DNA of 64,000 nt, from NCBI GenBank assembly GCA_965198235.1, contig OZ240248.1, forward strand, positions 3,456,001-3,520,000. Direction: 5' to 3'. The notes beneath the pieces were generated by a model. That model saw nothing but the letters and a program-made list of their open reading frames with translations, had not been told where the DNA came from and ran no database searches. The DNA is from Candidatus Poribacteria bacterium. Its GTDB lineage: Bacteria > Poribacteria > WGA-4E > WGA-3G. The position numbers and the translations under genes were made by a program. Shown piece after piece: positions 1-64,000 of this stretch (its first letter is position 1; each line of letters opens with the position of its first letter).

Positions 1-72
1 CAACTGCGGAATGACTGCGTGTGCAGTGTTTGCGGTAGCGAAAAAAACAAAGAGGAGACTCAGCAGGAATAG
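1..72 (+). CDS. 3' end of an upstream gene (partial), ends ...QLRNDCVCSVCGSEKNKEETQQE*; possible C-terminal Zn-binding CxxC
   Basis: Open frame 1 from the window edge to TAG at 70-72 with a CSVCG motif; too short to assign. Confidence 0.3.
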   Translation, partial: QLRNDCVCSVCGSEKNKEETQQE

Positions 73-250
73 TTGTCGGTTATCAGTTGTCAGTTTTCGG
101 TTAAGAGGTTTTATGTAACGACCTTTGTCGCTGTTGGAATCAGCCAAGTTTGGGAAGATTGTCATCAGTGCTCTCTTTAACTGAAAACCAGTGAACGAAG
201 ACCGATAACCATCTTGCTGACTGCTGACTGCTGGTTGCTGACGGCTGTTC
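72..250. repeat. Intergenic degenerate heptamer-repeat element (GTTRTCR / CTGAHWA / CTGRYTG units) with complementary arms
   Basis: GTTGTCG-GTTATCA-GTTGTCA-GTTTTCG run, then the complementary AACTGAAAACC/ACCGATAACC and CTGACTG-CTGACTG-CTGGTTG units; related tract at 61800-61851. Confidence 0.6.
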
Positions 251-300
251 TTTATTGGTTGTCTCAATTTCGGTTTTCTCATTTGTAGTCACCTCGTATG

Positions 301-1488
301 CTACTTGGAGGTTTCCAAAAATCGGACAGCGAAATGCACCAAATTTTCAAGCATTCGACGGTTCTTAGAGACTTGCGAGTCTCTCTGATTGTGGAGGTTA
401 GTGACCAGATACATCCCTTTGCCATATTTTAGCTTGGCGACGACGATCTCTTTGCCATCATTGGTTGTCGCGAGAATCTCATATTTCTCATTCCATCCCT
501 TCCATGAATCATCAAGTGAAAGCTGTCCCGATCGAATACGGTTCGGTGCCTTAAAGAGTTCACCGGCGCGGGAGGTGGGTTGGAAATCATTATGAGATGG
601 GCTTTCCACACCCATAAGCGGTTCGGGCAGCCAACCGCTACCGCAAGGACGTTCCTTATCGCTGTCCTGTCCAGAAGCGATAACGATACCACCGTTTTTC
701 ACGAATTCCTTAATCCGATTCTCTTGTTTCTTGTTAAGTCGGTATCTCCCTGCAGAGAGCGAGCGAAAACCGAGCCATAGAATGTCTGCCTCGCGGAGTG
801 TCGGTAAATTACGGTCAGTCGTCGCATGATAAACAAAACCGAAGTCTGCTACAGCATCAAGTTCGGCGATAGCGCGCGGTTCTGAATCATATCTATCCGT
901 TTTGAATAGCAGAAGCTCAAGCGCGTCTCCACTGAGTAAATCACGCAATTCTTTTTGAAAATCCGGAGTTGAATCTCGCTTTGAGACCTTGTCTCTGTTG
1001 AGGTATTTCTCAAAGTGTGTAAAGAGCCACCAGCCCCACTCTGTGCGTTCCCTATTTTTCGCCGTGACTTGGGTTTGAAACCATTTCCCTCTTGTATGTG
1101 CGAGACTATCAATTCGTCCGCCCGCTTTCAGGTAGAAGACAATAATAGGTTCGTCTTCTTTCAGGAAATGGATAACCTCTTCTCTGTGATCTGCCTCTCC
1201 CTTGTAGACATCGAACCGAATCCGAATTTCCTCAAATTCGCTGGTGCCTTTAAGGTTCTCTTCCACCTTAACCTTCGCAGTCCGCCGCTTGACGTTAACC
1301 TCGGCGATGGTCCCGAATACGATATTGGTGCTTTCCGCAACGATTTGTCTGATGGTATAGCGTTTTGAGATGTAGCCTTCTACAGGAGATTGGATCAGCA
1401 TCAGGATACTGGCAACAAGCAAGCTGAAAAGGTAACCAAATTTCCGAAGAGTACTTAATTTAAATATAGAAGGGGATATTTTCATCAT
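301..1488 (-). CDS. Secreted hypothetical protein with a C-terminal class I GATase-like/DUF4159-like domain
   Basis: ORF track 301-1518; ATG at 1488 overlaps the upstream TGA (ATGA coupling); N-terminal hydrophobic segment; 'IKEFVKNGGIVIASG' and 'KYGKGMYLVT' resemble GATase1-like folds. Confidence 0.6.
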   Translation of the reverse strand: MMKISPSIFKLSTLRKFGYLFSLLVASILMLIQSPVEGYISKRYTIRQIVAESTNIVFGTIAEVNVKRRTAKVKVEENLKGTSEFEEIRIRFDVYKGEADHREEVIHFLKEDEPIIVFYLKAGGRIDSLAHTRGKWFQTQVTAKNRERTEWGWWLFTHFEKYLNRDKVSKRDSTPDFQKELRDLLSGDALELLLFKTDRYDSEPRAIAELDAVADFGFVYHATTDRNLPTLREADILWLGFRSLSAGRYRLNKKQENRIKEFVKNGGIVIASGQDSDKERPCGSGWLPEPLMGVESPSHNDFQPTSRAGELFKAPNRIRSGQLSLDDSWKGWNEKYEILATTNDGKEIVVAKLKYGKGMYLVTNLHNQRDSQVSKNRRMLENLVHFAVRFLETSK

Positions 1489-2597
1489 TGTGCTTTTCCT
1501 CTCGCTGCGATGTCCCACACAGATTCGACAATCCCGTTACGAATGCCGTAATATCTGTCGTGAAGGTTTACTGTCGTACAACAGTGTGTTGGTAAAATTT
1601 CAAGTTTATCTCCCGGTGTGAGAGAAACATTGGTATCGGATACTTGCATTTTTCCGTGTTCTTCAGAGAGTCCTGTCATTTCTGCGCCAGTTATACCAAT
1701 CGGTTGTGGAATACCGAACTCTTTTGCAAGCACTTTCAAGCCTGTATCCACTATGACTCGATGTGGATCTGGACGACTCACGACGGTTGCTAAAACGGAC
1801 AACGAGCAGTCGAACTGCTCTCCAACACCTTCTACATTTCGGTAGGTAGAATCCATGAAGACGTAGGAACCCGCCTGCACCTCTGTCATTTCTGGAATAC
1901 CCCCTGTAATGTTAAAGGTGCCTGTGCCACCCCCACTCATGATAGAAATTTCTACACCGTGTTTTTCGACATAGTGTTTCGCGTCAATCAGATGTTGCAT
2001 AGCCTCACGTGCTGCGGCATCCCGTTCCTTTAGGTCCTGCGTCGTAACAGTATGTCCCTCGTAGCCCATCAGTCCCTCAAACTTCAGGTTTGGACTTCGG
2101 CATATTTGCTCTGCCAGTGCTAACGTCGGTTTGCCGGGTTCAACACCACACCGGTCCATGCCGATGTTCACTTCTATTAACATTCTGACGGTTACGCCTT
2201 TGGCAGCTGCCGCCTCGGAGATGTCTTGCACGTTCTGAGGATTGTCGACTGCAACCATGATCTCCGAGTGCTTCGCGAGGTTGATGAGGCGAGCAATCTT
2301 ATGTGAGCCGACAACTTGGTTGGCTATCAACACATCTCGAACGCCAGCGTGAATCACCGCTTCTGCCTCACCAAGTTTCGCACAAGTAACCCCGATGGCA
2401 CCTGCAGCAATCTGTTTATGGGCAATGATAGGCGTTTTATGCGTCTTAACGTGGGGTCTCAGCATCGCGTTTACTGTCGTGAAGTAGTCCGCCATTGTCT
2501 GTATGTTGGCTTCCATTTTATCCAGATCAATCAGCAACGCGGGTGTGTCTAATTCCGTTTTGTGCATGCCGATAAAAGGTTCAGTGCTGATGTTCAT
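1485..2597 (-). CDS. DSD1/D-threonine aldolase family PLP-dependent enzyme (fold type III)
   Basis: LDTPAL...LRPHVKTHK (PLP Lys), GGGTGT, EVQAGSY, SEEHG, PTHCCTTVNLH motifs. Confidence 0.9.
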   Translation of the reverse strand: MNISTEPFIGMHKTELDTPALLIDLDKMEANIQTMADYFTTVNAMLRPHVKTHKTPIIAHKQIAAGAIGVTCAKLGEAEAVIHAGVRDVLIANQVVGSHKIARLINLAKHSEIMVAVDNPQNVQDISEAAAAKGVTVRMLIEVNIGMDRCGVEPGKPTLALAEQICRSPNLKFEGLMGYEGHTVTTQDLKERDAAAREAMQHLIDAKHYVEKHGVEISIMSGGGTGTFNITGGIPEMTEVQAGSYVFMDSTYRNVEGVGEQFDCSLSVLATVVSRPDPHRVIVDTGLKVLAKEFGIPQPIGITGAEMTGLSEEHGKMQVSDTNVSLTPGDKLEILPTHCCTTVNLHDRYYGIRNGIVESVWDIAARGKAQ

Positions 2598-2608
2598 TAG
2601 CCGTACTC

Positions 2609-3562
2609 CTAAAGTTGCTTAACGGGGTTTGACAGTGTGCCGAACCCATCAATTTCTATCTGGACAGTATCACCTGGGGCAAGGGGCAAATCGTTCGGAA
2701 CGATGATACCAGTGCCTGTTGAAACAACAGTCCCAAACGGAATCGGATTATCCCGCATCAAGAATTCAGTGAGTTCTTCAAACTTCCAGTTAATTTGAGA
2801 CGTATTGACATCGCCTTTATAGATTGTGTCTCCATCACGAAGAACAGTACACTGCATATCGAGATTATAGGGATCGTCCACTTCGGAGGGTGTAACAAAC
2901 ATGGGTCCAAGCGCGCAACATCCATAGAAGACTTTGGATTGTGGGAGATAGAGCGGATTGTCGCGTTCAATGTCCCATGCGGATACGTCGTTACAGAGGG
3001 TGTAACCGACGATTTCACCGTTGCTGCCAAGAACATAGGCAAGTTCTGGTTCGGTCGCTGTCAAGGAAGAATCGCTCCGAATGCCAATAAAACCGTTGGG
3101 TCCAACGCATCGCGAGGGTGTCGCTTTGAAGAATATCTCCGGGCGGTCGGCGAAATAGACACGACTATAGATGTCCTGTTCACTATCGTCATCACGCATG
3201 TCCGCACTCCGTTTATAGGTTACCCCGCATCCCCAAACTTCAGGAGAATCAATCGGGGATAAGAGATGTGGGACATTTTCGTCAGGGGCGATGTCTAATT
3301 TCTTGAGCGTGAGCCCTTCGGGTTCGGTAGGTTGGTTTCCTGCCTCTGGAAGTGAACGGAATTGTATCGGTGCGGGAGTCGCGACTTTCTCTTGGATGTC
3401 GGCAAGTATTACACCGAGGCTTACCTGCTCCCTGTCAGCGAGTTCTAACACCTCTAATACACCGGGTGATTCCTCGCTCGTTACATCGATCACTTCTTCA
3501 TCGCGGGTAACAATCCCAACCCGCTTGCCTAAATTCGGTAGATGAAATTGAATTAGTTTCAT
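2609..3562 (-). CDS. Fumarylacetoacetate-hydrolase family protein, 2-keto-3-deoxy sugar-acid dehydratase (KdaD-like)
   Basis: EVWGCGVTYKRS, RPEIFFKATP, EPELA, NDVSAWDIERDNPLYLPQSK, TGTGI motifs; start moved to MKLIQF (3562). Confidence 0.8.
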   Translation of the reverse strand: MKLIQFHLPNLGKRVGIVTRDEEVIDVTSEESPGVLEVLELADREQVSLGVILADIQEKVATPAPIQFRSLPEAGNQPTEPEGLTLKKLDIAPDENVPHLLSPIDSPEVWGCGVTYKRSADMRDDDSEQDIYSRVYFADRPEIFFKATPSRCVGPNGFIGIRSDSSLTATEPELAYVLGSNGEIVGYTLCNDVSAWDIERDNPLYLPQSKVFYGCCALGPMFVTPSEVDDPYNLDMQCTVLRDGDTIYKGDVNTSQINWKFEELTEFLMRDNPIPFGTVVSTGTGIIVPNDLPLAPGDTVQIEIDGFGTLSNPVKQL

Positions 3563-3813
3563 TTCTTTAATTTTACCTTGCGGTTCGGTCAGTAGGGTTA
3601 GATATTTAACGCGCCTCTCCGTAGATCCGTCCTCCACTTCGTTACGGACTACGCACTTGGGTTTCATGATTTCGAGATAAAAGAAGCGTCAGCACCCCAA
3701 TCCCAGTCGTGGATTAACCAAAAACCTGCGCGTAATGGAATGGAGCGCAGCCCAAGCTCCCATAAATTAAAAACTTTCCACTTCGTTCCAAGCTGCGCGC
3801 TCTTGTTTTCAAT

Positions 3814-4656
3814 TTAGGAAAATTCCAGTTGTGCCCACGCTTTTGCGTCCTTAACGACCGCGTCTGGTGTCCTTTGTGAATGGAGTAGATGCCCTTGAGT
3901 CGTCCGAAGCGTCGGTTGTCTGGCATCTTGATAACGGAAGTCTAAACTCCATCGGATGTGTGAAGCGCGGTTCGGTAACCCGCGGTGGAACAGAAGATTA
4001 CTGAAAATGACGACATCCCCCGGCATAATCTCGATACGGACGGCATCCGCCTCCACCGGTTTGATATAGTCATCGTGGATGCGCAGATAGTACTCGTCTT
4101 GTTCGTGTGGAACGACACCCCACTTATGGCTCCCCGGAATGAATTCCATACACCCGTTTTCAACGTTGACCGGCACTAAAGGTGTCCAGACATTCATCAT
4201 CCGCAAGGCATCAGCTTCTTTTGAAGTATAACCAGCATCTTGATGCCATAATACCTCTGTTCGTTTGTTCTCCGGTAGCTTCGGGCGAACCGAATAGTTC
4301 GGGTACAATCGGATCTCTGGACCGAGGATAATACCCGCGAGTTCAAGGAGGATAGGGTGTGCGAACACGTCAAAAAAACCTTCCCGATGGAGTTCCGATC
4401 GAAAAATGGTTGGGTTTTCGTCCGGATAGTTTTCGTAGAGCCGAATTAGGTGGGTTTCAAAAGAGGCATCGGGATAAGTGTCCGTCAGTTTTCCTTCCGC
4501 ATACCGGCGCAACGCCAGTTCGGCGACTAACGCTTCGCATTCGTGTTTGACAGCCTCAAGCGTTACGGGTTCCAAAACACCGCGCAGGATGGCGAACCCG
4601 TTCTCATTGAAGTTACTGATAACTGATCCCATTTTTATGCCCTCTCTGCGTGGCAT
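3814..4656 (-). CDS. Phytanoyl-CoA dioxygenase (PhyH) family Fe(II)/2OG dioxygenase
   Basis: WHQD, NGCMEFIPGSH, H..LPN...R motifs. Confidence 0.9.
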   Translation of the reverse strand: MPRREGIKMGSVISNFNENGFAILRGVLEPVTLEAVKHECEALVAELALRRYAEGKLTDTYPDASFETHLIRLYENYPDENPTIFRSELHREGFFDVFAHPILLELAGIILGPEIRLYPNYSVRPKLPENKRTEVLWHQDAGYTSKEADALRMMNVWTPLVPVNVENGCMEFIPGSHKWGVVPHEQDEYYLRIHDDYIKPVEADAVRIEIMPGDVVIFSNLLFHRGLPNRASHIRWSLDFRYQDARQPTLRTTQGHLLHSQRTPDAVVKDAKAWAQLEFS

Positions 4657-4689
4657 TTTTCGTGTTAAGCGAATCTCTCTGTTTCTCGT

Positions 4690-5307
4690 CTAATTTCCAC
4701 TCGGAACTAAGCCGGCTTCCATAAGAGACGAGACGACGACGTGAGCAGATTCTTCAAGCGAGAGTTCCGCTGTATTCACCATGACCTCTGGATCGGCAGG
4801 TGCTTCGTAAGGTGCACTGATGCCGGTAAACTCCTTAATCTCTCCAGCGCGTGCTTTTTGGTATAAGCCTTTCGTATCGCGCTCTTCACAGACCTCAAGC
4901 GGACAGTCGACGAAAACTTCAACGAATCTACCTTCAGCAATCAGTTCTCTTGCCTGATCCCTATCAGCGCGATAGGGCGAAATGAAGGCTGTCATAACGA
5001 TGGTGCCGGCATCTGCAAAAAGTTTCGCCACTTCACCAACGCGCCGGATATTTTCCTCGCGATCTTCAGGTGAGAAACCCAAATTCTTGTTCAGTCCATG
5101 GCGGACGTTGTCGCCGTCCAAGACGTAGGTATGGTGCTGTTGTTGATGTAGTACCTGTTCAACCGCGTTTGCTAACGTCGATTTACCGGAACCGGAGAGA
5201 CCTGTAAACCAAATCACACAGCCTTTCTGATTCAGCAATTTTTCTCTATCTTCTGCCGTGACAACCGCATCGTGCCACGTAATATTGGTTGCTTTCTGTT
5301 GAGCCAA
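4690..5307 (-). CDS. cysC: Adenylyl-sulfate (APS) kinase
   Basis: [19 protein letters not shown]-loop, [21 protein letters not shown]; TTG start at 5307 with GAGGA RBS. Confidence 0.95.
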
Positions 5308-5388
5308 TCGATTATTCCTCACATATTAGAATTCATAAAATTGAGGCGTTCCGAATTTGCCTCTATCGCCAGATACAATCATTTTACT

Positions 5389-5417
5389 ATTATACGCGCA
5401 GAAATCAATAATGTCAA
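5389..5417 (-). promoter_or_regulatory. sigma70-type promoter for cysC and downstream genes
   Basis: Perfect TTGACA-N17-TATAAT on the minus strand. Confidence 0.75.
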
Positions 5418-5435
5418 CCTAATTCGCAGAGGCAT

Positions 5436-7154
5436 TCAGTTTCTCTGTAGGACGGAACTCCGATTCTCAGTAATATAGATAATTTGATTTACGGGACTCT
5501 CGGTATTTGAGAAATCAAGCGTTTGCGTGTGCCCGTTTTGCCATTTTACTTTGATCGATTGAATTGTCTTTTGAACACCGATACCGAAAAAGAGCGTTCG
5601 CTCACTACCAGAGGCGTAACTTCCACCACACGTTGCCTCCCTGAACTGTGTTGTTTTATCTGTATGTACCCACACTTTCGCACCGATCCCATCGCGGTTG
5701 CTTTCGGTACCGACGAGCCGAATTTTTACCCAGTTGTGGACTTGGGAATCGTTTCGTAACAAAATAGGGGATTCACCACAACAGGTGACGAGAATATCCG
5801 TCGCGCCATCGTTGTTATAATCACCAACGGCGACACCGCGCGCGACAACAGAACGTTTGAAAAACCGACCCGCTGTCTCAAATAGATCCTTGAATTGTCC
5901 TGTTCCTGTGTTCCCAAAAATCTGGCATTGTTGCCTGTAGGAGAGCGATGGCGTAATCTCTGATACGTTGTCCCACACGTGCCCATTTGCGACGAAAAGT
6001 TCGAGTGTGCCGTTGTTATCTACATCAATGAACTGGGTGCCGAAGCCGAGTTTTGAGAAGCTTGGATCAGCGAGTCCTGCTTCAAAGGTGGTCATCGTAT
6101 AAAAGCCGTCATTATCGTTGCGAAAGAGGCTGTTGATTTCCAGGGAGAAGTTCGTAACGAAGAGATCTTGAACGCCGTCGTTATCGTAGTCCCCGGAAGC
6201 GATACCCATACTCGCTGTTGCACGCCCTTCTGAATTATAGGCAACCCCTGCAGTGATGGCGATGTCTGTGAAAGTTCCATCCTTGTTGTTCTGGTAGAGG
6301 AAATCGGGAACAGCATCGTTAGCAACGAAAATATCAGGATAACCGTCGTTGTTATAGTCTGTAAAGAGCGCGCCTAACCCTTTACCGGTGTTGTGAACCA
6401 TCGCGCGCGTCGTAACGTCTGTGAAGGTGCCATCACCATTGTTCCGATAAAGTGTATCACGCGCACCGGGGTATTCATGCGGACCACAATAAATATGAAC
6501 GCCTTCCAGGAAGCAAGCGTGAGCGGTCTCTAATTGATAATCCAAATAGTTTGCTACATAGAGGTCGAGGTGTCCGTCGAGATTAAAGTCACCGAAGGAC
6601 GCGCTAATACTCCATTTGCCGTCCCCGACACCGGCGTGTGACGTAACGTCTGTGAAGGTGCCGTTCCCATTGTTTCGATAGAGTTGGTTTCTACCGAAGT
6701 TGGTAAGGTAAAGGTCGGCATCACCATCATTGTCGTAGTCTGCCGCGAGACATCCCATGCCGTAACCGTAGTTTCGCTGAAGTTCCGCTTCTGCTGTGGC
6801 ATCAACGAATGTTCCATCACCTTTATTACGATAGAGAACGTTCATGTTATCAAGATGCCTGTGGGATTCGGAAGTGCTGCTGAGAGTGCCGCTATTGACA
6901 AGATAGATGTCGGGGTGTCCATCGTTATTGTAGTCAAAAAAGAGTCCACCGGATCCCATCGTTTCCGGTAGGTATTTCTCTTCAGATGCGCCATTGGTGT
7001 GTTTGAAATGGATACCCGCTTGCTGCCTCTGGTCTGTGAAGAGGCGTGTCGTTTCAGCAACGGACGGTATCACAGCACAGCAGACAAGTATCAGGTAGGC
7101 GAATAAGAGGGTTTCTGTTTTGGCACCGGGCGAGAGATAACAGTCGTTTTTCAA
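5436..7154 (-). CDS. CRTAC1-family FG-GAP/VCBS repeat protein with C-terminal ASPIC/UnbV domain
   Basis: Repeated DYxNDGxxDIY...LYRNNGxGTF motifs; 'SNRDGIGAKV...GGSYAS...FFGIG' ASPIC/UnbV tail; signal peptide. Confidence 0.92.
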   Translation of the reverse strand: MKNDCYLSPGAKTETLLFAYLILVCCAVIPSVAETTRLFTDQRQQAGIHFKHTNGASEEKYLPETMGSGGLFFDYNNDGHPDIYLVNSGTLSSTSESHRHLDNMNVLYRNKGDGTFVDATAEAELQRNYGYGMGCLAADYDNDGDADLYLTNFGRNQLYRNNGNGTFTDVTSHAGVGDGKWSISASFGDFNLDGHLDLYVANYLDYQLETAHACFLEGVHIYCGPHEYPGARDTLYRNNGDGTFTDVTTRAMVHNTGKGLGALFTDYNNDGYPDIFVANDAVPDFLYQNNKDGTFTDIAITAGVAYNSEGRATASMGIASGDYDNDGVQDLFVTNFSLEINSLFRNDNDGFYTMTTFEAGLADPSFSKLGFGTQFIDVDNNGTLELFVANGHVWDNVSEITPSLSYRQQCQIFGNTGTGQFKDLFETAGRFFKRSVVARGVAVGDYNNDGATDILVTCCGESPILLRNDSQVHNWVKIRLVGTESNRDGIGAKVWVHTDKTTQFREATCGGSYASGSERTLFFGIGVQKTIQSIKVKWQNGHTQTLDFSNTESPVNQIIYITENRSSVLQRN

Positions 7155-7192
7155 TTTTTCCGTATATCCCGCGTTATTGGTAGAATTTTAAA

Positions 7193-7310
7193 TAGGACTT
7201 ACACACTTTGTTGGTTGGTGGGGTTGTAACCGCACCGATCCCGTAGGGGTAAGCGTCTGGGTTCTCCATAACAAGATATGGGTCACGGCTCAATTTTTGC
7301 GTAAGTTCTG
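7193..7310. mobile_element. MITE (118 bp) with IS701-type terminal inverted repeats
   Basis: TAGGACTTACAC ... GCGTAAGTTCTG ends, flanked by a TTAAA direct repeat on both sides. Confidence 0.85.
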
Positions 7311-7318
7311 TTAAAAAT

Positions 7319-7345
7319 AAAAGCACCCAACGAATGGGTGCTTTT
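7319..7345. terminator. Rho-independent (bidirectional-type) terminator downstream of the 7361-8071 gene
   Basis: AAAAGCACCCA-ACGAA-TGGGTGCTTTT hairpin with A/T tracts. Confidence 0.8.
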
Positions 7346-7360
7346 AAGTGTTTGTTCTCC

Positions 7361-8071
7361 TTAGAATCCTGCTTTCAGCGAACCCCAAGTCGTAGTAAGT
7401 TTGTTTTGTGCTTCAACAGCAGTCTGTGGATCGGTTTCATTCGGATTGAATTCCACATCTGTTGTCGCGAAAATTTTATCAATGTATGTACCATCTTCGC
7501 GATGGGCGATATGCAATGTGTGATCTCCGTCAGACAGTTCTACCGGAACCGGATCGTCACCGTGCTGGACGAGTTCAGTCCCCTCAAAGGGACCGTCGCG
7601 CGTGTTCAATCGGAACCAGACCCATTCGGTTGTAAAATTAACCCGGAGTGACTCTGCTTCAAAGAAGTCCCAGATGTTCATGGGGCCGTCATTGGTAGAG
7701 GTGACGTCACCATCAGCGGCATCGAATACCCAATAACAGGAATTATCGCCGACTGATGGAGCGATTACACGTCCCCAGAAATGCCAATTGTCTGCATCGA
7801 CTGAGAATTCGTATTTCACCCAGTCACCGCCATCGTTTGTAGCACCGTTAGCTGAACCGATGAAAGCACCGCCGGACGCTTCAGTGATGGTGTAATCGTC
7901 TACGCTTTCGGCTGCGTTTCCTGGTTGATCGGACGGGGCTTCGAAGACTTCAAATTTGGTGCCGTTTGAATCGTTGAAGCTCTCTGCTTCCCAACTAATA
8001 TATTTCTGTGCGAATGCGGGTGAAACAATGAGACTTAGCATCGCCAATAAAATGATAGTTCGCATTAACAA
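7361..8071 (-). CDS. Secreted protein, probable carbohydrate-binding beta-sandwich, with C-terminal 'AVE..KLTTTWG.LK' motif
   Basis: Signal peptide (…PAFA|Q), WEAE start, 'GDHTLHIAHREDGTYIDK' CBM-like strand; tail AVEAQNKLTTTWGSLKAGF. Confidence 0.8.
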   Translation of the reverse strand: MLMRTIILLAMLSLIVSPAFAQKYISWEAESFNDSNGTKFEVFEAPSDQPGNAAESVDDYTITEASGGAFIGSANGATNDGGDWVKYEFSVDADNWHFWGRVIAPSVGDNSCYWVFDAADGDVTSTNDGPMNIWDFFEAESLRVNFTTEWVWFRLNTRDGPFEGTELVQHGDDPVPVELSDGDHTLHIAHREDGTYIDKIFATTDVEFNPNETDPQTAVEAQNKLTTTWGSLKAGF

Positions 8072-8154
8072 ACCTCCTTAGAAAAGTGGATTGAAGTTAT
8101 TATAGCACATTAGAAAAAAACATGCTACTTTTTTGAGCATTTTTTTTGAGCATT

Positions 8155-8301
8155 TATGGTGAATTATCAAAACATATAGACAACTCAGTGAATTAGGGGA
8201 CGAGTACACTCTCCCTTGGTAGACGGGTTTCTCAACGTCCCTCCCCGTATTGGGCGGGAACCGCGGTTCGCGCTATACCGTAAATTGTAAAATCAACTAT
8301 A
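8155..8301. mobile_element. MITE of a second family (TATGGTGAATT...AATYMACYATA ends)
   Basis: Left end TATGGTGAATTATCAAAACATATAGACAACTCAGTG is near-identical to 51925 and similar to the reverse complement of 27097-27131; right end AATCAACTATA. Confidence 0.7.
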
Positions 8302-8315
8302 GTTTTGCCTTCTTT

Positions 8316-8440
8316 AGTCCCATTGGGACGATATGTTTATAGAACACGTTTTTCCATGCCTAAGCCCCGTAGGGGCGGCATGTGTGTAGAAACAGAGGCT
8401 ATCCTTTTCTTGAAGCCCCAGCGAGGCGACATCTGTAGAG
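8316..8440. repeat. Three tandem REP-like palindromic units (AGCCCCgtaGGGGCGRCATGT..TAGAA)
   Basis: agtcccattgggacgatatg…, agccccgtaggggcggcatg…, agccccagcgaggcgacatc… at ~47-nt spacing; related copies near 47185 and 56228. Confidence 0.7.
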
Positions 8441-8462
8441 TCATAGTATGCCAAGGTCATCT

Positions 8463-8705
8463 CTACATCAAGGCATCTTCGACTTCTTCAGGGAGTTCGA
8501 CTGTACTTGGGTCAACATCAATGGGATACTCAGTGCCGTACGCTTCAACAAGGTTATCAAAAGTGACGTTATCTACACGCTCAAGATCGTCACCCGGATG
8601 AACAAGCCATACACCATAACAGCCGTCACAACTGACGAGATCTACATCGTTTTTTTCAATTGGAAACTGCGTCAAGGGATTATTACAATCAGGGCAAGGT
8701 AGCAT
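8463..8705 (-). CDS. Small acidic zinc-ribbon (zf-TFIIB-like) protein
   Basis: CPDC...CDGCYGVW motif; GAGGAGG RBS; D/E-rich C-terminus. Confidence 0.75.
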   Translation of the reverse strand: MLPCPDCNNPLTQFPIEKNDVDLVSCDGCYGVWLVHPGDDLERVDNVTFDNLVEAYGTEYPIDVDPSTVELPEEVEDALM

Positions 8706-8754
8706 ATACGTTCCTCCTCGGAATAGTCTCGATCACACGATCGAGTGCTAAGGG

Positions 8755-9942
8755 TTAATCAGCAGCGGGGGCAAAGGTGTCAGGATTTTCCGCCGCGGCA
8801 TCATAATCGTCAATCAATTGAGTAATGACGGGGTTATCCCCGCAAAGTGGGCAGTTTTCATCTCGGTTGATTTTCAGTTCACGACAGGTCATGCTGAGTG
8901 CTTCGTAGAGGATGAGCCGCCCGATGAGGGGTTCGCCGATACCGATAATGTATTTAATCGCTTCGGTTGCCATCATGACACCAATTACGCCTGGGAGCAC
9001 GCCCAGGACACCTGCCTCACTTCAGCTGGGCACCATGCCCGGAGGGGGTGGTGTTGGGTACATGCATCGGTAGCACGGTCCCTCGTGTGGTTTAAAGAGC
9101 GATACCTGTCCCTCAAATTGGAAAATACTGCCGTGAACTATCGGCTTGTTCATCAACACCGCGGCATCGTTGACGAGAAAACGGGTCGCGAAGTTATCGC
9201 ATCCGTCGACAATCAGGTCGTATTCCGAAAAGATTTCTTCAACGTTATCCGCTGTCAAGCGGAGGTTATACGGTGTGATGTCGATATCTGGGTTCAAGGA
9301 CTTGATTGTCGTTGTCGCTGATTGAACCTTCGGTGTGCCGACCGATTCTGTACGGTGAAGGATCTGACGTTGGAGGTTGCTGAGCTCGACAACATCGGAA
9401 TCGATGATACCGAGGTGTCCAACACCGGCAGCACCGAGGTATACACCCGCGGGTGAACCTAAACCGCCCGCGCCGACGAGCAGCACCTTCGCATCAAGGA
9501 GTTTCGCTTGTCCCTGTTCTCCAACCTCAGTGAGCATAAAGTGGCGACTGTAACGATCCAGTTGCTCATGGGTCATTGGTTTATCTTGTGCAGTCGAGTA
9601 ACCCGCCGCCGTCCAATCGCGATATCCACCCGCAACAGAGACGGTATCGGTGTAACCCATTTCGCGTAGTGATTTCGCAGCGAGGAGGGAACGGAGTCCT
9701 GCTGCACAGTAAATGACGACCTTTTGGTTTCGGTCCGGGATGTAGTTCTCAACCGAAAATTCCAGCATTCCCCGTGTGACGTGCACCGCGTTGGGGATAT
9801 AGCCAGCGCGATATTCATCTTCGTCACGCACATCGAGTAGCACGAAATCGCTTTCTTTGTCCTGTTCGCTTTTTACCTCAGCGACGGTTACCTCCGGGAT
9901 TTCTGTTTTAGCTTCCTCAACGATTTGCCTATAGGATTTCAT
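8755..9942 (-). CDS. moeB: Rhodanese-MoeB/ThiF (E1-like adenylyltransferase) fusion, probable selenoprotein (UGA=Sec at 9022-9024), 395 aa
   Basis: Track ORFs 9022-9942 and 8755-9000 are in one frame, joined by TGA in MVPS-U-SEAGVLGVLPG (homologues have PSC.E.GVLG); rhodanese CAAGLRS; RYSRH, GAGGLGSP, SNLQRQ, PCYRC, CPLCG. Confidence 0.9.
8990..9007 (-). promoter_or_regulatory. Candidate bacterial SECIS hairpin
   Basis: CCUGGG-CGUGCU-CCCAGG stem-loop starting 14 nt 3' of the in-frame UGA; G at loop position 2. Confidence 0.7.
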
Positions 9943-10026
9943 GAGATTTTTCTCCTGCGGAAAAGGAATATGAATATCCGAGTTTCATATTCTTGTTCCT
10001 TATGTTTTGTCTTTTGCACTTGCAAA

Positions 10027-10055
10027 ATTATATCACAACCACGTGATATTGTCAA
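10027..10055 (-). promoter_or_regulatory. sigma70 promoter of moeB with an embedded palindrome ATATCAC-N6-GTGATAT
   Basis: Perfect TTGACA-N17-TATAAT on the minus strand; inverted repeat at 10030-10049. Confidence 0.75.
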
Positions 10056-10391
10056 TCTTTTATTTTTTTAGGGCAGAAGGAGGGTAAGGATAGAAAAATG
10101 GCGGTTTCCTGATAGGAGTATCAGCAAGGATAGGCAGGGATCAACAATCAGAGGTCGGTCAAGTCGCGAGTCTGGGGTGCGATTCAGACCTGAGGCACAG
10201 AAAATGGAGAGAATTTCAGAGTATTCAGAGTAAAACGTAAAAAATGGAAAACTAAATAGCCCTGGCCAACAAACAATATTCCCTTGACTTTTTACTTGAA
10301 TATAGGGTAAACTTAAAACAAGTTATATCTGCGGGAAAACCCCATCCCCGAACCACTGTTATCCCAAATAAAATGAAGGTTACTGCCTCCT

Positions 10392-12317
10392 ATGCCGAAA
10401 CAGAATTTCAACGAAAAATTGACCGTACTCCTCAAAACTCATCCCGACTTCCTTGACGATGCAGGCGAACTCATCCTCGCCGCCGTCAGAGACCACGCAT
10501 GGCAACTCAACCACGACCTCATCAAACTATTGCTCACTGACGACGAAATAAAGACAACCTTCTTTGACGAAATTGACGGGCATTGGGTTTTCAACCATAA
10601 CACCTTCATCAATTACATCACCGACAAAAACTTCCTCGCCAACTCCTACACCCAATTCCGCAACAAGATCGGCTTGAACATCGGCGGCAAATTCCTACGC
10701 GAACGCGGCGAGGTGTCCCTCGTTTGGCCCTATAAAGATTGCGTCTTGGAGGGCGGGCAGACGAAAGAAGAGGAAAAGCGTAAAGAGATTTTCTTTAACG
10801 AAACCCTTGCCCAAGACGAAATCAATCGGATGTTCGATCCGAAGGTCCTCACCAACTATAAGCGCCACACTGCTGAAGGTGAACAAGCGGTAACAGAGAT
10901 CCAACGGGACGAGAACGGTATCATTCGCGAAAACCTCATCATCAAAGGCAACAACCTCATCGCGCTCCACACCCTCAAACAGCAATTCCGTGGACAGGTC
11001 AAACTGATTTACATCGACCCGCCGTATAATACCGGAAGTGATAGTTTCAGTTACAACGATAGTTTTAACCATTCCAGTTGGCTGACTTTTATGAGAAATC
11101 GGTTGGAAGTAGCAAGGGAGCTTTTGAAGGATGATGGCGTTATCCTGGTTCACATTGATGATCAGGAAATGCACTATTTGAAACTTGTAGCTGATGATAT
11201 ATTCGGCAGAGATAACTTCATCGCTACTGTTCCGAGGAAAACTCGGAGCGGAAAAAGCGATGTCCCTTACAAACTATCACAGGACTTCGACTGGATGCTG
11301 ATGTACACAAAAGGCACATCGAAAAAAGATAATCTCTTCCAGCGGGACGTTTCACGAAAATATTACAAGACCTCCGATTTTCCTGACGACGAATGGAGAC
11401 TAAGCGACCTTACGACTCAACGGACAATTCACGAACGACCTAATTCCGATTTCACATTGGTAAACCCGAGAAATGGAGAAGGATTTCCGGTAAATCCCAA
11501 TCGCTGCTGGGGTATCACCAAAGATTCAGTAGATGGATATCTCAGAAAGGGAAAAATAGTCTTTCCGGGTGACTATGATTTTCTCAGCATAAAGCGTCCT
11601 GCTATGCGGGTTTTTAAGTCGGAAGATATAGGAAAAATGGCTTATGTGTCTTCGGATTTTCTGAATCAGGTAATGGATGAATTACTGAAAAGTATGGTCA
11701 ACAGGAAGGGCACAGACGAAATTGTGGAGATTTTTGGGAGAAAAGCATTTGCCTATCCAAAGAATGAACTATTGATGCAACGCATTATTGAATACATAAC
11801 AAAAGCAGGAGATATCGTTTTAGATTTCCATTTGGGCTCAGGCACAACCGCCGCCGTTGCTCACAAAATAGGCAGGCAATATATCGGCATCGAGCAAATG
11901 GATTACGCCGAAACTCTCCCCGTTGAACGCTTAAAAAAAGTGATTGCTGGTGAACAAGGTGGCATCTCCGAATCCGTCAATTGGCAGGGCGGTGGTGATT
12001 TTATCTTTTGCGAACTGATGCTATACAATCAAGCCTACATAGACAAAATTCAATCTGCACACTCCTCCGAAGTGCTTGTAGCACTCTGGCGAGACATCGC
12101 CGAAAACGCGTTCTTGAACTGGTACGTCAACCCCGAAGTCCCAGAAGAAGCAATAAACGATTTCATCGCCATCGGTGATCTTGAGAAACAGAAGCATTTG
12201 CTGGTAGAATTGTTGGATAAAAACCAACTCTACGTCAACCTCTCCGAAATAGAGGACGCGGATTTTGAGGTGAGTGCGGAAGATAAAGTGTTGAACAAGA
12301 CTTTTTATGGAAAATAA
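10392..12317 (+). CDS. mod: Type III restriction-modification methyltransferase (Mod), N6-adenine
   Basis: NLIIKGNNLIAL, IYIDPPYNTG (motif IV), FAYPKNE, VLDFHLGSGTTAAVA (motif I), GEQGGIS..VNWQGGG. Confidence 0.92.
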   Translation: MPKQNFNEKLTVLLKTHPDFLDDAGELILAAVRDHAWQLNHDLIKLLLTDDEIKTTFFDEIDGHWVFNHNTFINYITDKNFLANSYTQFRNKIGLNIGGKFLRERGEVSLVWPYKDCVLEGGQTKEEEKRKEIFFNETLAQDEINRMFDPKVLTNYKRHTAEGEQAVTEIQRDENGIIRENLIIKGNNLIALHTLKQQFRGQVKLIYIDPPYNTGSDSFSYNDSFNHSSWLTFMRNRLEVARELLKDDGVILVHIDDQEMHYLKLVADDIFGRDNFIATVPRKTRSGKSDVPYKLSQDFDWMLMYTKGTSKKDNLFQRDVSRKYYKTSDFPDDEWRLSDLTTQRTIHERPNSDFTLVNPRNGEGFPVNPNRCWGITKDSVDGYLRKGKIVFPGDYDFLSIKRPAMRVFKSEDIGKMAYVSSDFLNQVMDELLKSMVNRKGTDEIVEIFGRKAFAYPKNELLMQRIIEYITKAGDIVLDFHLGSGTTAAVAHKIGRQYIGIEQMDYAETLPVERLKKVIAGEQGGISESVNWQGGGDFIFCELMLYNQAYIDKIQSAHSSEVLVALWRDIAENAFLNWYVNPEVPEEAINDFIAIGDLEKQKHLLVELLDKNQLYVNLSEIEDADFEVSAEDKVLNKTFYGK

Positions 12318-12628
12318 AAAAGCCAGGAATATAGGATTGTGCTGGGCCGTAGCCTTCCAATAATAAGGAGAAAGAATGACTGAGGAAAGAAAAGAGGAAC
12401 TAAGGCAGTTGCTACAGAAAGCAACTGCACCGGAGAATTTGGAAATTGGAGACAGGTTTTCATTTCTGCCTATAAACGTTTATAGAACGTACTTACAGCA
12501 GTACCGGACATCTTATTGGGTACATTTTAATCCCCATATTGTAAATGAAGGAATAAAATTAAAACTGATTAATTTCATCAGAGAAGAGTTCGCTCCATTT
12601 ATCCGTGAAGACCTGATTTTACCTGCTA

Positions 12629-13869
12629 GTAGTCGTTCAATGTTGAGTTTGTAGTAAAGTTTGTTGACTTTTTGGGATGTTCTGTGATATATTCTTGATA
12701 TAATTTGAATCTCATCTCAAAGAGGCCTCCGATGAAAAAACATAAAGTTGAACTGACCTGTGAAGAACGTCAGACGCTACAAACGTTAGTTCGCAAGGGA
12801 CAACACAGTGCACTGAAGCTCATGCGTGCCCACATTTTGCTGAAGGCAGATAGCAATGGCCCCGGCTGGACGGATGCCCAAATCGCCGAGGCGTTCGGGT
12901 GCCATGAGCAAACCGCCTACAATGTTCGCAAACGTTTTGCGAGGCGCGGGTGTCTCTCTGCCTTGGACCGCAAACCCCAAAGTCGACCGTCTCACGTGCG
13001 GAAACTTGATGGTCAAGGCGAGGCGCGTTTGATAGCCTTGGCTTGTAGCAATCCGCCCGAGGGGTTCTCTCAGTGGACGCTGCAACTGCTCGCTGATGAA
13101 CTCGTTGAACTTCAGATTGTTGAAAGTATCTCTATTGAAACTGTTCGACAGACCCTAAAAAAAACGCCTTACGTCCGCATCGGTGGTCCTACTGGGTGAT
13201 CCCACCCGATGAAGATGCAGACTTCGTTGCGGCGATGGAGGCGGTCTTAGAGGTTTACCAGCGCCCTGAAGACGCGCGGTTTCCCGTTGTCGCTATGGAC
13301 GAACGTCCCGTGCAGTTGCTCGAAGACATCCGGTCTCCTGTGCCTGTCAAACCCGGGCGCATCGCACGTATCGATTACGAGTATAAGCGCATTGACGTGG
13401 TTTCTGCTTTCTTGTTTACCAACGCGCTTCAAGGGTGGCGGCGGGTCTCAGTGCGTCAACGCCGCACTGCCATAGATTGGGCAGAGGAAGTCAAGCACCT
13501 TTTAGAGGAAGTCTATCCCGATGCCGAGCGAGTGACATTGGTTTGCGATAATCTCAATACACATAAACTTACCTCTCTCTATAAAGCGTTTGCTGCCGAG
13601 GCGGCACTTGGGTTGTCTTCACGGTTAGAGTTGGTGCATACCCCGAAGCATGGGAGTTGGTTGAACATCGCTGAGATAGAACTCAGTGTCTTCTCAAGAC
13701 AATGTTTGAATCGGCGGATCCCTGACTTAGAGACGCTTCGATCAGAGGCAGAGGCGTGGCAAGAGTATCGCAATAAGACTGCGAACCGGGTCGATTGGCG
13801 GTTTACTACACAAGACGCACGCATCAAACTCAAAAGACTATACCCTAAAACTCAACCTTGATGCACTAC
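12629..13869 (+). mobile_element. IS630-family insertion sequence
   Basis: Imperfect TIRs GTAGTCGTTCAATGTTGAG / CTCAACCTTGATGCACTAC, duplicated TA in a CTAG target. Confidence 0.92.
12732..13861 (+). CDS. IS630 transposase (HTH orfA + DDE orfB joined by a -1 frameshift at the A8 run 13157-13164)
   Basis: orfA HTH 'LIALACS.PPEG..WTLQLLA'; -1 frame reads NALRPHRWSYWVIPP into MDE, DNLNTH, TPKHGSWLNIAEIE. Confidence 0.9.
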
Positions 13870-13882
13870 TAGTTATTTTCTA

Positions 13883-14973
13883 TAGGACTTACGCAATAGT
13901 TTAGAAAAGTGTTATACTTAGAGATTATGAAAACCTTATCCCTCTCAGAAAAGAAGCAGCCGTTATTTTCGGATTACTGTCAGTTTCTGTTAGCAAGTTT
14001 CGACAACTTCACACAGACGTATTTTGCGGATCACACCGAGAAGTGGAGTCATGACCCACTCAATCGTCTGCTGCGTGAAGAACGTATCTCTGCTGGCGAC
14101 TTGTGGCGATCGGTGAAAAACGATATAGAGTTTCATCCAGACGGCTACCTCCTCTTTGACGATACCGTTGTGTCAAAACCCTACGGAAACCAAGCGATTC
14201 AACCGGTTCGCAGACAATGGAGCGGTTCTGAGAAGCGCGTCGTTGAAGGTATCGGTATTGTCACATGCGTCTATGTCCATCCAAAGACGCATGCCTATTG
14301 GATCATTGATTATCGTATTTATGACGTTGACCGAGATGCTAAAACCAAGTTGGAGCATCTTCTGGATATGTTGCGGAATGCTCATTTCGTCAAACGTCTA
14401 CCTTTTCGGACGGTGTTGATAGATGCCTGGTATGCTTCAATGAACGTCATGAAAGCGATTGAAGCACTTTCTAAAGTCTACTATGCGCCCCTGAAACGTA
14501 ATCGTCTTGTCAGCACTTCGGTAGAAACGCCTTACCCACGCATTGAGGCACTGACATGGACACCTGCTGAAGCGTCTGAAGGCACACTCGTGCATATCAA
14601 TAAGTTTCCCAAAGGTCATCAAGTGAAGGTGTTTCGGCTCGTGTCCGACTCCGGGCGCACGGAATATATTGCCACCAACGATTTATCTCAATCCGATACC
14701 GAGGCGACGCAACAGAAATGTCGTCTCCGCTGGAAGATTGAGCAACTTCACCGGGAACTGAAACAGACGACAGGGATTGGCGAGTGTCAGTGTCGTCAGC
14801 ATCGTGCCCAACGCAATCACATCGCCTGTTGTCTATGGGTCTGGGTCTCTCTGACGCGTGCTGCTCGGGCAGCCGGTCAAACCATTTATCAACTCAAGGA
14901 AAGTTTACGCCATGACTACATGCGACAACAACTTCAAAAACCTACTATTTCTGTCAATATTGCGTAAGTCCTA
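13883..14973 (+). mobile_element. IS701-family (IS4-like DDE) insertion sequence
   Basis: 16-bp TIR TAGGACTTACGCAATA / TATTGCGTAAGTCCTA; 5-bp TSD TTCTA at 13878-13882 and 14974-14978. Confidence 0.9.
13909..14967 (+). CDS. IS701-family transposase
   Basis: FDDT..KPY, IDYRIYD.D.D.KTK, DAWY, RWKIEQLHRELKQ motifs; stop lies within the right TIR. Confidence 0.9.
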   Translation: MLYLEIMKTLSLSEKKQPLFSDYCQFLLASFDNFTQTYFADHTEKWSHDPLNRLLREERISAGDLWRSVKNDIEFHPDGYLLFDDTVVSKPYGNQAIQPVRRQWSGSEKRVVEGIGIVTCVYVHPKTHAYWIIDYRIYDVDRDAKTKLEHLLDMLRNAHFVKRLPFRTVLIDAWYASMNVMKAIEALSKVYYAPLKRNRLVSTSVETPYPRIEALTWTPAEASEGTLVHINKFPKGHQVKVFRLVSDSGRTEYIATNDLSQSDTEATQQKCRLRWKIEQLHRELKQTTGIGECQCRQHRAQRNHIACCLWVWVSLTRAARAAGQTIYQLKESLRHDYMRQQLQKPTISVNIA

Positions 14974-16138
14974 TTCTATTTGGAGGACCTAGCGAGGGAT
15001 TCTCTCTGGATGACCTACTCACACAACTTCTAAAAATTACCATTGCTCACGGTGTAGAAAGAGTAGTATCAGATTTTGATCGATGCACCACAGATAAGTT
15101 CGGTTCGGTTCAATATATTGCATTACTTGAGGGAATAAGACTAAAAACAGAGATCCAAGTTTTTGATGGAATACGGCTTGTTCCCCTTTCAAATTCAACC
15201 TTAGAACTCCCGCGTTATTTGTCTAATATTAGCATCAGTGGCACATCAGTAGATTTCTTCTTAGAAAAAACATTGCTCATCATTGATTGTTCTGTGTCCC
15301 CCATATTTCACAAACCTTTCGGATCAATAACATTTCAAGAATATGACGAGCGCGAAAAACGGGCATTTCAGATTGAGATGAGTAGCAAAGATTTTCCATA
15401 CCTTAAGGTGGATGATTTTCCTGTAATTCTTCTTTGCCAAGCATTGGCTTTAGCTTGCAATTCGGCAGTTGAAATTTCTCTCGTTACCAGATTTTTGGCG
15501 GAAGATAAACTCTATAATCTTAACTTCGGAATAGGTGGTGGAGTCTCTATGTATCGCGGTCCCTTTGGAACCTTCGCTGAGGCAGGGCAGCCTGAAATAG
15601 ATAAAGCCAAATTCCTGTACAACATCTTGGTCAACCCATCTTCAAACCTTAAGGAAAGACTGCGGATAACGATTGATAGATGGATAAAGTCAAAAGTAAA
15701 TAAGGATCCCGTTGATAGAATCATTGATCTAGGGATAGCCCTTGAATCCCTATACTTATCGGGGACAGAGTCCAAAAATGAAATACGTTTTAGGTTTAGT
15801 CTTCATGCTGCTTGGCACTTGGGAGAAAATAAAGAACATAGGGAAGGGCTAATGAAGAAGTTCAAGGCAATATATGATTGGCGTTCCGCGGTTGTTCACA
15901 CAGGGAAACTGCCCGAGAAAGGAAGGGGAAAAAAGAAAAAATCGTATACTCAAGAAGAGGTTAGAGAGTTTATCCGCAACGCTCAAGACTTATGTCGGGA
16001 CTCAATAATGAAGATTTTGGAAGAAGGGAAATTCCCCGATTGGAACAATTTAATACTCGGTTAAGTTGATATTTAACGCCGAACACTATATAATAAATTG
16101 TCGTGTAACACCAAATTAATTTTCCATGTTCATAGGCG

Positions 16139-17188
16139 ATGCAAAAAGAAACAGAATTACTCACTTTTTTCGATTTTCCAATTGAACAATTTCCAGACCG
16201 GAGCACGCGATGGCTGTTAGAAGACAAGGAAAACGTCCGGGGGTTGTTAGAAATTGTTGCCGAGCATCTGGTTGCGCATCTTGATTTTCGTCGACTCGCG
16301 CATATCAATAGGAGTTTTATCCCTGACAACCTTCGCGAGCAAGAATCCGACATCGTGTATAGGGTGCCGTTCCGTAGTGAATCGAAAACCGATGAACTCT
16401 TAATTTATATACTCATTGAGCATCAGTCGACGATCGACGTAACGATGGGATTTCGACTGCTGTTCTATATGACCCAGATTTGGGATTTCCAACGCCGCGA
16501 GTGGGAATCAAGCAACATTCCTAAAAGCCAGTGGCGTTTCCGTCCCATTATCCCGATTGTGTTTTATACCGGAGAGCAAAGATGGCAAACACCGCTAACG
16601 CTCAGGACTGTGATGGATTTGCCCGATGCGCTTTCCGAGTTCGTTCCGAAATTTGAGACCCTATTTTTCAGCGTAAAGGACACCGATGCAGCAAATCTAA
16701 CGAGAACCGACCATCCATTCGGATGGTTGCTGACCGTCCTACAAAAGGAGCATGCAAACAAAGAAGAGATGCGCACCGCGTTGAGGCAAGCGGTAGCACA
16801 TATTGACACCCTTGATGAAGAGAAAACGCAGCAGTGGCGACGGGCGGTTTTCTATCTGTATCTACTAATCCTCCATCGTCGTCCAACTGAAGAACACGAC
16901 GAATTGAAAACGCTGGTTCAACAGCAAATCCAAGAAACTTCTCGTAGAGAGGAGGGAGAAACAATGGCACAGACAATGGCTGAATACTTGATTGAACAGG
17001 GTGAGAAACGCGGTGAAACACAAGCGAAACGTGAAGCAGTCCTCAAACTGCTGCGATTTCGATTCAATATCGTTCCCGAATCCGTTACTCGCAAGATTTC
17101 CGTAATGCGGAGCCTTTCGCGCCTTGATGCACTCTTTGAGGCAGCCTTGATTGCCCAAACACTCGATGACATTGATTGGGAAGACTAA
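16139..17188 (+). CDS. Rpn-family recombination-promoting nuclease / putative transposase (PD-(D/E)XK)
   Basis: SFI..NLRE.ESDIVY, YILIEHQST, RLLFYM..IW, PIIPIVFYTG, C-terminal 'MAE.LIEQGEKRG' repeat. Confidence 0.9.
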   Translation: MQKETELLTFFDFPIEQFPDRSTRWLLEDKENVRGLLEIVAEHLVAHLDFRRLAHINRSFIPDNLREQESDIVYRVPFRSESKTDELLIYILIEHQSTIDVTMGFRLLFYMTQIWDFQRREWESSNIPKSQWRFRPIIPIVFYTGEQRWQTPLTLRTVMDLPDALSEFVPKFETLFFSVKDTDAANLTRTDHPFGWLLTVLQKEHANKEEMRTALRQAVAHIDTLDEEKTQQWRRAVFYLYLLILHRRPTEEHDELKTLVQQQIQETSRREEGETMAQTMAEYLIEQGEKRGETQAKREAVLKLLRFRFNIVPESVTRKISVMRSLSRLDALFEAALIAQTLDDIDWED

Positions 17189-17193
17189 GGTTG

Positions 17194-17364
17194 ATGATAC
17201 TTGAGCAATTCCTTCATGAACAACTCGAAATCGCATTCAACTTTGGGATTCCCAATAGCAAATATCGCGTTATTGGTGTTCCTTCATTCTATCACGAGAG
17301 ATACGAGAATCAATTCAAAGACGACCTTAATACGGCGTTGGCAGAAACCGCCCAATCCTTATAA
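17194..17364 (+). pseudogene. Probable internally deleted type III Res subunit remnant
   Basis: 56 codons; 'NSKYRVIGVPSFYHERYENQFKDDL' resembles the extreme C-terminus of Res proteins paired with this Mod subtype (recognised from memory). Confidence 0.5.
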
Positions 17365-17389
17365 ATCCCTTCCTACTAATCATTGATAA

Positions 17390-18063
17390 TTGACAACGAA
17401 AAAATTGACAAACGGACAATAGACATGCTAAAATAGATGTGGATGTCTGAAGTCCGTCCTATAGATTAACGCATCATTCCTAAAGACTGGAACACATCGT
17501 CACGGGATAAGGTTTCTATCTAACAATTGGCACAAGCAAAAACGGAGAGTCGAACGTATCCACTATCGGATTGCGTGTATCCGAGAAGACGCACACCACA
17601 AAGCGACGACTGCGATCGTCAAGAGTGCGAGTGCTATTGGCATCGAAACGCTGAAAGTGTCGAACCTACTAAAGCACCGAAAACTCTCAAAATCCCTGTC
17701 TGATTCAGCTTTGGGTGGATTTTTGAGTAAATTGAAAAGCAAAGCAGAAACACTGTGTGTCAAAGTCGTAGAGGCCCCACAGTTTTTCGCCTCAAGTAAA
17801 ACCTGTAGCAGTTGTGGTCATAAGAAAGAAGCATTGTCGTTAGCAGAGAGGCAGTATTATTGCCAAAGTTGCGGTTTCACCGAAGATCGTGACGTAAACG
17901 CTGCTATCAACCTAAGAACCCTCGCCCGCGGTTCGCTGGGAGAGGTAAAACGCCTTGTGGAGTCCGTGTAAGACCTCGTTTGGAGGCAGTGGACGTTGAA
18001 GCAGGAACACTAAAACGAGATATATCCGCTTTTGTGTTGATATATCCAGTTTTGAAGGAACAG
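17390..18063 (+). mobile_element. Non-autonomous IS607/IS605-type element with truncated tnpB (boundaries approximate)
   Basis: TTGACA-N18-TAAAAT promoter at 17405-17434, tnpB remnant, then GAAGCAGGAA, GATATATCC direct repeats and a TTTTGAAGGAACAG end. Confidence 0.65.
17465..17971 (+). pseudogene. tnpB: TnpB remnant (RuvC-II, Zn ribbon, RuvC-III; N-terminal part deleted)
   Basis: SNNWHKQKRRVERIHYRIACIREDAHHKATT, IGIETLKV, SSKTCSSCG, CQSCG..DRDVNAAINL; no usable start or RuvC-I. Confidence 0.85.
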
Positions 18064-18069
18064 TTATCA

Positions 18070-18945
18070 ATGTTCAACGCTAATCCTTTCCGCCAGCCAG
18101 GACAATGGTACCGAGGAAATACACATAGTCACAGCACAGAATCCGACGGGCAGCTTCCCATGTCGGACCGGTTCGCAGCATATCGTGAAGCAGGATACGA
18201 TTTCCTTGTGCTAACAGATCACCGTAAGGTTAACGATGTAAGTGCTTACAGTACGTCGGATTTTTTGGCAATATCAGGAAGCGAAGTACATCCATCCAAT
18301 CCTTATGGAGGTGCGACGTATCACTTTGTCGCCATTAATATTCATGAGGCAGTGAATTGCGCAAAGATGCACCCGAACGCAGTGATTGATGAAATTAAAG
18401 CGCAGGGGGGTGAAGCCGTTTTGTGTCATCCCTATTGGTGCGGTCACACGATTACAGATTATTTACCGTTGCGTGGTTATTTCGCGCTTGAAGTCTACAA
18501 CGACACCTGTATGGGCATTGGCAAGGGCTTTTCCGAGCAGGCATGGGATGATTTGCTGGATAGAGGTGGACCCGTTCTCGGTATCGCCTCGGACGATGCA
18601 CACGGCACCGAACACGACTGCTTTCATGGATGGATTATGGTAAAAACGCAAGAGTTGACGATTGAGGGTATCATGGAAGCACTCCGAACGGGCGCGTTTT
18701 ATTCTACACTTGGACCCGAAATTGAGGATATGGCGTTAGAGGGTAAAGAGTTGACGGTTAAGTGTTCGCCAGCGCAGTCGATTGTTTTTAAAGCGGAATG
18801 CAGTCGCGGTCAGCGAATTCTGCCACCAGAGGGTGAACTCTTGACCGAGGCGACATATAGTATTCCGAACAGCGTGAAATACGTTCGGGTTGAAGTAACA
18901 GATGAAACGGGTAAGAAGGCCTGGTCGAACCCGTTCTTTTTCTAA
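18070..18945 (+). CDS. PHP-domain metallohydrolase (CehA/McbA-like)
   Basis: GNTHSHS..SDG, LTDH, CHPYW, SDDAH, AWSNP; ATG at 18070 after GAAGGA. Confidence 0.88.
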   Translation: MFNANPFRQPGQWYRGNTHSHSTESDGQLPMSDRFAAYREAGYDFLVLTDHRKVNDVSAYSTSDFLAISGSEVHPSNPYGGATYHFVAINIHEAVNCAKMHPNAVIDEIKAQGGEAVLCHPYWCGHTITDYLPLRGYFALEVYNDTCMGIGKGFSEQAWDDLLDRGGPVLGIASDDAHGTEHDCFHGWIMVKTQELTIEGIMEALRTGAFYSTLGPEIEDMALEGKELTVKCSPAQSIVFKAECSRGQRILPPEGELLTEATYSIPNSVKYVRVEVTDETGKKAWSNPFFF

Positions 18946-18979
18946 GACAATACGTCTCGGTGTTTTCATTGGTGTTGTG

Positions 18980-19990
18980 ATGCAAAACATTCTGGTGTGC
19001 CAGACAGGTGGCTGGATCGGTGATATGGTGCTGCTAACCCCCGCGTTGCGCGCCCTAAAGCATGCATCCCCTGAATCCCGTCTGGAGCTTCTACTGCGTC
19101 CTCGCGTCGCAGATTTGATGGAATCGCACCCTTATGTTGATGCCTGCATCGTTGATGAAAAAACAGAAGGACGCTGCCGATCGCTCACGAGGTTAGTACG
19201 TCAAATACGAGATAAATTTTTTGACCATGCTGTCGTGTTGCATCCTACCTCATTCCGAAACGCTTTACTGCCGTTCCTCGCGCGAATTCCCATTCGCGTT
19301 GGTACGAACGTCAGTGGACGTGGAATGTTGCTAACGAAGTCTTGTCGGGATGATACAAACGTCCATGAGGTCCATCGCTATCTACGGGTGCTGCAGCTGC
19401 TGGATATTGATACCACATCGGATGATTTGGAGTTTTGGCATACAGATGCTGACCGGCATTTCATTGAAAATCTCTTGCGTACTGAAGGTGTTTCACTCGA
19501 CGATCGACTGATCGCTGTTAACTTAGGCACAACGTGGACGACAAAACGCTGGGACATCGTAAATTTCACCGAGGTTATCCAACAAATTACACGCCTTGTC
19601 CAAGAAGCGAAGATTGTATTGACAGGTTCACGCGCTGAGCAGACACTTACAGAAGCATTACCTGCCTCGTTACCGATAATTAATCTCGTCGGAAAGACAT
19701 CGATTCTGCAGCTTGGTGCGTTGTTAGAAAGGTGTGAAGTGTGTTTAACCTGTGATAGCGGTCCTATGCACATCGCCGCCGCGGTCAGCACACCAACGGT
19801 AGCCCTCTTCGGTCCGACGGATCCGACGCGACATCGTCCTTACGGTATTGGGCATACGGTCATTGAGAAGCCGGTCTCGTGTCGTCCGTGCTACAAGCGG
19901 TCGTGTTATCGACAAGACGCACCACACCTCTGCATGCAAGAAATCGGAACACGTGAAGTCGTAAAAGCGGTAGAGACAAGATTGTATTAG
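18980..19990 (+). CDS. waaF: GT9 lipopolysaccharide heptosyltransferase II-like
   Basis: WIGDMVLLTPAL, KRW, GKTS, DSGPMHIAAA..TPTVALFGPT, CRPC. Confidence 0.8.
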   Translation: MQNILVCQTGGWIGDMVLLTPALRALKHASPESRLELLLRPRVADLMESHPYVDACIVDEKTEGRCRSLTRLVRQIRDKFFDHAVVLHPTSFRNALLPFLARIPIRVGTNVSGRGMLLTKSCRDDTNVHEVHRYLRVLQLLDIDTTSDDLEFWHTDADRHFIENLLRTEGVSLDDRLIAVNLGTTWTTKRWDIVNFTEVIQQITRLVQEAKIVLTGSRAEQTLTEALPASLPIINLVGKTSILQLGALLERCEVCLTCDSGPMHIAAAVSTPTVALFGPTDPTRHRPYGIGHTVIEKPVSCRPCYKRSCYRQDAPHLCMQEIGTREVVKAVETRLY

Positions 19991-20037
19991 AAGGATTGTG
20001 TTGTTTAAACATAAAACTAACAAAAAGGGAAGAGTGA

Positions 20038-20787
20038 ATGAAGGACATCCGCGCATTGGTATTCGATTTCGGTGGAACTTTAGATGGAAATGGTGTCCAT
20101 TGGTTGGAACGAACGTATCAGTTTATCCGCGAACGGCATCCTGAGATTACGCGTGAGGCCTTCGACGTAGCGGATAAAGCAGCGGTAACAGCATTTGCAC
20201 TCGATGATACTTCTGTTGAGTGGTCTTACCAAGACGGTTCGATGTTACCCGTCGGTGCGGTCGCAAGTGAAACTGCAGCGCGTTGTTCATTGCGAGAAAC
20301 GGCTGATGCAATTGCAGTGGAAATTTATGAGCGGCTTGGGTTAAGCGAGAGAATGAAAGACGCGTACGTCGCGTGGTTCTGCGAGGGTGCCGCTAAAAGC
20401 CTCGCAGAGAATCGGCGATGGCTTGAGACACTTCATGGCACCTATCAGCTCGCTGTGATTAGTAATAACTTTGGGAACACCCGCGGGTGGTGCGATGAAT
20501 ATGGACTCTCACCGTTGCTTGAGGTGATTATAGATTCGACAGTTTTGGGTATAGCGAAGCCGGACGCTCGCATATTTGAGGCGGCTTTGTCGGAATTGGG
20601 AGTTATGCCGAGTCAAGCTATCTACGTTGGGGATAGTTACGCTGCAGATATGGTTGGTGGTAAGAATGCAGGCATGTGGACTGCGTGGCTTGTTGGAGAT
20701 CAGATGAAAGCGTGTCCAGATCTCTCTATGGTAGATGTTCAGCTCTCTCATCTGCACGAATTGACGGGTTTTCTGGAGGGAAAATAA
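20038..20787 (+). CDS. HAD-superfamily hydrolase
   Basis: FDFGGTL, ISN, KPDARIF, VGDS..DMVGG motifs. Confidence 0.88.
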   Translation: MKDIRALVFDFGGTLDGNGVHWLERTYQFIRERHPEITREAFDVADKAAVTAFALDDTSVEWSYQDGSMLPVGAVASETAARCSLRETADAIAVEIYERLGLSERMKDAYVAWFCEGAAKSLAENRRWLETLHGTYQLAVISNNFGNTRGWCDEYGLSPLLEVIIDSTVLGIAKPDARIFEAALSELGVMPSQAIYVGDSYAADMVGGKNAGMWTAWLVGDQMKACPDLSMVDVQLSHLHELTGFLEGK

Positions 20788-20858
20788 AATTTTCAGAAGG
20801 TAATGGGCAGACACCTCGTTCCGCCCATTAGATTGTGTTGTTCGGATGCGGGACATTG

Positions 20859-21524
20859 CTACATTTCTCGATGAAGACCGATCACTTTACCGAGTATCAT
20901 TACGTTCTTGACATCGAAGATGCTCGGTTCAATCGATGGATTTTCCGGTTGCAACCGGACTTGGTCGCCATCAATAAAGAAGCGTTTCACCGTTGCTTCG
21001 TCTTCAACCAGCGCGACGACAATATCACCCGGATCGGCATTTGATTGTCTTCTAACAATGACAAAATCACCGTCCAGAATTCCCACGCCGATCATGCTCG
21101 ATCCGATGATGCGGAGTGCAAAGCACTCGTAGTCGTTAAGCATGCGCGTCGGCATTGGAAGTGTGCCTTCAATATTCTGTGATGCGAGGAGCGGTTCGCC
21201 TGCTGCTACGCGTCCAAAAATCGGGATCTCTGTAACATTCCGTTGCACTTCCGCCAAAGCCAGATTTGCGTTCTGCCCTTCCAGCCATTTGCTGGTTGCA
21301 AGCTTCGGATCTGCCTCTTTTAAAATGGAGATTGCGCGTGGTTTACCATCTTCCCGGCTGATGTACTTTTTTTTCTCAAGTGCATTGAGATGGTCATGTG
21401 CCGCCTTTTCTGAAAAGCCAAATTGGCTACCTATCTCGCGAATCGTCGGTGGGTAGCCCTCCTTGATACGTGTCTGAATATAGGTGAAAATCTCGCGTTG
21501 TCTACCTGTCAAGGTCTTTGCCAT
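20859..21524 (-). CDS. lexA: SOS repressor LexA
   Basis: LT.RQ..I, YPPTIREI, GRVAAG cleavage site, GSSM catalytic Ser, EATVKRF catalytic Lys. Confidence 0.95.
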   Translation of the reverse strand: MAKTLTGRQREIFTYIQTRIKEGYPPTIREIGSQFGFSEKAAHDHLNALEKKKYISREDGKPRAISILKEADPKLATSKWLEGQNANLALAEVQRNVTEIPIFGRVAAGEPLLASQNIEGTLPMPTRMLNDYECFALRIIGSSMIGVGILDGDFVIVRRQSNADPGDIVVALVEDEATVKRFFIDGDQVRLQPENPSIEPSIFDVKNVMILGKVIGLHREM

Positions 21525-21702
21525 GAGTCTATCTCCTATAGTAAGCATTAGTTTATATTTATATATTATGCTATATTCAGTTTAAAAATGCAAGGAAAAA
21601 ATTAATCTTTTATTTCCCGCATTGAAACTGGCGGGTTATAAGAGAATTGAAACCGAATGGAGCTGTTAACGTCTTAATTGAATTAAAGGAAGAATTTGGA
21701 AA

Positions 21703-22356
21703 ATGCAAAGTCTAAGTTGTTTTGCGCGTTTTTTCGCTAAACACAACCTTGCCGTTTTGATAATTGCTTCGGTTATCGGGGTTATAGGTGTAGGGTTTGC
21801 GAAAGAGAAGGCAGAGAAGGTTGAGCTTGACACCATTGTCAAGGACTTTACGCTCAAGGATGCTGGTGGCACCTCTCATGCTCTGTATAAACTCAGTGAA
21901 GAGAAACCTGCCACAGTTATTCTGTTCCTCGCTACGCAATGCCCAATAGCAACAGACTATGCGGAGCGAATCGTTGCCTTAGTCAAGACTTATGATGAAA
22001 AGAGCGTGCAATTTATCGGAATAAATTCAAATAAACAAGAGAAGGTCGAAGAGATTACGGAATACAGTGAGAAGCACGGCTTTGAATTTCCTGTGCTAAA
22101 AGACCCGGAGAACAAAATTGCTGATTATTTCGGCGCGAGAAGGACACCAGAAGTCTTTCTTCTTGACGCGGAACGTGTCCTGCGCTACGTAGGCGCAATT
22201 GACAATAGTCCGAAGGAGCCTACGAAAAGTTATCTTCAAGACGCTTTGGATTTGGTAATCACCGGGAAAGATATTCCAAAATCATCCAAAAAGACAAGAG
22301 CCGTCGGATGTACGATTAAACGAATTCGGAAAACGGATGTAGATAGAACGCCGTGA
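21703..22356 (+). CDS. Exported thioredoxin-fold redoxin (AhpC/TSA-like)
   Basis: DFTLKD, FLATQCP, GINSN, FPVLKD, TPEVF, YVGAID, AVGCTIK. Confidence 0.85.
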   Translation: MQSLSCFARFFAKHNLAVLIIASVIGVIGVGFAKEKAEKVELDTIVKDFTLKDAGGTSHALYKLSEEKPATVILFLATQCPIATDYAERIVALVKTYDEKSVQFIGINSNKQEKVEEITEYSEKHGFEFPVLKDPENKIADYFGARRTPEVFLLDAERVLRYVGAIDNSPKEPTKSYLQDALDLVITGKDIPKSSKKTRAVGCTIKRIRKTDVDRTP

Positions 22357-22414
22357 ATTCCAACCGCAACCCTTGATCTCTTCGTTGAGCGTCACGCAGG
22401 GAGCGAAAAGACAA

Positions 22415-24880
22415 ATGCTTCGGTTTTTATATCATCTTTTTCAGGCAGTGTTAACGCTATTTTGGTTTGTAGGTATATGCGTGTTTCTGGCGGTTTTTGC
22501 TGGCATTGGGTTTGCAGGCGGCATGTTGCTCGCGTGTTGGGAAGATGTCCGAGACATCGACCTATATCGACTTGAATACGATGCCGATATCCAGACGTGG
22601 CGGCAGCATCTGGAGGTTTACTCTGCAGTCTGCAAAGTGCAGGAAACTGATAAAATCGCGTTTTTGCTCGATAAATTGGAACGTTTGGAGTACAAGAAAG
22701 TTGCGGAACTCATTCCGAGGTTGAGTGCTCCAGGAGAGTATGCAGTCGCAACGGACGGAACCGTTCGTATCCATCTGCGGGATTTTGAGTATCCGAATCT
22801 TGATGTAAAGGCGGGACACGTTCGGATTTCAGTTAAGGATGGGAAAATTGCCGCCATCCGGAATGCGAATAATTCTGTGCGCCAGAATTTCTATCTTGAA
22901 CCCGAGAAAATCGGCGAGTTTGCTGATGATGAAGGTTCCACGCGTCGTCTCATTCCGCTACTGCAAATGCCTGACAAGCTCACAGGGGCATTCACTGCTA
23001 TTGAGGATCGGCGATTTTCTGAACATTGGGGAATTGATCTGATACGTCTCGCCGGGGCGTTCAAAAACAACCTGTTGCACGGCAGTCGCTTGGCTGGGAC
23101 CAGCACATTGACCCAACAATTGGCACGAAATATCTATCTTTTCGATCAGCGATCGGACAGAAGCGTGATTCGGAAGGCAAGAGAGATACTGCTCGCTGTG
23201 AAAATTGAGAAAGCTTTCTCTAAAGACGAGATTTTTGAACGCTATCTGAACCACGTTGATTTAGGGAGGTCGAGGTATGGCGGAAAAACGTATCATGGCG
23301 TTCAGCAAGCGGCACTCGGATATTTCGGGAAAGAGGTCTCGGAACTGAACTATCACGAGTGTGCATTGCTCGCAGCACTTCCGAAAGGTCCCTACGCTTT
23401 TTCACCGTTTTCCAACCCGGAAAGAGCGCTAAATCGACGGAATATCGTACTCGACCAGATGTTTGAGCAGGCTTATATCACTACTGTACCTGAATGGCGT
23501 ACAAGCCGAGATGCCCCACTCCTCCCGCCAAACCTGCCCAGAAAAGCGACAAGAACAGCACTGAAAGCGGCTGGACACTTTCTTGACTACGTCCATGAAG
23601 AACTCGTTCGACTGCCTGAACTTAAAGATAATTTGTATAGTGGTGGATTAAAAGTTTACACCACGATAGATATGTCCATGCAAGCCGTTGCGGAAAGAGA
23701 GGTCGCCAAGCACCTCCGCGTGATGGATAAAACATACGGTGGTCGGCGTCTACCCGATTACGATACCAATAAGCGGAATCCACACGGCATCGATCCGATT
23801 AATGATTACTTGCAGGCGGCGCTTATTGCTTATGAACCAAAAACGGGACACATTAAAGCGATGGTCGGTGGTAGGAATTACAACATTACAGCGAATAAGA
23901 TAAATTTCTATAATCGAGTTGTTGGCACTGCAAGACGACAACCCGGTTCTGCATTTAAACCGATTGTTTTTGCGGCATTGTTAGAAGAACCTGCGATTGT
24001 GACACCCACGACGATTATTGTTGATGAGGAATGGGGAATACTTCCTTTCCCTGGACAGCCGATGTGGTATCCTCGTAATTATAGTAAATGGTTTAAGGGC
24101 AAAGTTACCGTGCGCGATGTGCTTACGAGTTCAATTAACGTGCCGACAGCTAAAGCCATGTTGGGCACACCGATAGCTGAAAACGGTAAATGGGAAGGGC
24201 TAAATCGTGTTGTGGATTTGAGCAGGAGAATGGGCATTAAAAGTCCATTGGATCCAGTGCCGGCTCTCTCTTTAGGCGCGTCTAGTGTAACAGTCCTTGA
24301 ACTCACCTCCGTGTATGGTATCTTCGCAAACGGTGGTGTCCAGACGAAACCGGTGCATATTCAGTACGTGCTGGACACAGCGGGGAGAACTATTTATACT
24401 TCTGATAACCGTCAGGATAAACGGACCCGTGTCTTAGATGAAAAAGTCGCATATCAGATTACCTCGTTTTTGGGGAGTGTGATTCAGGATGGCACAGGTG
24501 GGCGCGCGAAGCGGATGGGACTGACTCGACCGGCAGCGGGTAAAACAGGGACTACCAATGAAAACGTAGACGCTTGGTTTGTCGGTTATACCGCAGATCT
24601 TGTTGTCGGTGTTTGGGTTGGATTCGATAAGAATCGGTCGACTCGTCGTAACTACAATCAGGAAGGTGCCAAGGCAGCACTGCCGATCTGGGCACAATTT
24701 ATGATTGATGCCGCTCGAGGTCCAAAAAAACCGTTCTCTGTTCCGAAAGGTATTGTTTTTCGAGAGGTAGATAAAAAGAGTGGGCTTCTGAAAAAGATTG
24801 GTAGATGTCCAGAGGAGAACATTAGCACGGAACCCTTCATCGAAGGACAGGAACCTGTCCGACTTTGCACGCTCCATTGA
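22415..24880 (+). CDS. Class A penicillin-binding protein (transglycosylase/transpeptidase, PBP1A/1B-like)
   Basis: IEDRRF, STLTQQLARN, RKAREI, YLN; SAFK, SIN and KTGT transpeptidase motifs. Confidence 0.92.
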   Translation: MLRFLYHLFQAVLTLFWFVGICVFLAVFAGIGFAGGMLLACWEDVRDIDLYRLEYDADIQTWRQHLEVYSAVCKVQETDKIAFLLDKLERLEYKKVAELIPRLSAPGEYAVATDGTVRIHLRDFEYPNLDVKAGHVRISVKDGKIAAIRNANNSVRQNFYLEPEKIGEFADDEGSTRRLIPLLQMPDKLTGAFTAIEDRRFSEHWGIDLIRLAGAFKNNLLHGSRLAGTSTLTQQLARNIYLFDQRSDRSVIRKAREILLAVKIEKAFSKDEIFERYLNHVDLGRSRYGGKTYHGVQQAALGYFGKEVSELNYHECALLAALPKGPYAFSPFSNPERALNRRNIVLDQMFEQAYITTVPEWRTSRDAPLLPPNLPRKATRTALKAAGHFLDYVHEELVRLPELKDNLYSGGLKVYTTIDMSMQAVAEREVAKHLRVMDKTYGGRRLPDYDTNKRNPHGIDPINDYLQAALIAYEPKTGHIKAMVGGRNYNITANKINFYNRVVGTARRQPGSAFKPIVFAALLEEPAIVTPTTIIVDEEWGILPFPGQPMWYPRNYSKWFKGKVTVRDVLTSSINVPTAKAMLGTPIAENGKWEGLNRVVDLSRRMGIKSPLDPVPALSLGASSVTVLELTSVYGIFANGGVQTKPVHIQYVLDTAGRTIYTSDNRQDKRTRVLDEKVAYQITSFLGSVIQDGTGGRAKRMGLTRPAAGKTGTTNENVDAWFVGYTADLVVGVWVGFDKNRSTRRNYNQEGAKAALPIWAQFMIDAARGPKKPFSVPKGIVFREVDKKSGLLKKIGRCPEENISTEPFIEGQEPVRLCTLH

Positions 24881-25339
24881 ACAGGCAGAACCTGTCAACG
24901 ACAGCCATCAAAATCTGTCAATGAATGAGAGTGAAACCCAACAGAACCCTTCAGTGAATGGGGAATGACACCCCGAAAATTGTCGCTTTGCTCGAGAATC
25001 AGATCGCCGACGGGACATTAAAATGCGGACACTCGACAGGGCTTTATGGAAGTTTCCTTATACCGAAGAAGGAAAGGTGCTCTTTGCAAAAGAATCGACA
25101 CCCTGAAAAGGTCCCCGCGGCAGCGAAACCAGAATAGACAGATTTGAGATACATGAGCAAAAGCCAACACTACTTCCAAGCCCTGATTTGATAGTCAGAT
25201 ATAGGATTGACCTGCATGGGTAAAATCAAACGCTCTCCTAAATCCGCCCGATTTCCAACCTCCGGAATCGGGCATCACATTTTTTGAGGTTGACACCCAA
25301 GCGCAAATATGATTTACTATCTCCAAAAGGAGACATCCG

Positions 25340-25666
25340 ATGAAAACCATTCTCGCTCTCTCAATACTGTTCTGTACGATCGCCTGGTTTCCAGTTCGTG
25401 CCGAACTAACGAAGACGGATTTAGAGAAGATCCGTCAGATATTTCGAGAGGAATTTCGAGAAGAATTGGGAAAAATCGCCATAGATCCTATAGACACCAG
25501 TCTTGGTGAAATAGAAGCGACCTTTGATGAGATAGACACGCACTTTGATAGCATCAATCGGAACCTCGATCGGATGCAAATTATGCTTTGGATTGCTACG
25601 GTTCTGGTCGTGGTTGCCGGGGTTTTTAATTGGACATATGTTTTCAAATCGTGGCGTTCGCGATAG
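25340..25666 (+). CDS. Small exported coiled-coil protein with C-terminal TM helix (paralogue 1)
   Basis: MKTILALSILF signal, AELT..DLEKIR, heptad-like core, C-terminal hydrophobic helix; AGGAG RBS. Confidence 0.8.
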   Translation: MKTILALSILFCTIAWFPVRAELTKTDLEKIRQIFREEFREELGKIAIDPIDTSLGEIEATFDEIDTHFDSINRNLDRMQIMLWIATVLVVVAGVFNWTYVFKSWRSR

Positions 25667-25726
25667 GGTTTCCGTTGAATCAAAAAGCGACTTGCCCTTT
25701 TACCCCCGAATGTTGTATAATATGAT

Positions 25727-25808
25727 CCAGTTTTGGGTGGCACTGCAAAGCTTGCTGCAAGACATGTCTGCCACCCTCCCACCTTTGCAGGGGGATAAAT
25801 CAAACTGG
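25727..25808 (+). ncRNA. Candidate structured leader RNA (three stems plus possible kissing loop)
   Basis: Follows TATAAT (25716-21); CCAGTTT/AAACTGG, GGGTGGCA/TGCCACCC, TCCC/GGGA, loop segments CTGCAAAG and CTTTGCAG complementary. Confidence 0.45.
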
Positions 25809-25822
25809 AACTGGAACACCCC

Positions 25823-26182
25823 ATGAAAACGATACTCGCGCTCTCGATACTCTTTTCTGTGATCGCTTTACCCGTTTTCGGTGAGTTAACCGCTGAAGAC
25901 CTGGAAAAGATACGTGAGATCGTCAAATCGTCAGAAACCGAGTTAAAGTCAGATATTGAGAAAATTAACTCAAAAATTGATGCCATAGATACGCGCCTTC
26001 GGACTGTGGAAACAGGTGTTGCGGAATTGCGAGGACGCAACATTGGCGTTTCCGTCCTAAAGGATTGGCTTGTCGTCATCTGTGCGGTTGCTGCTATCAT
26101 CATCTCAATCATTTCTTTACGCAAAGCACAAACGGCTATCTCACCAACCGCACAGGACACCCCCAAAACAGTGTCTCAATAA
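25823..26182 (+). CDS. Small exported coiled-coil protein with C-terminal TM helix (paralogue 2)
   Basis: MKTILALSILF…GELTAEDLEKIR, shares its N-terminus with 25340-25666. Confidence 0.8.
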   Translation: MKTILALSILFSVIALPVFGELTAEDLEKIREIVKSSETELKSDIEKINSKIDAIDTRLRTVETGVAELRGRNIGVSVLKDWLVVICAVAAIIISIISLRKAQTAISPTAQDTPKTVSQ

Positions 26183-26199
26183 AGGCGAGGTATCCAACC

Positions 26200-26940
26200 A
26201 TGAAAGGCACACGTCCCCTCGATAACCACGAAATCCGCAGAGTATCCGCATGTTTCACCGGCACGTTTGAAGCTCGCAATCGCGGGCTTTTCATGCTCGG
26301 CGTTTCAACTGGTGGACGCATCTCTGAACTGCTCAGCCTAACCATCGGCGATGTCTACCAGAACCGTGCCGCGGTCACCGATCTGCTCTACGATAAATTC
26401 ATTGTGAAAGGTGGGGAAGTCTCCAGAGTCGTGCCTGTCAACAAAGACGGCAGACTCGCGATTGACGCGCTCATTGCTTGGCACCGCAAGCAATACGGAA
26501 ACACCAAAGCCAACCGTCCCCTGTTCCCATCGAGAAACGGACACGGAAACCCACAACGGATGTCGCGACGAACCGCACACGATGTCTTGAAAAAGGCGTT
26601 TGAGGCAGCCGGACTCAACGGACACCTCGCCACACACAGCCTACGAAAAAGTTTTGCGCAGCGACTCTACGACCGCACCGGTGATATTTTCGCCGTCCAG
26701 GAAATGTTAGGGCATAAAAACGTCGCGACAACCCAGAAATACTTGAGGGTCAACTACGCCTCCGTTCGGGAAGCACTCGAGGAAATGGCGGTGTCTGGTG
26801 AACTGCACACAATCTACCAAACGCATAACTTGCTGAATACAATTGATGAAGATGCGTCTTTATCGGAGCTGGCATGTCGTGGTCACGACATCTTCAGACT
26901 ACGGGGTGAGGTGACGCCTGCAGAGATTCCCAAGATCTGA
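26200..26940 (+). CDS. Tyrosine recombinase/integrase (catalytic domain only)
   Basis: TGGRISELL (R), K, HSLRKSF (H-x-x-R), LGH...TQKY (H/Y); ATG at 26200 with GAGG RBS. Confidence 0.92.
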   Translation: MKGTRPLDNHEIRRVSACFTGTFEARNRGLFMLGVSTGGRISELLSLTIGDVYQNRAAVTDLLYDKFIVKGGEVSRVVPVNKDGRLAIDALIAWHRKQYGNTKANRPLFPSRNGHGNPQRMSRRTAHDVLKKAFEAAGLNGHLATHSLRKSFAQRLYDRTGDIFAVQEMLGHKNVATTQKYLRVNYASVREALEEMAVSGELHTIYQTHNLLNTIDEDASLSELACRGHDIFRLRGEVTPAEIPKI

Positions 26941-27004
26941 TAACTTAAGGTGGAAATTGAATTGTTGAACCTAACGTTTGTTCTGTTCTGGCGACGTATT
27001 TTTT

Positions 27005-27131
27005 TATGGTAGATTTTGGAATTAATTAGACACTCTCAAGAGGCGAGGTTACAAACCTCGCCAGCGGCGGTGGGGCGCGTTTCGGGTCTATAATCCACTG
27101 AAGTGTCTATGTGTTTTTAGAATTCACCATA
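27005..27131. mobile_element. MITE of the TATGGTGAATT family, with an internal GCGAGGTT-ACA-AACCTCGC palindrome
   Basis: Ends TATGGTAGATT ... AATTCACCATA; right arm is similar to the reverse complement of the 8155 and 51925 left arms. Confidence 0.75.
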
Positions 27132-27185
27132 GTTGCCTTATTTTGGCAGAAACGATTTCGTGTCTCTAACCTGAAAGGAAACCTG

Positions 27186-27402
27186 GTGAAAAACAATTAT
27201 AGCTCCTGTGTATTTCACAAGCGAAGCGGAGGCACTCGCGTTTAGGAACATGGCATATGAAAGGCTTATAGCGGCATTGGACTACGAAATCGAACGTAAA
27301 AGATTACGTATCAAAGTTGGATGGGGTTTGTCCGGCACACCCAAAGAATATCATGGTGTCGCTTTTCATCTAAGCCTATTCTGCGAGGATGTAGAGGAAT
27401 AG
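27186..27402 (+). pseudogene. Small hypothetical ORF, probably frameshifted just after a GTG start
   Basis: GAAAGGA RBS and GTG at 27186 are out of frame by 1 nt with the 27208-27402 ORF (A-run). Confidence 0.3.
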
Positions 27403-27525
27403 ATTTGCGATATTCAGTTATAAATCTCACGATACTCAGTCCCTGCAATATAGTCCTGAGATAGCACCAGAGCCATTCAGTTTTCGGTTTTCTGAGTCCA
27501 TTATCAGGAATAGGGGCGCGATGCT

Positions 27526-27647
27526 ATCCTCAAGAATCGGGGTTACAAACCCCTCCCACAAAAGTAATCCTCAAGAATCGGGGTTACAAACCCCTCCCAC
27601 AAAAGTAATCCTCAAGAATCGGGGTTACAAACCCCTCCCACAAAAGT
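27526..27647. repeat. Three identical tandem 41-bp REP-type units
   Basis: ATCCTCAAGAATCGGGGTTACAAACCCCTCCCACAAAAGTA x3 at 27526/27567/27608; no spacers; GGGGTT-ACA-AACCCC palindrome next to a TGTGGGAG foot on the minus strand. Confidence 0.95.
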
Positions 27648-27728
27648 GATTCGTGACAATTGAATGCCTCTGGAGATAACACAAATCTCTCTACACATTT
27701 TTGGCGGAGTATGGTATACTATATAAAA

Positions 27729-27880
27729 TAGGACTTACGCAATTTTTCTATGAGCACCTCCGTATGACGCGCCGCTGGCGAGGTGTTTTTGCTTGGGGTT
27801 TTTGATAGGGTGTTTCCTCTGCGGATTTCTGCGGATTTCCCCTAGAAACCTCGCCAGCAATGGATGTTGCGTAAGTCCTG
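27729..27880. mobile_element. MITE (152 bp) with IS701-type TIRs upstream of uvrB
   Basis: TAGGACTTACGCAA ... TTGCGTAAGTCCTG, TAAAA direct repeat on both sides. Confidence 0.88.
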
Positions 27881-27954
27881 TAAAACCTAAAACGCAACAC
27901 AAACCATACAAATTTCTTGTAGTCTTGATGTAGACCACCGCCGGCAACCCCATA

Positions 27955-30045
27955 TTGCAAGGTGATCGAAAACTTGACAAGGAGCAAGAAGCCAAGATGA
28001 GAGAAAATTGGGAATTGCTGACCAAGATTAATGATCCAGAAGATAACATTCCCGAAGTGGATAACCCGCAATTTGAATTAATCTCAGACTTTTCACCCCA
28101 AGGCGATCAGCCGCAAGCCATTGACAAACTCACGGAAGGGCTCCAACGTGGAAACAAAGCGCAGACGCTCCTTGGCGTGACGGGTTCGGGGAAAACCTAC
28201 ACGATGGCGAATGTAATTCAGAACGTCCAATTGCCCACGCTCGTAATCTCACCCAATAAGACACTCGCCGCACAACTTTACAACGAATTCCGGACATTTT
28301 TCCCAAATAACACTGTCCACTATTTCGTCAGCGATTACGAGTACTATCAACCTGAAGCATACATCCCATCCACGGATACCTTTATTGAAAAGGATGTCCG
28401 CATTAACGAAGAGATTACACGGATGCGGCTTGCCTCGACAACGTCCTTAATATCGCGTCGCGATGTTATCGTGGTCGCGAGTGTTTCCTGCCTCTACGGT
28501 CTTGGTTCACCAGATGAATTTGAAAATCAGAGGGTTCAGGTAGCCGTCGGCGATGTTGTTCGGCGTGACGCACTTCTACGAGCTTTAGTCGATATTCAAT
28601 ATGTCCGCAACGATATTGAGTTCTGGCAAGGTGTGTTCCGCGCTCGCGGTGATGTCGTTGAAGTCTTTCCTGCTTATAGTGAGAACGCTTATCGTATTGA
28701 GCTTTTTGGCGACGAGATTGATCGAATTAACGAAATTGATACAACAACCGGAGAGGTGTTGGCACAACGGGATTTCCTTGAAATCTATCCTGCCAAGCAT
28801 TTCATGACCGATGGTGAAATCTTCGATCAGGCGTTAATTAATATTGAACTTGAACTCCAAGACCACATTCTGACTTTTGAGAAAGAGAATAAATTGCTGG
28901 AAGCGCAACGGATTGAACAACGTACCCGCTTTGATTTAGAAATGTTGCGAGAGGTGGGCTACTGCTCCGGTATTGAAAACTACTCACGGCATCTCTCAGG
29001 ATTGCAACCGGGTGATCCTCCGTATTGCCTGATGCATTACTTTCCCGACGATTTTCTTCTTTTTATTGATGAGTCCCACGTAACGATTCCGCAGTTGCGA
29101 GGTATGTATCGTGGTGACCGGTCCCGAAAGGAGACACTGGTCAAGTATGGTTTCCGTTTGCCTTCCGCACTCGACAATCGTCCGCTCCGGTTCGACGAGG
29201 TTGAAGCACGCGTCAATCAAGTTATCTTTGTCTCCGCGACACCTGGTGCCTATGAAATGGAAAACAACGCGCAAATTGTCGAGCAGATTATCCGTCCTAC
29301 TGGACTCATTGACCCCGAAATTACAATACATCCGGTAAGAGGACAGATAGACCATCTCATCGGTAAGATCCACGAGCGCGTCAGGCGTAAACAACGCGTC
29401 CTCGTCACGACGCTTACCAAACGGATGGCGGAAGACTTAACCGAGTATTTGACGGAGGCGGGTATCCGTGCTGACTATATGCATTCTGAGATCGACGTGT
29501 TCGACCGCGCCCGCATTCTGCGTGAACTTCGCGAAGGGGTTTTTGATGTGCTCGTCGGTATCAACCTACTTCGTGAAGGACTTGACCTCCCTGAAGTTTC
29601 TCTCGTCGCAATTCTTGATGCTGACCGACCCGGTTTCCTCCGTTCTGTCAGATCTCTCGTTCAAACCGCTGGACGTGCAGCACGAAATGTTGATGGTGAA
29701 GTCCTCTTGTATGGGGATAACATCACCGCAGCAATGGGAGAGGCGATCAAGGAAACACATCGACGCCGTGAGATTCAACTTCAATATAACACCGATAACG
29801 ACATCACACCGGCGACGATTGAAAAGGCAATTCAGGAACTCATCGCTGAATCAACTGACGAGTATAAGACTAAAAAATCTGACAAGCCTGCTATTGTTCC
29901 GGAAACCGTTGAACCGCAAGATATTGAAGCGATAATTACGGACTTAACGCGGCGGATGCGAAAAGCGGCGTTGGATCTTGATTATGAAGAAGCCGCCGCC
30001 TTACGTGACCAGATTGCTGAACTGAAAGGGCAATCAGCGGAGTAG
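27955..30045 (+). CDS. uvrB: Excinuclease ABC subunit B (true start probably 27997 or 28057)
   Basis: GDQPQAI, LGVTGSGKT, YYQPEAY, DESH, GFRLPSALDNRPL, LLREGLDLPEV, C-terminal UVR coiled coil. Confidence 0.97.
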   Translation: MQGDRKLDKEQEAKMRENWELLTKINDPEDNIPEVDNPQFELISDFSPQGDQPQAIDKLTEGLQRGNKAQTLLGVTGSGKTYTMANVIQNVQLPTLVISPNKTLAAQLYNEFRTFFPNNTVHYFVSDYEYYQPEAYIPSTDTFIEKDVRINEEITRMRLASTTSLISRRDVIVVASVSCLYGLGSPDEFENQRVQVAVGDVVRRDALLRALVDIQYVRNDIEFWQGVFRARGDVVEVFPAYSENAYRIELFGDEIDRINEIDTTTGEVLAQRDFLEIYPAKHFMTDGEIFDQALINIELELQDHILTFEKENKLLEAQRIEQRTRFDLEMLREVGYCSGIENYSRHLSGLQPGDPPYCLMHYFPDDFLLFIDESHVTIPQLRGMYRGDRSRKETLVKYGFRLPSALDNRPLRFDEVEARVNQVIFVSATPGAYEMENNAQIVEQIIRPTGLIDPEITIHPVRGQIDHLIGKIHERVRRKQRVLVTTLTKRMAEDLTEYLTEAGIRADYMHSEIDVFDRARILRELREGVFDVLVGINLLREGLDLPEVSLVAILDADRPGFLRSVRSLVQTAGRAARNVDGEVLLYGDNITAAMGEAIKETHRRREIQLQYNTDNDITPATIEKAIQELIAESTDEYKTKKSDKPAIVPETVEPQDIEAIITDLTRRMRKAALDLDYEEAAALRDQIAELKGQSAE

Positions 30046-30240
30046 TCAGTTTGATAGCGCACCCAGTGCCTTGAATAGGATCTCGGAATTTAAAACTTGT
30101 ATCTCAAAATGTAATCTGCTAAAATTCAATAGCTGATCGTAATTCTAAAACCTGTAACTTCGATCCCCTGGAGGTTAATGATTTTGGTGTTTTGTTAATA
30201 AAATATTAATCTTCTTGAGGAACAGAGAAAGGACTTTGCA

Positions 30241-30498
30241 ATGTTTGTTTGTACAGCTTGTGGCTATTTGTGGAAGGAAGCAGATAGTCCGCCAGATGAG
30301 TGTCCGGCATGCACGGCACCCAAAGAAAAATACATTCCTTACGATGACAGGGCAGAACGTTGGGTCAAGCGCTCCGTTGCGGCACATGTTATGTACCCGG
30401 ACGCAGAAGGTGCAGACCTTCGCGCAGAGAACTCAGCACTCTCGTCTCATATCAGATTTGCCCTTGTTGGGTTACTCGGTGATCTTGAGAAAGGATAA
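30241..30498 (+). CDS. Small rubredoxin-like domain protein
   Basis: FVCTACGY...PPDECPAC.APKEKY; AAGGA RBS. Confidence 0.75.
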   Translation: MFVCTACGYLWKEADSPPDECPACTAPKEKYIPYDDRAERWVKRSVAAHVMYPDAEGADLRAENSALSSHIRFALVGLLGDLEKG

Positions 30499-30504
30499 GA
30501 CCTG

Positions 30505-30538
30505 AAAGGAGTCTCGGCTCTCTAATTGAGGCTCCTTT
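30505..30538 (+). terminator. Probable intrinsic terminator
   Basis: AAAGGAGTCTC…GAGGCTCCTTT hairpin right after the stop at 30498. Confidence 0.55.
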
Positions 30539-30688
30539 CCCTCATTTCTATTGTAATTCCCATTTTTAATTTAAATCTATGTTAAAATGCCAACACCCTT
30601 AGTTTCTGGCTGAGGGTTCTCAACGGAAAGGAAGCGGCATTGCCCAATACCGGGTTCTCTATAGAGTAGAGGTGCCGCAGAATGAAGA

Positions 30689-32206
30689 ATGAAACAGATA
30701 CGTTATCTGCTGATTTTATTTCTCCTTGCTTTGCAGGGGATAGCATCAGCACAGGATCTCTCAGACCGGGTGGTGGAGCACATCTTTCCCAACGGTCTGA
30801 AATTGTTGATGATCAAACGCGACACATCCCCTACCATCGCACCCTATATCCTTTTTAAAGCCGGTTCAGTTGATGAATCTGATGATACGCGCGGTATCGC
30901 GCACATGCTCGAACACATGTTGTTCAAAGGCACTAAAACGATCGGCACAAAAGATTATGAAAAAGAAGAGGTAGTCCTTGCTGAAATCGATCGAATAGGC
31001 GATGCACTCGACATGGAACGTGCAAAAGGTTCCAGAGCAGATGCTGACAAAATAGCCGAATTGGAAGAGGCACTCAAAACGCAACAGGAACTCGCCAAGG
31101 AGTGGATTGTCACCGGCGAATATACCGAAATCTATACGCAGCACGGTAGCACTGGATTCAACGCTGGCACCTCTGTTGACTATACTATTTACACGGTGGA
31201 GTTGCCGTCTAATAAATTAGAGTTGTGGGCAATCCTTGAGTCTGATCGGCTTAAGAACGCTGTCCTACGCGAATTTTATGTCGAACGCGAGGCTGTCAAA
31301 GAGGAACGACGGATGCGTGTTGATACCCGTCCAGGCGGTAAACTCTATGAACAGTTTATCGCTGCTGCCTTTACTGCCCACCCTTACGGTATACCGATTA
31401 TCGGATGGCCCTCGGATATTGCCATGCTAAATCGGCGCAAAGCAGAAGAATTTTTCCGCGTCCACTACGCCCCAAATAACTCTGTCATGGTTATTGTCGG
31501 GAGTATAGACATAGACAACACTATCGCACTTATTGAGAAGTACTTCGGTGATATACCGTCACAGCCACTCCCGCCTGAAGTCACAACTGATGAACTGCCG
31601 CAGGAAGGCGAACGTCGTGTCGAAGTCGAGTTTGATGCCGAACCTCAACTCATGATTGGCTACCATAAACCGACACTCCCACACTTTGACGATTATGTGC
31701 TGGATTTTATCAGTGCGATCCTTTCTGATGGGCGCACCTCTCGGTTTTACAAAAACATCGTTGAGAAGGGGATCGCTATCTCTGCCGATTCACTGAACGG
31801 ATACCCGGGGGCGCGCTACGACAATCTTTTTGTTATAGATGGTGCACCGCGGTCTCCACACACAACCGCCGACGTTGAAGAAGCGATTTACGCCGAGCTC
31901 GAAAAGCTCAAGACGGAACCTGTTGCAGAAAAAGAATTCAAGCGTATCCTCAAGCAGGTGGATGCCAGTTTCATCCGAAATCTCAGCTCGAACGCTGGAA
32001 TGGCACAACAACTCGCCTTCTTTGAAGGGATCGCTGGCGATTGGCGTTATGTGCTACAATGGCGTGAAAACATATATAAAGTTACGCCAGAGGACATCAT
32101 GAGAGTCGCAAAAACCTATTTCACAAAAAGCAACCGCACCGTCGGCACACTCATTAAGAAAGAGGCAGTAGCACCCGCCGGTGAAGATACGGAGGGCAGC
32201 GAATAA
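30689..32206 (+). CDS. M16B zinc peptidase, catalytic subunit
   Basis: Signal peptide, GIAHMLEHMLFKGT (HxxEH), NAGTS.D.T.Y, EERRMR, HPY..P.IGW. Confidence 0.93.
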   Translation: MKQIRYLLILFLLALQGIASAQDLSDRVVEHIFPNGLKLLMIKRDTSPTIAPYILFKAGSVDESDDTRGIAHMLEHMLFKGTKTIGTKDYEKEEVVLAEIDRIGDALDMERAKGSRADADKIAELEEALKTQQELAKEWIVTGEYTEIYTQHGSTGFNAGTSVDYTIYTVELPSNKLELWAILESDRLKNAVLREFYVEREAVKEERRMRVDTRPGGKLYEQFIAAAFTAHPYGIPIIGWPSDIAMLNRRKAEEFFRVHYAPNNSVMVIVGSIDIDNTIALIEKYFGDIPSQPLPPEVTTDELPQEGERRVEVEFDAEPQLMIGYHKPTLPHFDDYVLDFISAILSDGRTSRFYKNIVEKGIAISADSLNGYPGARYDNLFVIDGAPRSPHTTADVEEAIYAELEKLKTEPVAEKEFKRILKQVDASFIRNLSSNAGMAQQLAFFEGIAGDWRYVLQWRENIYKVTPEDIMRVAKTYFTKSNRTVGTLIKKEAVAPAGEDTEGSE

Positions 32207-34353
32207 TGAAGAAACGAACCTTTACCGGGCTGGTCGTCGCGACACTGGTCGCCTGTCTCATTGTAGGGGGTATCCCATCTACATTTGCCAGATCACACGA
32301 AGAACTTACCTTTGAACCGATTGAGTTTAAACCTCCCGTGCCAGAGAAGCGAATGCTCTCAAATGGGGTGACGCTCTACCTTCTTGAGGACCATGAGTTA
32401 CCACTGTTTAACATCAACGGGTTGATTAAAACTGGGAACATCTACGATCCAGCGGATAAGGTAGGTTTATCATCAATATTCGCTACTGTTATGCGAACCG
32501 GCGGTACGGTGTCGCGTGAACCGGACATGTTGAACGAGGAGCTGGAATCTATGGCGGCTTCCGTTGAAGTCGGCATGTCGCGTGAATACGGGACAATTAA
32601 CCTCTCAACACTTGCAGAAGACATCGAAAAAGGATTGGAAATCTTTGCGGATGTACTCAGGAACCCAGCCTTTCGCGAAGATAAATTGGAACTCCGTAAG
32701 CAGCAGGCGGTTGAAGGCATCCGTCGGCGAAACGATAATCCTATCCAACTTGCGTGGCGCAATTTCTCTGCGCTGCTCTACGGAACCGACCATCCATTCG
32801 GGTGGTATTCTGAAATTGAAGGCATAGAGAGTATCACTGCTGACGATCTCAAAGCGTTTCATGCGAAATATTACCATCCCGACAACATGAGGCTCGCGAT
32901 TACCGGCGACTTTGAAACGGAAACTTTGATTGCACAACTGGAAAAGGTCTTTGAAGGATGGGAGTCGGCGGATATTTCCTTTCCCGACGTTCCAACCGTA
33001 GATCCGACTCCGAAACCGTCCGTTAATTATATCTTCAAGGATCTCCCGCAGTCAGTGATGTTAATCGGACATTTCGGTATCAAACGCACACCCGATTTCC
33101 CCGATTTCTTCGCGCTCCGTGTCATGAACGATATTCTCGGTGAAAGTGGTTTCACGTCTCGTCTCATGAGGGAAGTGCGTGAGAAACACGGGCTCGCCTA
33201 TATGGTGGGTAGCATAATGCAGACCACTTATTACACGAATCCAGGGGAATGGTTCGCTTATTCGCAGACCCGTACTGAGAAAACGGCGGAGGCGATTTCA
33301 CTCATTATTGATGTCGTCAAAGGTCTCCGAGATACACCTGTACCGGAAGCAGAGTTGCAGCGCACCAAAGATTCGCTCATCAATTCGTTTGTCTTTGGGT
33401 TTGAGAGCAGCGCGCAAATCGCCTTCCAGCAGATGATGCTCGCTTATCGAGATTATGCACCAGACTTCCTTGAAACCTATACCGATAATATTGCCAAGGT
33501 CACGGCGGCGGATGTGCAGGCAGTCGCACAAAAGTATCTCCATCCGGACGCACTTACGATTGTCACTGTCGGCAATAAAGCCAATTTTGACCGATCTCTT
33601 GATGAGTTCGGTGAGGTTAACGAGATTGAAATAAAGCAACCGGAACCCCCGCCTGCGGAACCGATGCCTGAAGCGAGTGAAGGAGACATGGCGAAAGCCA
33701 AGGGGATTATCGCGGCGGCAGTCGATGCCTATGGTGGACTTGAAAAGCTGCAAGCCGTCAAAAACATTGTTGTGGAAGGTCGCGCTACAGCCAATTCACC
33801 GATGGGACAGATGAACTTGGATGTTAAGGGATATCAAGTCTATCCGGACAAACTGCGGCAGGACATCAAGATGCCTCAGGGCGAAATGAGTTACGCCTTC
33901 GATGGCACCTCTGGATTTGCGATGACCCCTATGGGACCGCAACCTTTACCTCCTGAAATGACGGCTTCCATGAAAGATGGCATTTTCAGAGAACCGATTT
34001 GGTTGCTCGCGAGTCTTATGCAAGACGATAGTTCGATCCAATACGCTGGCACAGAAGAGGTAATGGGAAAATCCGCTGCGATTGTGCTTGTTCCGCAGCC
34101 TTCAGGTGAAATACTCAGAGTTTTCATCAGTGAAGAGACACACTATATCGTGAAAATGGGATTCCGTGAGACAGAACAGGGCGTTGTTGTCAATAAAGAA
34201 ACGCTCTTGGACGATTATCGCGATGTGGATGGTGTCAAAGTGCCGCATCATATTCAGCAAAATGTAGAGGGTGAACTCTTCACCGAAACTCGTTTAAGCA
34301 GCGTCATGTTGAACGCAGAACTCGACGATTCGCTGTTTCAGGAGCCAAAGTGA
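32206..34353 (+). CDS. M16B peptidase non-catalytic subunit with an extra ~230-aa C-terminal domain (LolA-like?)
   Basis: LSNG..LYLLEDHELP, no HxxEH, SRL..VRE..GLAY; Pro-rich linker then a beta-rich domain ending DYRDVDGVKVP…LDDSLF..P. Confidence 0.85.
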   Translation: MKKRTFTGLVVATLVACLIVGGIPSTFARSHEELTFEPIEFKPPVPEKRMLSNGVTLYLLEDHELPLFNINGLIKTGNIYDPADKVGLSSIFATVMRTGGTVSREPDMLNEELESMAASVEVGMSREYGTINLSTLAEDIEKGLEIFADVLRNPAFREDKLELRKQQAVEGIRRRNDNPIQLAWRNFSALLYGTDHPFGWYSEIEGIESITADDLKAFHAKYYHPDNMRLAITGDFETETLIAQLEKVFEGWESADISFPDVPTVDPTPKPSVNYIFKDLPQSVMLIGHFGIKRTPDFPDFFALRVMNDILGESGFTSRLMREVREKHGLAYMVGSIMQTTYYTNPGEWFAYSQTRTEKTAEAISLIIDVVKGLRDTPVPEAELQRTKDSLINSFVFGFESSAQIAFQQMMLAYRDYAPDFLETYTDNIAKVTAADVQAVAQKYLHPDALTIVTVGNKANFDRSLDEFGEVNEIEIKQPEPPPAEPMPEASEGDMAKAKGIIAAAVDAYGGLEKLQAVKNIVVEGRATANSPMGQMNLDVKGYQVYPDKLRQDIKMPQGEMSYAFDGTSGFAMTPMGPQPLPPEMTASMKDGIFREPIWLLASLMQDDSSIQYAGTEEVMGKSAAIVLVPQPSGEILRVFISEETHYIVKMGFRETEQGVVVNKETLLDDYRDVDGVKVPHHIQQNVEGELFTETRLSSVMLNAELDDSLFQEPK

Positions 34354-35129
34354 AAATGCTAAATTTACGCGTCCGCTATTTTCAAGACAGCACCCCGGTA
34401 GATGTACCGTGCCGTGAAACTGCTTTCATTCGGCGTGAGTTTGAAATGCCATTACCAGTTGAGGAGACCGCTTTGGTACTCGTTGATCTGTGGAACGTTC
34501 ATTTCATCGAAAGTTGGATAGAACGTGCAGCACAGGTAACGAAGGAATGTGTCGTCCCTGTGCTGAATGCTGCGCGGGAAGCGGGATTAACGATTGTGCA
34601 TGCCCCCTCTCCGTCGGTAGCAGAGCAGTATCCGCAACTCAAGCGGCACAAGCCGCCTGAACCGTCTATCCCTTCAGCATGGCCTCCCTCCAATTTCCGA
34701 AGTCGCGAGGGGGACTACGCCGTTTATCGCGGTCCTCGGAGTCAACCTCCCAGTATCGATATCCATTGGAACAAACTCGCATCGCAACTCTCTGTCTCCC
34801 CTGCGATTGACGTGAAACCGGAAGAATTTGTTATCGCGACGGGACAGCAGTTACATGAGCTGTTAGAGGAGCGGGGGATCTTACATCTGCTCTTCGCTGG
34901 CTTTGCAACAAACTGGTGTGTATTAGGCAGGGATTATGGGATTCGCTCTATGGCACGGTATGGCTATAATATCATCTTGTTCCGTGATGCCACAACCGGT
35001 GTGGAGTTTCCTGATACCTACGATAACCTGTTCACAACAGAGATCGCCATTCGGGAGGTGGAACAACAGTACGGCTTTAGTGCATCAAACGCCGATTTCT
35101 TTGAGGCAGTTGAGAAACTTCCAGCATAG
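34350..35129 (+). CDS. Isochorismatase-like cysteine hydrolase
   Basis: TALVLVDLW, GFATNWCV, RDATT. Confidence 0.82.
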   Translation: MKMLNLRVRYFQDSTPVDVPCRETAFIRREFEMPLPVEETALVLVDLWNVHFIESWIERAAQVTKECVVPVLNAAREAGLTIVHAPSPSVAEQYPQLKRHKPPEPSIPSAWPPSNFRSREGDYAVYRGPRSQPPSIDIHWNKLASQLSVSPAIDVKPEEFVIATGQQLHELLEERGILHLLFAGFATNWCVLGRDYGIRSMARYGYNIILFRDATTGVEFPDTYDNLFTTEIAIREVEQQYGFSASNADFFEAVEKLPA

Positions 35130-35242
35130 AGTTCTACCGATGGACTCCTATGTTTTACTGTTAGGCGAGGTCTCCGTGCCTCGCCTCTTTTCGTACGGAC
35201 TACCAACGGACTATGGATGTAACGCACGAGGAATGATTCCAC

Positions 35243-35494
35243 ATGAAAGCCAAAAATCTACAAGAATCCCAAAAATTATTGGACTCCGTGAGGGAATATT
35301 TCAATCGAGACGATGAGCTTGATAGCCGCAGAGAAAAGACAGAATACGGTTTGGGAAAGAGCGAGCAGGCGTTTGTTGAGAAGTTTCCGGCGGGCAGCTG
35401 CCTATTAGACATCGGTTGTGCGTCAGGTCGGTTATGCCTTGCACTCGCGCAGCTGAGATACGTTGTCACCGACATTGATGTTGCAGAGAATTAG
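35243..35494 (+). pseudogene. Truncated class I SAM-dependent methyltransferase
   Basis: LLDIGCASGR..LALA...V..IDVA (motifs I-II), then an immediate stop. Confidence 0.65.
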
Positions 35495-35519
35495 AATGAG
35501 AAGGGACGCTTATAGGAAT

Positions 35520-35912
35520 TTATAGAGATTCATTGAACCGTTTGAAGAGTTTATCTCCGTCTTTCGGTGAAATAATTGTAGATTCCTCATTTTTTAAAAA
35601 AACAGATTCAAACTCTTCCGCTGCTAATAAATTGTCAATTGTTTTACAGATAGTTTCTTCAGTAAGCTCTTGGACAATCATCATATCAGATGCCCAGAAG
35701 TACAAGCCGTTGGCGCATTCTCCAGTCTTTTTGTAGTGTTTCATCAAGGTGTCAATATTTTGAAGGGTAAAAAAGACTGCGGAGAAACTCTCACCATTCG
35801 GGAAGGTGACTTGAACGTTGACATTATCGTTGTCGGGGTCCAGAGGGGCGATTCCGCGATAGATTGTTAATTGATAGTCGTTGCGTTGAACAGTTATGTA
35901 AGGTTTATCCAC
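35520..35912 (-). CDS. Hypothetical protein (possible immunity-type protein)
   Basis: 130-aa ORF with DNDNV.V.V.F..G..F.A.FFT…GECANG.YFW.SDM pattern. Confidence 0.6.
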   Translation of the reverse strand: MDKPYITVQRNDYQLTIYRGIAPLDPDNDNVNVQVTFPNGESFSAVFFTLQNIDTLMKHYKKTGECANGLYFWASDMMIVQELTEETICKTIDNLLAAEEFESVFLKNEESTIISPKDGDKLFKRFNESL

Positions 35913-35941
35913 TTTTATTTACCCAAAAATCAAGAATCGTT

Positions 35942-36661
35942 TTAAGAAGCCGAGGTGAATGCCCTTTTGAACTTTCGGAGCAACCGCGTAAAGAGTGCCA
36001 CAGCCCCAGGGTCTTGGCGTTTCGGTGAAAATTGGTAAGTTCCTTTGCCTTCCTCATCATATGATAGTGTATAGACACCTCGTGCATGCCGTCCGATTGC
36101 CATAAGCCCAAAAGCCTGTCCACCGTGGTATCTTTCAGATATATTTTTGGATCCGGTAGCGATAGCAATGACCCCATAGACGTGTGAATACCCGATTGTA
36201 ATCACACCAACAGAAGATATGCCCCCTATAGAGATCACACCACAAGAGCCAAGCCCGCCGATTGCAATCACACCAAAAGAAAAGTTGATGCCAATCGAGA
36301 TAATCCCGACAGAAAAGTTGCCAGCTGAAATGATTCCTGATGAAAATATGCCGTAACTTATGTGAGGAAACCCCAAATCCAACAGCAGATCCCTACTGGC
36401 GTGCCAGATGTCTAAAAAACCGGTGATGTCAACTTTTGTCATCTCTAAATACAATGCGATCATGTATGCCACGAAGGGCGAGCAAGCCACAATCACTAAG
36501 ATTATGAAAGTGGTGTGGAATTTCCGAACGTATCCGTTGAACGTGTTTCGGAAGATTTCCGTGTCAAAGGGATAGTTGTGAAGTTCTTCAGTTTTCGTCT
36601 GCTTTTCTGAAATTTCTGACATCTCTTTTCCCACTGCTAAATGCTGAAAACAATGTCTCAT
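35942..36661 (-). CDS. Membrane protein with Gly-rich (G-[IV]-I-[SA]-I-G) repeats
   Basis: TM helix followed by ~7 repeats such as GIISIG, GVIAIG, GVISIG, GVITIG. Confidence 0.7.
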   Translation of the reverse strand: MRHCFQHLAVGKEMSEISEKQTKTEELHNYPFDTEIFRNTFNGYVRKFHTTFIILVIVACSPFVAYMIALYLEMTKVDITGFLDIWHASRDLLLDLGFPHISYGIFSSGIISAGNFSVGIISIGINFSFGVIAIGGLGSCGVISIGGISSVGVITIGYSHVYGVIAIATGSKNISERYHGGQAFGLMAIGRHARGVYTLSYDEEGKGTYQFSPKRQDPGAVALFTRLLRKFKRAFTSAS

Positions 36662-36693
36662 TTTGATTTATGTAGAATGCAAAGGAGCGGGCT

Positions 36694-36846
36694 TTACTTC
36701 TCCAACTCAATAATTACTGTTGCGCGCTTTTCTGGGGCGAATATACTTGTCGCCAAAAGTTGGATGTCTGCATCCGTTACGCGCTGAACCGCATCATTGA
36801 GTGCTTTACTATCTATCTGCAATTGATACTGCCGACCAATTCCCAT
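36694..36846 (-). pseudogene. 50-codon fragment resembling an M16 peptidase C-terminus
   Basis: AVQRVTDADIQLLATSIFAPEKRATVII resembles the 'VT.EDI.RVA..YF' tails of the M16 pair at 30689-34353. Confidence 0.35.
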
Positions 36847-36882
36847 TTGTTTTTAGATCTTCGTTAGGAGCAATAACAGTGT

Positions 36883-37401
36883 TTATGTAGTTTCTCGATC
36901 GATTTCAGTCAGCGTCTCTTGGATAGATAAATTTAACTGGACTAACTCTTGTTGTAAATCGTATATTTGTTGGCGCAGTATCTTGATTTCATTATGCCGT
37001 TTTTGATCTGTATGTTTACGACGGCGGTACTCAATAAGTTGAGGACGATTCAAACGTAATCGTTGAATATAAAATGTGCTTTCAGGAGTTTCGCCAATGA
37101 GCTCACTGTTCTGTTGTTCGCGAAGATGCAAAGTGAGGTCGTCTTCAAGTGGATGAAGTAAGCGAATGTGTGGGATTTGGATTTCGTGCCAATATGTACC
37201 TTTGTGCTCGTTACATCGGTGGCAACAATAAACAAGGTTCTCATCATCGTTTGTGCCTCCGTGCACTGTTGGGCGATGGTGATCCACCGTCAATGTTGCT
37301 CCAACATCCGATTCATGAACCTCACAATATCCGCAACTGTATACATAACGTTGGCGGATCTTCTCTCGCTGCGATGCATTCATTCTGTCACTTGGTTTCA
37401 A
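36883..37401 (-). CDS. HNH endonuclease with a C-terminal coiled coil
   Basis: CGYC…VDHHRP..HGG….NLVYCCHRCNEHKG, LLHP..D, LRLNRPQL. Confidence 0.9.
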   Translation of the reverse strand: MKPSDRMNASQREKIRQRYVYSCGYCEVHESDVGATLTVDHHRPTVHGGTNDDENLVYCCHRCNEHKGTYWHEIQIPHIRLLHPLEDDLTLHLREQQNSELIGETPESTFYIQRLRLNRPQLIEYRRRKHTDQKRHNEIKILRQQIYDLQQELVQLNLSIQETLTEIDRETT

Positions 37402-37741
37402 TGTATCCTTTTAAGAGGTTTTGACCAGTGAGGCAATAATACTTATCGGCAAGTCGTGCGCGTTTTGATTGGAGTTGCGTCAGATATGCGCGAGCATCGG
37501 TTAGCAGTTGCTTGTGCTCAATAACAATATCTTGCAATTGCGAGACAGTTTCCTCAAGCTCTGCTTTCTCTTCCAGCAGCTGTCGACTCTTTTCCTTTGC
37601 TGGTTTTAACGCTTCTGCTTCCTCAGCATCTAACTCAGCAAAGATGGCTAAAAGTTCTGCTTGCTCTTGTGTTGTCAAAGTTCCTTCTGCTTCGCGGAGT
37701 CGCAACTGTTCTAATCTATATTGTCTGTTTGTGCGTTTCAT
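37388..37741 (-). CDS. Small coiled-coil protein overlapping the HNH gene start
   Basis: 117 aa, helical heptads, 'GTLT..EQAEL' motif; AGGAG RBS; 14-bp overlap with the HNH ORF. Confidence 0.75.
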   Translation of the reverse strand: MKRTNRQYRLEQLRLREAEGTLTTQEQAELLAIFAELDAEEAEALKPAKEKSRQLLEEKAELEETVSQLQDIVIEHKQLLTDARAYLTQLQSKRARLADKYYCLTGQNLLKGYIETK

Positions 37742-37810
37742 GATTATACTCTCCTACGGTTTGGCGATCTAACCCTGTATTAGGTATTCAACGTTTTATA
37801 TTTTTACTTC

Positions 37811-39703
37811 TCAATCAGTAGCAAAACTTTCCAGCGGCGGAAGTTCCGGATAGTTCCCGCGGGCCTGTCGCCATGCGAGGATGCCCTCAATGATCATCCA
37901 GATCTGTAAGGCTTCAACAACGATGCCGAATCCGAAGAGCAAATATTTGCCAGTGAAAAGCCAACCGGTCTCAGGGTTGAACATCTGGTGTAGCATCGCC
38001 CATGCAGGCATGATAAGCATGACTATCATTGGAAGGAGGGCGAACCAAATCGGTTTGTTACGGCGGAGGAGATAGAAAACGATCACCATAAAGGCTAATC
38101 CGGCTAAGAGCTGATTCGTTGCACCAAAGAGGGGCCAGAGCGTCAAACCGCCACTGCCGGGACCACTGGGTCCCTGTAGCAGAGCGACAGCCGTAGCAAG
38201 TACTAACGCAAACGCAGTCGCAATGTAACGGTTCGTCAAAGGCTTAAAGTTAACCGTTTGCGCCAGTTCGTGGATAACATACCGCTGGAGTCGCGTCGCT
38301 GTGTCCAACGTTGTAGCGGCGAAACTCGCAACGAGTACCGCCATAATCGCAATGCTCATTTTGAGCGGAATACCGAGGGACGCGAGGAAATTTCCACCGC
38401 CATCAACAAACGCACTCACCTTTGCCTTGAGTCCGTGGCTTGCCCAACCGCTGACGACCTTGGTAGTCCCATCAGCATTTGTTTCCGTCTTAATAGCATA
38501 GCGCGTTTTCCACGCGTCCTGATTCGTAACAGGGGTTGTGCTTTCTGCTTTGACAATAGGTTGGAATGTGTAGTTTGCACCGGTGCCGGTCCGGTTGAAA
38601 ATCCCCATACCGATGCCAGCGCAGCAGGCAAGAATAACGATAACGGCAAGTCCACCTTCAAGTAGCATCGCGCCGTATCCTACGTATTGCGCGTCGCCTT
38701 CGGATGCAACCTGTTTACTGGAAGTTCCGGAACTCACCATACAGTGAAAACCGCTGACTGCCCCGCACGCAATCGTAATAAATAGGAAGGGCCAAATCGG
38801 TGGGGCATCCGGTGGGATATCTGAGGCAATAGCAGGCGCGGAGGCTGTCAGATCCGCGCTGCCTGTCAAGCCTGCGATGGCAAGTCCAAGCACTAATAAG
38901 AGCAGTGCCAATACCAATTCATGGCTGTTAATGAAATCACGCGGTTGCAGAAGCGTCCAGACAGGCAACACTGAGGCGATAAAGCAGTAGACAAAGAGCA
39001 CCAACGTCCAAATCACCACGACGTTCAGGTAAGTTTTTCCGAGCAGCGGGATACCGAACCATTGTGCCAAGTCAATCGGTAGAACGTACGCACCGAGTGC
39101 CATCCCAATGTACATGATACCGAGCGCGATAATGGAAGGGATGAGAATATTGCCACCCCTACGGTAAATCCAGATACCAATGGCGACTGCGAGCGGAATT
39201 TCCACCCAAACAGACAGGACAGATTCAGGATAGTAGGAGAAAATCAGGGCGATGACCAAGCCGAAGATGGCAAGGACAATCGTCAGCCCCATAAAGAGGA
39301 CAAAAAGGAAGAGAAATTTAGCGCGCGGACCGATCATTCTGCCCGCAACTTCGCCGACGCTTTGTCCACGATTGCGGAGGGATACAACAAGCGCACCAAA
39401 GTCATGGACAGCACCGATGAAAACCGATCCGAGTACAACCCAAAGCAACGCCGGTAGCCATCCCCAAAAAACAGCAATGGCAGGTCCAACGATGGGACCT
39501 GTACCAGCGATGCTCGTGAAATGGTGCCCAAAGATGATCTCTTTTTTCGTTGGAACGTAATCGACATCATCTCGCAATTCTTGACTCGGTACCGTGGCTT
39601 GGGAATCTAATCCGAAAATCTTTCTCGCTAACCATTTACCATACGTATGATAGGCAACGATGAAACCGATAAAGCTCAAAATCGCAATAATAAGCGTGTT
39701 CAT
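37811..39703 (-). CDS. cstA: Carbon starvation protein A family transporter
   Basis: DYVPT…FGHHFTSIAGTGPIVGP, FITIACGAVSGFH, GYGAMLLEG, LWPLFGATNQLLA. Confidence 0.93.
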   Translation of the reverse strand: MNTLIIAILSFIGFIVAYHTYGKWLARKIFGLDSQATVPSQELRDDVDYVPTKKEIIFGHHFTSIAGTGPIVGPAIAVFWGWLPALLWVVLGSVFIGAVHDFGALVVSLRNRGQSVGEVAGRMIGPRAKFLFLFVLFMGLTIVLAIFGLVIALIFSYYPESVLSVWVEIPLAVAIGIWIYRRGGNILIPSIIALGIMYIGMALGAYVLPIDLAQWFGIPLLGKTYLNVVVIWTLVLFVYCFIASVLPVWTLLQPRDFINSHELVLALLLLVLGLAIAGLTGSADLTASAPAIASDIPPDAPPIWPFLFITIACGAVSGFHCMVSSGTSSKQVASEGDAQYVGYGAMLLEGGLAVIVILACCAGIGMGIFNRTGTGANYTFQPIVKAESTTPVTNQDAWKTRYAIKTETNADGTTKVVSGWASHGLKAKVSAFVDGGGNFLASLGIPLKMSIAIMAVLVASFAATTLDTATRLQRYVIHELAQTVNFKPLTNRYIATAFALVLATAVALLQGPSGPGSGGLTLWPLFGATNQLLAGLAFMVIVFYLLRRNKPIWFALLPMIVMLIMPAWAMLHQMFNPETGWLFTGKYLLFGFGIVVEALQIWMIIEGILAWRQARGNYPELPPLESFATD

Positions 39704-39750
39704 AAGCGGAGTTCCAACTTTTCAAAATGGTACTGAGGGAAAGTGTGGGT

Positions 39751-40920
39751 TTACCTGATTCCCATTAAAACCTCGAATGTGAGCTGATCCAGTTTCTCGT
39801 ATCCGAGTCCCTTTTGGGCAAGGGTGTCCGGTTCAAAATCTATCTTTCTCAGTTTTCCGACGCTCTCGGCACTGTAATTTGCCATGAGTGATTCGAGTTC
39901 AGGATCGCGTGCTTGTATTTCAGCGAGCATCCCTTGAATTTCCGCATCTTCATTGAAACGGCGTGCTTTCTCTTTCAGAATCAGATAACTCCGCATGCAC
40001 CCTGCAGCAAAATCCCAGACGCCTTGTTCATCTTCAGTTCGGTAGGCGTGTGCATCGAAGTGGCGAGATCCATCCCAGCTCACATCTTCAAGGAACTTGA
40101 CGAGGAAAAACGCGCTTTTGATATTTTCAGAACCGAAGCGCAAGTCTTGATCGAAACGACTCATCTTCTGGTCGTTGAGGTCAATGTGGAAGAGTTTGCC
40201 TGATTCGTATGCTTGTGCGACACCGTGAATAAAACTCAAACCTGCCATCGTTTCATGGGCAAATTCGGGGTTAACACCGACCATTTCTGGGTAGTCAAGC
40301 GTCTCAATAAAATGGAGCATATGTCCTGTTGTGGGAAGATAGATGTCGCCGCGAGGTTCATTCGGCTTTGCTTCAAGCGCGAAACGGAGGTCGTACCCTT
40401 GGTCTTTGACGTAGTGCGTGAAGTAGTTCATCGCCTCGCGGTTCCACTTGACGGTATCGGGTCCGTTTTTAGAGGCATCTACTTCTGACCCTTCGCGGCC
40501 ACCCCAAAATACATAAATGGTCGCGCCAAGTTCAACACCGAGATCAATGGCATTCAAAGTTTTCTGGATGGCAAATGCTCGCACCTTGGGATCGTTAGAG
40601 GTAAACGCGCCGTCTTTAAAGATGGGATGATAGAAGAGGTTTGTTGTTGCCATCGGCACCTTCATACCGTGATCGGCGAGTGCCTTCTTAAATTCGCTGA
40701 CAATTTTATCGCGTTCAACAGCTGAGGCGTCAAAGGGTACCAAGTCATTATCGTGTAAATTGACACCGTATGCGCCCAGTTCGCTTAATTTTTGGACAGT
40801 GTATGTGGGTTTCAAGGGGGGCCTGACAACATCACCAAATGGATCGCGACCCGGATTACCGACCGTCCATAATCCAAAGGTGAACTTATGCTCAGGCTTA
40901 GGCTGATACTGTTCTGACAT
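39751..40920 (-). CDS. xylA: Xylose isomerase (class I, actinobacterial/Thermus type)
   Basis: [48 protein letters not shown]. Confidence 0.95.
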
Positions 40921-41154
40921 TCATTTACTCCTATTGCTTGTTAATTTTGGCGAAGTTTATAAGCCAACATTTAGATTATACTATATTTTGTGGATTTGTT
41001 GCAAGTTCTTAACCGTTGTCTGCTTCTGTTATTGCGTCCATGTAGGAGGTTCCTTATGAGACGCATCGTATCTTGATGAATAGAACTATCGTTCTGAAGG
41101 AGGTCGTTTCTATAGTTAACTACTGAAGTTGAGGGTGTTCGTGTAAGTGGTGTG

Positions 41155-42483
41155 TTATGCGTCAAGGTGCGTGGAAATCTGTTTCAGGACCTTTTCATAG
41201 TCTGCTTCCAATTCCAGCGGTTCATTGAGATAGCGAGGCGGTGGTTCCCCAGGTGTAATATCGTGATACGCCACCTTGAAATCAGGGAATTTGAGCCCAT
41301 TCGCTGTAGAGATAACGATAACCCGATCATCTGGACGAATCTGTTTACGTTCGACCATTTTTATCAGTACAGCGAGTGCTACACCGGTATGCGGACAATT
41401 GAACAACCCTGTCCTATCCGCTCTCGCAGCAGCATCCGCCAATTCTGCTTCCGTAGCTTGGTCAACGATGCCATCGAACCGTCGTAACGTTCGGATAGCA
41501 CGGTGGATAGAGACCGGATTGCCAATCTGAATCGCCGTGGCTTGTGTGGCTTGTGCCGTGATGGCATGGAACTCTGTGAACCCTGTTTGGTAGCTTCGAT
41601 AGAGTGGGTTTGCGCGTTCAGCTTGGGCACAAGCGATGCGCGGAAGTTTGTCAATGATACCGAGTTCCAGCATCATTAAAAAGCCGAGTCCAAGTGCTGA
41701 AACATTGCCGAGGTTACCCCCGGGAATAATTATCCAATCCGGTACTTCCCAATTGAATTGCTGCACGATCTCGATACTAATCGTTTTCTGCCCTTCAATT
41801 CGGAGAGAATTGATGGAATTGGCGAGATAGAAATCTTTCCGAGCAGAGAGTTTTTGGACGATTGCCATGCACCCATCGAAATCGGTCTCAAGTGAAAGCG
41901 TCAACGCCCCATTGGCAATCGGTTGAATAAGTTGCTCACGTGTAACTTTCGCTTTTGGTAACAGGATTACCGCCGGGATGCCCGCTGCAGATGCATACGC
42001 TGCCAAAGCGGCGGAGGTGTCGCCGGTTGAAGCACACATGACAGCACGGAGATCTCCGGACTCCGACATAATCTGATTGACCATTGAGACCAAGACGGTC
42101 ATCCCGAGATCTTTAAAAGAACCCGTATGACTGTTGCCGCACTGCTTAATCCACAAATCGCCCAAGCCGAGTTGATCGCCGAAACGTTCTGCCCAGAACA
42201 GATTGGTGCCACCCTCATACATAGAAATGATGTTATTATCATCAATGTTCGGACATACGAGTTCCTTTTTCCCCCAGACGCCGCTGCCATACGGATATTG
42301 CGTGCGCATGTAGCGTTGTTCAAAGAGAGTTTTCCATTCAGCCGCGCGGCGCTGTCTCAGCATGTCCATATCGTGCTGGACCTCTAACAACCCATGGCAG
42401 TTTTTGCACCGATAGATGACTTCTGTAAGCGGATAGGTCTCATCACATCCTTCGCTGCACTGGAACCATGCATCGTAGTTCAT
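41155..42483 (-). CDS. thrC: Threonine synthase
   Basis: HTGSFKDLGM (PLP Lys), CASTGDTSA, PGGNLGN, CPHTGVA, STANGLKF. Confidence 0.93.
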   Translation of the reverse strand: MNYDAWFQCSEGCDETYPLTEVIYRCKNCHGLLEVQHDMDMLRQRRAAEWKTLFEQRYMRTQYPYGSGVWGKKELVCPNIDDNNIISMYEGGTNLFWAERFGDQLGLGDLWIKQCGNSHTGSFKDLGMTVLVSMVNQIMSESGDLRAVMCASTGDTSAALAAYASAAGIPAVILLPKAKVTREQLIQPIANGALTLSLETDFDGCMAIVQKLSARKDFYLANSINSLRIEGQKTISIEIVQQFNWEVPDWIIIPGGNLGNVSALGLGFLMMLELGIIDKLPRIACAQAERANPLYRSYQTGFTEFHAITAQATQATAIQIGNPVSIHRAIRTLRRFDGIVDQATEAELADAAARADRTGLFNCPHTGVALAVLIKMVERKQIRPDDRVIVISTANGLKFPDFKVAYHDITPGEPPPRYLNEPLELEADYEKVLKQISTHLDA

Positions 42484-43121
42484 TGCTCTGCGTTCTCCTC
42501 CATAGCGGCTGGAAGGGTGCTTTGGGTAGACTCGTTTCCGTTTGATGTGTTAAGGAGTTCGTCAATTTCTTCAAGCGAAGGCAATTCAGAAGCATCTTTC
42601 AAGCCGAATTGTTGGAGGAACTCGTCTGTGGTTGAGAAAAGCAGCGAGCGTCCATTTTTTCTGCCTGCGATACGGACCAGCCCTTTCTCTACCAGTGAAT
42701 TGAGTACACTGTCACTGTTCACACCGCGAAGCGCAGCGACATCGCTCCGCGTTATCGGTTGCTTGTAAGCAACAATTGCGAGGGTCTCAAGTGCTGACGG
42801 GGTCAGTTTGACACGAACCTGTCGCGTATAAAACTTCTGAATCCACTCCGAATATTGTGGATTTGTGCAAATTTGATAGCCATTCGCTATTTCAACAAGA
42901 CGAAAACTGCGTCTCATTTCTTGATAGTCTTGGCGCAGTTCGTCGAGTTCCGTCCGGATAGCGCGTTTGTCTAACTCCGGCAGCACTGCTTGAAACTGTT
43001 CCACTGAAATGGGTTCGCTCGCGGCGAACAGAATCGCTTCCAAAATTGATTTGGGTTTTTGCGCTGATATCGGGTCCGGTTCCTCTATCGGATTGACAGC
43101 GGTAACATATTCAGAATCCAT
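42480..43121 (-). CDS. scpB: SMC-Scp complex subunit ScpB
   Basis: LEAILFA..EP, LETLAIVAYKQPITR…RGV, TT..FL..FGL…ELP. Confidence 0.95.
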   Translation of the reverse strand: MDSEYVTAVNPIEEPDPISAQKPKSILEAILFAASEPISVEQFQAVLPELDKRAIRTELDELRQDYQEMRRSFRLVEIANGYQICTNPQYSEWIQKFYTRQVRVKLTPSALETLAIVAYKQPITRSDVAALRGVNSDSVLNSLVEKGLVRIAGRKNGRSLLFSTTDEFLQQFGLKDASELPSLEEIDELLNTSNGNESTQSTLPAAMEENAEQ

Positions 43122-43132
43122 AAACCAAATTC

Positions 43133-43963
43133 CTAATTGTTTCGTTCTTCTGAACGAGTGTTTTCAATGGTCGGAGGTGGTAGTATCTCTTGATCAGACC
43201 CCTCGTACTCCTGTTTAACGATATAGATACTCTCAAAATGGTCGGTTTGAACGGTAACGATTTTTCCTATCCGAATGAGTTCTAAAATGGCGAGGAATGT
43301 TACAATTCGATCTGTCTTGGTTGAAGATAACGGGAACAGATCGTCGAATAGCAATTGGTCTGAACTCTCCAACTGCAGGTCAATAAAAGCGATTTTGTCT
43401 TCAACGGTTATTGTTTCCTCCTCAACCGTTTCGTATACCTCTTCGGTGTCTATCTCCGCAACCCGGTCGTTCACACCCTTAAAAGCGGTAAGAAGATCGA
43501 ACAGCGTCGCCCTGATTTCAAACGCACGCGCACCATCTAAATCTTCGTGCGTCTTAGGGCTTCTGCTATAGATGAGTGTCTGACGTTCGGCATAAACATC
43601 CAGAACTTGGGCAGCCTCTTTGAACTGTTTGTACTCCAAGAGTTGTCTGACGAGTTGCTCTTGATCACCGATTGTGTATTCAGTATCTGGTGTGAGTTGT
43701 GGGAGGATACTTTGCGATTTGATGTGCAGAAGTGTTGCCGCCATCACCAAAAATTCGGATGCCACATCTAAATCTAACTGCTCCATTAGATTCACATATT
43801 CCAGGTACCGGTCGGTGATTTGCGAAATCTGAATATCATAAATATCCATCTCCTCTCTCTGAATCAGATGGAGGAGCAGATCGAGCGGTCCCTCGAAACC
43901 CTCTAACTTCACGGAGTAGATTGGGGCTGTAGAGGCAAGAGTTGGAGTTGTTTCAGTTAGCAT
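43133..43963 (-). CDS. scpA: Segregation/condensation protein ScpA
   Basis: FEGPLDLLLHLI, EFLVMAATLL.IKS, TFLAILEL. Confidence 0.95.
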   Translation of the reverse strand: MLTETTPTLASTAPIYSVKLEGFEGPLDLLLHLIQREEMDIYDIQISQITDRYLEYVNLMEQLDLDVASEFLVMAATLLHIKSQSILPQLTPDTEYTIGDQEQLVRQLLEYKQFKEAAQVLDVYAERQTLIYSRSPKTHEDLDGARAFEIRATLFDLLTAFKGVNDRVAEIDTEEVYETVEEETITVEDKIAFIDLQLESSDQLLFDDLFPLSSTKTDRIVTFLAILELIRIGKIVTVQTDHFESIYIVKQEYEGSDQEILPPPTIENTRSEERNN

Positions 43964-44088
43964 TTTTTATTATCTTTAGTCAGCGCAGTTTTTGTCGTAT
44001 TTTGGATATGTGTTTCCAGAGTTCAGCCCATGATGGCAGATACGTGTATTATTGACTGAAAGCTCATCGGGTAAAAGGGTAGTACTGC

Positions 44089-44814
44089 CTATCGTATACC
44101 TACGATTTTCGCAATCAGATTTAGGATTTCAAAACTAATATTGCTCAAGAATCCGAACACATAGTTCGGTATACCAAAGAGACCCGGTAAAAAAATAAGG
44201 CACATCAGAATCGGCATCCCATACGGACTCAGTTTCTCGAATTGGTGCGCTGTACCTGCGGGAAGCAAGCCTCTCACAACACTGAAACCGTCTAACGGAA
44301 AAAGTGGGAGCATGTTAAACGCCGCGAGAAACACACTTATCAATGCTGTCCGAATTAATTGCCTATTAATCTCAGCGTGAAGTGCAGATTCAGCCGGATT
44401 GAAGGTCGAAAATTCTAATAACAGCTTAATCGCGCCCAAAATCACGAAAGTGAGGACGATATTCATAAAGGGACCCGCAGCAGCGATAAGCATCAGGTCT
44501 CTTCTCGGATTTTTCAGATTGAACGGGTTAACCGGCACCGGCTTTGCCCAGCCGAAGAAACCACCCCCAAAAAGTGTACCGAGCAGTGGGAGTATCAATG
44601 TGCCGATAATGTCAATGTGTACACCCGGATTCAATGACATCCGTCCCAGATCGCGAGCTGTTGGGTCCCCTAACATGTTCGCTGATTTAGCGTGTCCCCA
44701 TTCATGAAAGGTTAACAGAATGATGAACTGTGTAACCACAAGGATTGCTTCATAAGGATCGAAATTAGGCATTATGTGTTTGGCACCGCTTGCAAGCCAA
44801 ATCTTGCTATACAA
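44089..44814 (-). CDS. Site-2 protease (M50) family membrane metalloprotease
   Basis: HEWGH, GD.TA..GR.SLNP..HID, GWAKPVP, AGP..N, FNMLP..PLDG. Confidence 0.93.
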   Translation of the reverse strand: MYSKIWLASGAKHIMPNFDPYEAILVVTQFIILLTFHEWGHAKSANMLGDPTARDLGRMSLNPGVHIDIIGTLILPLLGTLFGGGFFGWAKPVPVNPFNLKNPRRDLMLIAAAGPFMNIVLTFVILGAIKLLLEFSTFNPAESALHAEINRQLIRTALISVFLAAFNMLPLFPLDGFSVVRGLLPAGTAHQFEKLSPYGMPILMCLIFLPGLFGIPNYVFGFLSNISFEILNLIAKIVGIR

Positions 44815-46246
44815 AGGTCCGCAATCGGGAATATGCCTCCTCTTTTTTGGTAATTTCCCCGTCTAATTGTGCCGCAAACAATTTCCAAAGTCGGATTTCA
44901 AAAGTCTTGCTCGGTTTTTCTCCAAACGCTATCAAGTCTTTTCCTGTGATAAAAGGTTCTATCTTCCGCAGCACAAAAAGGTAATCTATTATTTTTTCCC
45001 GTTTCCACTTTGACAGTGTCGCGTCTACGTAACCGAGTGCCAATGCCTCAATCGGATAAGGCTTTAGCAATTGATAAATCTCACTCGGTTTCGCTGTCTC
45101 CTGCAACGTTGCAAGTGTTTGTTCCAACTGTTTGTAAGCAGTGAGCGGTGTTTCTATCCGATAAAGATTTCCGTCTCCGCATACGTAAGTTGCCATGTTC
45201 TTTGGGTCAACAATGCACCATTTCCCGCTCTGTTGGTCAACGGAAGCATCATCGGATAATGAGATTCCGAGTTTCGCAAAGGCATCCTGTGTCACCTTTT
45301 CGAGTGAAACCTGCCGTTTCAACGCTTGGGCACGGCTTATCAATCGTTGAAGTTGATGTTCCAATACCAATCTGAGACTGAGTGCTTCGATCTGATATAT
45401 CGGTGTGTCGGTTCCAAAAAATGCCATCCAGCGCACCAGTTCAGGCTGAAGTTCTTCGTCTGTAAGATGCGTTGATGTCCAGGTTATTGCCTGTTCTGCC
45501 TTCTTAAAATCGCAGGCAAACGTAGTCGATATATTCCACCCTTGAAAGATAGTTTTCCATACGCCGAGTCGTGTAAGGTGTGCTACGATCTCCGGTGCAT
45601 TCTTCTCAATAAGTATTCTATCAATCTCATTCCGTATCCGTTCACCACTGAGTTGCACTAATACTGGGAGTGCTTCCCGCATCAGAGTCGTGTCGGTTTC
45701 AGGAATACAAAACCCGTAGCGTCCGGCATATCGAAAAGCGCGGAAAATGCGCGTCGGATCATCCGTGAAACTGTGCTTATGTAGTACCCGAATAGTCCGG
45801 GTCTTGAGATCTTCCAAACCACCTGTCTTATCAACGATCTCACCAAAAGTGCTTATATCTAAGCGCATTGCCAAGGCATTAATCGAAAAGTCCCGTCTTC
45901 GCAGATCCTCTGTGATCGTCCCACGTGCTACTGTAGGTAACGTCCCGGCACCTTGATAAGTTTCACGACGGGCGGTAACGAAATCCACTTTGGGAAGGTT
46001 AACGTCGGCGGGCGTGACGGTTGCAGTGCCAAATTGCGGATGTGCGTCCAGTCTCCCGTTCCAACGTTCACACATCGCGTTTGCAATTCGGATTGCATCT
46101 CCTTCTACAACGATGTCGATATCGAGACTCGGTCGTTTGAGCAGGAGGTCCCGGACAAATCCACCGACAAGGTAAGTTCCCTTTCCACCTACCTCACCAA
46201 TTTCATGTAACAGATCCAAGATCGGTTCAGGAATGTTGGGTATCAT
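44807..46246 (-). CDS. Class II tRNA nucleotidyltransferase (CCA- or A-adding)
   Basis: VGGFVRD..L….DIDIVV, FGTA, DL.RRDFSINA, SF.DDPTRIFRA.RY, SGERI. Confidence 0.9.
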   Translation of the reverse strand: MIPNIPEPILDLLHEIGEVGGKGTYLVGGFVRDLLLKRPSLDIDIVVEGDAIRIANAMCERWNGRLDAHPQFGTATVTPADVNLPKVDFVTARRETYQGAGTLPTVARGTITEDLRRRDFSINALAMRLDISTFGEIVDKTGGLEDLKTRTIRVLHKHSFTDDPTRIFRAFRYAGRYGFCIPETDTTLMREALPVLVQLSGERIRNEIDRILIEKNAPEIVAHLTRLGVWKTIFQGWNISTTFACDFKKAEQAITWTSTHLTDEELQPELVRWMAFFGTDTPIYQIEALSLRLVLEHQLQRLISRAQALKRQVSLEKVTQDAFAKLGISLSDDASVDQQSGKWCIVDPKNMATYVCGDGNLYRIETPLTAYKQLEQTLATLQETAKPSEIYQLLKPYPIEALALGYVDATLSKWKREKIIDYLFVLRKIEPFITGKDLIAFGEKPSKTFEIRLWKLFAAQLDGEITKKEEAYSRLRTFV

Positions 46247-46483
46247 TTTTTCTGTTTTTTTAACTATTAGAATCTGGGCATCGCTCCACTTCGTTTCGCG
46301 ATGGTATCTGGTACCTCCCTCGCTTGCGGGTGGGATACAGGGGGATTATGAAGGGACCTTAGTTGTCCTGAACCGCGTATGAATTCATCGAAAACCTACC
46401 CGTAATGAAATTATGCCTTAAATGGCATAATTTGTCTTTGCTTTACATTTGGAGGGTAGTCCAGGAGCACATAGTTAGAAAGC

Positions 46484-47164
46484 CTATACGAAGGCGAAGA
46501 CTCGCGTCGGTGCTCCAGAACTGTGTGCCAACTTTAGCGGGGCAAGTACCACATAGAAATGCGTCGGCAATTGGCTTAAATTGCACAGATCTTCAACATG
46601 TGGAATACCAGCGCCAAGAAAAACGAGATGCGCAGGCGGTAAACCATCGTGCAAGGGTGGATGTCCTGCCACTGAGTCGATGCTACATGCATCTGTCCCA
46701 ATAACCTTTATGCCTATTTTGACGAGTCGTTCAGCAGCATCCTCACTAAAGCCGATCCACTCCCGGTTGAAGTTGTCCTGATAGACGAATCTGTCCATTC
46801 CTGTCCGCATAAAGACGATGCTGCCTTCTGGAATCTCGCCATTTTCGGCTATCCATGCTTCAATATCTTCTGCAGTCACAGCGTCGTTCGGTTTCTTGAT
46901 CGCGGAAAAATCCATCAACACGGCATGTCCGGTCAGTTTCTCTTTTGGGATTTCGGCGATAGTTGCGCCACCGGGGTACATTAAACAGGGGGCATCCATG
47001 TGCGTAGAGTAGTGTCCGGACGTGTCAATACGGCTTTCAAAGTAGCCATCTTTTTCCAACGTTGCTTGGTCATAAATTTTGGCAGGATCAATCGGCAGCT
47101 CGCATGGACTCTTTTCATCAACCACATAAGACAGATCCAGCACGTTTTGAAAGTCAAGGTGCAT
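46484..47164 (-). CDS. Cyclase / kynurenine formamidase-like family protein
   Basis: H.STHMDAP, RTG, IGTD..SID, H..FL..G…EDL.NL, PLKL..SGAP.R. Confidence 0.88.
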   Translation of the reverse strand: MHLDFQNVLDLSYVVDEKSPCELPIDPAKIYDQATLEKDGYFESRIDTSGHYSTHMDAPCLMYPGGATIAEIPKEKLTGHAVLMDFSAIKKPNDAVTAEDIEAWIAENGEIPEGSIVFMRTGMDRFVYQDNFNREWIGFSEDAAERLVKIGIKVIGTDACSIDSVAGHPPLHDGLPPAHLVFLGAGIPHVEDLCNLSQLPTHFYVVLAPLKLAHSSGAPTRVFAFV

Positions 47165-47220
47165 TTTATATTGTTTCTCCTTCCTACAAACATGTCACCC
47201 TTACAAGGCTTATATGTAGT

Positions 47221-47640
47221 GTGATAGACCCCGCCCTAAAGGGCGAGGCTTCCGCGATTTCTGCGGAAGCTTTCATGCGATCAACGACCGCTGCTTTCTC
47301 TGAAAGACTTATGCAGCCTACTGCAACAGACGCTACCCCGACTGCGACACAAAAGTGTCCTTACGAAAAGTTTGTAATGCGTCATGTCTCGCAACAATCG
47401 TGTTGGGCCTTGAGTCCGCTATCCACGAAAAACGCATGTCGAGCTGCGATTTATTGATAGATGACCGTTTTCAGAGCTTTACACTATAGGAACGCTATCA
47501 AGAGCTTCGCAACTACAGCCTCTATAGCAACCTTACACTCTGAAATTATTATAGCAGATTCAACAACTTGTGTCAAGAAAAAACAGCGTCTACATCTCCA
47601 AGCTAAAGCATGGAGTTTTGACGCTGAAAAGGTTGATAAC
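47221..47640 (-). mobile_element. Miniature non-autonomous IS200/IS605 derivative (both ends plus tnpB 3'/omegaRNA region, no intact ORF)
   Basis: Minus strand: left end GTTATCAA..CAGCGTCAAAACTCCATGCTTTAGCTTGGAGATGTAGACGCTG; TTGACA-N17-TATAAT at 47576-47548; right end GAAGCCTCGCCCTTTAGGGCGGGGTCTATCAC. Confidence 0.78.
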
Positions 47641-47735
47641 ACATCTCCTTGAAATATTCAAGTAACTTGTATTGTCAAACCAGGGCTATTTAGTTTTAAG
47701 GTTTTTGTCCGATTTACGCGAAGAGTCGCGAGCTG

Positions 47736-47872
47736 GGGGAAATCCGAAGAAATGCCCTATCAATCGCAGAAATCCGCAGAAATGCCCTATCAATACGCAG
47801 AAATACCCTATCAAAAACCCCAAGCAAAAACCCCAAGCAAAAACCCCAAGCAAAACACTCGCTCCTACAGGG
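47736..47872. repeat. Compound short-repeat/REP element: (CAGAAATRCCCTATCAA)x3 and (AAAAACCCCAAGC)x3 ending in CTCGCTCCTACA
   Basis: Tandem units seen directly; a single-copy version lies inverted inside the MITE at 27778-27842 and partly at ~54205. Confidence 0.8.
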
Positions 47873-47936
47873 GATCCGCTCACAAAATTATTAAACGACT
47901 ACAGATAGGTTGCGCGGGTTTATCGAGCATCTGCGA

Positions 47937-48707
47937 TCAGGCATCATAGAAATAGTTCAATACAGTGTTATGCAGGACTCCATTTGTCGCTATTAATGAA
48001 GCGGTATCTTTCGTAATGGCTTCTCCTTGTATATCCGTTACCTTCCCACCGGCTTCCCTCACGATAACGCTGATGGCGGCGATGTCCCAGACGCTAATCG
48101 CCGCTTCAATGACAGCATCCACCCTTCCAGAAGCCACGAGGTGATACATGTAGAAATCGCCAAAGCCTCTCGTGCGTGCAGCGTCGGTGATAAGGTTATA
48201 GATGCCGGGAAAGGTGCCCTTCTCTACGAACCACTTCAGTCCACCGTGGCATACCATTGCATCTTTGGGTTGCGTCACGCTGGAAACGGTTATCGGTTCG
48301 CCATTCAGGAAAGCACCGCTGCCTGCTTCCGCATAGAGGAGTTCGTTCAAAAGTGGTGCGTTGGAAACGCCGAGGATAAGTTCTTCACCTTTCATCAAAG
48401 CAATCTGTGTGCCGAAGATCGGAATTTTTCGGATGTAATTCTTTGTAGCATCAATCGGATCAATAATCCAGACATAAGGGGAATCCCCTTCTTCGATGCC
48501 GTACTCTTCACCTAATAAACCGTGGTCGGGAAATGCCTGTTTGATGGTTTCTCGGATAATTTTTTCCGCCCCTCTATCGGCAAGGGTTACCGGCGTTTCG
48601 TCGGCTTTCAGTTCTACTTTCATGGTGTCGCCGGTGTAGTAAGCGGTGATGATTTTTTCAGCGTTTTTCGCCGCTTCCAACGCGACGGTTAAAAATTGAC
48701 TGGGCAT
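47937..48707 (-). CDS. Inositol monophosphatase family (HisN-like histidinol-phosphate phosphatase)
   Basis: K.D.TPVT.AD..AE, GEEYG, WIIDPIDATKNY, RGFGDFY, WDIAA. Confidence 0.85.
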   Translation of the reverse strand: MPSQFLTVALEAAKNAEKIITAYYTGDTMKVELKADETPVTLADRGAEKIIRETIKQAFPDHGLLGEEYGIEEGDSPYVWIIDPIDATKNYIRKIPIFGTQIALMKGEELILGVSNAPLLNELLYAEAGSGAFLNGEPITVSSVTQPKDAMVCHGGLKWFVEKGTFPGIYNLITDAARTRGFGDFYMYHLVASGRVDAVIEAAISVWDIAAISVIVREAGGKVTDIQGEAITKDTASLIATNGVLHNTVLNYFYDA

Positions 48708-48766
48708 AGATTCTCCTATTTAATTCGTCAAATCAAACGGCACATCGGTGTGTGCTGATTCTTTTT

Positions 48767-50581
48767 CTATCGAAGTGAAATCGCAGGACAATAAATTCCT
48801 TTCCATTCGCGGGACCACCATGTTCCTTCTGAACGTTTTGTAGTGTGGTCGGTGAAGCTATAATCGTAAAGAGTTGCGCGGACATAACGTGGTGGTGTGT
48901 CTGGGAACGGATTTTCTGCCAACAATTGTAGCACCTCAGACCTGCCTTGTAGCAGTCCTCCCATAAAATTGAGAAACCACGGTGTCCTTTGATAACTGCC
49001 TTGTAGGGCAGCAAACCACATCTGCCAATCGAGGCGTGGTTGATGCGGAGCAACCCATTTTGGCGCAACAGTCAGATTTCCCGGTTTCCATCGAAATTGG
49101 TAAGTTTCCCATGTTATCCGATCGTTGCTACCTTCAACGATAATTTCCGGGCGTGATTCCGTCATATCTGCAAAGAGTCCGTAGGTATTCACACTCCGAA
49201 ACGGCGCGATCCAAGCGACATCTGGAAACCTTATCTCTCTGAAAAGTTGTCCACCGAATCGGATGCCGCTCAACAGAAAGAGGAGCGTTGCCACTACCGC
49301 TACGCCGATGCGTCTATATCGGTGAAGGGGTTGTTCGCCGAAGCGGATAGGGGGCATGAACCGTTTTGGGAGCAACCCTTTCCACGTCACATCGTCAATC
49401 AGAAGGAGACATAGCGCAATCGTCAGCAAGTTGAAAAAGCAGTAATTCCCTGTTAGGATGATTAGCAGTTGCAGAGTGACTAACCCGATACATCCCACAG
49501 TCCGTAAACGTCGCGGTGCGAAAATCAGGAACGGGACGACCAATTCAGCCGCGAACATACCGATGATTGAGGCTTTCTGGAACCATTCCGGCAACTGGTG
49601 GGCATACCATCCGAACCCTGTCGGCAACGGCTGTGTTTCATAATGGTAGTTGAGAGCGGTGAGGTTTCGCCACACCTCGTCACTGGCGAGTTTAACAAAC
49701 CCGGAGGCAAACATCAGACGGAACAGGAGCCAACGTAAAAGCCACAGAAACGCAGCGGAGGGTTGGGATGCACGTGTGAATGTATCACGTAGTTGCAGCG
49801 GCGCGAAGAAGATTGCCAGAAAGCCCACCTCTAAGAGCAGGACATCCCACTGGAAGCTTAGAAAAACTTGTCCTGCTGTCACAAGCGACAGATAAAACAC
49901 CCACAAACCGACTAAGGTAAATGAAGGGACAAACCCTGCGATTAAGACGAAGGACAGAAGCACACCACTGGCGCACAATAAATTGAGAGAAGCATCCGAT
50001 GCGTTCAGCCAGAACAGCGTCGGAACGAGGTAATAGCCTTCTGTCTCGATTTGCTGACGGATAGCCTCTAAATACTGTTCTGCTGGTAAAATCCCGTTGC
50101 TCCCAATGAGTCCGTGAATCTGCACCCACAAGGACAAAAAGGCGATGAGGTAGATACAACCGAGTCCGCGCAGGAACAGCCATCTCGAAAAGCAAAACGA
50201 TGTTCTCTCCGTATGTGTCCCCCACAACCATCGCGTCACAGCAGAGAAAAACGGGCGCTGCTGTGCAATGAAACCGTAAATTCCTTCGGACACGCTCGCG
50301 AAACCCGGCAAATGGTAGTAGCACCAGAGAAACCGACCGTTGTTCAAGGCACGCAGGACAGCCTCTGCCCCGCTCAAAACCGTCCCATTCTGAAGAATCA
50401 ACTGAACCGAATTCTCAAACGCTGAAAGCGGTATCTCTGGGAATTGTGCAGCCACCTCTTGGGACGGTGCGTAATCAACACGGTCACCGGTGATGTGCTG
50501 CCATTGAGCAATCCAATATCGGCAAAAGTCGCAGGCGTTATCGTAAACAAGGAGCGGTTTGCTGCTTTGTGATTGCATCAA
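48767..50581 (-). CDS. Lipase maturation factor family protein with an N-terminal DCC1/DUF393 thiol-disulfide domain
   Basis: YDNACDFC; LRGLG.IY.IAF, FQWD.LLLE.GFL, HYETQPLP, VNTYGLFA, PHQPRLDWQMWFAA. Confidence 0.92.
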   Translation of the reverse strand: MMQSQSSKPLLVYDNACDFCRYWIAQWQHITGDRVDYAPSQEVAAQFPEIPLSAFENSVQLILQNGTVLSGAEAVLRALNNGRFLWCYYHLPGFASVSEGIYGFIAQQRPFFSAVTRWLWGTHTERTSFCFSRWLFLRGLGCIYLIAFLSLWVQIHGLIGSNGILPAEQYLEAIRQQIETEGYYLVPTLFWLNASDASLNLLCASGVLLSFVLIAGFVPSFTLVGLWVFYLSLVTAGQVFLSFQWDVLLLEVGFLAIFFAPLQLRDTFTRASQPSAAFLWLLRWLLFRLMFASGFVKLASDEVWRNLTALNYHYETQPLPTGFGWYAHQLPEWFQKASIIGMFAAELVVPFLIFAPRRLRTVGCIGLVTLQLLIILTGNYCFFNLLTIALCLLLIDDVTWKGLLPKRFMPPIRFGEQPLHRYRRIGVAVVATLLFLLSGIRFGGQLFREIRFPDVAWIAPFRSVNTYGLFADMTESRPEIIVEGSNDRITWETYQFRWKPGNLTVAPKWVAPHQPRLDWQMWFAALQGSYQRTPWFLNFMGGLLQGRSEVLQLLAENPFPDTPPRYVRATLYDYSFTDHTTKRSEGTWWSREWKGIYCPAISLR

Positions 50582-50632
50582 AGTTCCCGACGAAGTTTGC
50601 GTAATCCATCGGACATTAACACTGGGAAGAGA

Positions 50633-51862
50633 TTAACGCCATGCCTGATGAATTTTGGCGATAGCTTCCACAATCTGATCCATATCCGTTGCTGAACTGA
50701 GGAAGAGATTTTGGAAAAGCCATACACTCTGCTCGCAGACTGATGCTGCGTTTGGGCACGGCAGCGACCGGATGAGGTGCGGATATTTCTCCGCGACGTA
50801 TGCCATTCCCGGTTCCTGTGAAAGCGGGGAACGGTAACCGATAGAACACGGAATACCTTCGGCAGAGAGCGCGTCTACAAATTCCTGTCGCGATTTACCG
50901 TCAAATCCTTGGGGGTCATACTTCAAGCAGTAGAGATGATACCCGTGTTTGGTAACCCACGGGGCGAGTTTCGGTGGTGTGATACCCTCAATCGCTTTCA
51001 AAGCGTTGGAGAGATAGGTGGCGTTTCGGTTGCGGAGATCGGTTTGTCCCTCTAACAGTTCCAGCCGTACCAACAATATTGCAGCGAGATACTCTGAGGG
51101 ACGGTAGTTCCATCCGAGTCGCGGATATTCCCATCTCGCCCCACCGGGCGCACGTCCCACATTCATAAAGGCGCAGACCCGGTCGTGAATATCCTTATCG
51201 TTTGTGGTAACCATACCGCCTTCACCGGAAGTCAGATTCTTTGACGCTTGGAAACTAAACGCACCGACATCGCTGAGAGATCCAACTTTCTTCGTCTGGT
51301 ATTCGGCGCCGTGTGCTTGTGCGGAGTCCTCAATAATCGCAAGTTGATGACGTTGTGCGATCTCTCGCAATGCCCCCATATCTGCTGGATGACCACCGAG
51401 ATGGACGGGTAGGATCGCGCGAGTTTCAGGACGAATTGCTGCTTCCACTGCCTCTGGATCGATCGTAAACGTCTCCGGTGAAATGTCTACAAACGCTACA
51501 GTACATCGACGTTCCAATACGGCACTCGCCGTCGCTACGAACGTGTAGTTCGGCACAATAACCTCGCCACCATCACTAAATCCGTCGAGATCCAGCGCAG
51601 CAGCTAAGGCGGCACTGATTGAATCGGTGCCGTGCGGCATGAAGAGGGCGTAGTTTGTCCCGGAATACTGGGCATATTGTTCACCCAAACGCTCAATCAT
51701 CGAGCCACCGGAGCCTTCATTCGCGCTCAGGTACACTTCACGGAGCAGCGGTTCAACTTTTGACTCCCACTCTTCAGTCGTGGTAAGTGGCCATGAGGAC
51801 CACGGATCGCTTTCTGTGTTTCGTACAGGTGTGCCGCCTGAAATCGCTAATTGGTTGGGCAT
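50633..51862 (-). CDS. DegT/DnrJ/EryC1/StrS PLP-dependent aminotransferase
   Basis: TFVATA, PVHLGG, IEDSAQAHG, FSFQASKNLTSGEGG, GWNYR. Confidence 0.93.
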   Translation of the reverse strand: MPNQLAISGGTPVRNTESDPWSSWPLTTTEEWESKVEPLLREVYLSANEGSGGSMIERLGEQYAQYSGTNYALFMPHGTDSISAALAAALDLDGFSDGGEVIVPNYTFVATASAVLERRCTVAFVDISPETFTIDPEAVEAAIRPETRAILPVHLGGHPADMGALREIAQRHQLAIIEDSAQAHGAEYQTKKVGSLSDVGAFSFQASKNLTSGEGGMVTTNDKDIHDRVCAFMNVGRAPGGARWEYPRLGWNYRPSEYLAAILLVRLELLEGQTDLRNRNATYLSNALKAIEGITPPKLAPWVTKHGYHLYCLKYDPQGFDGKSRQEFVDALSAEGIPCSIGYRSPLSQEPGMAYVAEKYPHLIRSLPCPNAASVCEQSVWLFQNLFLSSATDMDQIVEAIAKIHQAWR

Positions 51863-51924
51863 GCAAATCTCCGATCTTCTCTGTTATTTTGCACTTTGCG
51901 TGAAGTCGAACTCCTTACGGCTAT

Positions 51925-52075
51925 TATGGTGAATTATCAAGATATACAGACATTTCAGTGAACAATGGATGACAAAACACTTTCCATCGCTGGCGAGGTT
52001 TCCGGGTTTGTAGTAGGGAAACCATTCATGGTCTCCCGTCAAATGGTAGAGGTACCCTTTGTGAGTGTCTGCTAT
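51925..52075. mobile_element. Degenerate MITE of the TATGGTGAATT family
   Basis: Left arm TATGGTGAATTATCAAGATATACAGACATTTCAGTG matches 8155; right arm is eroded (GAGTGTCT remnant). Confidence 0.55.
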
Positions 52076-52080
52076 CTGTT

Positions 52081-52800
52081 TTAGCGGATAGGATTTCCAT
52101 TTTCATCTACATACACGACTTCCCAGCCCGCTGGTTGCACACCGGTATTCAAGAGGTGAAGCCTCTGTTTCTCAGAAGGTTCGGGACCCTTAACCGAGCT
52201 ATGCTCTCCGTTCTCCGATTTCGTTATAGCGCGTGTCGTGTGCCAAATATTAGCCGTTGATTCCGTTTTTTGTACGTAGATTCTTCCGGGAATTTGCGGT
52301 AACGCGTTTTCACCTATTACAATCCACTCTTCCATTTCTGGGTTGTCTTGATTCGCTTCAGTGATGAGTTGATGTTCATGTTGATACTTTTGGATCAGGG
52401 TGTCAATATAACTCGATTTAACGATCTCCCAGTCATTTTCGGTGTACAATTCTTCCAAAATTAGATCCGAGCGTCCATCGAGGTATTCACTATAGGTTTT
52501 GAAATTCTCTATCATGATACCTTTATTGAGGAGCATCTGAAGCCATTCTTCACGTGGATATTTGGTATCCATATCTGCCAACGTGAACTCAATATGTCGT
52601 TTTTTGCCATAAAGTGTCTCCGAAACAGTGGTCCTCTCATGGGAACTGTATCTGGCATCGAACGCCTCCATAAGTGCCTCAACGGTTTGAGGTCCAGTAT
52701 ATTGCTCTGTTTTTGCCTTGGAATCTAACTTCAAGTAACACCCAACAAAGATAATTCCGAGGATGATCAAAAATAGAAAAATTCGCACGGTATATCTCAT
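52081..52800 (-). CDS. Hypothetical lipoprotein/exported protein
   Basis: Lipobox-like IFVGC after a hydrophobic stretch; AAAGGA RBS. Confidence 0.7.
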   Translation of the reverse strand: MRYTVRIFLFLIILGIIFVGCYLKLDSKAKTEQYTGPQTVEALMEAFDARYSSHERTTVSETLYGKKRHIEFTLADMDTKYPREEWLQMLLNKGIMIENFKTYSEYLDGRSDLILEELYTENDWEIVKSSYIDTLIQKYQHEHQLITEANQDNPEMEEWIVIGENALPQIPGRIYVQKTESTANIWHTTRAITKSENGEHSSVKGPEPSEKQRLHLLNTGVQPAGWEVVYVDENGNPIR

Positions 52801-53055
52801 GATTTTTTTCCTTTCCTATAGCATTTGCCAACTTTCTACAGAATATACTCTATTCGCGGAAAAAACACAAGAAAAAATAGTATATTTGACAATCGGGTGA
52901 TGAATGTGTAGCAAGACATGGTTAACAAAAATGGCGAGGTCCGAGACCCTCGCCATATATTTGCAACTTTAACGCACTAATGATCGGTTAACGGACGCTG
53001 AAACTGTTTTCTAATTCGTTTTTCAGCCTTCTTCATTTCTGATTTACATTTCGGA

Positions 53056-54120
53056 TTAGCGGTCCCCCACTAATTGACGGATTGCCTCCACCGCTGTCTC
53101 TGTATCTTGGAGCGGTTTGTTCGACACATCGGAAGTGAGAACATTGGCGATATACGTTTCTAAGCCGTCGAGTCTGCACCGACTCACAATGGAATGTTCT
53201 TCCATATACCGATAGACTTCATATCGCTTCGGCAGTCTGGCACTTTCTTGTGACAACGTTAGAACGACAACGCTACGTCCACTGCTCGCTGCCTCACACA
53301 CCATTGAAAAACTGTCCGCGGTGACAATGAGCAGATCGCTTGAGGCGAGAATGGCTTGGTAGGGATCTTCAAGTTCTGAAGGAGTGTCAGGGGTAATAAA
53401 CAATGGGCACCAGTCAGTATGTTTTATGGTCGATACCAAATGTCCCGTCACATCTGGTGGCGTTCGGCGAGAGGTCGTTACGAATACCTGCGCGTTCATC
53501 CTTTCTGCGGTTGCTTTGCAAATCTTACTGAGCCGTTCGGCATCCTCTATCGTGATAGTTTCATGCCGATCTGTCCCACCGAGTAGAATGCCAATGTTCG
53601 GACAATCCGATAGGTTCAGTTCATCCTTCAATTGTTTCCGTTTGACATCCAGCATGTCTGGTGAAATAGGGTTTGGCACGCCGATTGTTCGGCAAATATT
53701 GTCTTTACGCGATGCGTGGTGCCAAGAGATCATTGGAAGGATTGCGAGGTCGAAATATCGGGTGCCTACCGGTGAGGGTCTACGACACGTGACTGTCATG
53801 GCACCGAGAATTCTCCCAAGGAGTAGGTTAACCGCCGCCACAGATGAGCCTGTTGAGAGGATAATATCAGCGGTTTGGCGTTGTACCAGTGCGTTGTAAG
53901 ACTCAGGGGTGAGGCTCCACCGCAGAAGTGTGTGGATAAGGGACATGGAAAGCGGCACACCTCCAAAAATACACGCAAAAACCCGCAGGAGGTTGTCACG
54001 CCATTTGCGCCGAAATTGTATCTCAAGCCATGCCGTTTGGCATTCAGGCATTTTTTCGACTATGCCTAAGGATTGCTTGTAATGCCCCGGTTTCTTGTCG
54101 CTTAAGATAACAACTTTCAT
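53056..54120 (-). CDS. ELM1/GtrOC1-family putative glycosyltransferase-fold protein
   Basis: LSD.KPGH..QS.G, FDL.I.P, ILLGG, TTSRRTP, VTADS.SMVCEAASSG. Confidence 0.88.
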   Translation of the reverse strand: MKVVILSDKKPGHYKQSLGIVEKMPECQTAWLEIQFRRKWRDNLLRVFACIFGGVPLSMSLIHTLLRWSLTPESYNALVQRQTADIILSTGSSVAAVNLLLGRILGAMTVTCRRPSPVGTRYFDLAILPMISWHHASRKDNICRTIGVPNPISPDMLDVKRKQLKDELNLSDCPNIGILLGGTDRHETITIEDAERLSKICKATAERMNAQVFVTTSRRTPPDVTGHLVSTIKHTDWCPLFITPDTPSELEDPYQAILASSDLLIVTADSFSMVCEAASSGRSVVVLTLSQESARLPKRYEVYRYMEEHSIVSRCRLDGLETYIANVLTSDVSNKPLQDTETAVEAIRQLVGDR

Positions 54121-54335
54121 TTTTTAATTTATGACCTCTGGGCCGCTGCGTCCGTTGTCCTTGCGGGTCTCTGCTTAATTCCCGACTGGTTTCTGTAGGC
54201 GCGGGGAAACACCCTATCAAAAACACTCCGATTCCCAACTTCTGCACCAAAAACGTAGCCTGCAACAACGGCGCAGGCGATTCTTTGGTGAAAACCGTCA
54301 AAACACAAACCCCGCCATTTCTCCGCAAGGTATAA

Positions 54336-54733
54336 TTAAAAAAAGGAATACTCAATCAGTTCCGTTGTCCCGTATTCGTCTTCGACTTTGACAATACCGA
54401 CATGCGGGGCAAACCATAGCGTCTGCTTCTGTTGAATTGTCTCATCTCCCGAAAAAAGAGTCTGCGTGATTTCAGTCTGGTATTCTATCCGATATGTTTT
54501 CTCAAAGTTACCAGTTGCGGTGTATCCTTGAAGATCCGATAGTGCTTTCCGTTAATATCTGTCTCGCCACTAACTTCTCGTGTCCATTGGGACCCATCAG
54601 AATTTCTGTAAATCCATTGGCTTCCAATGGCATCAGGAAAGTAGTTTGGCATCTGTTCTATCGGTGGTGTTTCATCCGAACCACATCCGAATAGAATAAA
54701 AATAACACACAGAATCAGAGAAATCGGTCGCAT
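54336..54733 (-). pseudogene. Lipoprotein gene with internal deletion/frameshift
   Basis: LFGC lipobox and NYFP..GS.W.Y N-terminus (54485-54733); a second frame continues GNFEKTYRIEY…WFAPHVGIVKVE…EYSFF* to 54336. Confidence 0.7.
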
Positions 54734-54734
54734 T

Positions 54735-56033
54735 TCATTCCTTCAGTGCGTCTGCTACCAGTTCTTTTAACGCTCTGCCTCTCGCGTGGTGCGAGATCAA
54801 AGTGCCGTCTCTGGCAATGAGCCACGGTGCAGGTATTGCGCGAATGCCATACTGTCGTGAAACTGGGCTCTGCCATCCTTTCCCGCTAAACACCTGTCGC
54901 CAAGGAATGTCATTCTCTTTCAGATAGTTTCGCAGCCTATCTTCATCAGTGTCAAGGCTGATCCCAATAATGTCAAATCCTTCGTCCTTATAGGTATCGT
55001 AGACCTTTATGACGTTCGGGATTTCGGAGATGCACGGAGCGCACCAGACTGCCCAAAAATCGAGTAGGACGACTTTTCCATGGTATTGCTCAAGCGAAAT
55101 CGGATTACCCTCAAGATCCATGGCAGAAAAGTCGGGCACAGTCTTACCAATTAACGCCAGTGCAGGATCCGCCTTTATGCGGTATTCATTTGCCAGTTCG
55201 GCGTTGCCTAATCTTTCATGAATCTCGGCAAGTTTTCTGAAGACACTACGGTTTTCTGGGGACTGCTCCTCAAGTTTCGTAAAAAGCTGCAGCATCTCTT
55301 CATCTCGATTCATTATCTCAAACATATCACCGAGGACAAAGTGATCTCGAATGTTCTCAGGTTTTAGGATCTCCTTGAAACGAGTGATAAGTTTCTCGGC
55401 ATCTTTTTCTCGTTCAACCTTCATGTAGAGGCTAACAAGTACTAAATATACATCACTAAGATGTGCATTGTCCGGATGCTGCTGGATTCCGGCATCCAAG
55501 GTAGCAATGGCTTCTTCAATGCTCTCGTATATCTCTTCAGGTTTGTATTCCCATATATTGGATGATCTGTAAACTCTTGACGAAAAACTCAAGTTTAGAA
55601 CCGCAAAGTCTTCGTTTGCATGATGGCGACAACGCACGAGAGGCATGGCATCGCCATATACCTTGCGTTGCTCAGTTTTCCATTCTCTATACCCAGGGTT
55701 AAGCTCGTAACTATAACTCACGGACATTTCCGGATCTGCGTTCTGAGAATAAATCGGTTTGCCACCTGCTTCATCTGCCGGACAGATGAGCGCATTACCA
55801 TCTGTCAAGTGTTTTGGATGGATATCTGAAAGCCACACCGGAAAATCACCGTGTTCTTTCTGGTAAACTTGGATTGACTTGCCGATTGCGATTAAATTTT
55901 GTGTGCAAATCTCAATGTTTTTCTGCTCCTGTTCCGCATCGGAGACTTCGATCTCTCTTTGCGCCGTTACTTCCAGGTTCGCAGAGGTCATCAGTAGCCC
56001 CAACACGATTCCTACGGTCAGAATTGCTTTCAT
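54735..56033 (-). CDS. Exported TlpA/ResA-type disulfide reductase with a TPR region and an N-terminal DUF1559/pseudopilin-like domain
   Basis: C-terminal DFWAVWCAPC, GISLD, YGIRAIP; N-terminal CTQNL..IG…Y….FP..L…CPAD…SYSY. Confidence 0.85.
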   Translation of the reverse strand: MKAILTVGIVLGLLMTSANLEVTAQREIEVSDAEQEQKNIEICTQNLIAIGKSIQVYQKEHGDFPVWLSDIHPKHLTDGNALICPADEAGGKPIYSQNADPEMSVSYSYELNPGYREWKTEQRKVYGDAMPLVRCRHHANEDFAVLNLSFSSRVYRSSNIWEYKPEEIYESIEEAIATLDAGIQQHPDNAHLSDVYLVLVSLYMKVEREKDAEKLITRFKEILKPENIRDHFVLGDMFEIMNRDEEMLQLFTKLEEQSPENRSVFRKLAEIHERLGNAELANEYRIKADPALALIGKTVPDFSAMDLEGNPISLEQYHGKVVLLDFWAVWCAPCISEIPNVIKVYDTYKDEGFDIIGISLDTDEDRLRNYLKENDIPWRQVFSGKGWQSPVSRQYGIRAIPAPWLIARDGTLISHHARGRALKELVADALKE

Positions 56034-56335
56034 TTTGATCGTCCTCGTCTCTTTTTTAGTGTTAGTTGAGCAATAATATTAAATGTTCTCTCATCTATCG
56101 GAGTTCACGTAAGCCTAAAAGATAGTATAACACATTGCTATGGAAAGTCTACTGTTTTTCTGCTTTATCATCGTAGGTTGGGTTGAAACGAGGTTGAAAC
56201 CCAACTTCATACTGACAGTTTACCAATCGCCCCTTTGGGGCTTTTCGTCTATGTTCAGCATAATGACATTATCCAGATGAAAATAGCACCTTCTATTTCA
56301 AGATAGCAGCTTAGGTTATCATAACAAATTTAGCC

Positions 56336-56366
56336 GAGCCATAGTTTAAAACTATGGCTCTTTTTT
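56336..56366 (+). terminator. Intrinsic terminator-like hairpin with no upstream + strand CDS
   Basis: GAGCCATAGTT-TAA-AACTATGGCTC followed by T6. Confidence 0.55.
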
Positions 56367-56445
56367 ATGTAGGAGCAAGTTTGGCAGATTCGCTCAAATA
56401 TGATATAATCGCGGTGAGAATTCCGTTAGGATTAAAGGAGAAAAC

Positions 56446-57225
56446 ATGCTCGGTGCAATTATAGGTGACATCGCCGGTTCCATCTACGAGGCGAGTCCCA
56501 TCAAAACCAAGGATTTCTCTTTCTTTGGGGGTTACTGCTGTTTCACAGATGATTCGGTCTGTACTGTCGCTGTCGCTGATATTCTGCTACACGACCTACC
56601 ACCAGCAGAGACGATGCAGGCATGGTGTCGCCGTCACCCATATCGCGGTTACGGTGGGAACTTTGGTATGTGGATATATGCCGATCCACCTGAACCCTAC
56701 GGCAGTTACGGAAACGGCGCAGCAATGCGTGTCTCTCCAGCGGCGTTCCTGAACCGCGAAGATCTCCGTGCCGCACTTTCTGCCTCCGACAAGGTGACCG
56801 AGATTACCCATAACCACCCAGAAGGCATAAAAGGCGCACGCGCAACAACACACGCCATCTGGCTCGCCTTTCAAGACGAGAGTCCTGATAACATCCGACA
56901 AGTTATCGCTTCCGAATACAGCTACGACTTGACCCAGACGGTGGACGCAATTCGTCCCTCCTACTTTTTCGACGTAACCTGCCAAGGTTCCGTCCCACAG
57001 GCGATAACGTGCGCGCTGGAATCGGTGAGTTATGAAGACGCGGTGCGTAACGCCATCTCTCTCGGTGGGGATTCCGATACATTAGCCGCCATCGCCGGTC
57101 CGATTGCCGAGGCACTGCACGGCATTCCTGACGAACTCAAAGAACGTACAGAAAGCATCTACCTTATTGATGCCCCAGACATGCTTGAAGTGATCCGGGA
57201 AATGTATCAATCCCCCAATAGGTGA
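56446..57225 (+). CDS. ADP-ribosylglycohydrolase family protein
   Basis: MLGAIIGDIAGS.YE, FTDD, SYGNGAAMRVSP, THNHPEG, GGDSDT. Confidence 0.93.
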   Translation: MLGAIIGDIAGSIYEASPIKTKDFSFFGGYCCFTDDSVCTVAVADILLHDLPPAETMQAWCRRHPYRGYGGNFGMWIYADPPEPYGSYGNGAAMRVSPAAFLNREDLRAALSASDKVTEITHNHPEGIKGARATTHAIWLAFQDESPDNIRQVIASEYSYDLTQTVDAIRPSYFFDVTCQGSVPQAITCALESVSYEDAVRNAISLGGDSDTLAAIAGPIAEALHGIPDELKERTESIYLIDAPDMLEVIREMYQSPNR

Positions 57226-57404
57226 TGTTTTTCAGACGTACCATAAGTGTCAATTTAAGAAAAAACTGCCTGCAGCATCGTAGGGAATCAACGCTGAATG
57301 CGCGTGTAGCCTCGCAGTGGGAGTCAGCGGGATTGAACGGACTCCATCAAAACAGTAAAAAGTCATAGGAAATGAACCCTTTTCCGTGCATGACACATCA
57401 AACA

Positions 57405-57570
57405 AAAACCGAATGAAACCCAACGCTTTTGTTTTCAAGTTCCCGATACTATGACGGTGTAAAGTTGGGTTTCACTATGCTCTTGGGTGTATATGACGAC
57501 ACGTTGGAGGTGAGGGATATTTGGAACCCGCATATCCGGCTTCTCAGTTGTGTTCAACCCAACCTACGGT
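57405..57570. repeat. GTAGGTTGGGTTGA/AACCCAAC REP cluster
   Basis: TGAAACCCAAC…GTTGGGTTTCA…TTCAACCCAACCTAC; same REP at 56173-56205. Confidence 0.65.
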
Positions 57571-57713
57571 ACTCTAAATGTCCCTTGGGCATCACATGAA
57601 ATCTATTGACAGATAGATTGAATATGTTATGCTATTAACACATTATTGAAGTTATTGTGACATGGAAAAGTTTTGAAAAGAAATTTGAATGAATATCGGA
57701 GATTTTAGGGAAA

Positions 57714-58583
57714 ATGCGTATACTCTCTGCTGATGAAATGGTTCTACCTGTTCTTCAGTATATTGCTGATGGTCAGGAATATCGTCGTCTACACATTATT
57801 GATATGCTTACCGAACATTTTTCGCTAACTAAGGATGAAAGGTTGAAATTAGGTAAAAGTGGTAAAATGGAAGTATCTTTGATGAACAGAGGACTCATAG
57901 AACGATCTAAAGAAAAGCATTATCGAATAACCGATCACGGTCTTGAATTCTTGAATCAAAATCCAGAAGGAGTTCCTGCACTTGATAGAGGGACTGAAAC
58001 TGAAATAGAATCGCCTGCCCCTAGCTCCCACCAAAGGATTGAAGAAAATAACCAGTATCCCGAAGAATCTATTGAAGAAAATTATCAAAAAATCCGAGAA
58101 AGATTGGCAAAAGGGCTACTACAGCAAATCAAGAACAACACGCCTGCTTTTTTCGAGGAATTAGTTATTGATCTACTCGTTGCAATGGGATATGGTGGTT
58201 CACAAGAAGACGCTGGTAAAGCCGTTGGACGCAGTGGGGACGGTGGGATTGACGGTATCATTAAAGCGGATCCGCTGGGTCTTAATGTCGTTTACATTCA
58301 AGCAAAACGATGGGAAGGAAATGTTGGAGCACCACCGGTTCGAGACTTTGTCGGAGCATTAGATGGGGAGGGAGTCCAGGACGGAATTTTCATTACCACC
58401 TCAGATTTTAATCCAGCGGCTAAAGAGTTTGCAGAAAGAAGTTCCAAGAGGGTTATCCTTATCAATGGCAGCCAACTCGCTCGGTATATGATAGATCACA
58501 ACGTCGGCGTTTCCACAACAAAAACTTACGAAATCAAACGCGTAGATTCCGATTATTTTGCTGAAAACACCAAAGATCCGTAA
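57714..58583 (+). CDS. mrr: Mrr-family (type IV) restriction endonuclease
   Basis: Mrr_N (M.LPVL…DG), FFEELV.DLL.AMGYGG, GDGGIDGII..D.LGL…IQAKRW, GIFITTS.F, LING. Confidence 0.93.
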   Translation: MRILSADEMVLPVLQYIADGQEYRRLHIIDMLTEHFSLTKDERLKLGKSGKMEVSLMNRGLIERSKEKHYRITDHGLEFLNQNPEGVPALDRGTETEIESPAPSSHQRIEENNQYPEESIEENYQKIRERLAKGLLQQIKNNTPAFFEELVIDLLVAMGYGGSQEDAGKAVGRSGDGGIDGIIKADPLGLNVVYIQAKRWEGNVGAPPVRDFVGALDGEGVQDGIFITTSDFNPAAKEFAERSSKRVILINGSQLARYMIDHNVGVSTTKTYEIKRVDSDYFAENTKDP

Positions 58584-58598
58584 CGATGTTAGCAATAA

Positions 58599-58731
58599 CA
58601 GGACTTACGCAAATTGAGTAAAAGAGCAATATATTTCACCAAAAGATGCCTCGCAGTGAGAGTATTTCAGTCATTTAACCCCCTAAATCCCCCTTATCAG
58701 GGGGACTTTAAGAGGAAATGCGTAAGTCCTA
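58599..58731. mobile_element. MITE (133 bp) with IS701-type TIRs
   Basis: CAGGACTTACGCA ... TGCGTAAGTCCTA; flanks AATAA/AACAA (one mismatch). Confidence 0.82.
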
Positions 58732-58747
58732 AACAAGAGAGAAGAAA

Positions 58748-60349
58748 ATGAGAACGTTCGGAACCCAAGGTCCCGTAACTCCTGAAGTAAACTACGTTGT
58801 GAGTCGCGACGAGGAGCTTGCGGATTTTATCGACAGAGTGAAAAGGGGCAAGTACATCGTCCTCTTTGCGCCTCGACAGACGGGCAAGACGACCTTTTTC
58901 CGTGCTGCTATAGATGCCCTCATAACCGAAGCATATTTCCCAATTCAACTAAATTTCGAGGCGTATGTTGACTTAACGCCTGCCGCTTTTTACGGCTATC
59001 TTCTCAGGGATGTTTGCAGGGCAATTGAGTCCGTTTTCCAGAGACGAGGCAGCGTCCCCCCTGAGACTTTGGAACAATTTTTGACGGACGTTGAAATAAC
59101 AGACCATGTTTCGATGCGAAATTTCTTCCAACAACTCGCTGGTTTTCTGGTACACCCTGATAGCGAGCAGAAGGTTGTCCTTATCATTGATGAATTTGAT
59201 GCTATTCCTCCAGAAGCCGTGCGTGGTTTTCTACATTCACTCCGCTCCATTTACCTCGACAATTCGGGTTTCCGATGTCCTTATAGCGTCGGCATTGTCG
59301 GGGTCAAGAACATCACACAACTCAACTATGACCGGTCAATCTCCCCGTTCAATATTCAAGATGAGTTCCACTTGCCCAATTTCACACCCTTGCAGGTCCA
59401 TGAGCTGCTTGAGCAGTATAGCAACGAAGTAGGTCAAGACTTCGCACCTGAAGTTATCACTTCTATTCACAAGCAGACGGCTGGGCAACCGTTCCTCGTC
59501 AATCGGTGCGCGCAGATTGTTACTGAAGCAATAGGCGTTCCTAAAAATGAAACGATTACGATGGCGCACTTTTCAAGGGCGCATACGCAGCTCCTTGAGG
59601 AAGGGAACGCCAATATTAGTCATCTGCTTACCAATATCCGCAGGGACCGCCGTTTTGAAAGCGTCCTCATGAGAATCGCTTCTTATGAGAGAGGTTTGCG
59701 TTTCAATCCAGACGATGAAATCATAGCCGAACTCGCTATGTATGGGGTAATTGCGAAAAGTACTGACGGAATGTGTGAAATCATGAATCCGATCTATCAA
59801 CATCGCATTCTACAAGCGTTCAAACCGCTATTTAATGGGCTGGAAAATGAGTATTTCTCCGAAGAAAATGGGGATGATTTCATTGATTACCTTACCGTTG
59901 ATGAAGTGATCGAGATGGGCCCGCTCCTTGATAACTTTCAGGCGTTCATTGCGCGAGCCGGTTTTCGTATCCTGCAAGTACCAGATACGCCACAAGAGTA
60001 TGTCGGCCAACATCTACTTTATGCCTATCTGGACCATTTTGTCGGTATCATTGGTGCTAATATGTTTCTTGAAGTCCAAACCGGACGCGGGAGGATAGAC
60101 CTCCTTATCGTCCACAATCAACGAAAATACATTGTTGAGACAAAAATCTGGGAAGGCGACAGGTACTATCAGGCGGGCAAGAAGCAACTCGCTACGTATC
60201 TCAAATTGGAGAACGCGCAGGAAGGATATTATGTTGTATTTGATCATCGGAACAACCCTACGGCACGCGTCGAGACGGAGACGGTGAACGGTTTGACAAT
60301 CCGAAGTTACGTTATTCCTGTGATACAAGAACAACCCTCATCAACTTAG
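58748..60349 (+). CDS. AAA-like (STAND-related) ATPase with a C-terminal PD-(D/E)XK nuclease-like domain
   Basis: APRQTGKTT Walker A, IIDEFD Walker B, SPFNI, T.GQPFLV; GRGRIDLLI….IVETK. Confidence 0.88.
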   Translation: MRTFGTQGPVTPEVNYVVSRDEELADFIDRVKRGKYIVLFAPRQTGKTTFFRAAIDALITEAYFPIQLNFEAYVDLTPAAFYGYLLRDVCRAIESVFQRRGSVPPETLEQFLTDVEITDHVSMRNFFQQLAGFLVHPDSEQKVVLIIDEFDAIPPEAVRGFLHSLRSIYLDNSGFRCPYSVGIVGVKNITQLNYDRSISPFNIQDEFHLPNFTPLQVHELLEQYSNEVGQDFAPEVITSIHKQTAGQPFLVNRCAQIVTEAIGVPKNETITMAHFSRAHTQLLEEGNANISHLLTNIRRDRRFESVLMRIASYERGLRFNPDDEIIAELAMYGVIAKSTDGMCEIMNPIYQHRILQAFKPLFNGLENEYFSEENGDDFIDYLTVDEVIEMGPLLDNFQAFIARAGFRILQVPDTPQEYVGQHLLYAYLDHFVGIIGANMFLEVQTGRGRIDLLIVHNQRKYIVETKIWEGDRYYQAGKKQLATYLKLENAQEGYYVVFDHRNNPTARVETETVNGLTIRSYVIPVIQEQPSST

Positions 60350-60387
60350 AGTAGGTGTCCCCTGATTTGCTACCTGCCTATCAACCA

Positions 60388-61569
60388 TCAAACCACTTCC
60401 ATCCAAACCCCCGGCACGAACCCCGGATACTCTCCCTCACTGAACGCTGGATAATAGACATCCTCGCCACTGAAATCGTGAACCGTTTCTCCACCGCTGC
60501 TGTTCGGAATATGCACCCTACAGGTATATTCGCTCTCTCTGAAAAGTTGCTGCGGTGTCGGTGTAGACGCATCAACGCTATACGTTGACAGTGCCATCTC
60601 ATCCACCGTAATCCCCAACCCTGGCGAATTCGAAACCTGAATCGTCCCATCAACGACAGGGAGTCGCGTCTCAAGCAGATCCGATTCCCATAACTCATGA
60701 CACGTAATCGCTGGCAATTCCGCTTGCGATAACACCGCACCGAGATGCACCGAGTATGCCGTTGTGATACCCGTGCCGACCATCTGGAGCCAGTAAGGTT
60801 GCGCAAACGAAGCACAGAGCGCGTTCGTCCGCAGGAGCGAGTTCACACCACCGCCGACAACGAACCCACCGCAACAGCGCGCATGCAAACACGATTCGTT
60901 GAAATGCTCGACGATCCGATTCTGAACAGCCGCTTGCAATCGCGCCGCACCCTCTACGTCCGTGCCGAGATAGTACGGACTCTCGTATATGGCGACGTTC
61001 GGATGTTCATCTAATTGTTGCAACACGGGGATCGCGTTATCCGCAGTCCGTAGAAACCCGTTGAAATCAATATCGAGCCGATAGTTTGCTGGTACGGCAT
61101 CCCCGACGACGTTCACCTGCGCGAAGATGTCCCGCCACGGACGCGCTTTCAGTTTCGCAGACGTGTAACCCCGTTTGACCGATTCTTGGACTTCCGCGAC
61201 CCAGTCTTCTGGCGGCATATCGATGTCCCACCACGAAATAGGACACCTCTCACGAACCTTAGCTCCGATGAGTTGATAGGCTGGCACATCTACGGATTTG
61301 CCGACTGCGTCGAAAAGCGACATCTGGATACCGAACCCGATGCTGTCGTCGTTCATACATGCGAACGCGTTCTGTCCGATGACTTGTTCAATATTCGCCG
61401 ATTCATCTGCTAAATTTTCGCCGTATCCGACTACGCCGTTACTAAGTTCGACTCGGTAAACGTGAACCCGTTCACCGTGTGTCAAAGCACGGTGCATGTG
61501 TCGGCTGACCCGTTCATGATAGAATGGCACGTTCAACGGAATCGCTTCGAGATGTTTGATGCTGAGCAT
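60388..61569 (-). CDS. Enolase superfamily (mandelate racemase/muconate lactonizing enzyme-like)
   Basis: G.GE, D.VGK..DVP.YQL.G, K.K, DFN, ESP, PGLGI..DE. Confidence 0.85.
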   Translation of the reverse strand: MLSIKHLEAIPLNVPFYHERVSRHMHRALTHGERVHVYRVELSNGVVGYGENLADESANIEQVIGQNAFACMNDDSIGFGIQMSLFDAVGKSVDVPAYQLIGAKVRERCPISWWDIDMPPEDWVAEVQESVKRGYTSAKLKARPWRDIFAQVNVVGDAVPANYRLDIDFNGFLRTADNAIPVLQQLDEHPNVAIYESPYYLGTDVEGAARLQAAVQNRIVEHFNESCLHARCCGGFVVGGGVNSLLRTNALCASFAQPYWLQMVGTGITTAYSVHLGAVLSQAELPAITCHELWESDLLETRLPVVDGTIQVSNSPGLGITVDEMALSTYSVDASTPTPQQLFRESEYTCRVHIPNSSGGETVHDFSGEDVYYPAFSEGEYPGFVPGVWMEVV

Positions 61570-61855
61570 AAACTCCTCCCCAAATTGATACTGTCGCTAA
61601 TCAGGGTTTCAACCTCGTGTTTCGCTTATATTCCTCCAAATTGTAGCACACTTCCAAAATTGTGGGTAAAAATATTGCCAGGGCGGACTCCCTGTAGGAG
61701 GGATCCCCGAATCCCGACTTCTCCGCATATATTTCCTTGAAGAAAACCGACGTGATTTGCAACGAAAAGTGAAAATAGGCAATCGTGAGTTCTATTGAGC
61801 ACTGACAATCCAAAACTGAACACTGACGACTGAGAACTGATAACTAACAACGCAG

Positions 61856-61884
61856 TTGACACGTCCGCCTTTTGTTGGTATAAT
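61856..61884 (+). promoter_or_regulatory. sigma70 promoter for the phyH-SUMF1 genes
   Basis: Perfect TTGACA-N17-TATAAT. Confidence 0.75.
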
Positions 61885-61940
61885 ATCTTTAACATTTCCG
61901 ACATTAAAACACCGTGACGTTCACAAGCAAGGAGCGAATT

Positions 61941-62810
61941 ATGGCAAGAATCGAACCCTTTTCTGTTTCAAATGACCTCTTAGATCAACCTGAAAAACTC
62001 AGAGAACGCGCACAGCAGGACGGTTATCTCTTCTTTCGGGACTTGATTGATGCCGATTCTATCTACAACCTGCGCCGAGATTTCTTGGGGATCTGTCATC
62101 GACACGGATGGGCACAGGGTGGCGCGGCATTGATGGACGGTGTCCGCACCGGCGGTCCCTTCATGGAAGGCGATGACGGTTATTGGCCCGTGTTAGACGA
62201 ATTCCAAAGTTTGGAATCCTTCCACGCCTTCGCACATCATCCAGCGATTTTAGATGTCTGTGACAAAATCTTCGGTGAGAAGACACTCGTGCATCCGCGG
62301 AATATTGGAAGAATTATGTTCCCGGAGAACACAAAATACACGACACCTGCACATCAAGATTTCATCCATATCCGGGGAACGGAAGAGACCTATACCGGAT
62401 GGATACCGCTTGGGGATTGTCCAGAAAAGTTGGGTGGGTTGTCCGTGTTATCTGGATCGCATCAAAGAGGTATATATCCAGTCAAACCGGCGTTCGGCGC
62501 GGGAGGAGTCGGTGTTGATACAGCACCCTTAGAAGCAGATGGATTCTACTGGGTTGGTGGTGATTACGGTATCGGCGATGCGCTTTTCTTTCACAGTCAC
62601 GTCGTTCACAAGGGACTCCCGAATCAGACCTCGGATCGGATACGTCTCTCGGTGGATTATCGCTATCAAGGCGGCTCCAAGCCAGTAACAGACGGATCGC
62701 TTTTACCGCATTTCAACCGGATGGTGTGGGACGAAATCTACAAGGACTGGGCTTCCACGAAATATCAGTATTATTGGAATGCGTTTGATTTGAACAGAGT
62801 TGAACGGTGA
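61941..62810 (+). CDS. Phytanoyl-CoA dioxygenase (PhyH) family protein
   Basis: DGYLFFR, TPAHQD, WIPLGD…GGL.VL.GSH, H..LPN…RLS.D.RYQ; AAGGAG RBS. Confidence 0.9.
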   Translation: MARIEPFSVSNDLLDQPEKLRERAQQDGYLFFRDLIDADSIYNLRRDFLGICHRHGWAQGGAALMDGVRTGGPFMEGDDGYWPVLDEFQSLESFHAFAHHPAILDVCDKIFGEKTLVHPRNIGRIMFPENTKYTTPAHQDFIHIRGTEETYTGWIPLGDCPEKLGGLSVLSGSHQRGIYPVKPAFGAGGVGVDTAPLEADGFYWVGGDYGIGDALFFHSHVVHKGLPNQTSDRIRLSVDYRYQGGSKPVTDGSLLPHFNRMVWDEIYKDWASTKYQYYWNAFDLNRVER

Positions 62811-63595
62811 AAAGTATTCTGCGGATCCTATTCTATGGCACTTTCTGCTTTATAGTGAGCCTATCTGTGCAGGCACCCGATATGGTTCTCATTCCAGCGG
62901 GCGGGTTCCAGATGGGGAGCGACGATGGAGAACGCGACGAAAAACCGGTGCATACCGTTTACCTTGATGCGTTCTATATCGACCCATACGAAGTAACAGT
63001 TGGGGAATACAAACGGTTCCTTGAAGACACAAACCATCGACCCTTACCGAACTCGGTTTCTCGGACCTCACCAACCGATCAGCATCCTGCCGTAGAGGTA
63101 AGTTGGCACGATGCGATGGCGTATGCCCAATGGGCAGGGAAGCGATTACCTACCGAAGCCGAATGGGAAAAAGCTGCACGAGGTGGTTTAATCGGACAGG
63201 ACTATCCATGGGAAGGTCCGATTGATGCGAACAAAGCAAATTACGGCAAGAAAACGAAATCCGGCACGCATGAGGAACGCACGACACCTGTAGGGACATA
63301 TCCTGCCAATGGCTACGGTTTATACGATATGTCTGGAAACGTCGCGGAGTGGTGCCTTGATACATATCAACGAAAGTTTTATGCGAATGGGCAGCAGCGC
63401 AATCCTATTGCTGGTGCTGAAAACGTTCAACAGATTATCGCAGATGCTGATGCTAATAGAGAACGGCGTGTTGTCCGTGGCGGGTCTTGGAGTTTCAATG
63501 CAAAAAGCGTGCGCGTCGCAAATCGTCTCGCTGAAAAACCGCCTCTGTTGAGTAGTGATGTTGGGTTTCGTTGCGCGCGCGACGTGAAACCTTAA
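62807..63595 (+). CDS. Formylglycine-generating enzyme (SUMF1/FGE-sulfatase) domain protein
   Basis: IPAG.F.MG, E.P.H.V, RLPTEAEWEKAARG, N.YGLYDMSGNV.EW, RGGSW, GFRC; lacks the catalytic Cys pair. Confidence 0.9.
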   Translation: MKSILRILFYGTFCFIVSLSVQAPDMVLIPAGGFQMGSDDGERDEKPVHTVYLDAFYIDPYEVTVGEYKRFLEDTNHRPLPNSVSRTSPTDQHPAVEVSWHDAMAYAQWAGKRLPTEAEWEKAARGGLIGQDYPWEGPIDANKANYGKKTKSGTHEERTTPVGTYPANGYGLYDMSGNVAEWCLDTYQRKFYANGQQRNPIAGAENVQQIIADADANRERRVVRGGSWSFNAKSVRVANRLAEKPPLLSSDVGFRCARDVKP

Positions 63596-63650
63596 AAGTA
63601 GTAGGCACACGCCGTGTGCCGTCATAATAGTTCCAAGGAAAAAGAAGCCA

Positions 63651-64000
63651 TTGATCAAATTGCAACAACGAAAACCTAATACAGCAGATATTATCTACTT
63701 TGTAGTGGTGTTAATCGGATGGATAGGAATCGCTGTTTTACCTGTCGCCGCTGAAAACTACACCGGTGATTTTTTGACGAACGGGGTTGGCGGTAGAGCC
63801 CTCGGATTGGGCGGTGCCTACGTAAGCATCGCTGACGATGCAACCGCTACCTATTGGAACCCCGCCGGCATCGCGGGTATCCCCGATAATTATCAATTCT
63901 GTCTGATGCACGCCGCACGGCGTTCCGGATTAGGCGCGTTCAACTATATCAGTGGCACAACACAAGTCCTGTCGAAACTCAACCTCGGATTGTCGTGGCT
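63651..64000 (+). CDS. PorV/PorQ (UPF0164, FadL-like) outer-membrane beta-barrel protein, partial
   Basis: Not in the ORF track (runs off the window); translation …AENYTGDFLTNGVGGRALGLGGAYVSIADDATATYWNPAGIA. Confidence 0.8.
   Translation, partial: MIKLQQRKPNTADIIYFVVVLIGWIGIAVLPVAAENYTGDFLTNGVGGRALGLGGAYVSIADDATATYWNPAGIAGIPDNYQFCLMHAARRSGLGAFNYISGTTQVLSKLNLGLSW

Follow-up and report, generated by a model that had tools for sequence, protein, structure and literature searches.

The gene at positions 9942-8755 (minus strand) of the window, a 64,000-nucleotide stretch of a Candidatus Poribacteria genome, is almost certainly intact and, as read from its sequence, encodes a selenoprotein in which UGA at codon 307 specifies selenocysteine (Sec). 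The predicted product combines an N-terminal rhodanese domain with a ThiF/MoeB (E1-like) adenylation domain and adds one more member to a selenoprotein family so far predicted by computer only. The best explanation of the data as a whole, which we consider quite likely, is a Sec-containing two-domain enzyme that acts on small carrier proteins by the mechanism proposed below.

Reading frame and domain architecture

The gene is a single 395-codon frame whose sole internal stop, TGA at 9024-9022, lies between PPPGMVPS and SEAGVLGVLPG. An ORF listing divides it into a 306-residue ORF and an 81-residue ORF with a GTG start, both in the same frame, and the proposal of a sequence-only reading of this DNA that the two are one frame split by the TGA is confirmed. 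The features of the gene are given below, with counts that refer to 130 related loci and to the 109 distinct coding sequences (59-100% identity) among them.

8755..9942, minus strand: rhodanese and ThiF/MoeB (E1-like) selenoprotein gene, 395 aa, predicted from translation, Pfam and NCBIfam PRK08762
9952..9956, minus strand: AGGAG, RBS-like, ahead of the ATG, read from the sequence
9607..9885, minus strand: rhodanese domain, residues 20-112 (Pfam PF00581), with C79 at 9708-9706 in CAAGLRS
8848..9552, minus strand: ThiF/E1 adenylation domain, residues 131-365 (Pfam PF00899)
9064..9075, minus strand: first CxxC of the zinc site (C290, C293), 5' of the UGA, kept in 109/109
9022..9024, minus strand: in-frame UGA, codon 307, predicted to be read as Sec, on the crossover-loop Cys column (alignment; TGA in 130/130 loci)
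8842..8853, minus strand: second CxxC of the zinc site (C364, C367), which needs read-through of the UGA, kept in 106/109

The read-through protein matches the NCBIfam PRK08762 MoeB model (NF006444) over residues 5-383 with 535.2 bits, passing the curated cut-off of 449, and scores 397 against the MoeZ model, below its cut-off of 647. The signature of ThiF/MoeB E1-like proteins is present, comprising GxGxxG, the conserved Arg, Lys and Asp residues, and two CxxC motifs. The GxGxxG loop, R130, R192, K205 and D249 of the E1 domain are unchanged in 109/109 distinct coding sequences, as are C79, G82, R84 and S85 of the rhodanese domain; the assignment of CAAGLRS to an N-terminal rhodanese in the sequence-only reading is thus upheld. 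The column of residue 307 holds Cys in ThiF (1zud), MoeB (1jw9) and Uba4 (6yub), in agreement with the earlier placement of the Sec at the conserved MoeB/ThiF Cys column. The predicted structure has a mean pLDDT of 80.9 and a pLDDT below 50 in loop 301-312, and it is therefore silent on how Sec307 reaches Cys79. Three loci of family f4 (L067, L070 and L071) have lost the second zinc CxxC and retain the UGA and the hairpin described below.

Similar to the rhodanese-first MoeB proteins of PRK08762, the window gene places the rhodanese domain ahead of the E1 domain; its nearest full-length homologues carry Cys at the column where the window gene carries Sec. Yeast Uba4 likewise contains an E1 domain and a rhodanese domain in one chain, with a loop Cys that aligns with residue 307. 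According to the accessible text of PMC6007339, Uba4 differs in having a C-terminal rather than an N-terminal rhodanese domain, Cys rather than Sec, and Urm1 as its client. The mycobacterial E1-rhodanese protein MoeZR thiocarboxylates both MoaD and CysO (PMC3227635), and it differs in its C-terminal rhodanese domain; Sec is unmentioned in the available part of that paper. Escherichia coli ThiF (1zud) and MoeB (1jw9) have the same adenylation fold, both CxxC motifs and Cys at the loop column, but they have no rhodanese domain and receive sulfur in trans, ThiF Cys184 forming an acyl disulfide and MoeB being described as thioester-free. The window enzyme probably works like MoeZ, Uba4 and MOCS3 with the domain order reversed; with its rhodanese domain at the N terminus, it is not a member of their class.

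Conservation of the UGA codon and of the hairpin that follows it

In 130/130 related loci examined base by base, which are not independent samples, codon 307 reads TGA, none having TAA or TAG there, and in each of them the frame stays open for 85-94 codons past the UGA. An orthologue that is full-length and has a single TGA was found in 59/61 relative genomes. The phylum survey covered 176 genomes, 159 from the own order of the host and 17 from outside it. A match at the level of the full gene (E <1e-150) was obtained in 153/159 genomes of the order, and all 153 full-length orthologues carry one TGA; the remaining six gave matches at the level of the paralogue only. From the other 17 Poribacteria genomes, several of them only 61-79% complete, the query retrieved no full-length match and no TGA within a MoeB domain. 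Purifying selection acts on the codons after the UGA: against 88 close orthologues, codons 320-395 have a dN/dS of 0.050, compared with 0.041 in the rhodanese part and 0.022 in codons 121-306, dS being saturated in 16-21 pairs per region.

The hairpin CCUGGG-CGUGCU-CCCAGG begins 14 nt past the UGA, as noted in the sequence-only reading.

8990..9007, minus strand: SECIS hairpin, within codons 312-318, with a 6-bp stem and a 6-nt loop (9001-8996); synonymous-site constraint

The loop begins 20 nt past the UGA, loop positions 2-3 are G (the G noted earlier) and then U, and the hairpin core folds at -9.2 kcal/mol. The limits for bacterial SECIS elements given in the available text of PMC13188914 are a loop of 3-9 nt, a stem of 4-16 bp, a G within loop positions 1-2, a spacing of 16-37 nt from the UGA, and an MFE <= -7.5. 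The window hairpin lies within all of these (loop 6, stem 6, G at 2, spacing 20, -9.2 kcal/mol). The folding energy of the 65 nt from the UGA shows no excess over chance (z = +0.46; 128/200 shuffles fold equally well). Folding energy, being not significant, was rejected as evidence for the hairpin, and conservation was used in its place. An Rfam search of positions 8000-10400 at E <= 1 gave no match.

In the 109 distinct coding sequences, the eight lowest of 122 four-fold-degenerate columns (median entropy 1.6 bits) are codons 311-318. In the loop, codons 314 and 315 show no variation (109/109), and the variants at three stem codons all preserve pairing: codon 313 is CTG in 107 and TTG in 2, codon 316 is CTC in 108 and CTT in 1, and codon 317 is CCA in 98 and CCG in 11. 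The outer stem pair (codon 312) is broken in 5/109. Across codons 308-319, dS is 0.20, compared with 1.24-1.36 elsewhere in the gene. As a control, 21 copies of a Cys paralogue (TGT 13, TGC 8) vary freely at the hairpin codons. The 109 Poribacteria sequences show no two-sided compensatory change in the stem, as most of its bases are dictated by the protein; given this and the relatedness of the genomes, the pattern speaks for constraint, not for covariation. The hairpin is conserved far beyond chance.

The host genome contains selA, selB and selD above curated cut-offs, with the tRNA-Sec gene adjoining selB, and selD itself contains one TGA. A strict genome-wide screen for read-through TGA codons returned 15 candidates, a number that is no census, as the screen missed both the Sec-MoeB gene and selD. 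From the Sec machinery together with these further candidates, it follows that the organism uses Sec. In the order, selA was found in 151/159 genomes. Those checks proposed in the sequence-only reading that sequence data can answer came out in its favor: the sel genes are in the genome, Cys stands at the column in paralogues and nearest full-length homologues and UGA in orthologues, selection persists past the UGA, and the synonymous sites of the hairpin are frozen in the orthologues and free in the Cys paralogues.

Proposed mechanism, its alternatives and the carrier proteins

In the proposed mechanism, SelB bound to the codon 312-318 hairpin would bring Sec-tRNA to UGA 307, yielding the 395-residue enzyme, whose E1 domain would adenylate the C-terminal Gly of a carrier. 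Sec307, as the crossover-loop nucleophile, would take the carrier off the adenylate as a selenoester, the carrier would pass from this selenoester to the Cys79 persulfide, and reduction would free the carrier thiocarboxylate. Family knowledge and the conserved residues make it highly probable that the carrier is of the ThiS/MoaD/CysO type and that the thiocarboxylate sulfur comes from the Cys79 persulfide. The selenoester and its hand-over to Cys79 are modeled on C225 and C397 of Uba4, which form a thioester and then an acyl persulfide in the published account (PMC6007339), and we lean slightly toward this course of events. Upkeep of the UGA and the SECIS element across the order is costly, so residue 307 should matter. 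A catalytic role at this residue is likely, not certain, since the MoeB/MoaD system is described as thioester-free and archaeal UbaA bypasses the canonical site (PMC6007339, same text). The term "active-site" Cys in the sequence-only reading is accordingly apt for the Cys of Uba4 and ThiF, which is catalytic, and does not extend to MoeB/MoaD as described there; for the window enzyme it is an extrapolation.

Read as a true stop, the UGA would mark a pseudogene or a 306-residue product followed by a separate 81-residue tail; alternatively, it could be an assembly error or a Trp or Cys codon. Public gene calls end at 306/307 residues, the 81-residue ORF might be initiated at an in-frame GTG (position 9000), and the intact Cys paralogue might compensate for a loss. 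Against these points, the TGA falls exactly on the Cys column, and the synonymous freeze falls exactly at the SECIS position. The codon is never TAA or TAG in the related loci or in at least 120 metagenome loci, the latter by design of the search pattern. The possibility of an assembly error raised in the sequence-only reading is excluded because TGA recurs in 130/130 loci. Since TGA also serves as the normal terminal stop of the gene in 24/130 loci, the genetic code is standard. Contigs from sponge RNA libraries of two runs bridge codon 307 with 6 and 10 differences overall, itemized in part, and thus demonstrate the invariance of that codon incompletely. All in all, these explanations are extremely improbable, and the Sec-containing enzyme is retained.

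The alternatives that accept Sec concern its task. Sec307 could be a resolving residue: the Cys79 persulfide would attack the adenylate, Sec307 would cleave the acyl persulfide, and an Se-S bond would be left for thioredoxin. ThiF Cys184, which forms an adduct and acts by disulfide exchange (PMC12596934, available text), offers a precedent, Sec usually stands in for redox-active Cys (PMC13188914), and the other candidate selenoproteins of the genome are mostly of UxxC redox types. Such a role was, however, examined for the loop Cys of Uba4, the closest two-domain system tested, and rejected in favor of the thioester (PMC6007339), and we regard it as a possible but rather unlikely description of the window enzyme. 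A more distant alternative is that the enzyme handles selenium itself, converting selenide to a carrier selenocarboxylate that could serve, for instance, in making free selenocysteine or a selenium-containing cofactor. The many candidate selenoproteins of the genome and the position of one carrier behind xanthine-dehydrogenase-family genes would fit this idea, as would the divergent selA neighbor of the Sec-MoeB gene in 2/130 loci (L129:3206-4651 and L141) and, by coordinates, in four genus-g13 genomes (G110, G112, G119 and G138). Because only one subclade has selA next to the gene, this adjacency was rejected as a functional link. Among the 120 metagenome loci listed, no SelA, SelB or SelD match was found near the Sec-MoeB gene, whereas carrier, JAB or cysteine-synthase genes were found in three. 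An enzyme may contain Sec without acting on selenium, and this alternative is very improbable. Sec-MoeB is a well-sampled selenoprotein with a built-in control, a Cys paralogue of 64% identity that the host genome also encodes; the role of selenium at an E1 catalytic-loop position thereby becomes directly testable, acyl transfer rather than the usual redox chemistry being at issue.

The genome encodes four ThiS-family carriers and only two ThiF-family genes above cut-off, Sec-MoeB and the Cys paralogue, which is without a rhodanese domain. The carriers are a MoaD with moaE; a CysO-like protein in a cysK-cysH-carrier-JAB operon; a ThiS after thiO, followed by a gene that is without a family match and looks like thiG; and the carrier after the xanthine-dehydrogenase-family genes. 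Three of the four extend past Gly-Gly and would therefore need the JAB protease, of which the genome encodes one. Sec-MoeB is probably the housekeeping activator of several of these carriers (thiamine, molybdopterin and possibly cysteine), similar to the single MoeZR that serves both MoaD and CysO (PMC3227635). The Cys paralogue would instead be tied to a sulfite-reductase operon: it is preceded by a 192-residue unnamed gene in 20/20 loci and by a sulfite reductase-TusA fusion in 15/20. In the host, this operon (fusion, 192-residue protein and Cys MoeB paralogue) lies at C1:640590-647174; it is found order-wide and is often interrupted by insertions.

Distribution, locus context and other candidate selenoproteins

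Sec-MoeB was predicted in 2005 on the basis of 11 Sargasso Sea sequences (PMC1088965), counted in the GOS data as 19 Sec versus 2,262 Cys forms of the MoeB family (PMC2398784), not detected in Olavius symbionts (PMC1976440), and tabulated among predicted selenoproteins in PMC9312934 and PMC13188914 (representative MBT7809913.1), all as given in the available parts of these papers. The window protein resembles this family in its PF00899/COG0476 domain, a single Sec paired with Cys in homologues, and a SECIS-like hairpin 3' of the UGA. The likeness is one of domain and a single Sec, as the available text of PMC1088965, PMC2398784, PMC9312934 and PMC13188914 gives neither the position of the Sec nor the host or domain architecture. 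That text makes no mention of an N-terminal rhodanese fusion, of order-wide fixation in Poribacteria, of a Cys paralogue or of a hairpin nearly identical between lineages. A search of the open literature, with most subscription journals outside its scope, found no bench study of Sec-MoeB and no report of it as a Poribacteria selenoprotein. Poribacteria are abundant sponge symbionts. Most public protein records for these genes are 306-307 residues long (e.g., MXV73760.1 and MDE0683062.1). The expectation that standard pipelines would call a pseudogene was thus right about misannotation and wrong about its form, as public sets hold a truncated protein rather than a missing gene. The error is systematic: the public 306-residue fragment of this core Poribacteria gene lacks half of the zinc site.

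The description of Sec-MoeB as rare in the sequence-only reading does not hold, given its fixation across the order and its occurrence in at least 120 metagenome loci. These loci all encode MoeB-family proteins with TGA on the Sec307 column, which the scan pattern, a protein motif with free synonymous positions, sets by design. The 18-nt hairpin of the window or its one-base variant is found in 105 of the 120 loci listed, mostly at 50-65% protein identity and 43-76% G+C. For the complete frames among the matches listed, the rhodanese domain is N-terminal in 41, C-terminal in 7 and undetected in 4. Genes with the same peptide (n=101 among the matches listed) carry the exact hairpin in 90 cases, where their own codon usage would predict 1.1; CCA accounts for 145/2,482 Pro codons elsewhere in the metagenome genes listed, versus 90/120 at codon 317. 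The exact hairpin occurs in 7/16 clusters among the matches listed, a sample dominated by one cluster (77/102 at 70% identity). Of the synonymous encodings of the peptide, 2.8% form a 6-bp stem and 0.17% do so with Watson-Crick pairs only. A hairpin that is identical letter for letter at 50-60% protein identity makes a good case for the origin of a SECIS element inside constrained coding sequence.

On a tree of 48 rows, reduced from 171 by dropping short rows and thinning near-copies, the Sec/Cys label requires five changes, at least three of these on well-supported branches, and a single Sec clade is rejected (p-AU 8e-5). The Cys rows are top matches and paralogues only, and the tree is unrooted with long branches, so gains are indistinguishable from reversions. 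One clade, in which Sec and Cys forms are close sisters (L237, L249, L223 and L268 with P0018 and P0081), has a different hairpin with a 7-nt loop and is a candidate for recent gain or loss of Sec. A broader reading, offered tentatively and at somewhat less than even chances, is that Sec-MoeB represents a natural E1 whose ubiquitin-E1-type catalytic Cys is Sec and which acts via a selenoester, that it is commoner than surveys suggest, and that it has been gained or lost repeatedly with the same 18-nt SECIS element. The recurrence of one element would arise because the VLGVLPG peptide permits very few usable hairpins. If this is true, sulfur transfer for thiamine and molybdopterin in Poribacteria is selenium-dependent, alongside a selenium-free paralogue tied to sulfite reduction.

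The context of the gene in the window includes the following features.

10027..10055, minus strand: sigma-70 consensus promoter, 12/12, with a 17-nt spacer and extended -10 TG, 84 nt ahead of the start codon
8463..8705, minus strand: gene for an 80-aa acidic Zn-ribbon protein, 49 nt 3' of the Sec-MoeB gene (Pfam PF13453, E 7e-8)

The promoter is a 12/12 match in 89/106 orthologous loci with enough flank. Promoters of the genome are unusually consensus-like: there are 121 perfect TTGACA-N16-18-TATAAT sites versus about 3 expected, 40 of them with extended -10 TG. With 121 such sites genome-wide, the perfect promoter of the Sec-MoeB gene suggests strong expression of a housekeeping gene and nothing stranger. 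The Zn-ribbon gene, which is probably co-transcribed with the Sec-MoeB gene, lies 3' of it in 88/130 loci. Neither the 11 genomes tested from genus g13 nor the 7 from family f4 yielded it, and all of them keep the Sec gene; an obligatory partnership is ruled out by this negative result in 18/18 genomes, and a role as carrier is ruled out by the lack of a C-terminal GG. Its Atlas matches are unnamed clusters, recognized below the reliable level. No carrier gene was found beside the Sec-MoeB gene in Poribacteria. Among metagenome loci longer than 2.5 kb, Sec-MoeB shares an operon with a carrier and JAB in 3/54: together with cysteine synthase in L217 and L224, and with a Cys/Met PLP enzyme in L209. 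These arrangements recall the multi-carrier setting of MoeZR; the neighbor search scanned 77/152 candidate ORFs, and most neighbors are unrelated housekeeping genes.

In each of the four RNA runs, the summed contig depth at positions 8311-8395 of the window, 3' of the Zn-ribbon gene, is very high and loose ends are numerous, which suggests a dispersed repeat element. At positions 10392-17188, transposase genes of the IS630 (two ORFs), IS701 and YhgA-like types come after a type III restriction-modification methylase, and this region differs among relatives.

Pfam was run on 13 candidate regions from the read-through screen, and nine matched a family: a formate-dehydrogenase-like protein, thioredoxin, two AhpC/TSA proteins, HMA, a WD40 protein, DUF3179, DUF5069 and an Ig-like domain. 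The Ig-like candidate (C1:3047545-3048246) has a D-U-C motif, and the DUF5069 candidate (C1:1814861-1815133) is a short protein with the in-frame TGA inside the domain. Two tandem HMA-type frames (C1:2526665-2527593) carry MT-U-GAC (UxxC) motifs and related hairpins; the same motif with a related hairpin is found in a cytochrome-c/WD40 protein with an HMA-like C-terminal part (C1:1343176-1344858). Two paralogous frames of ~520 residues (C1:5037514-5039067 and C1:1265793-1267400), without a Pfam or NCBIfam match, have the in-frame TGA in ESC-U-ANGK and a similar hairpin whose loop is GGUC, and they are possibly an uncatalogued selenoprotein family.
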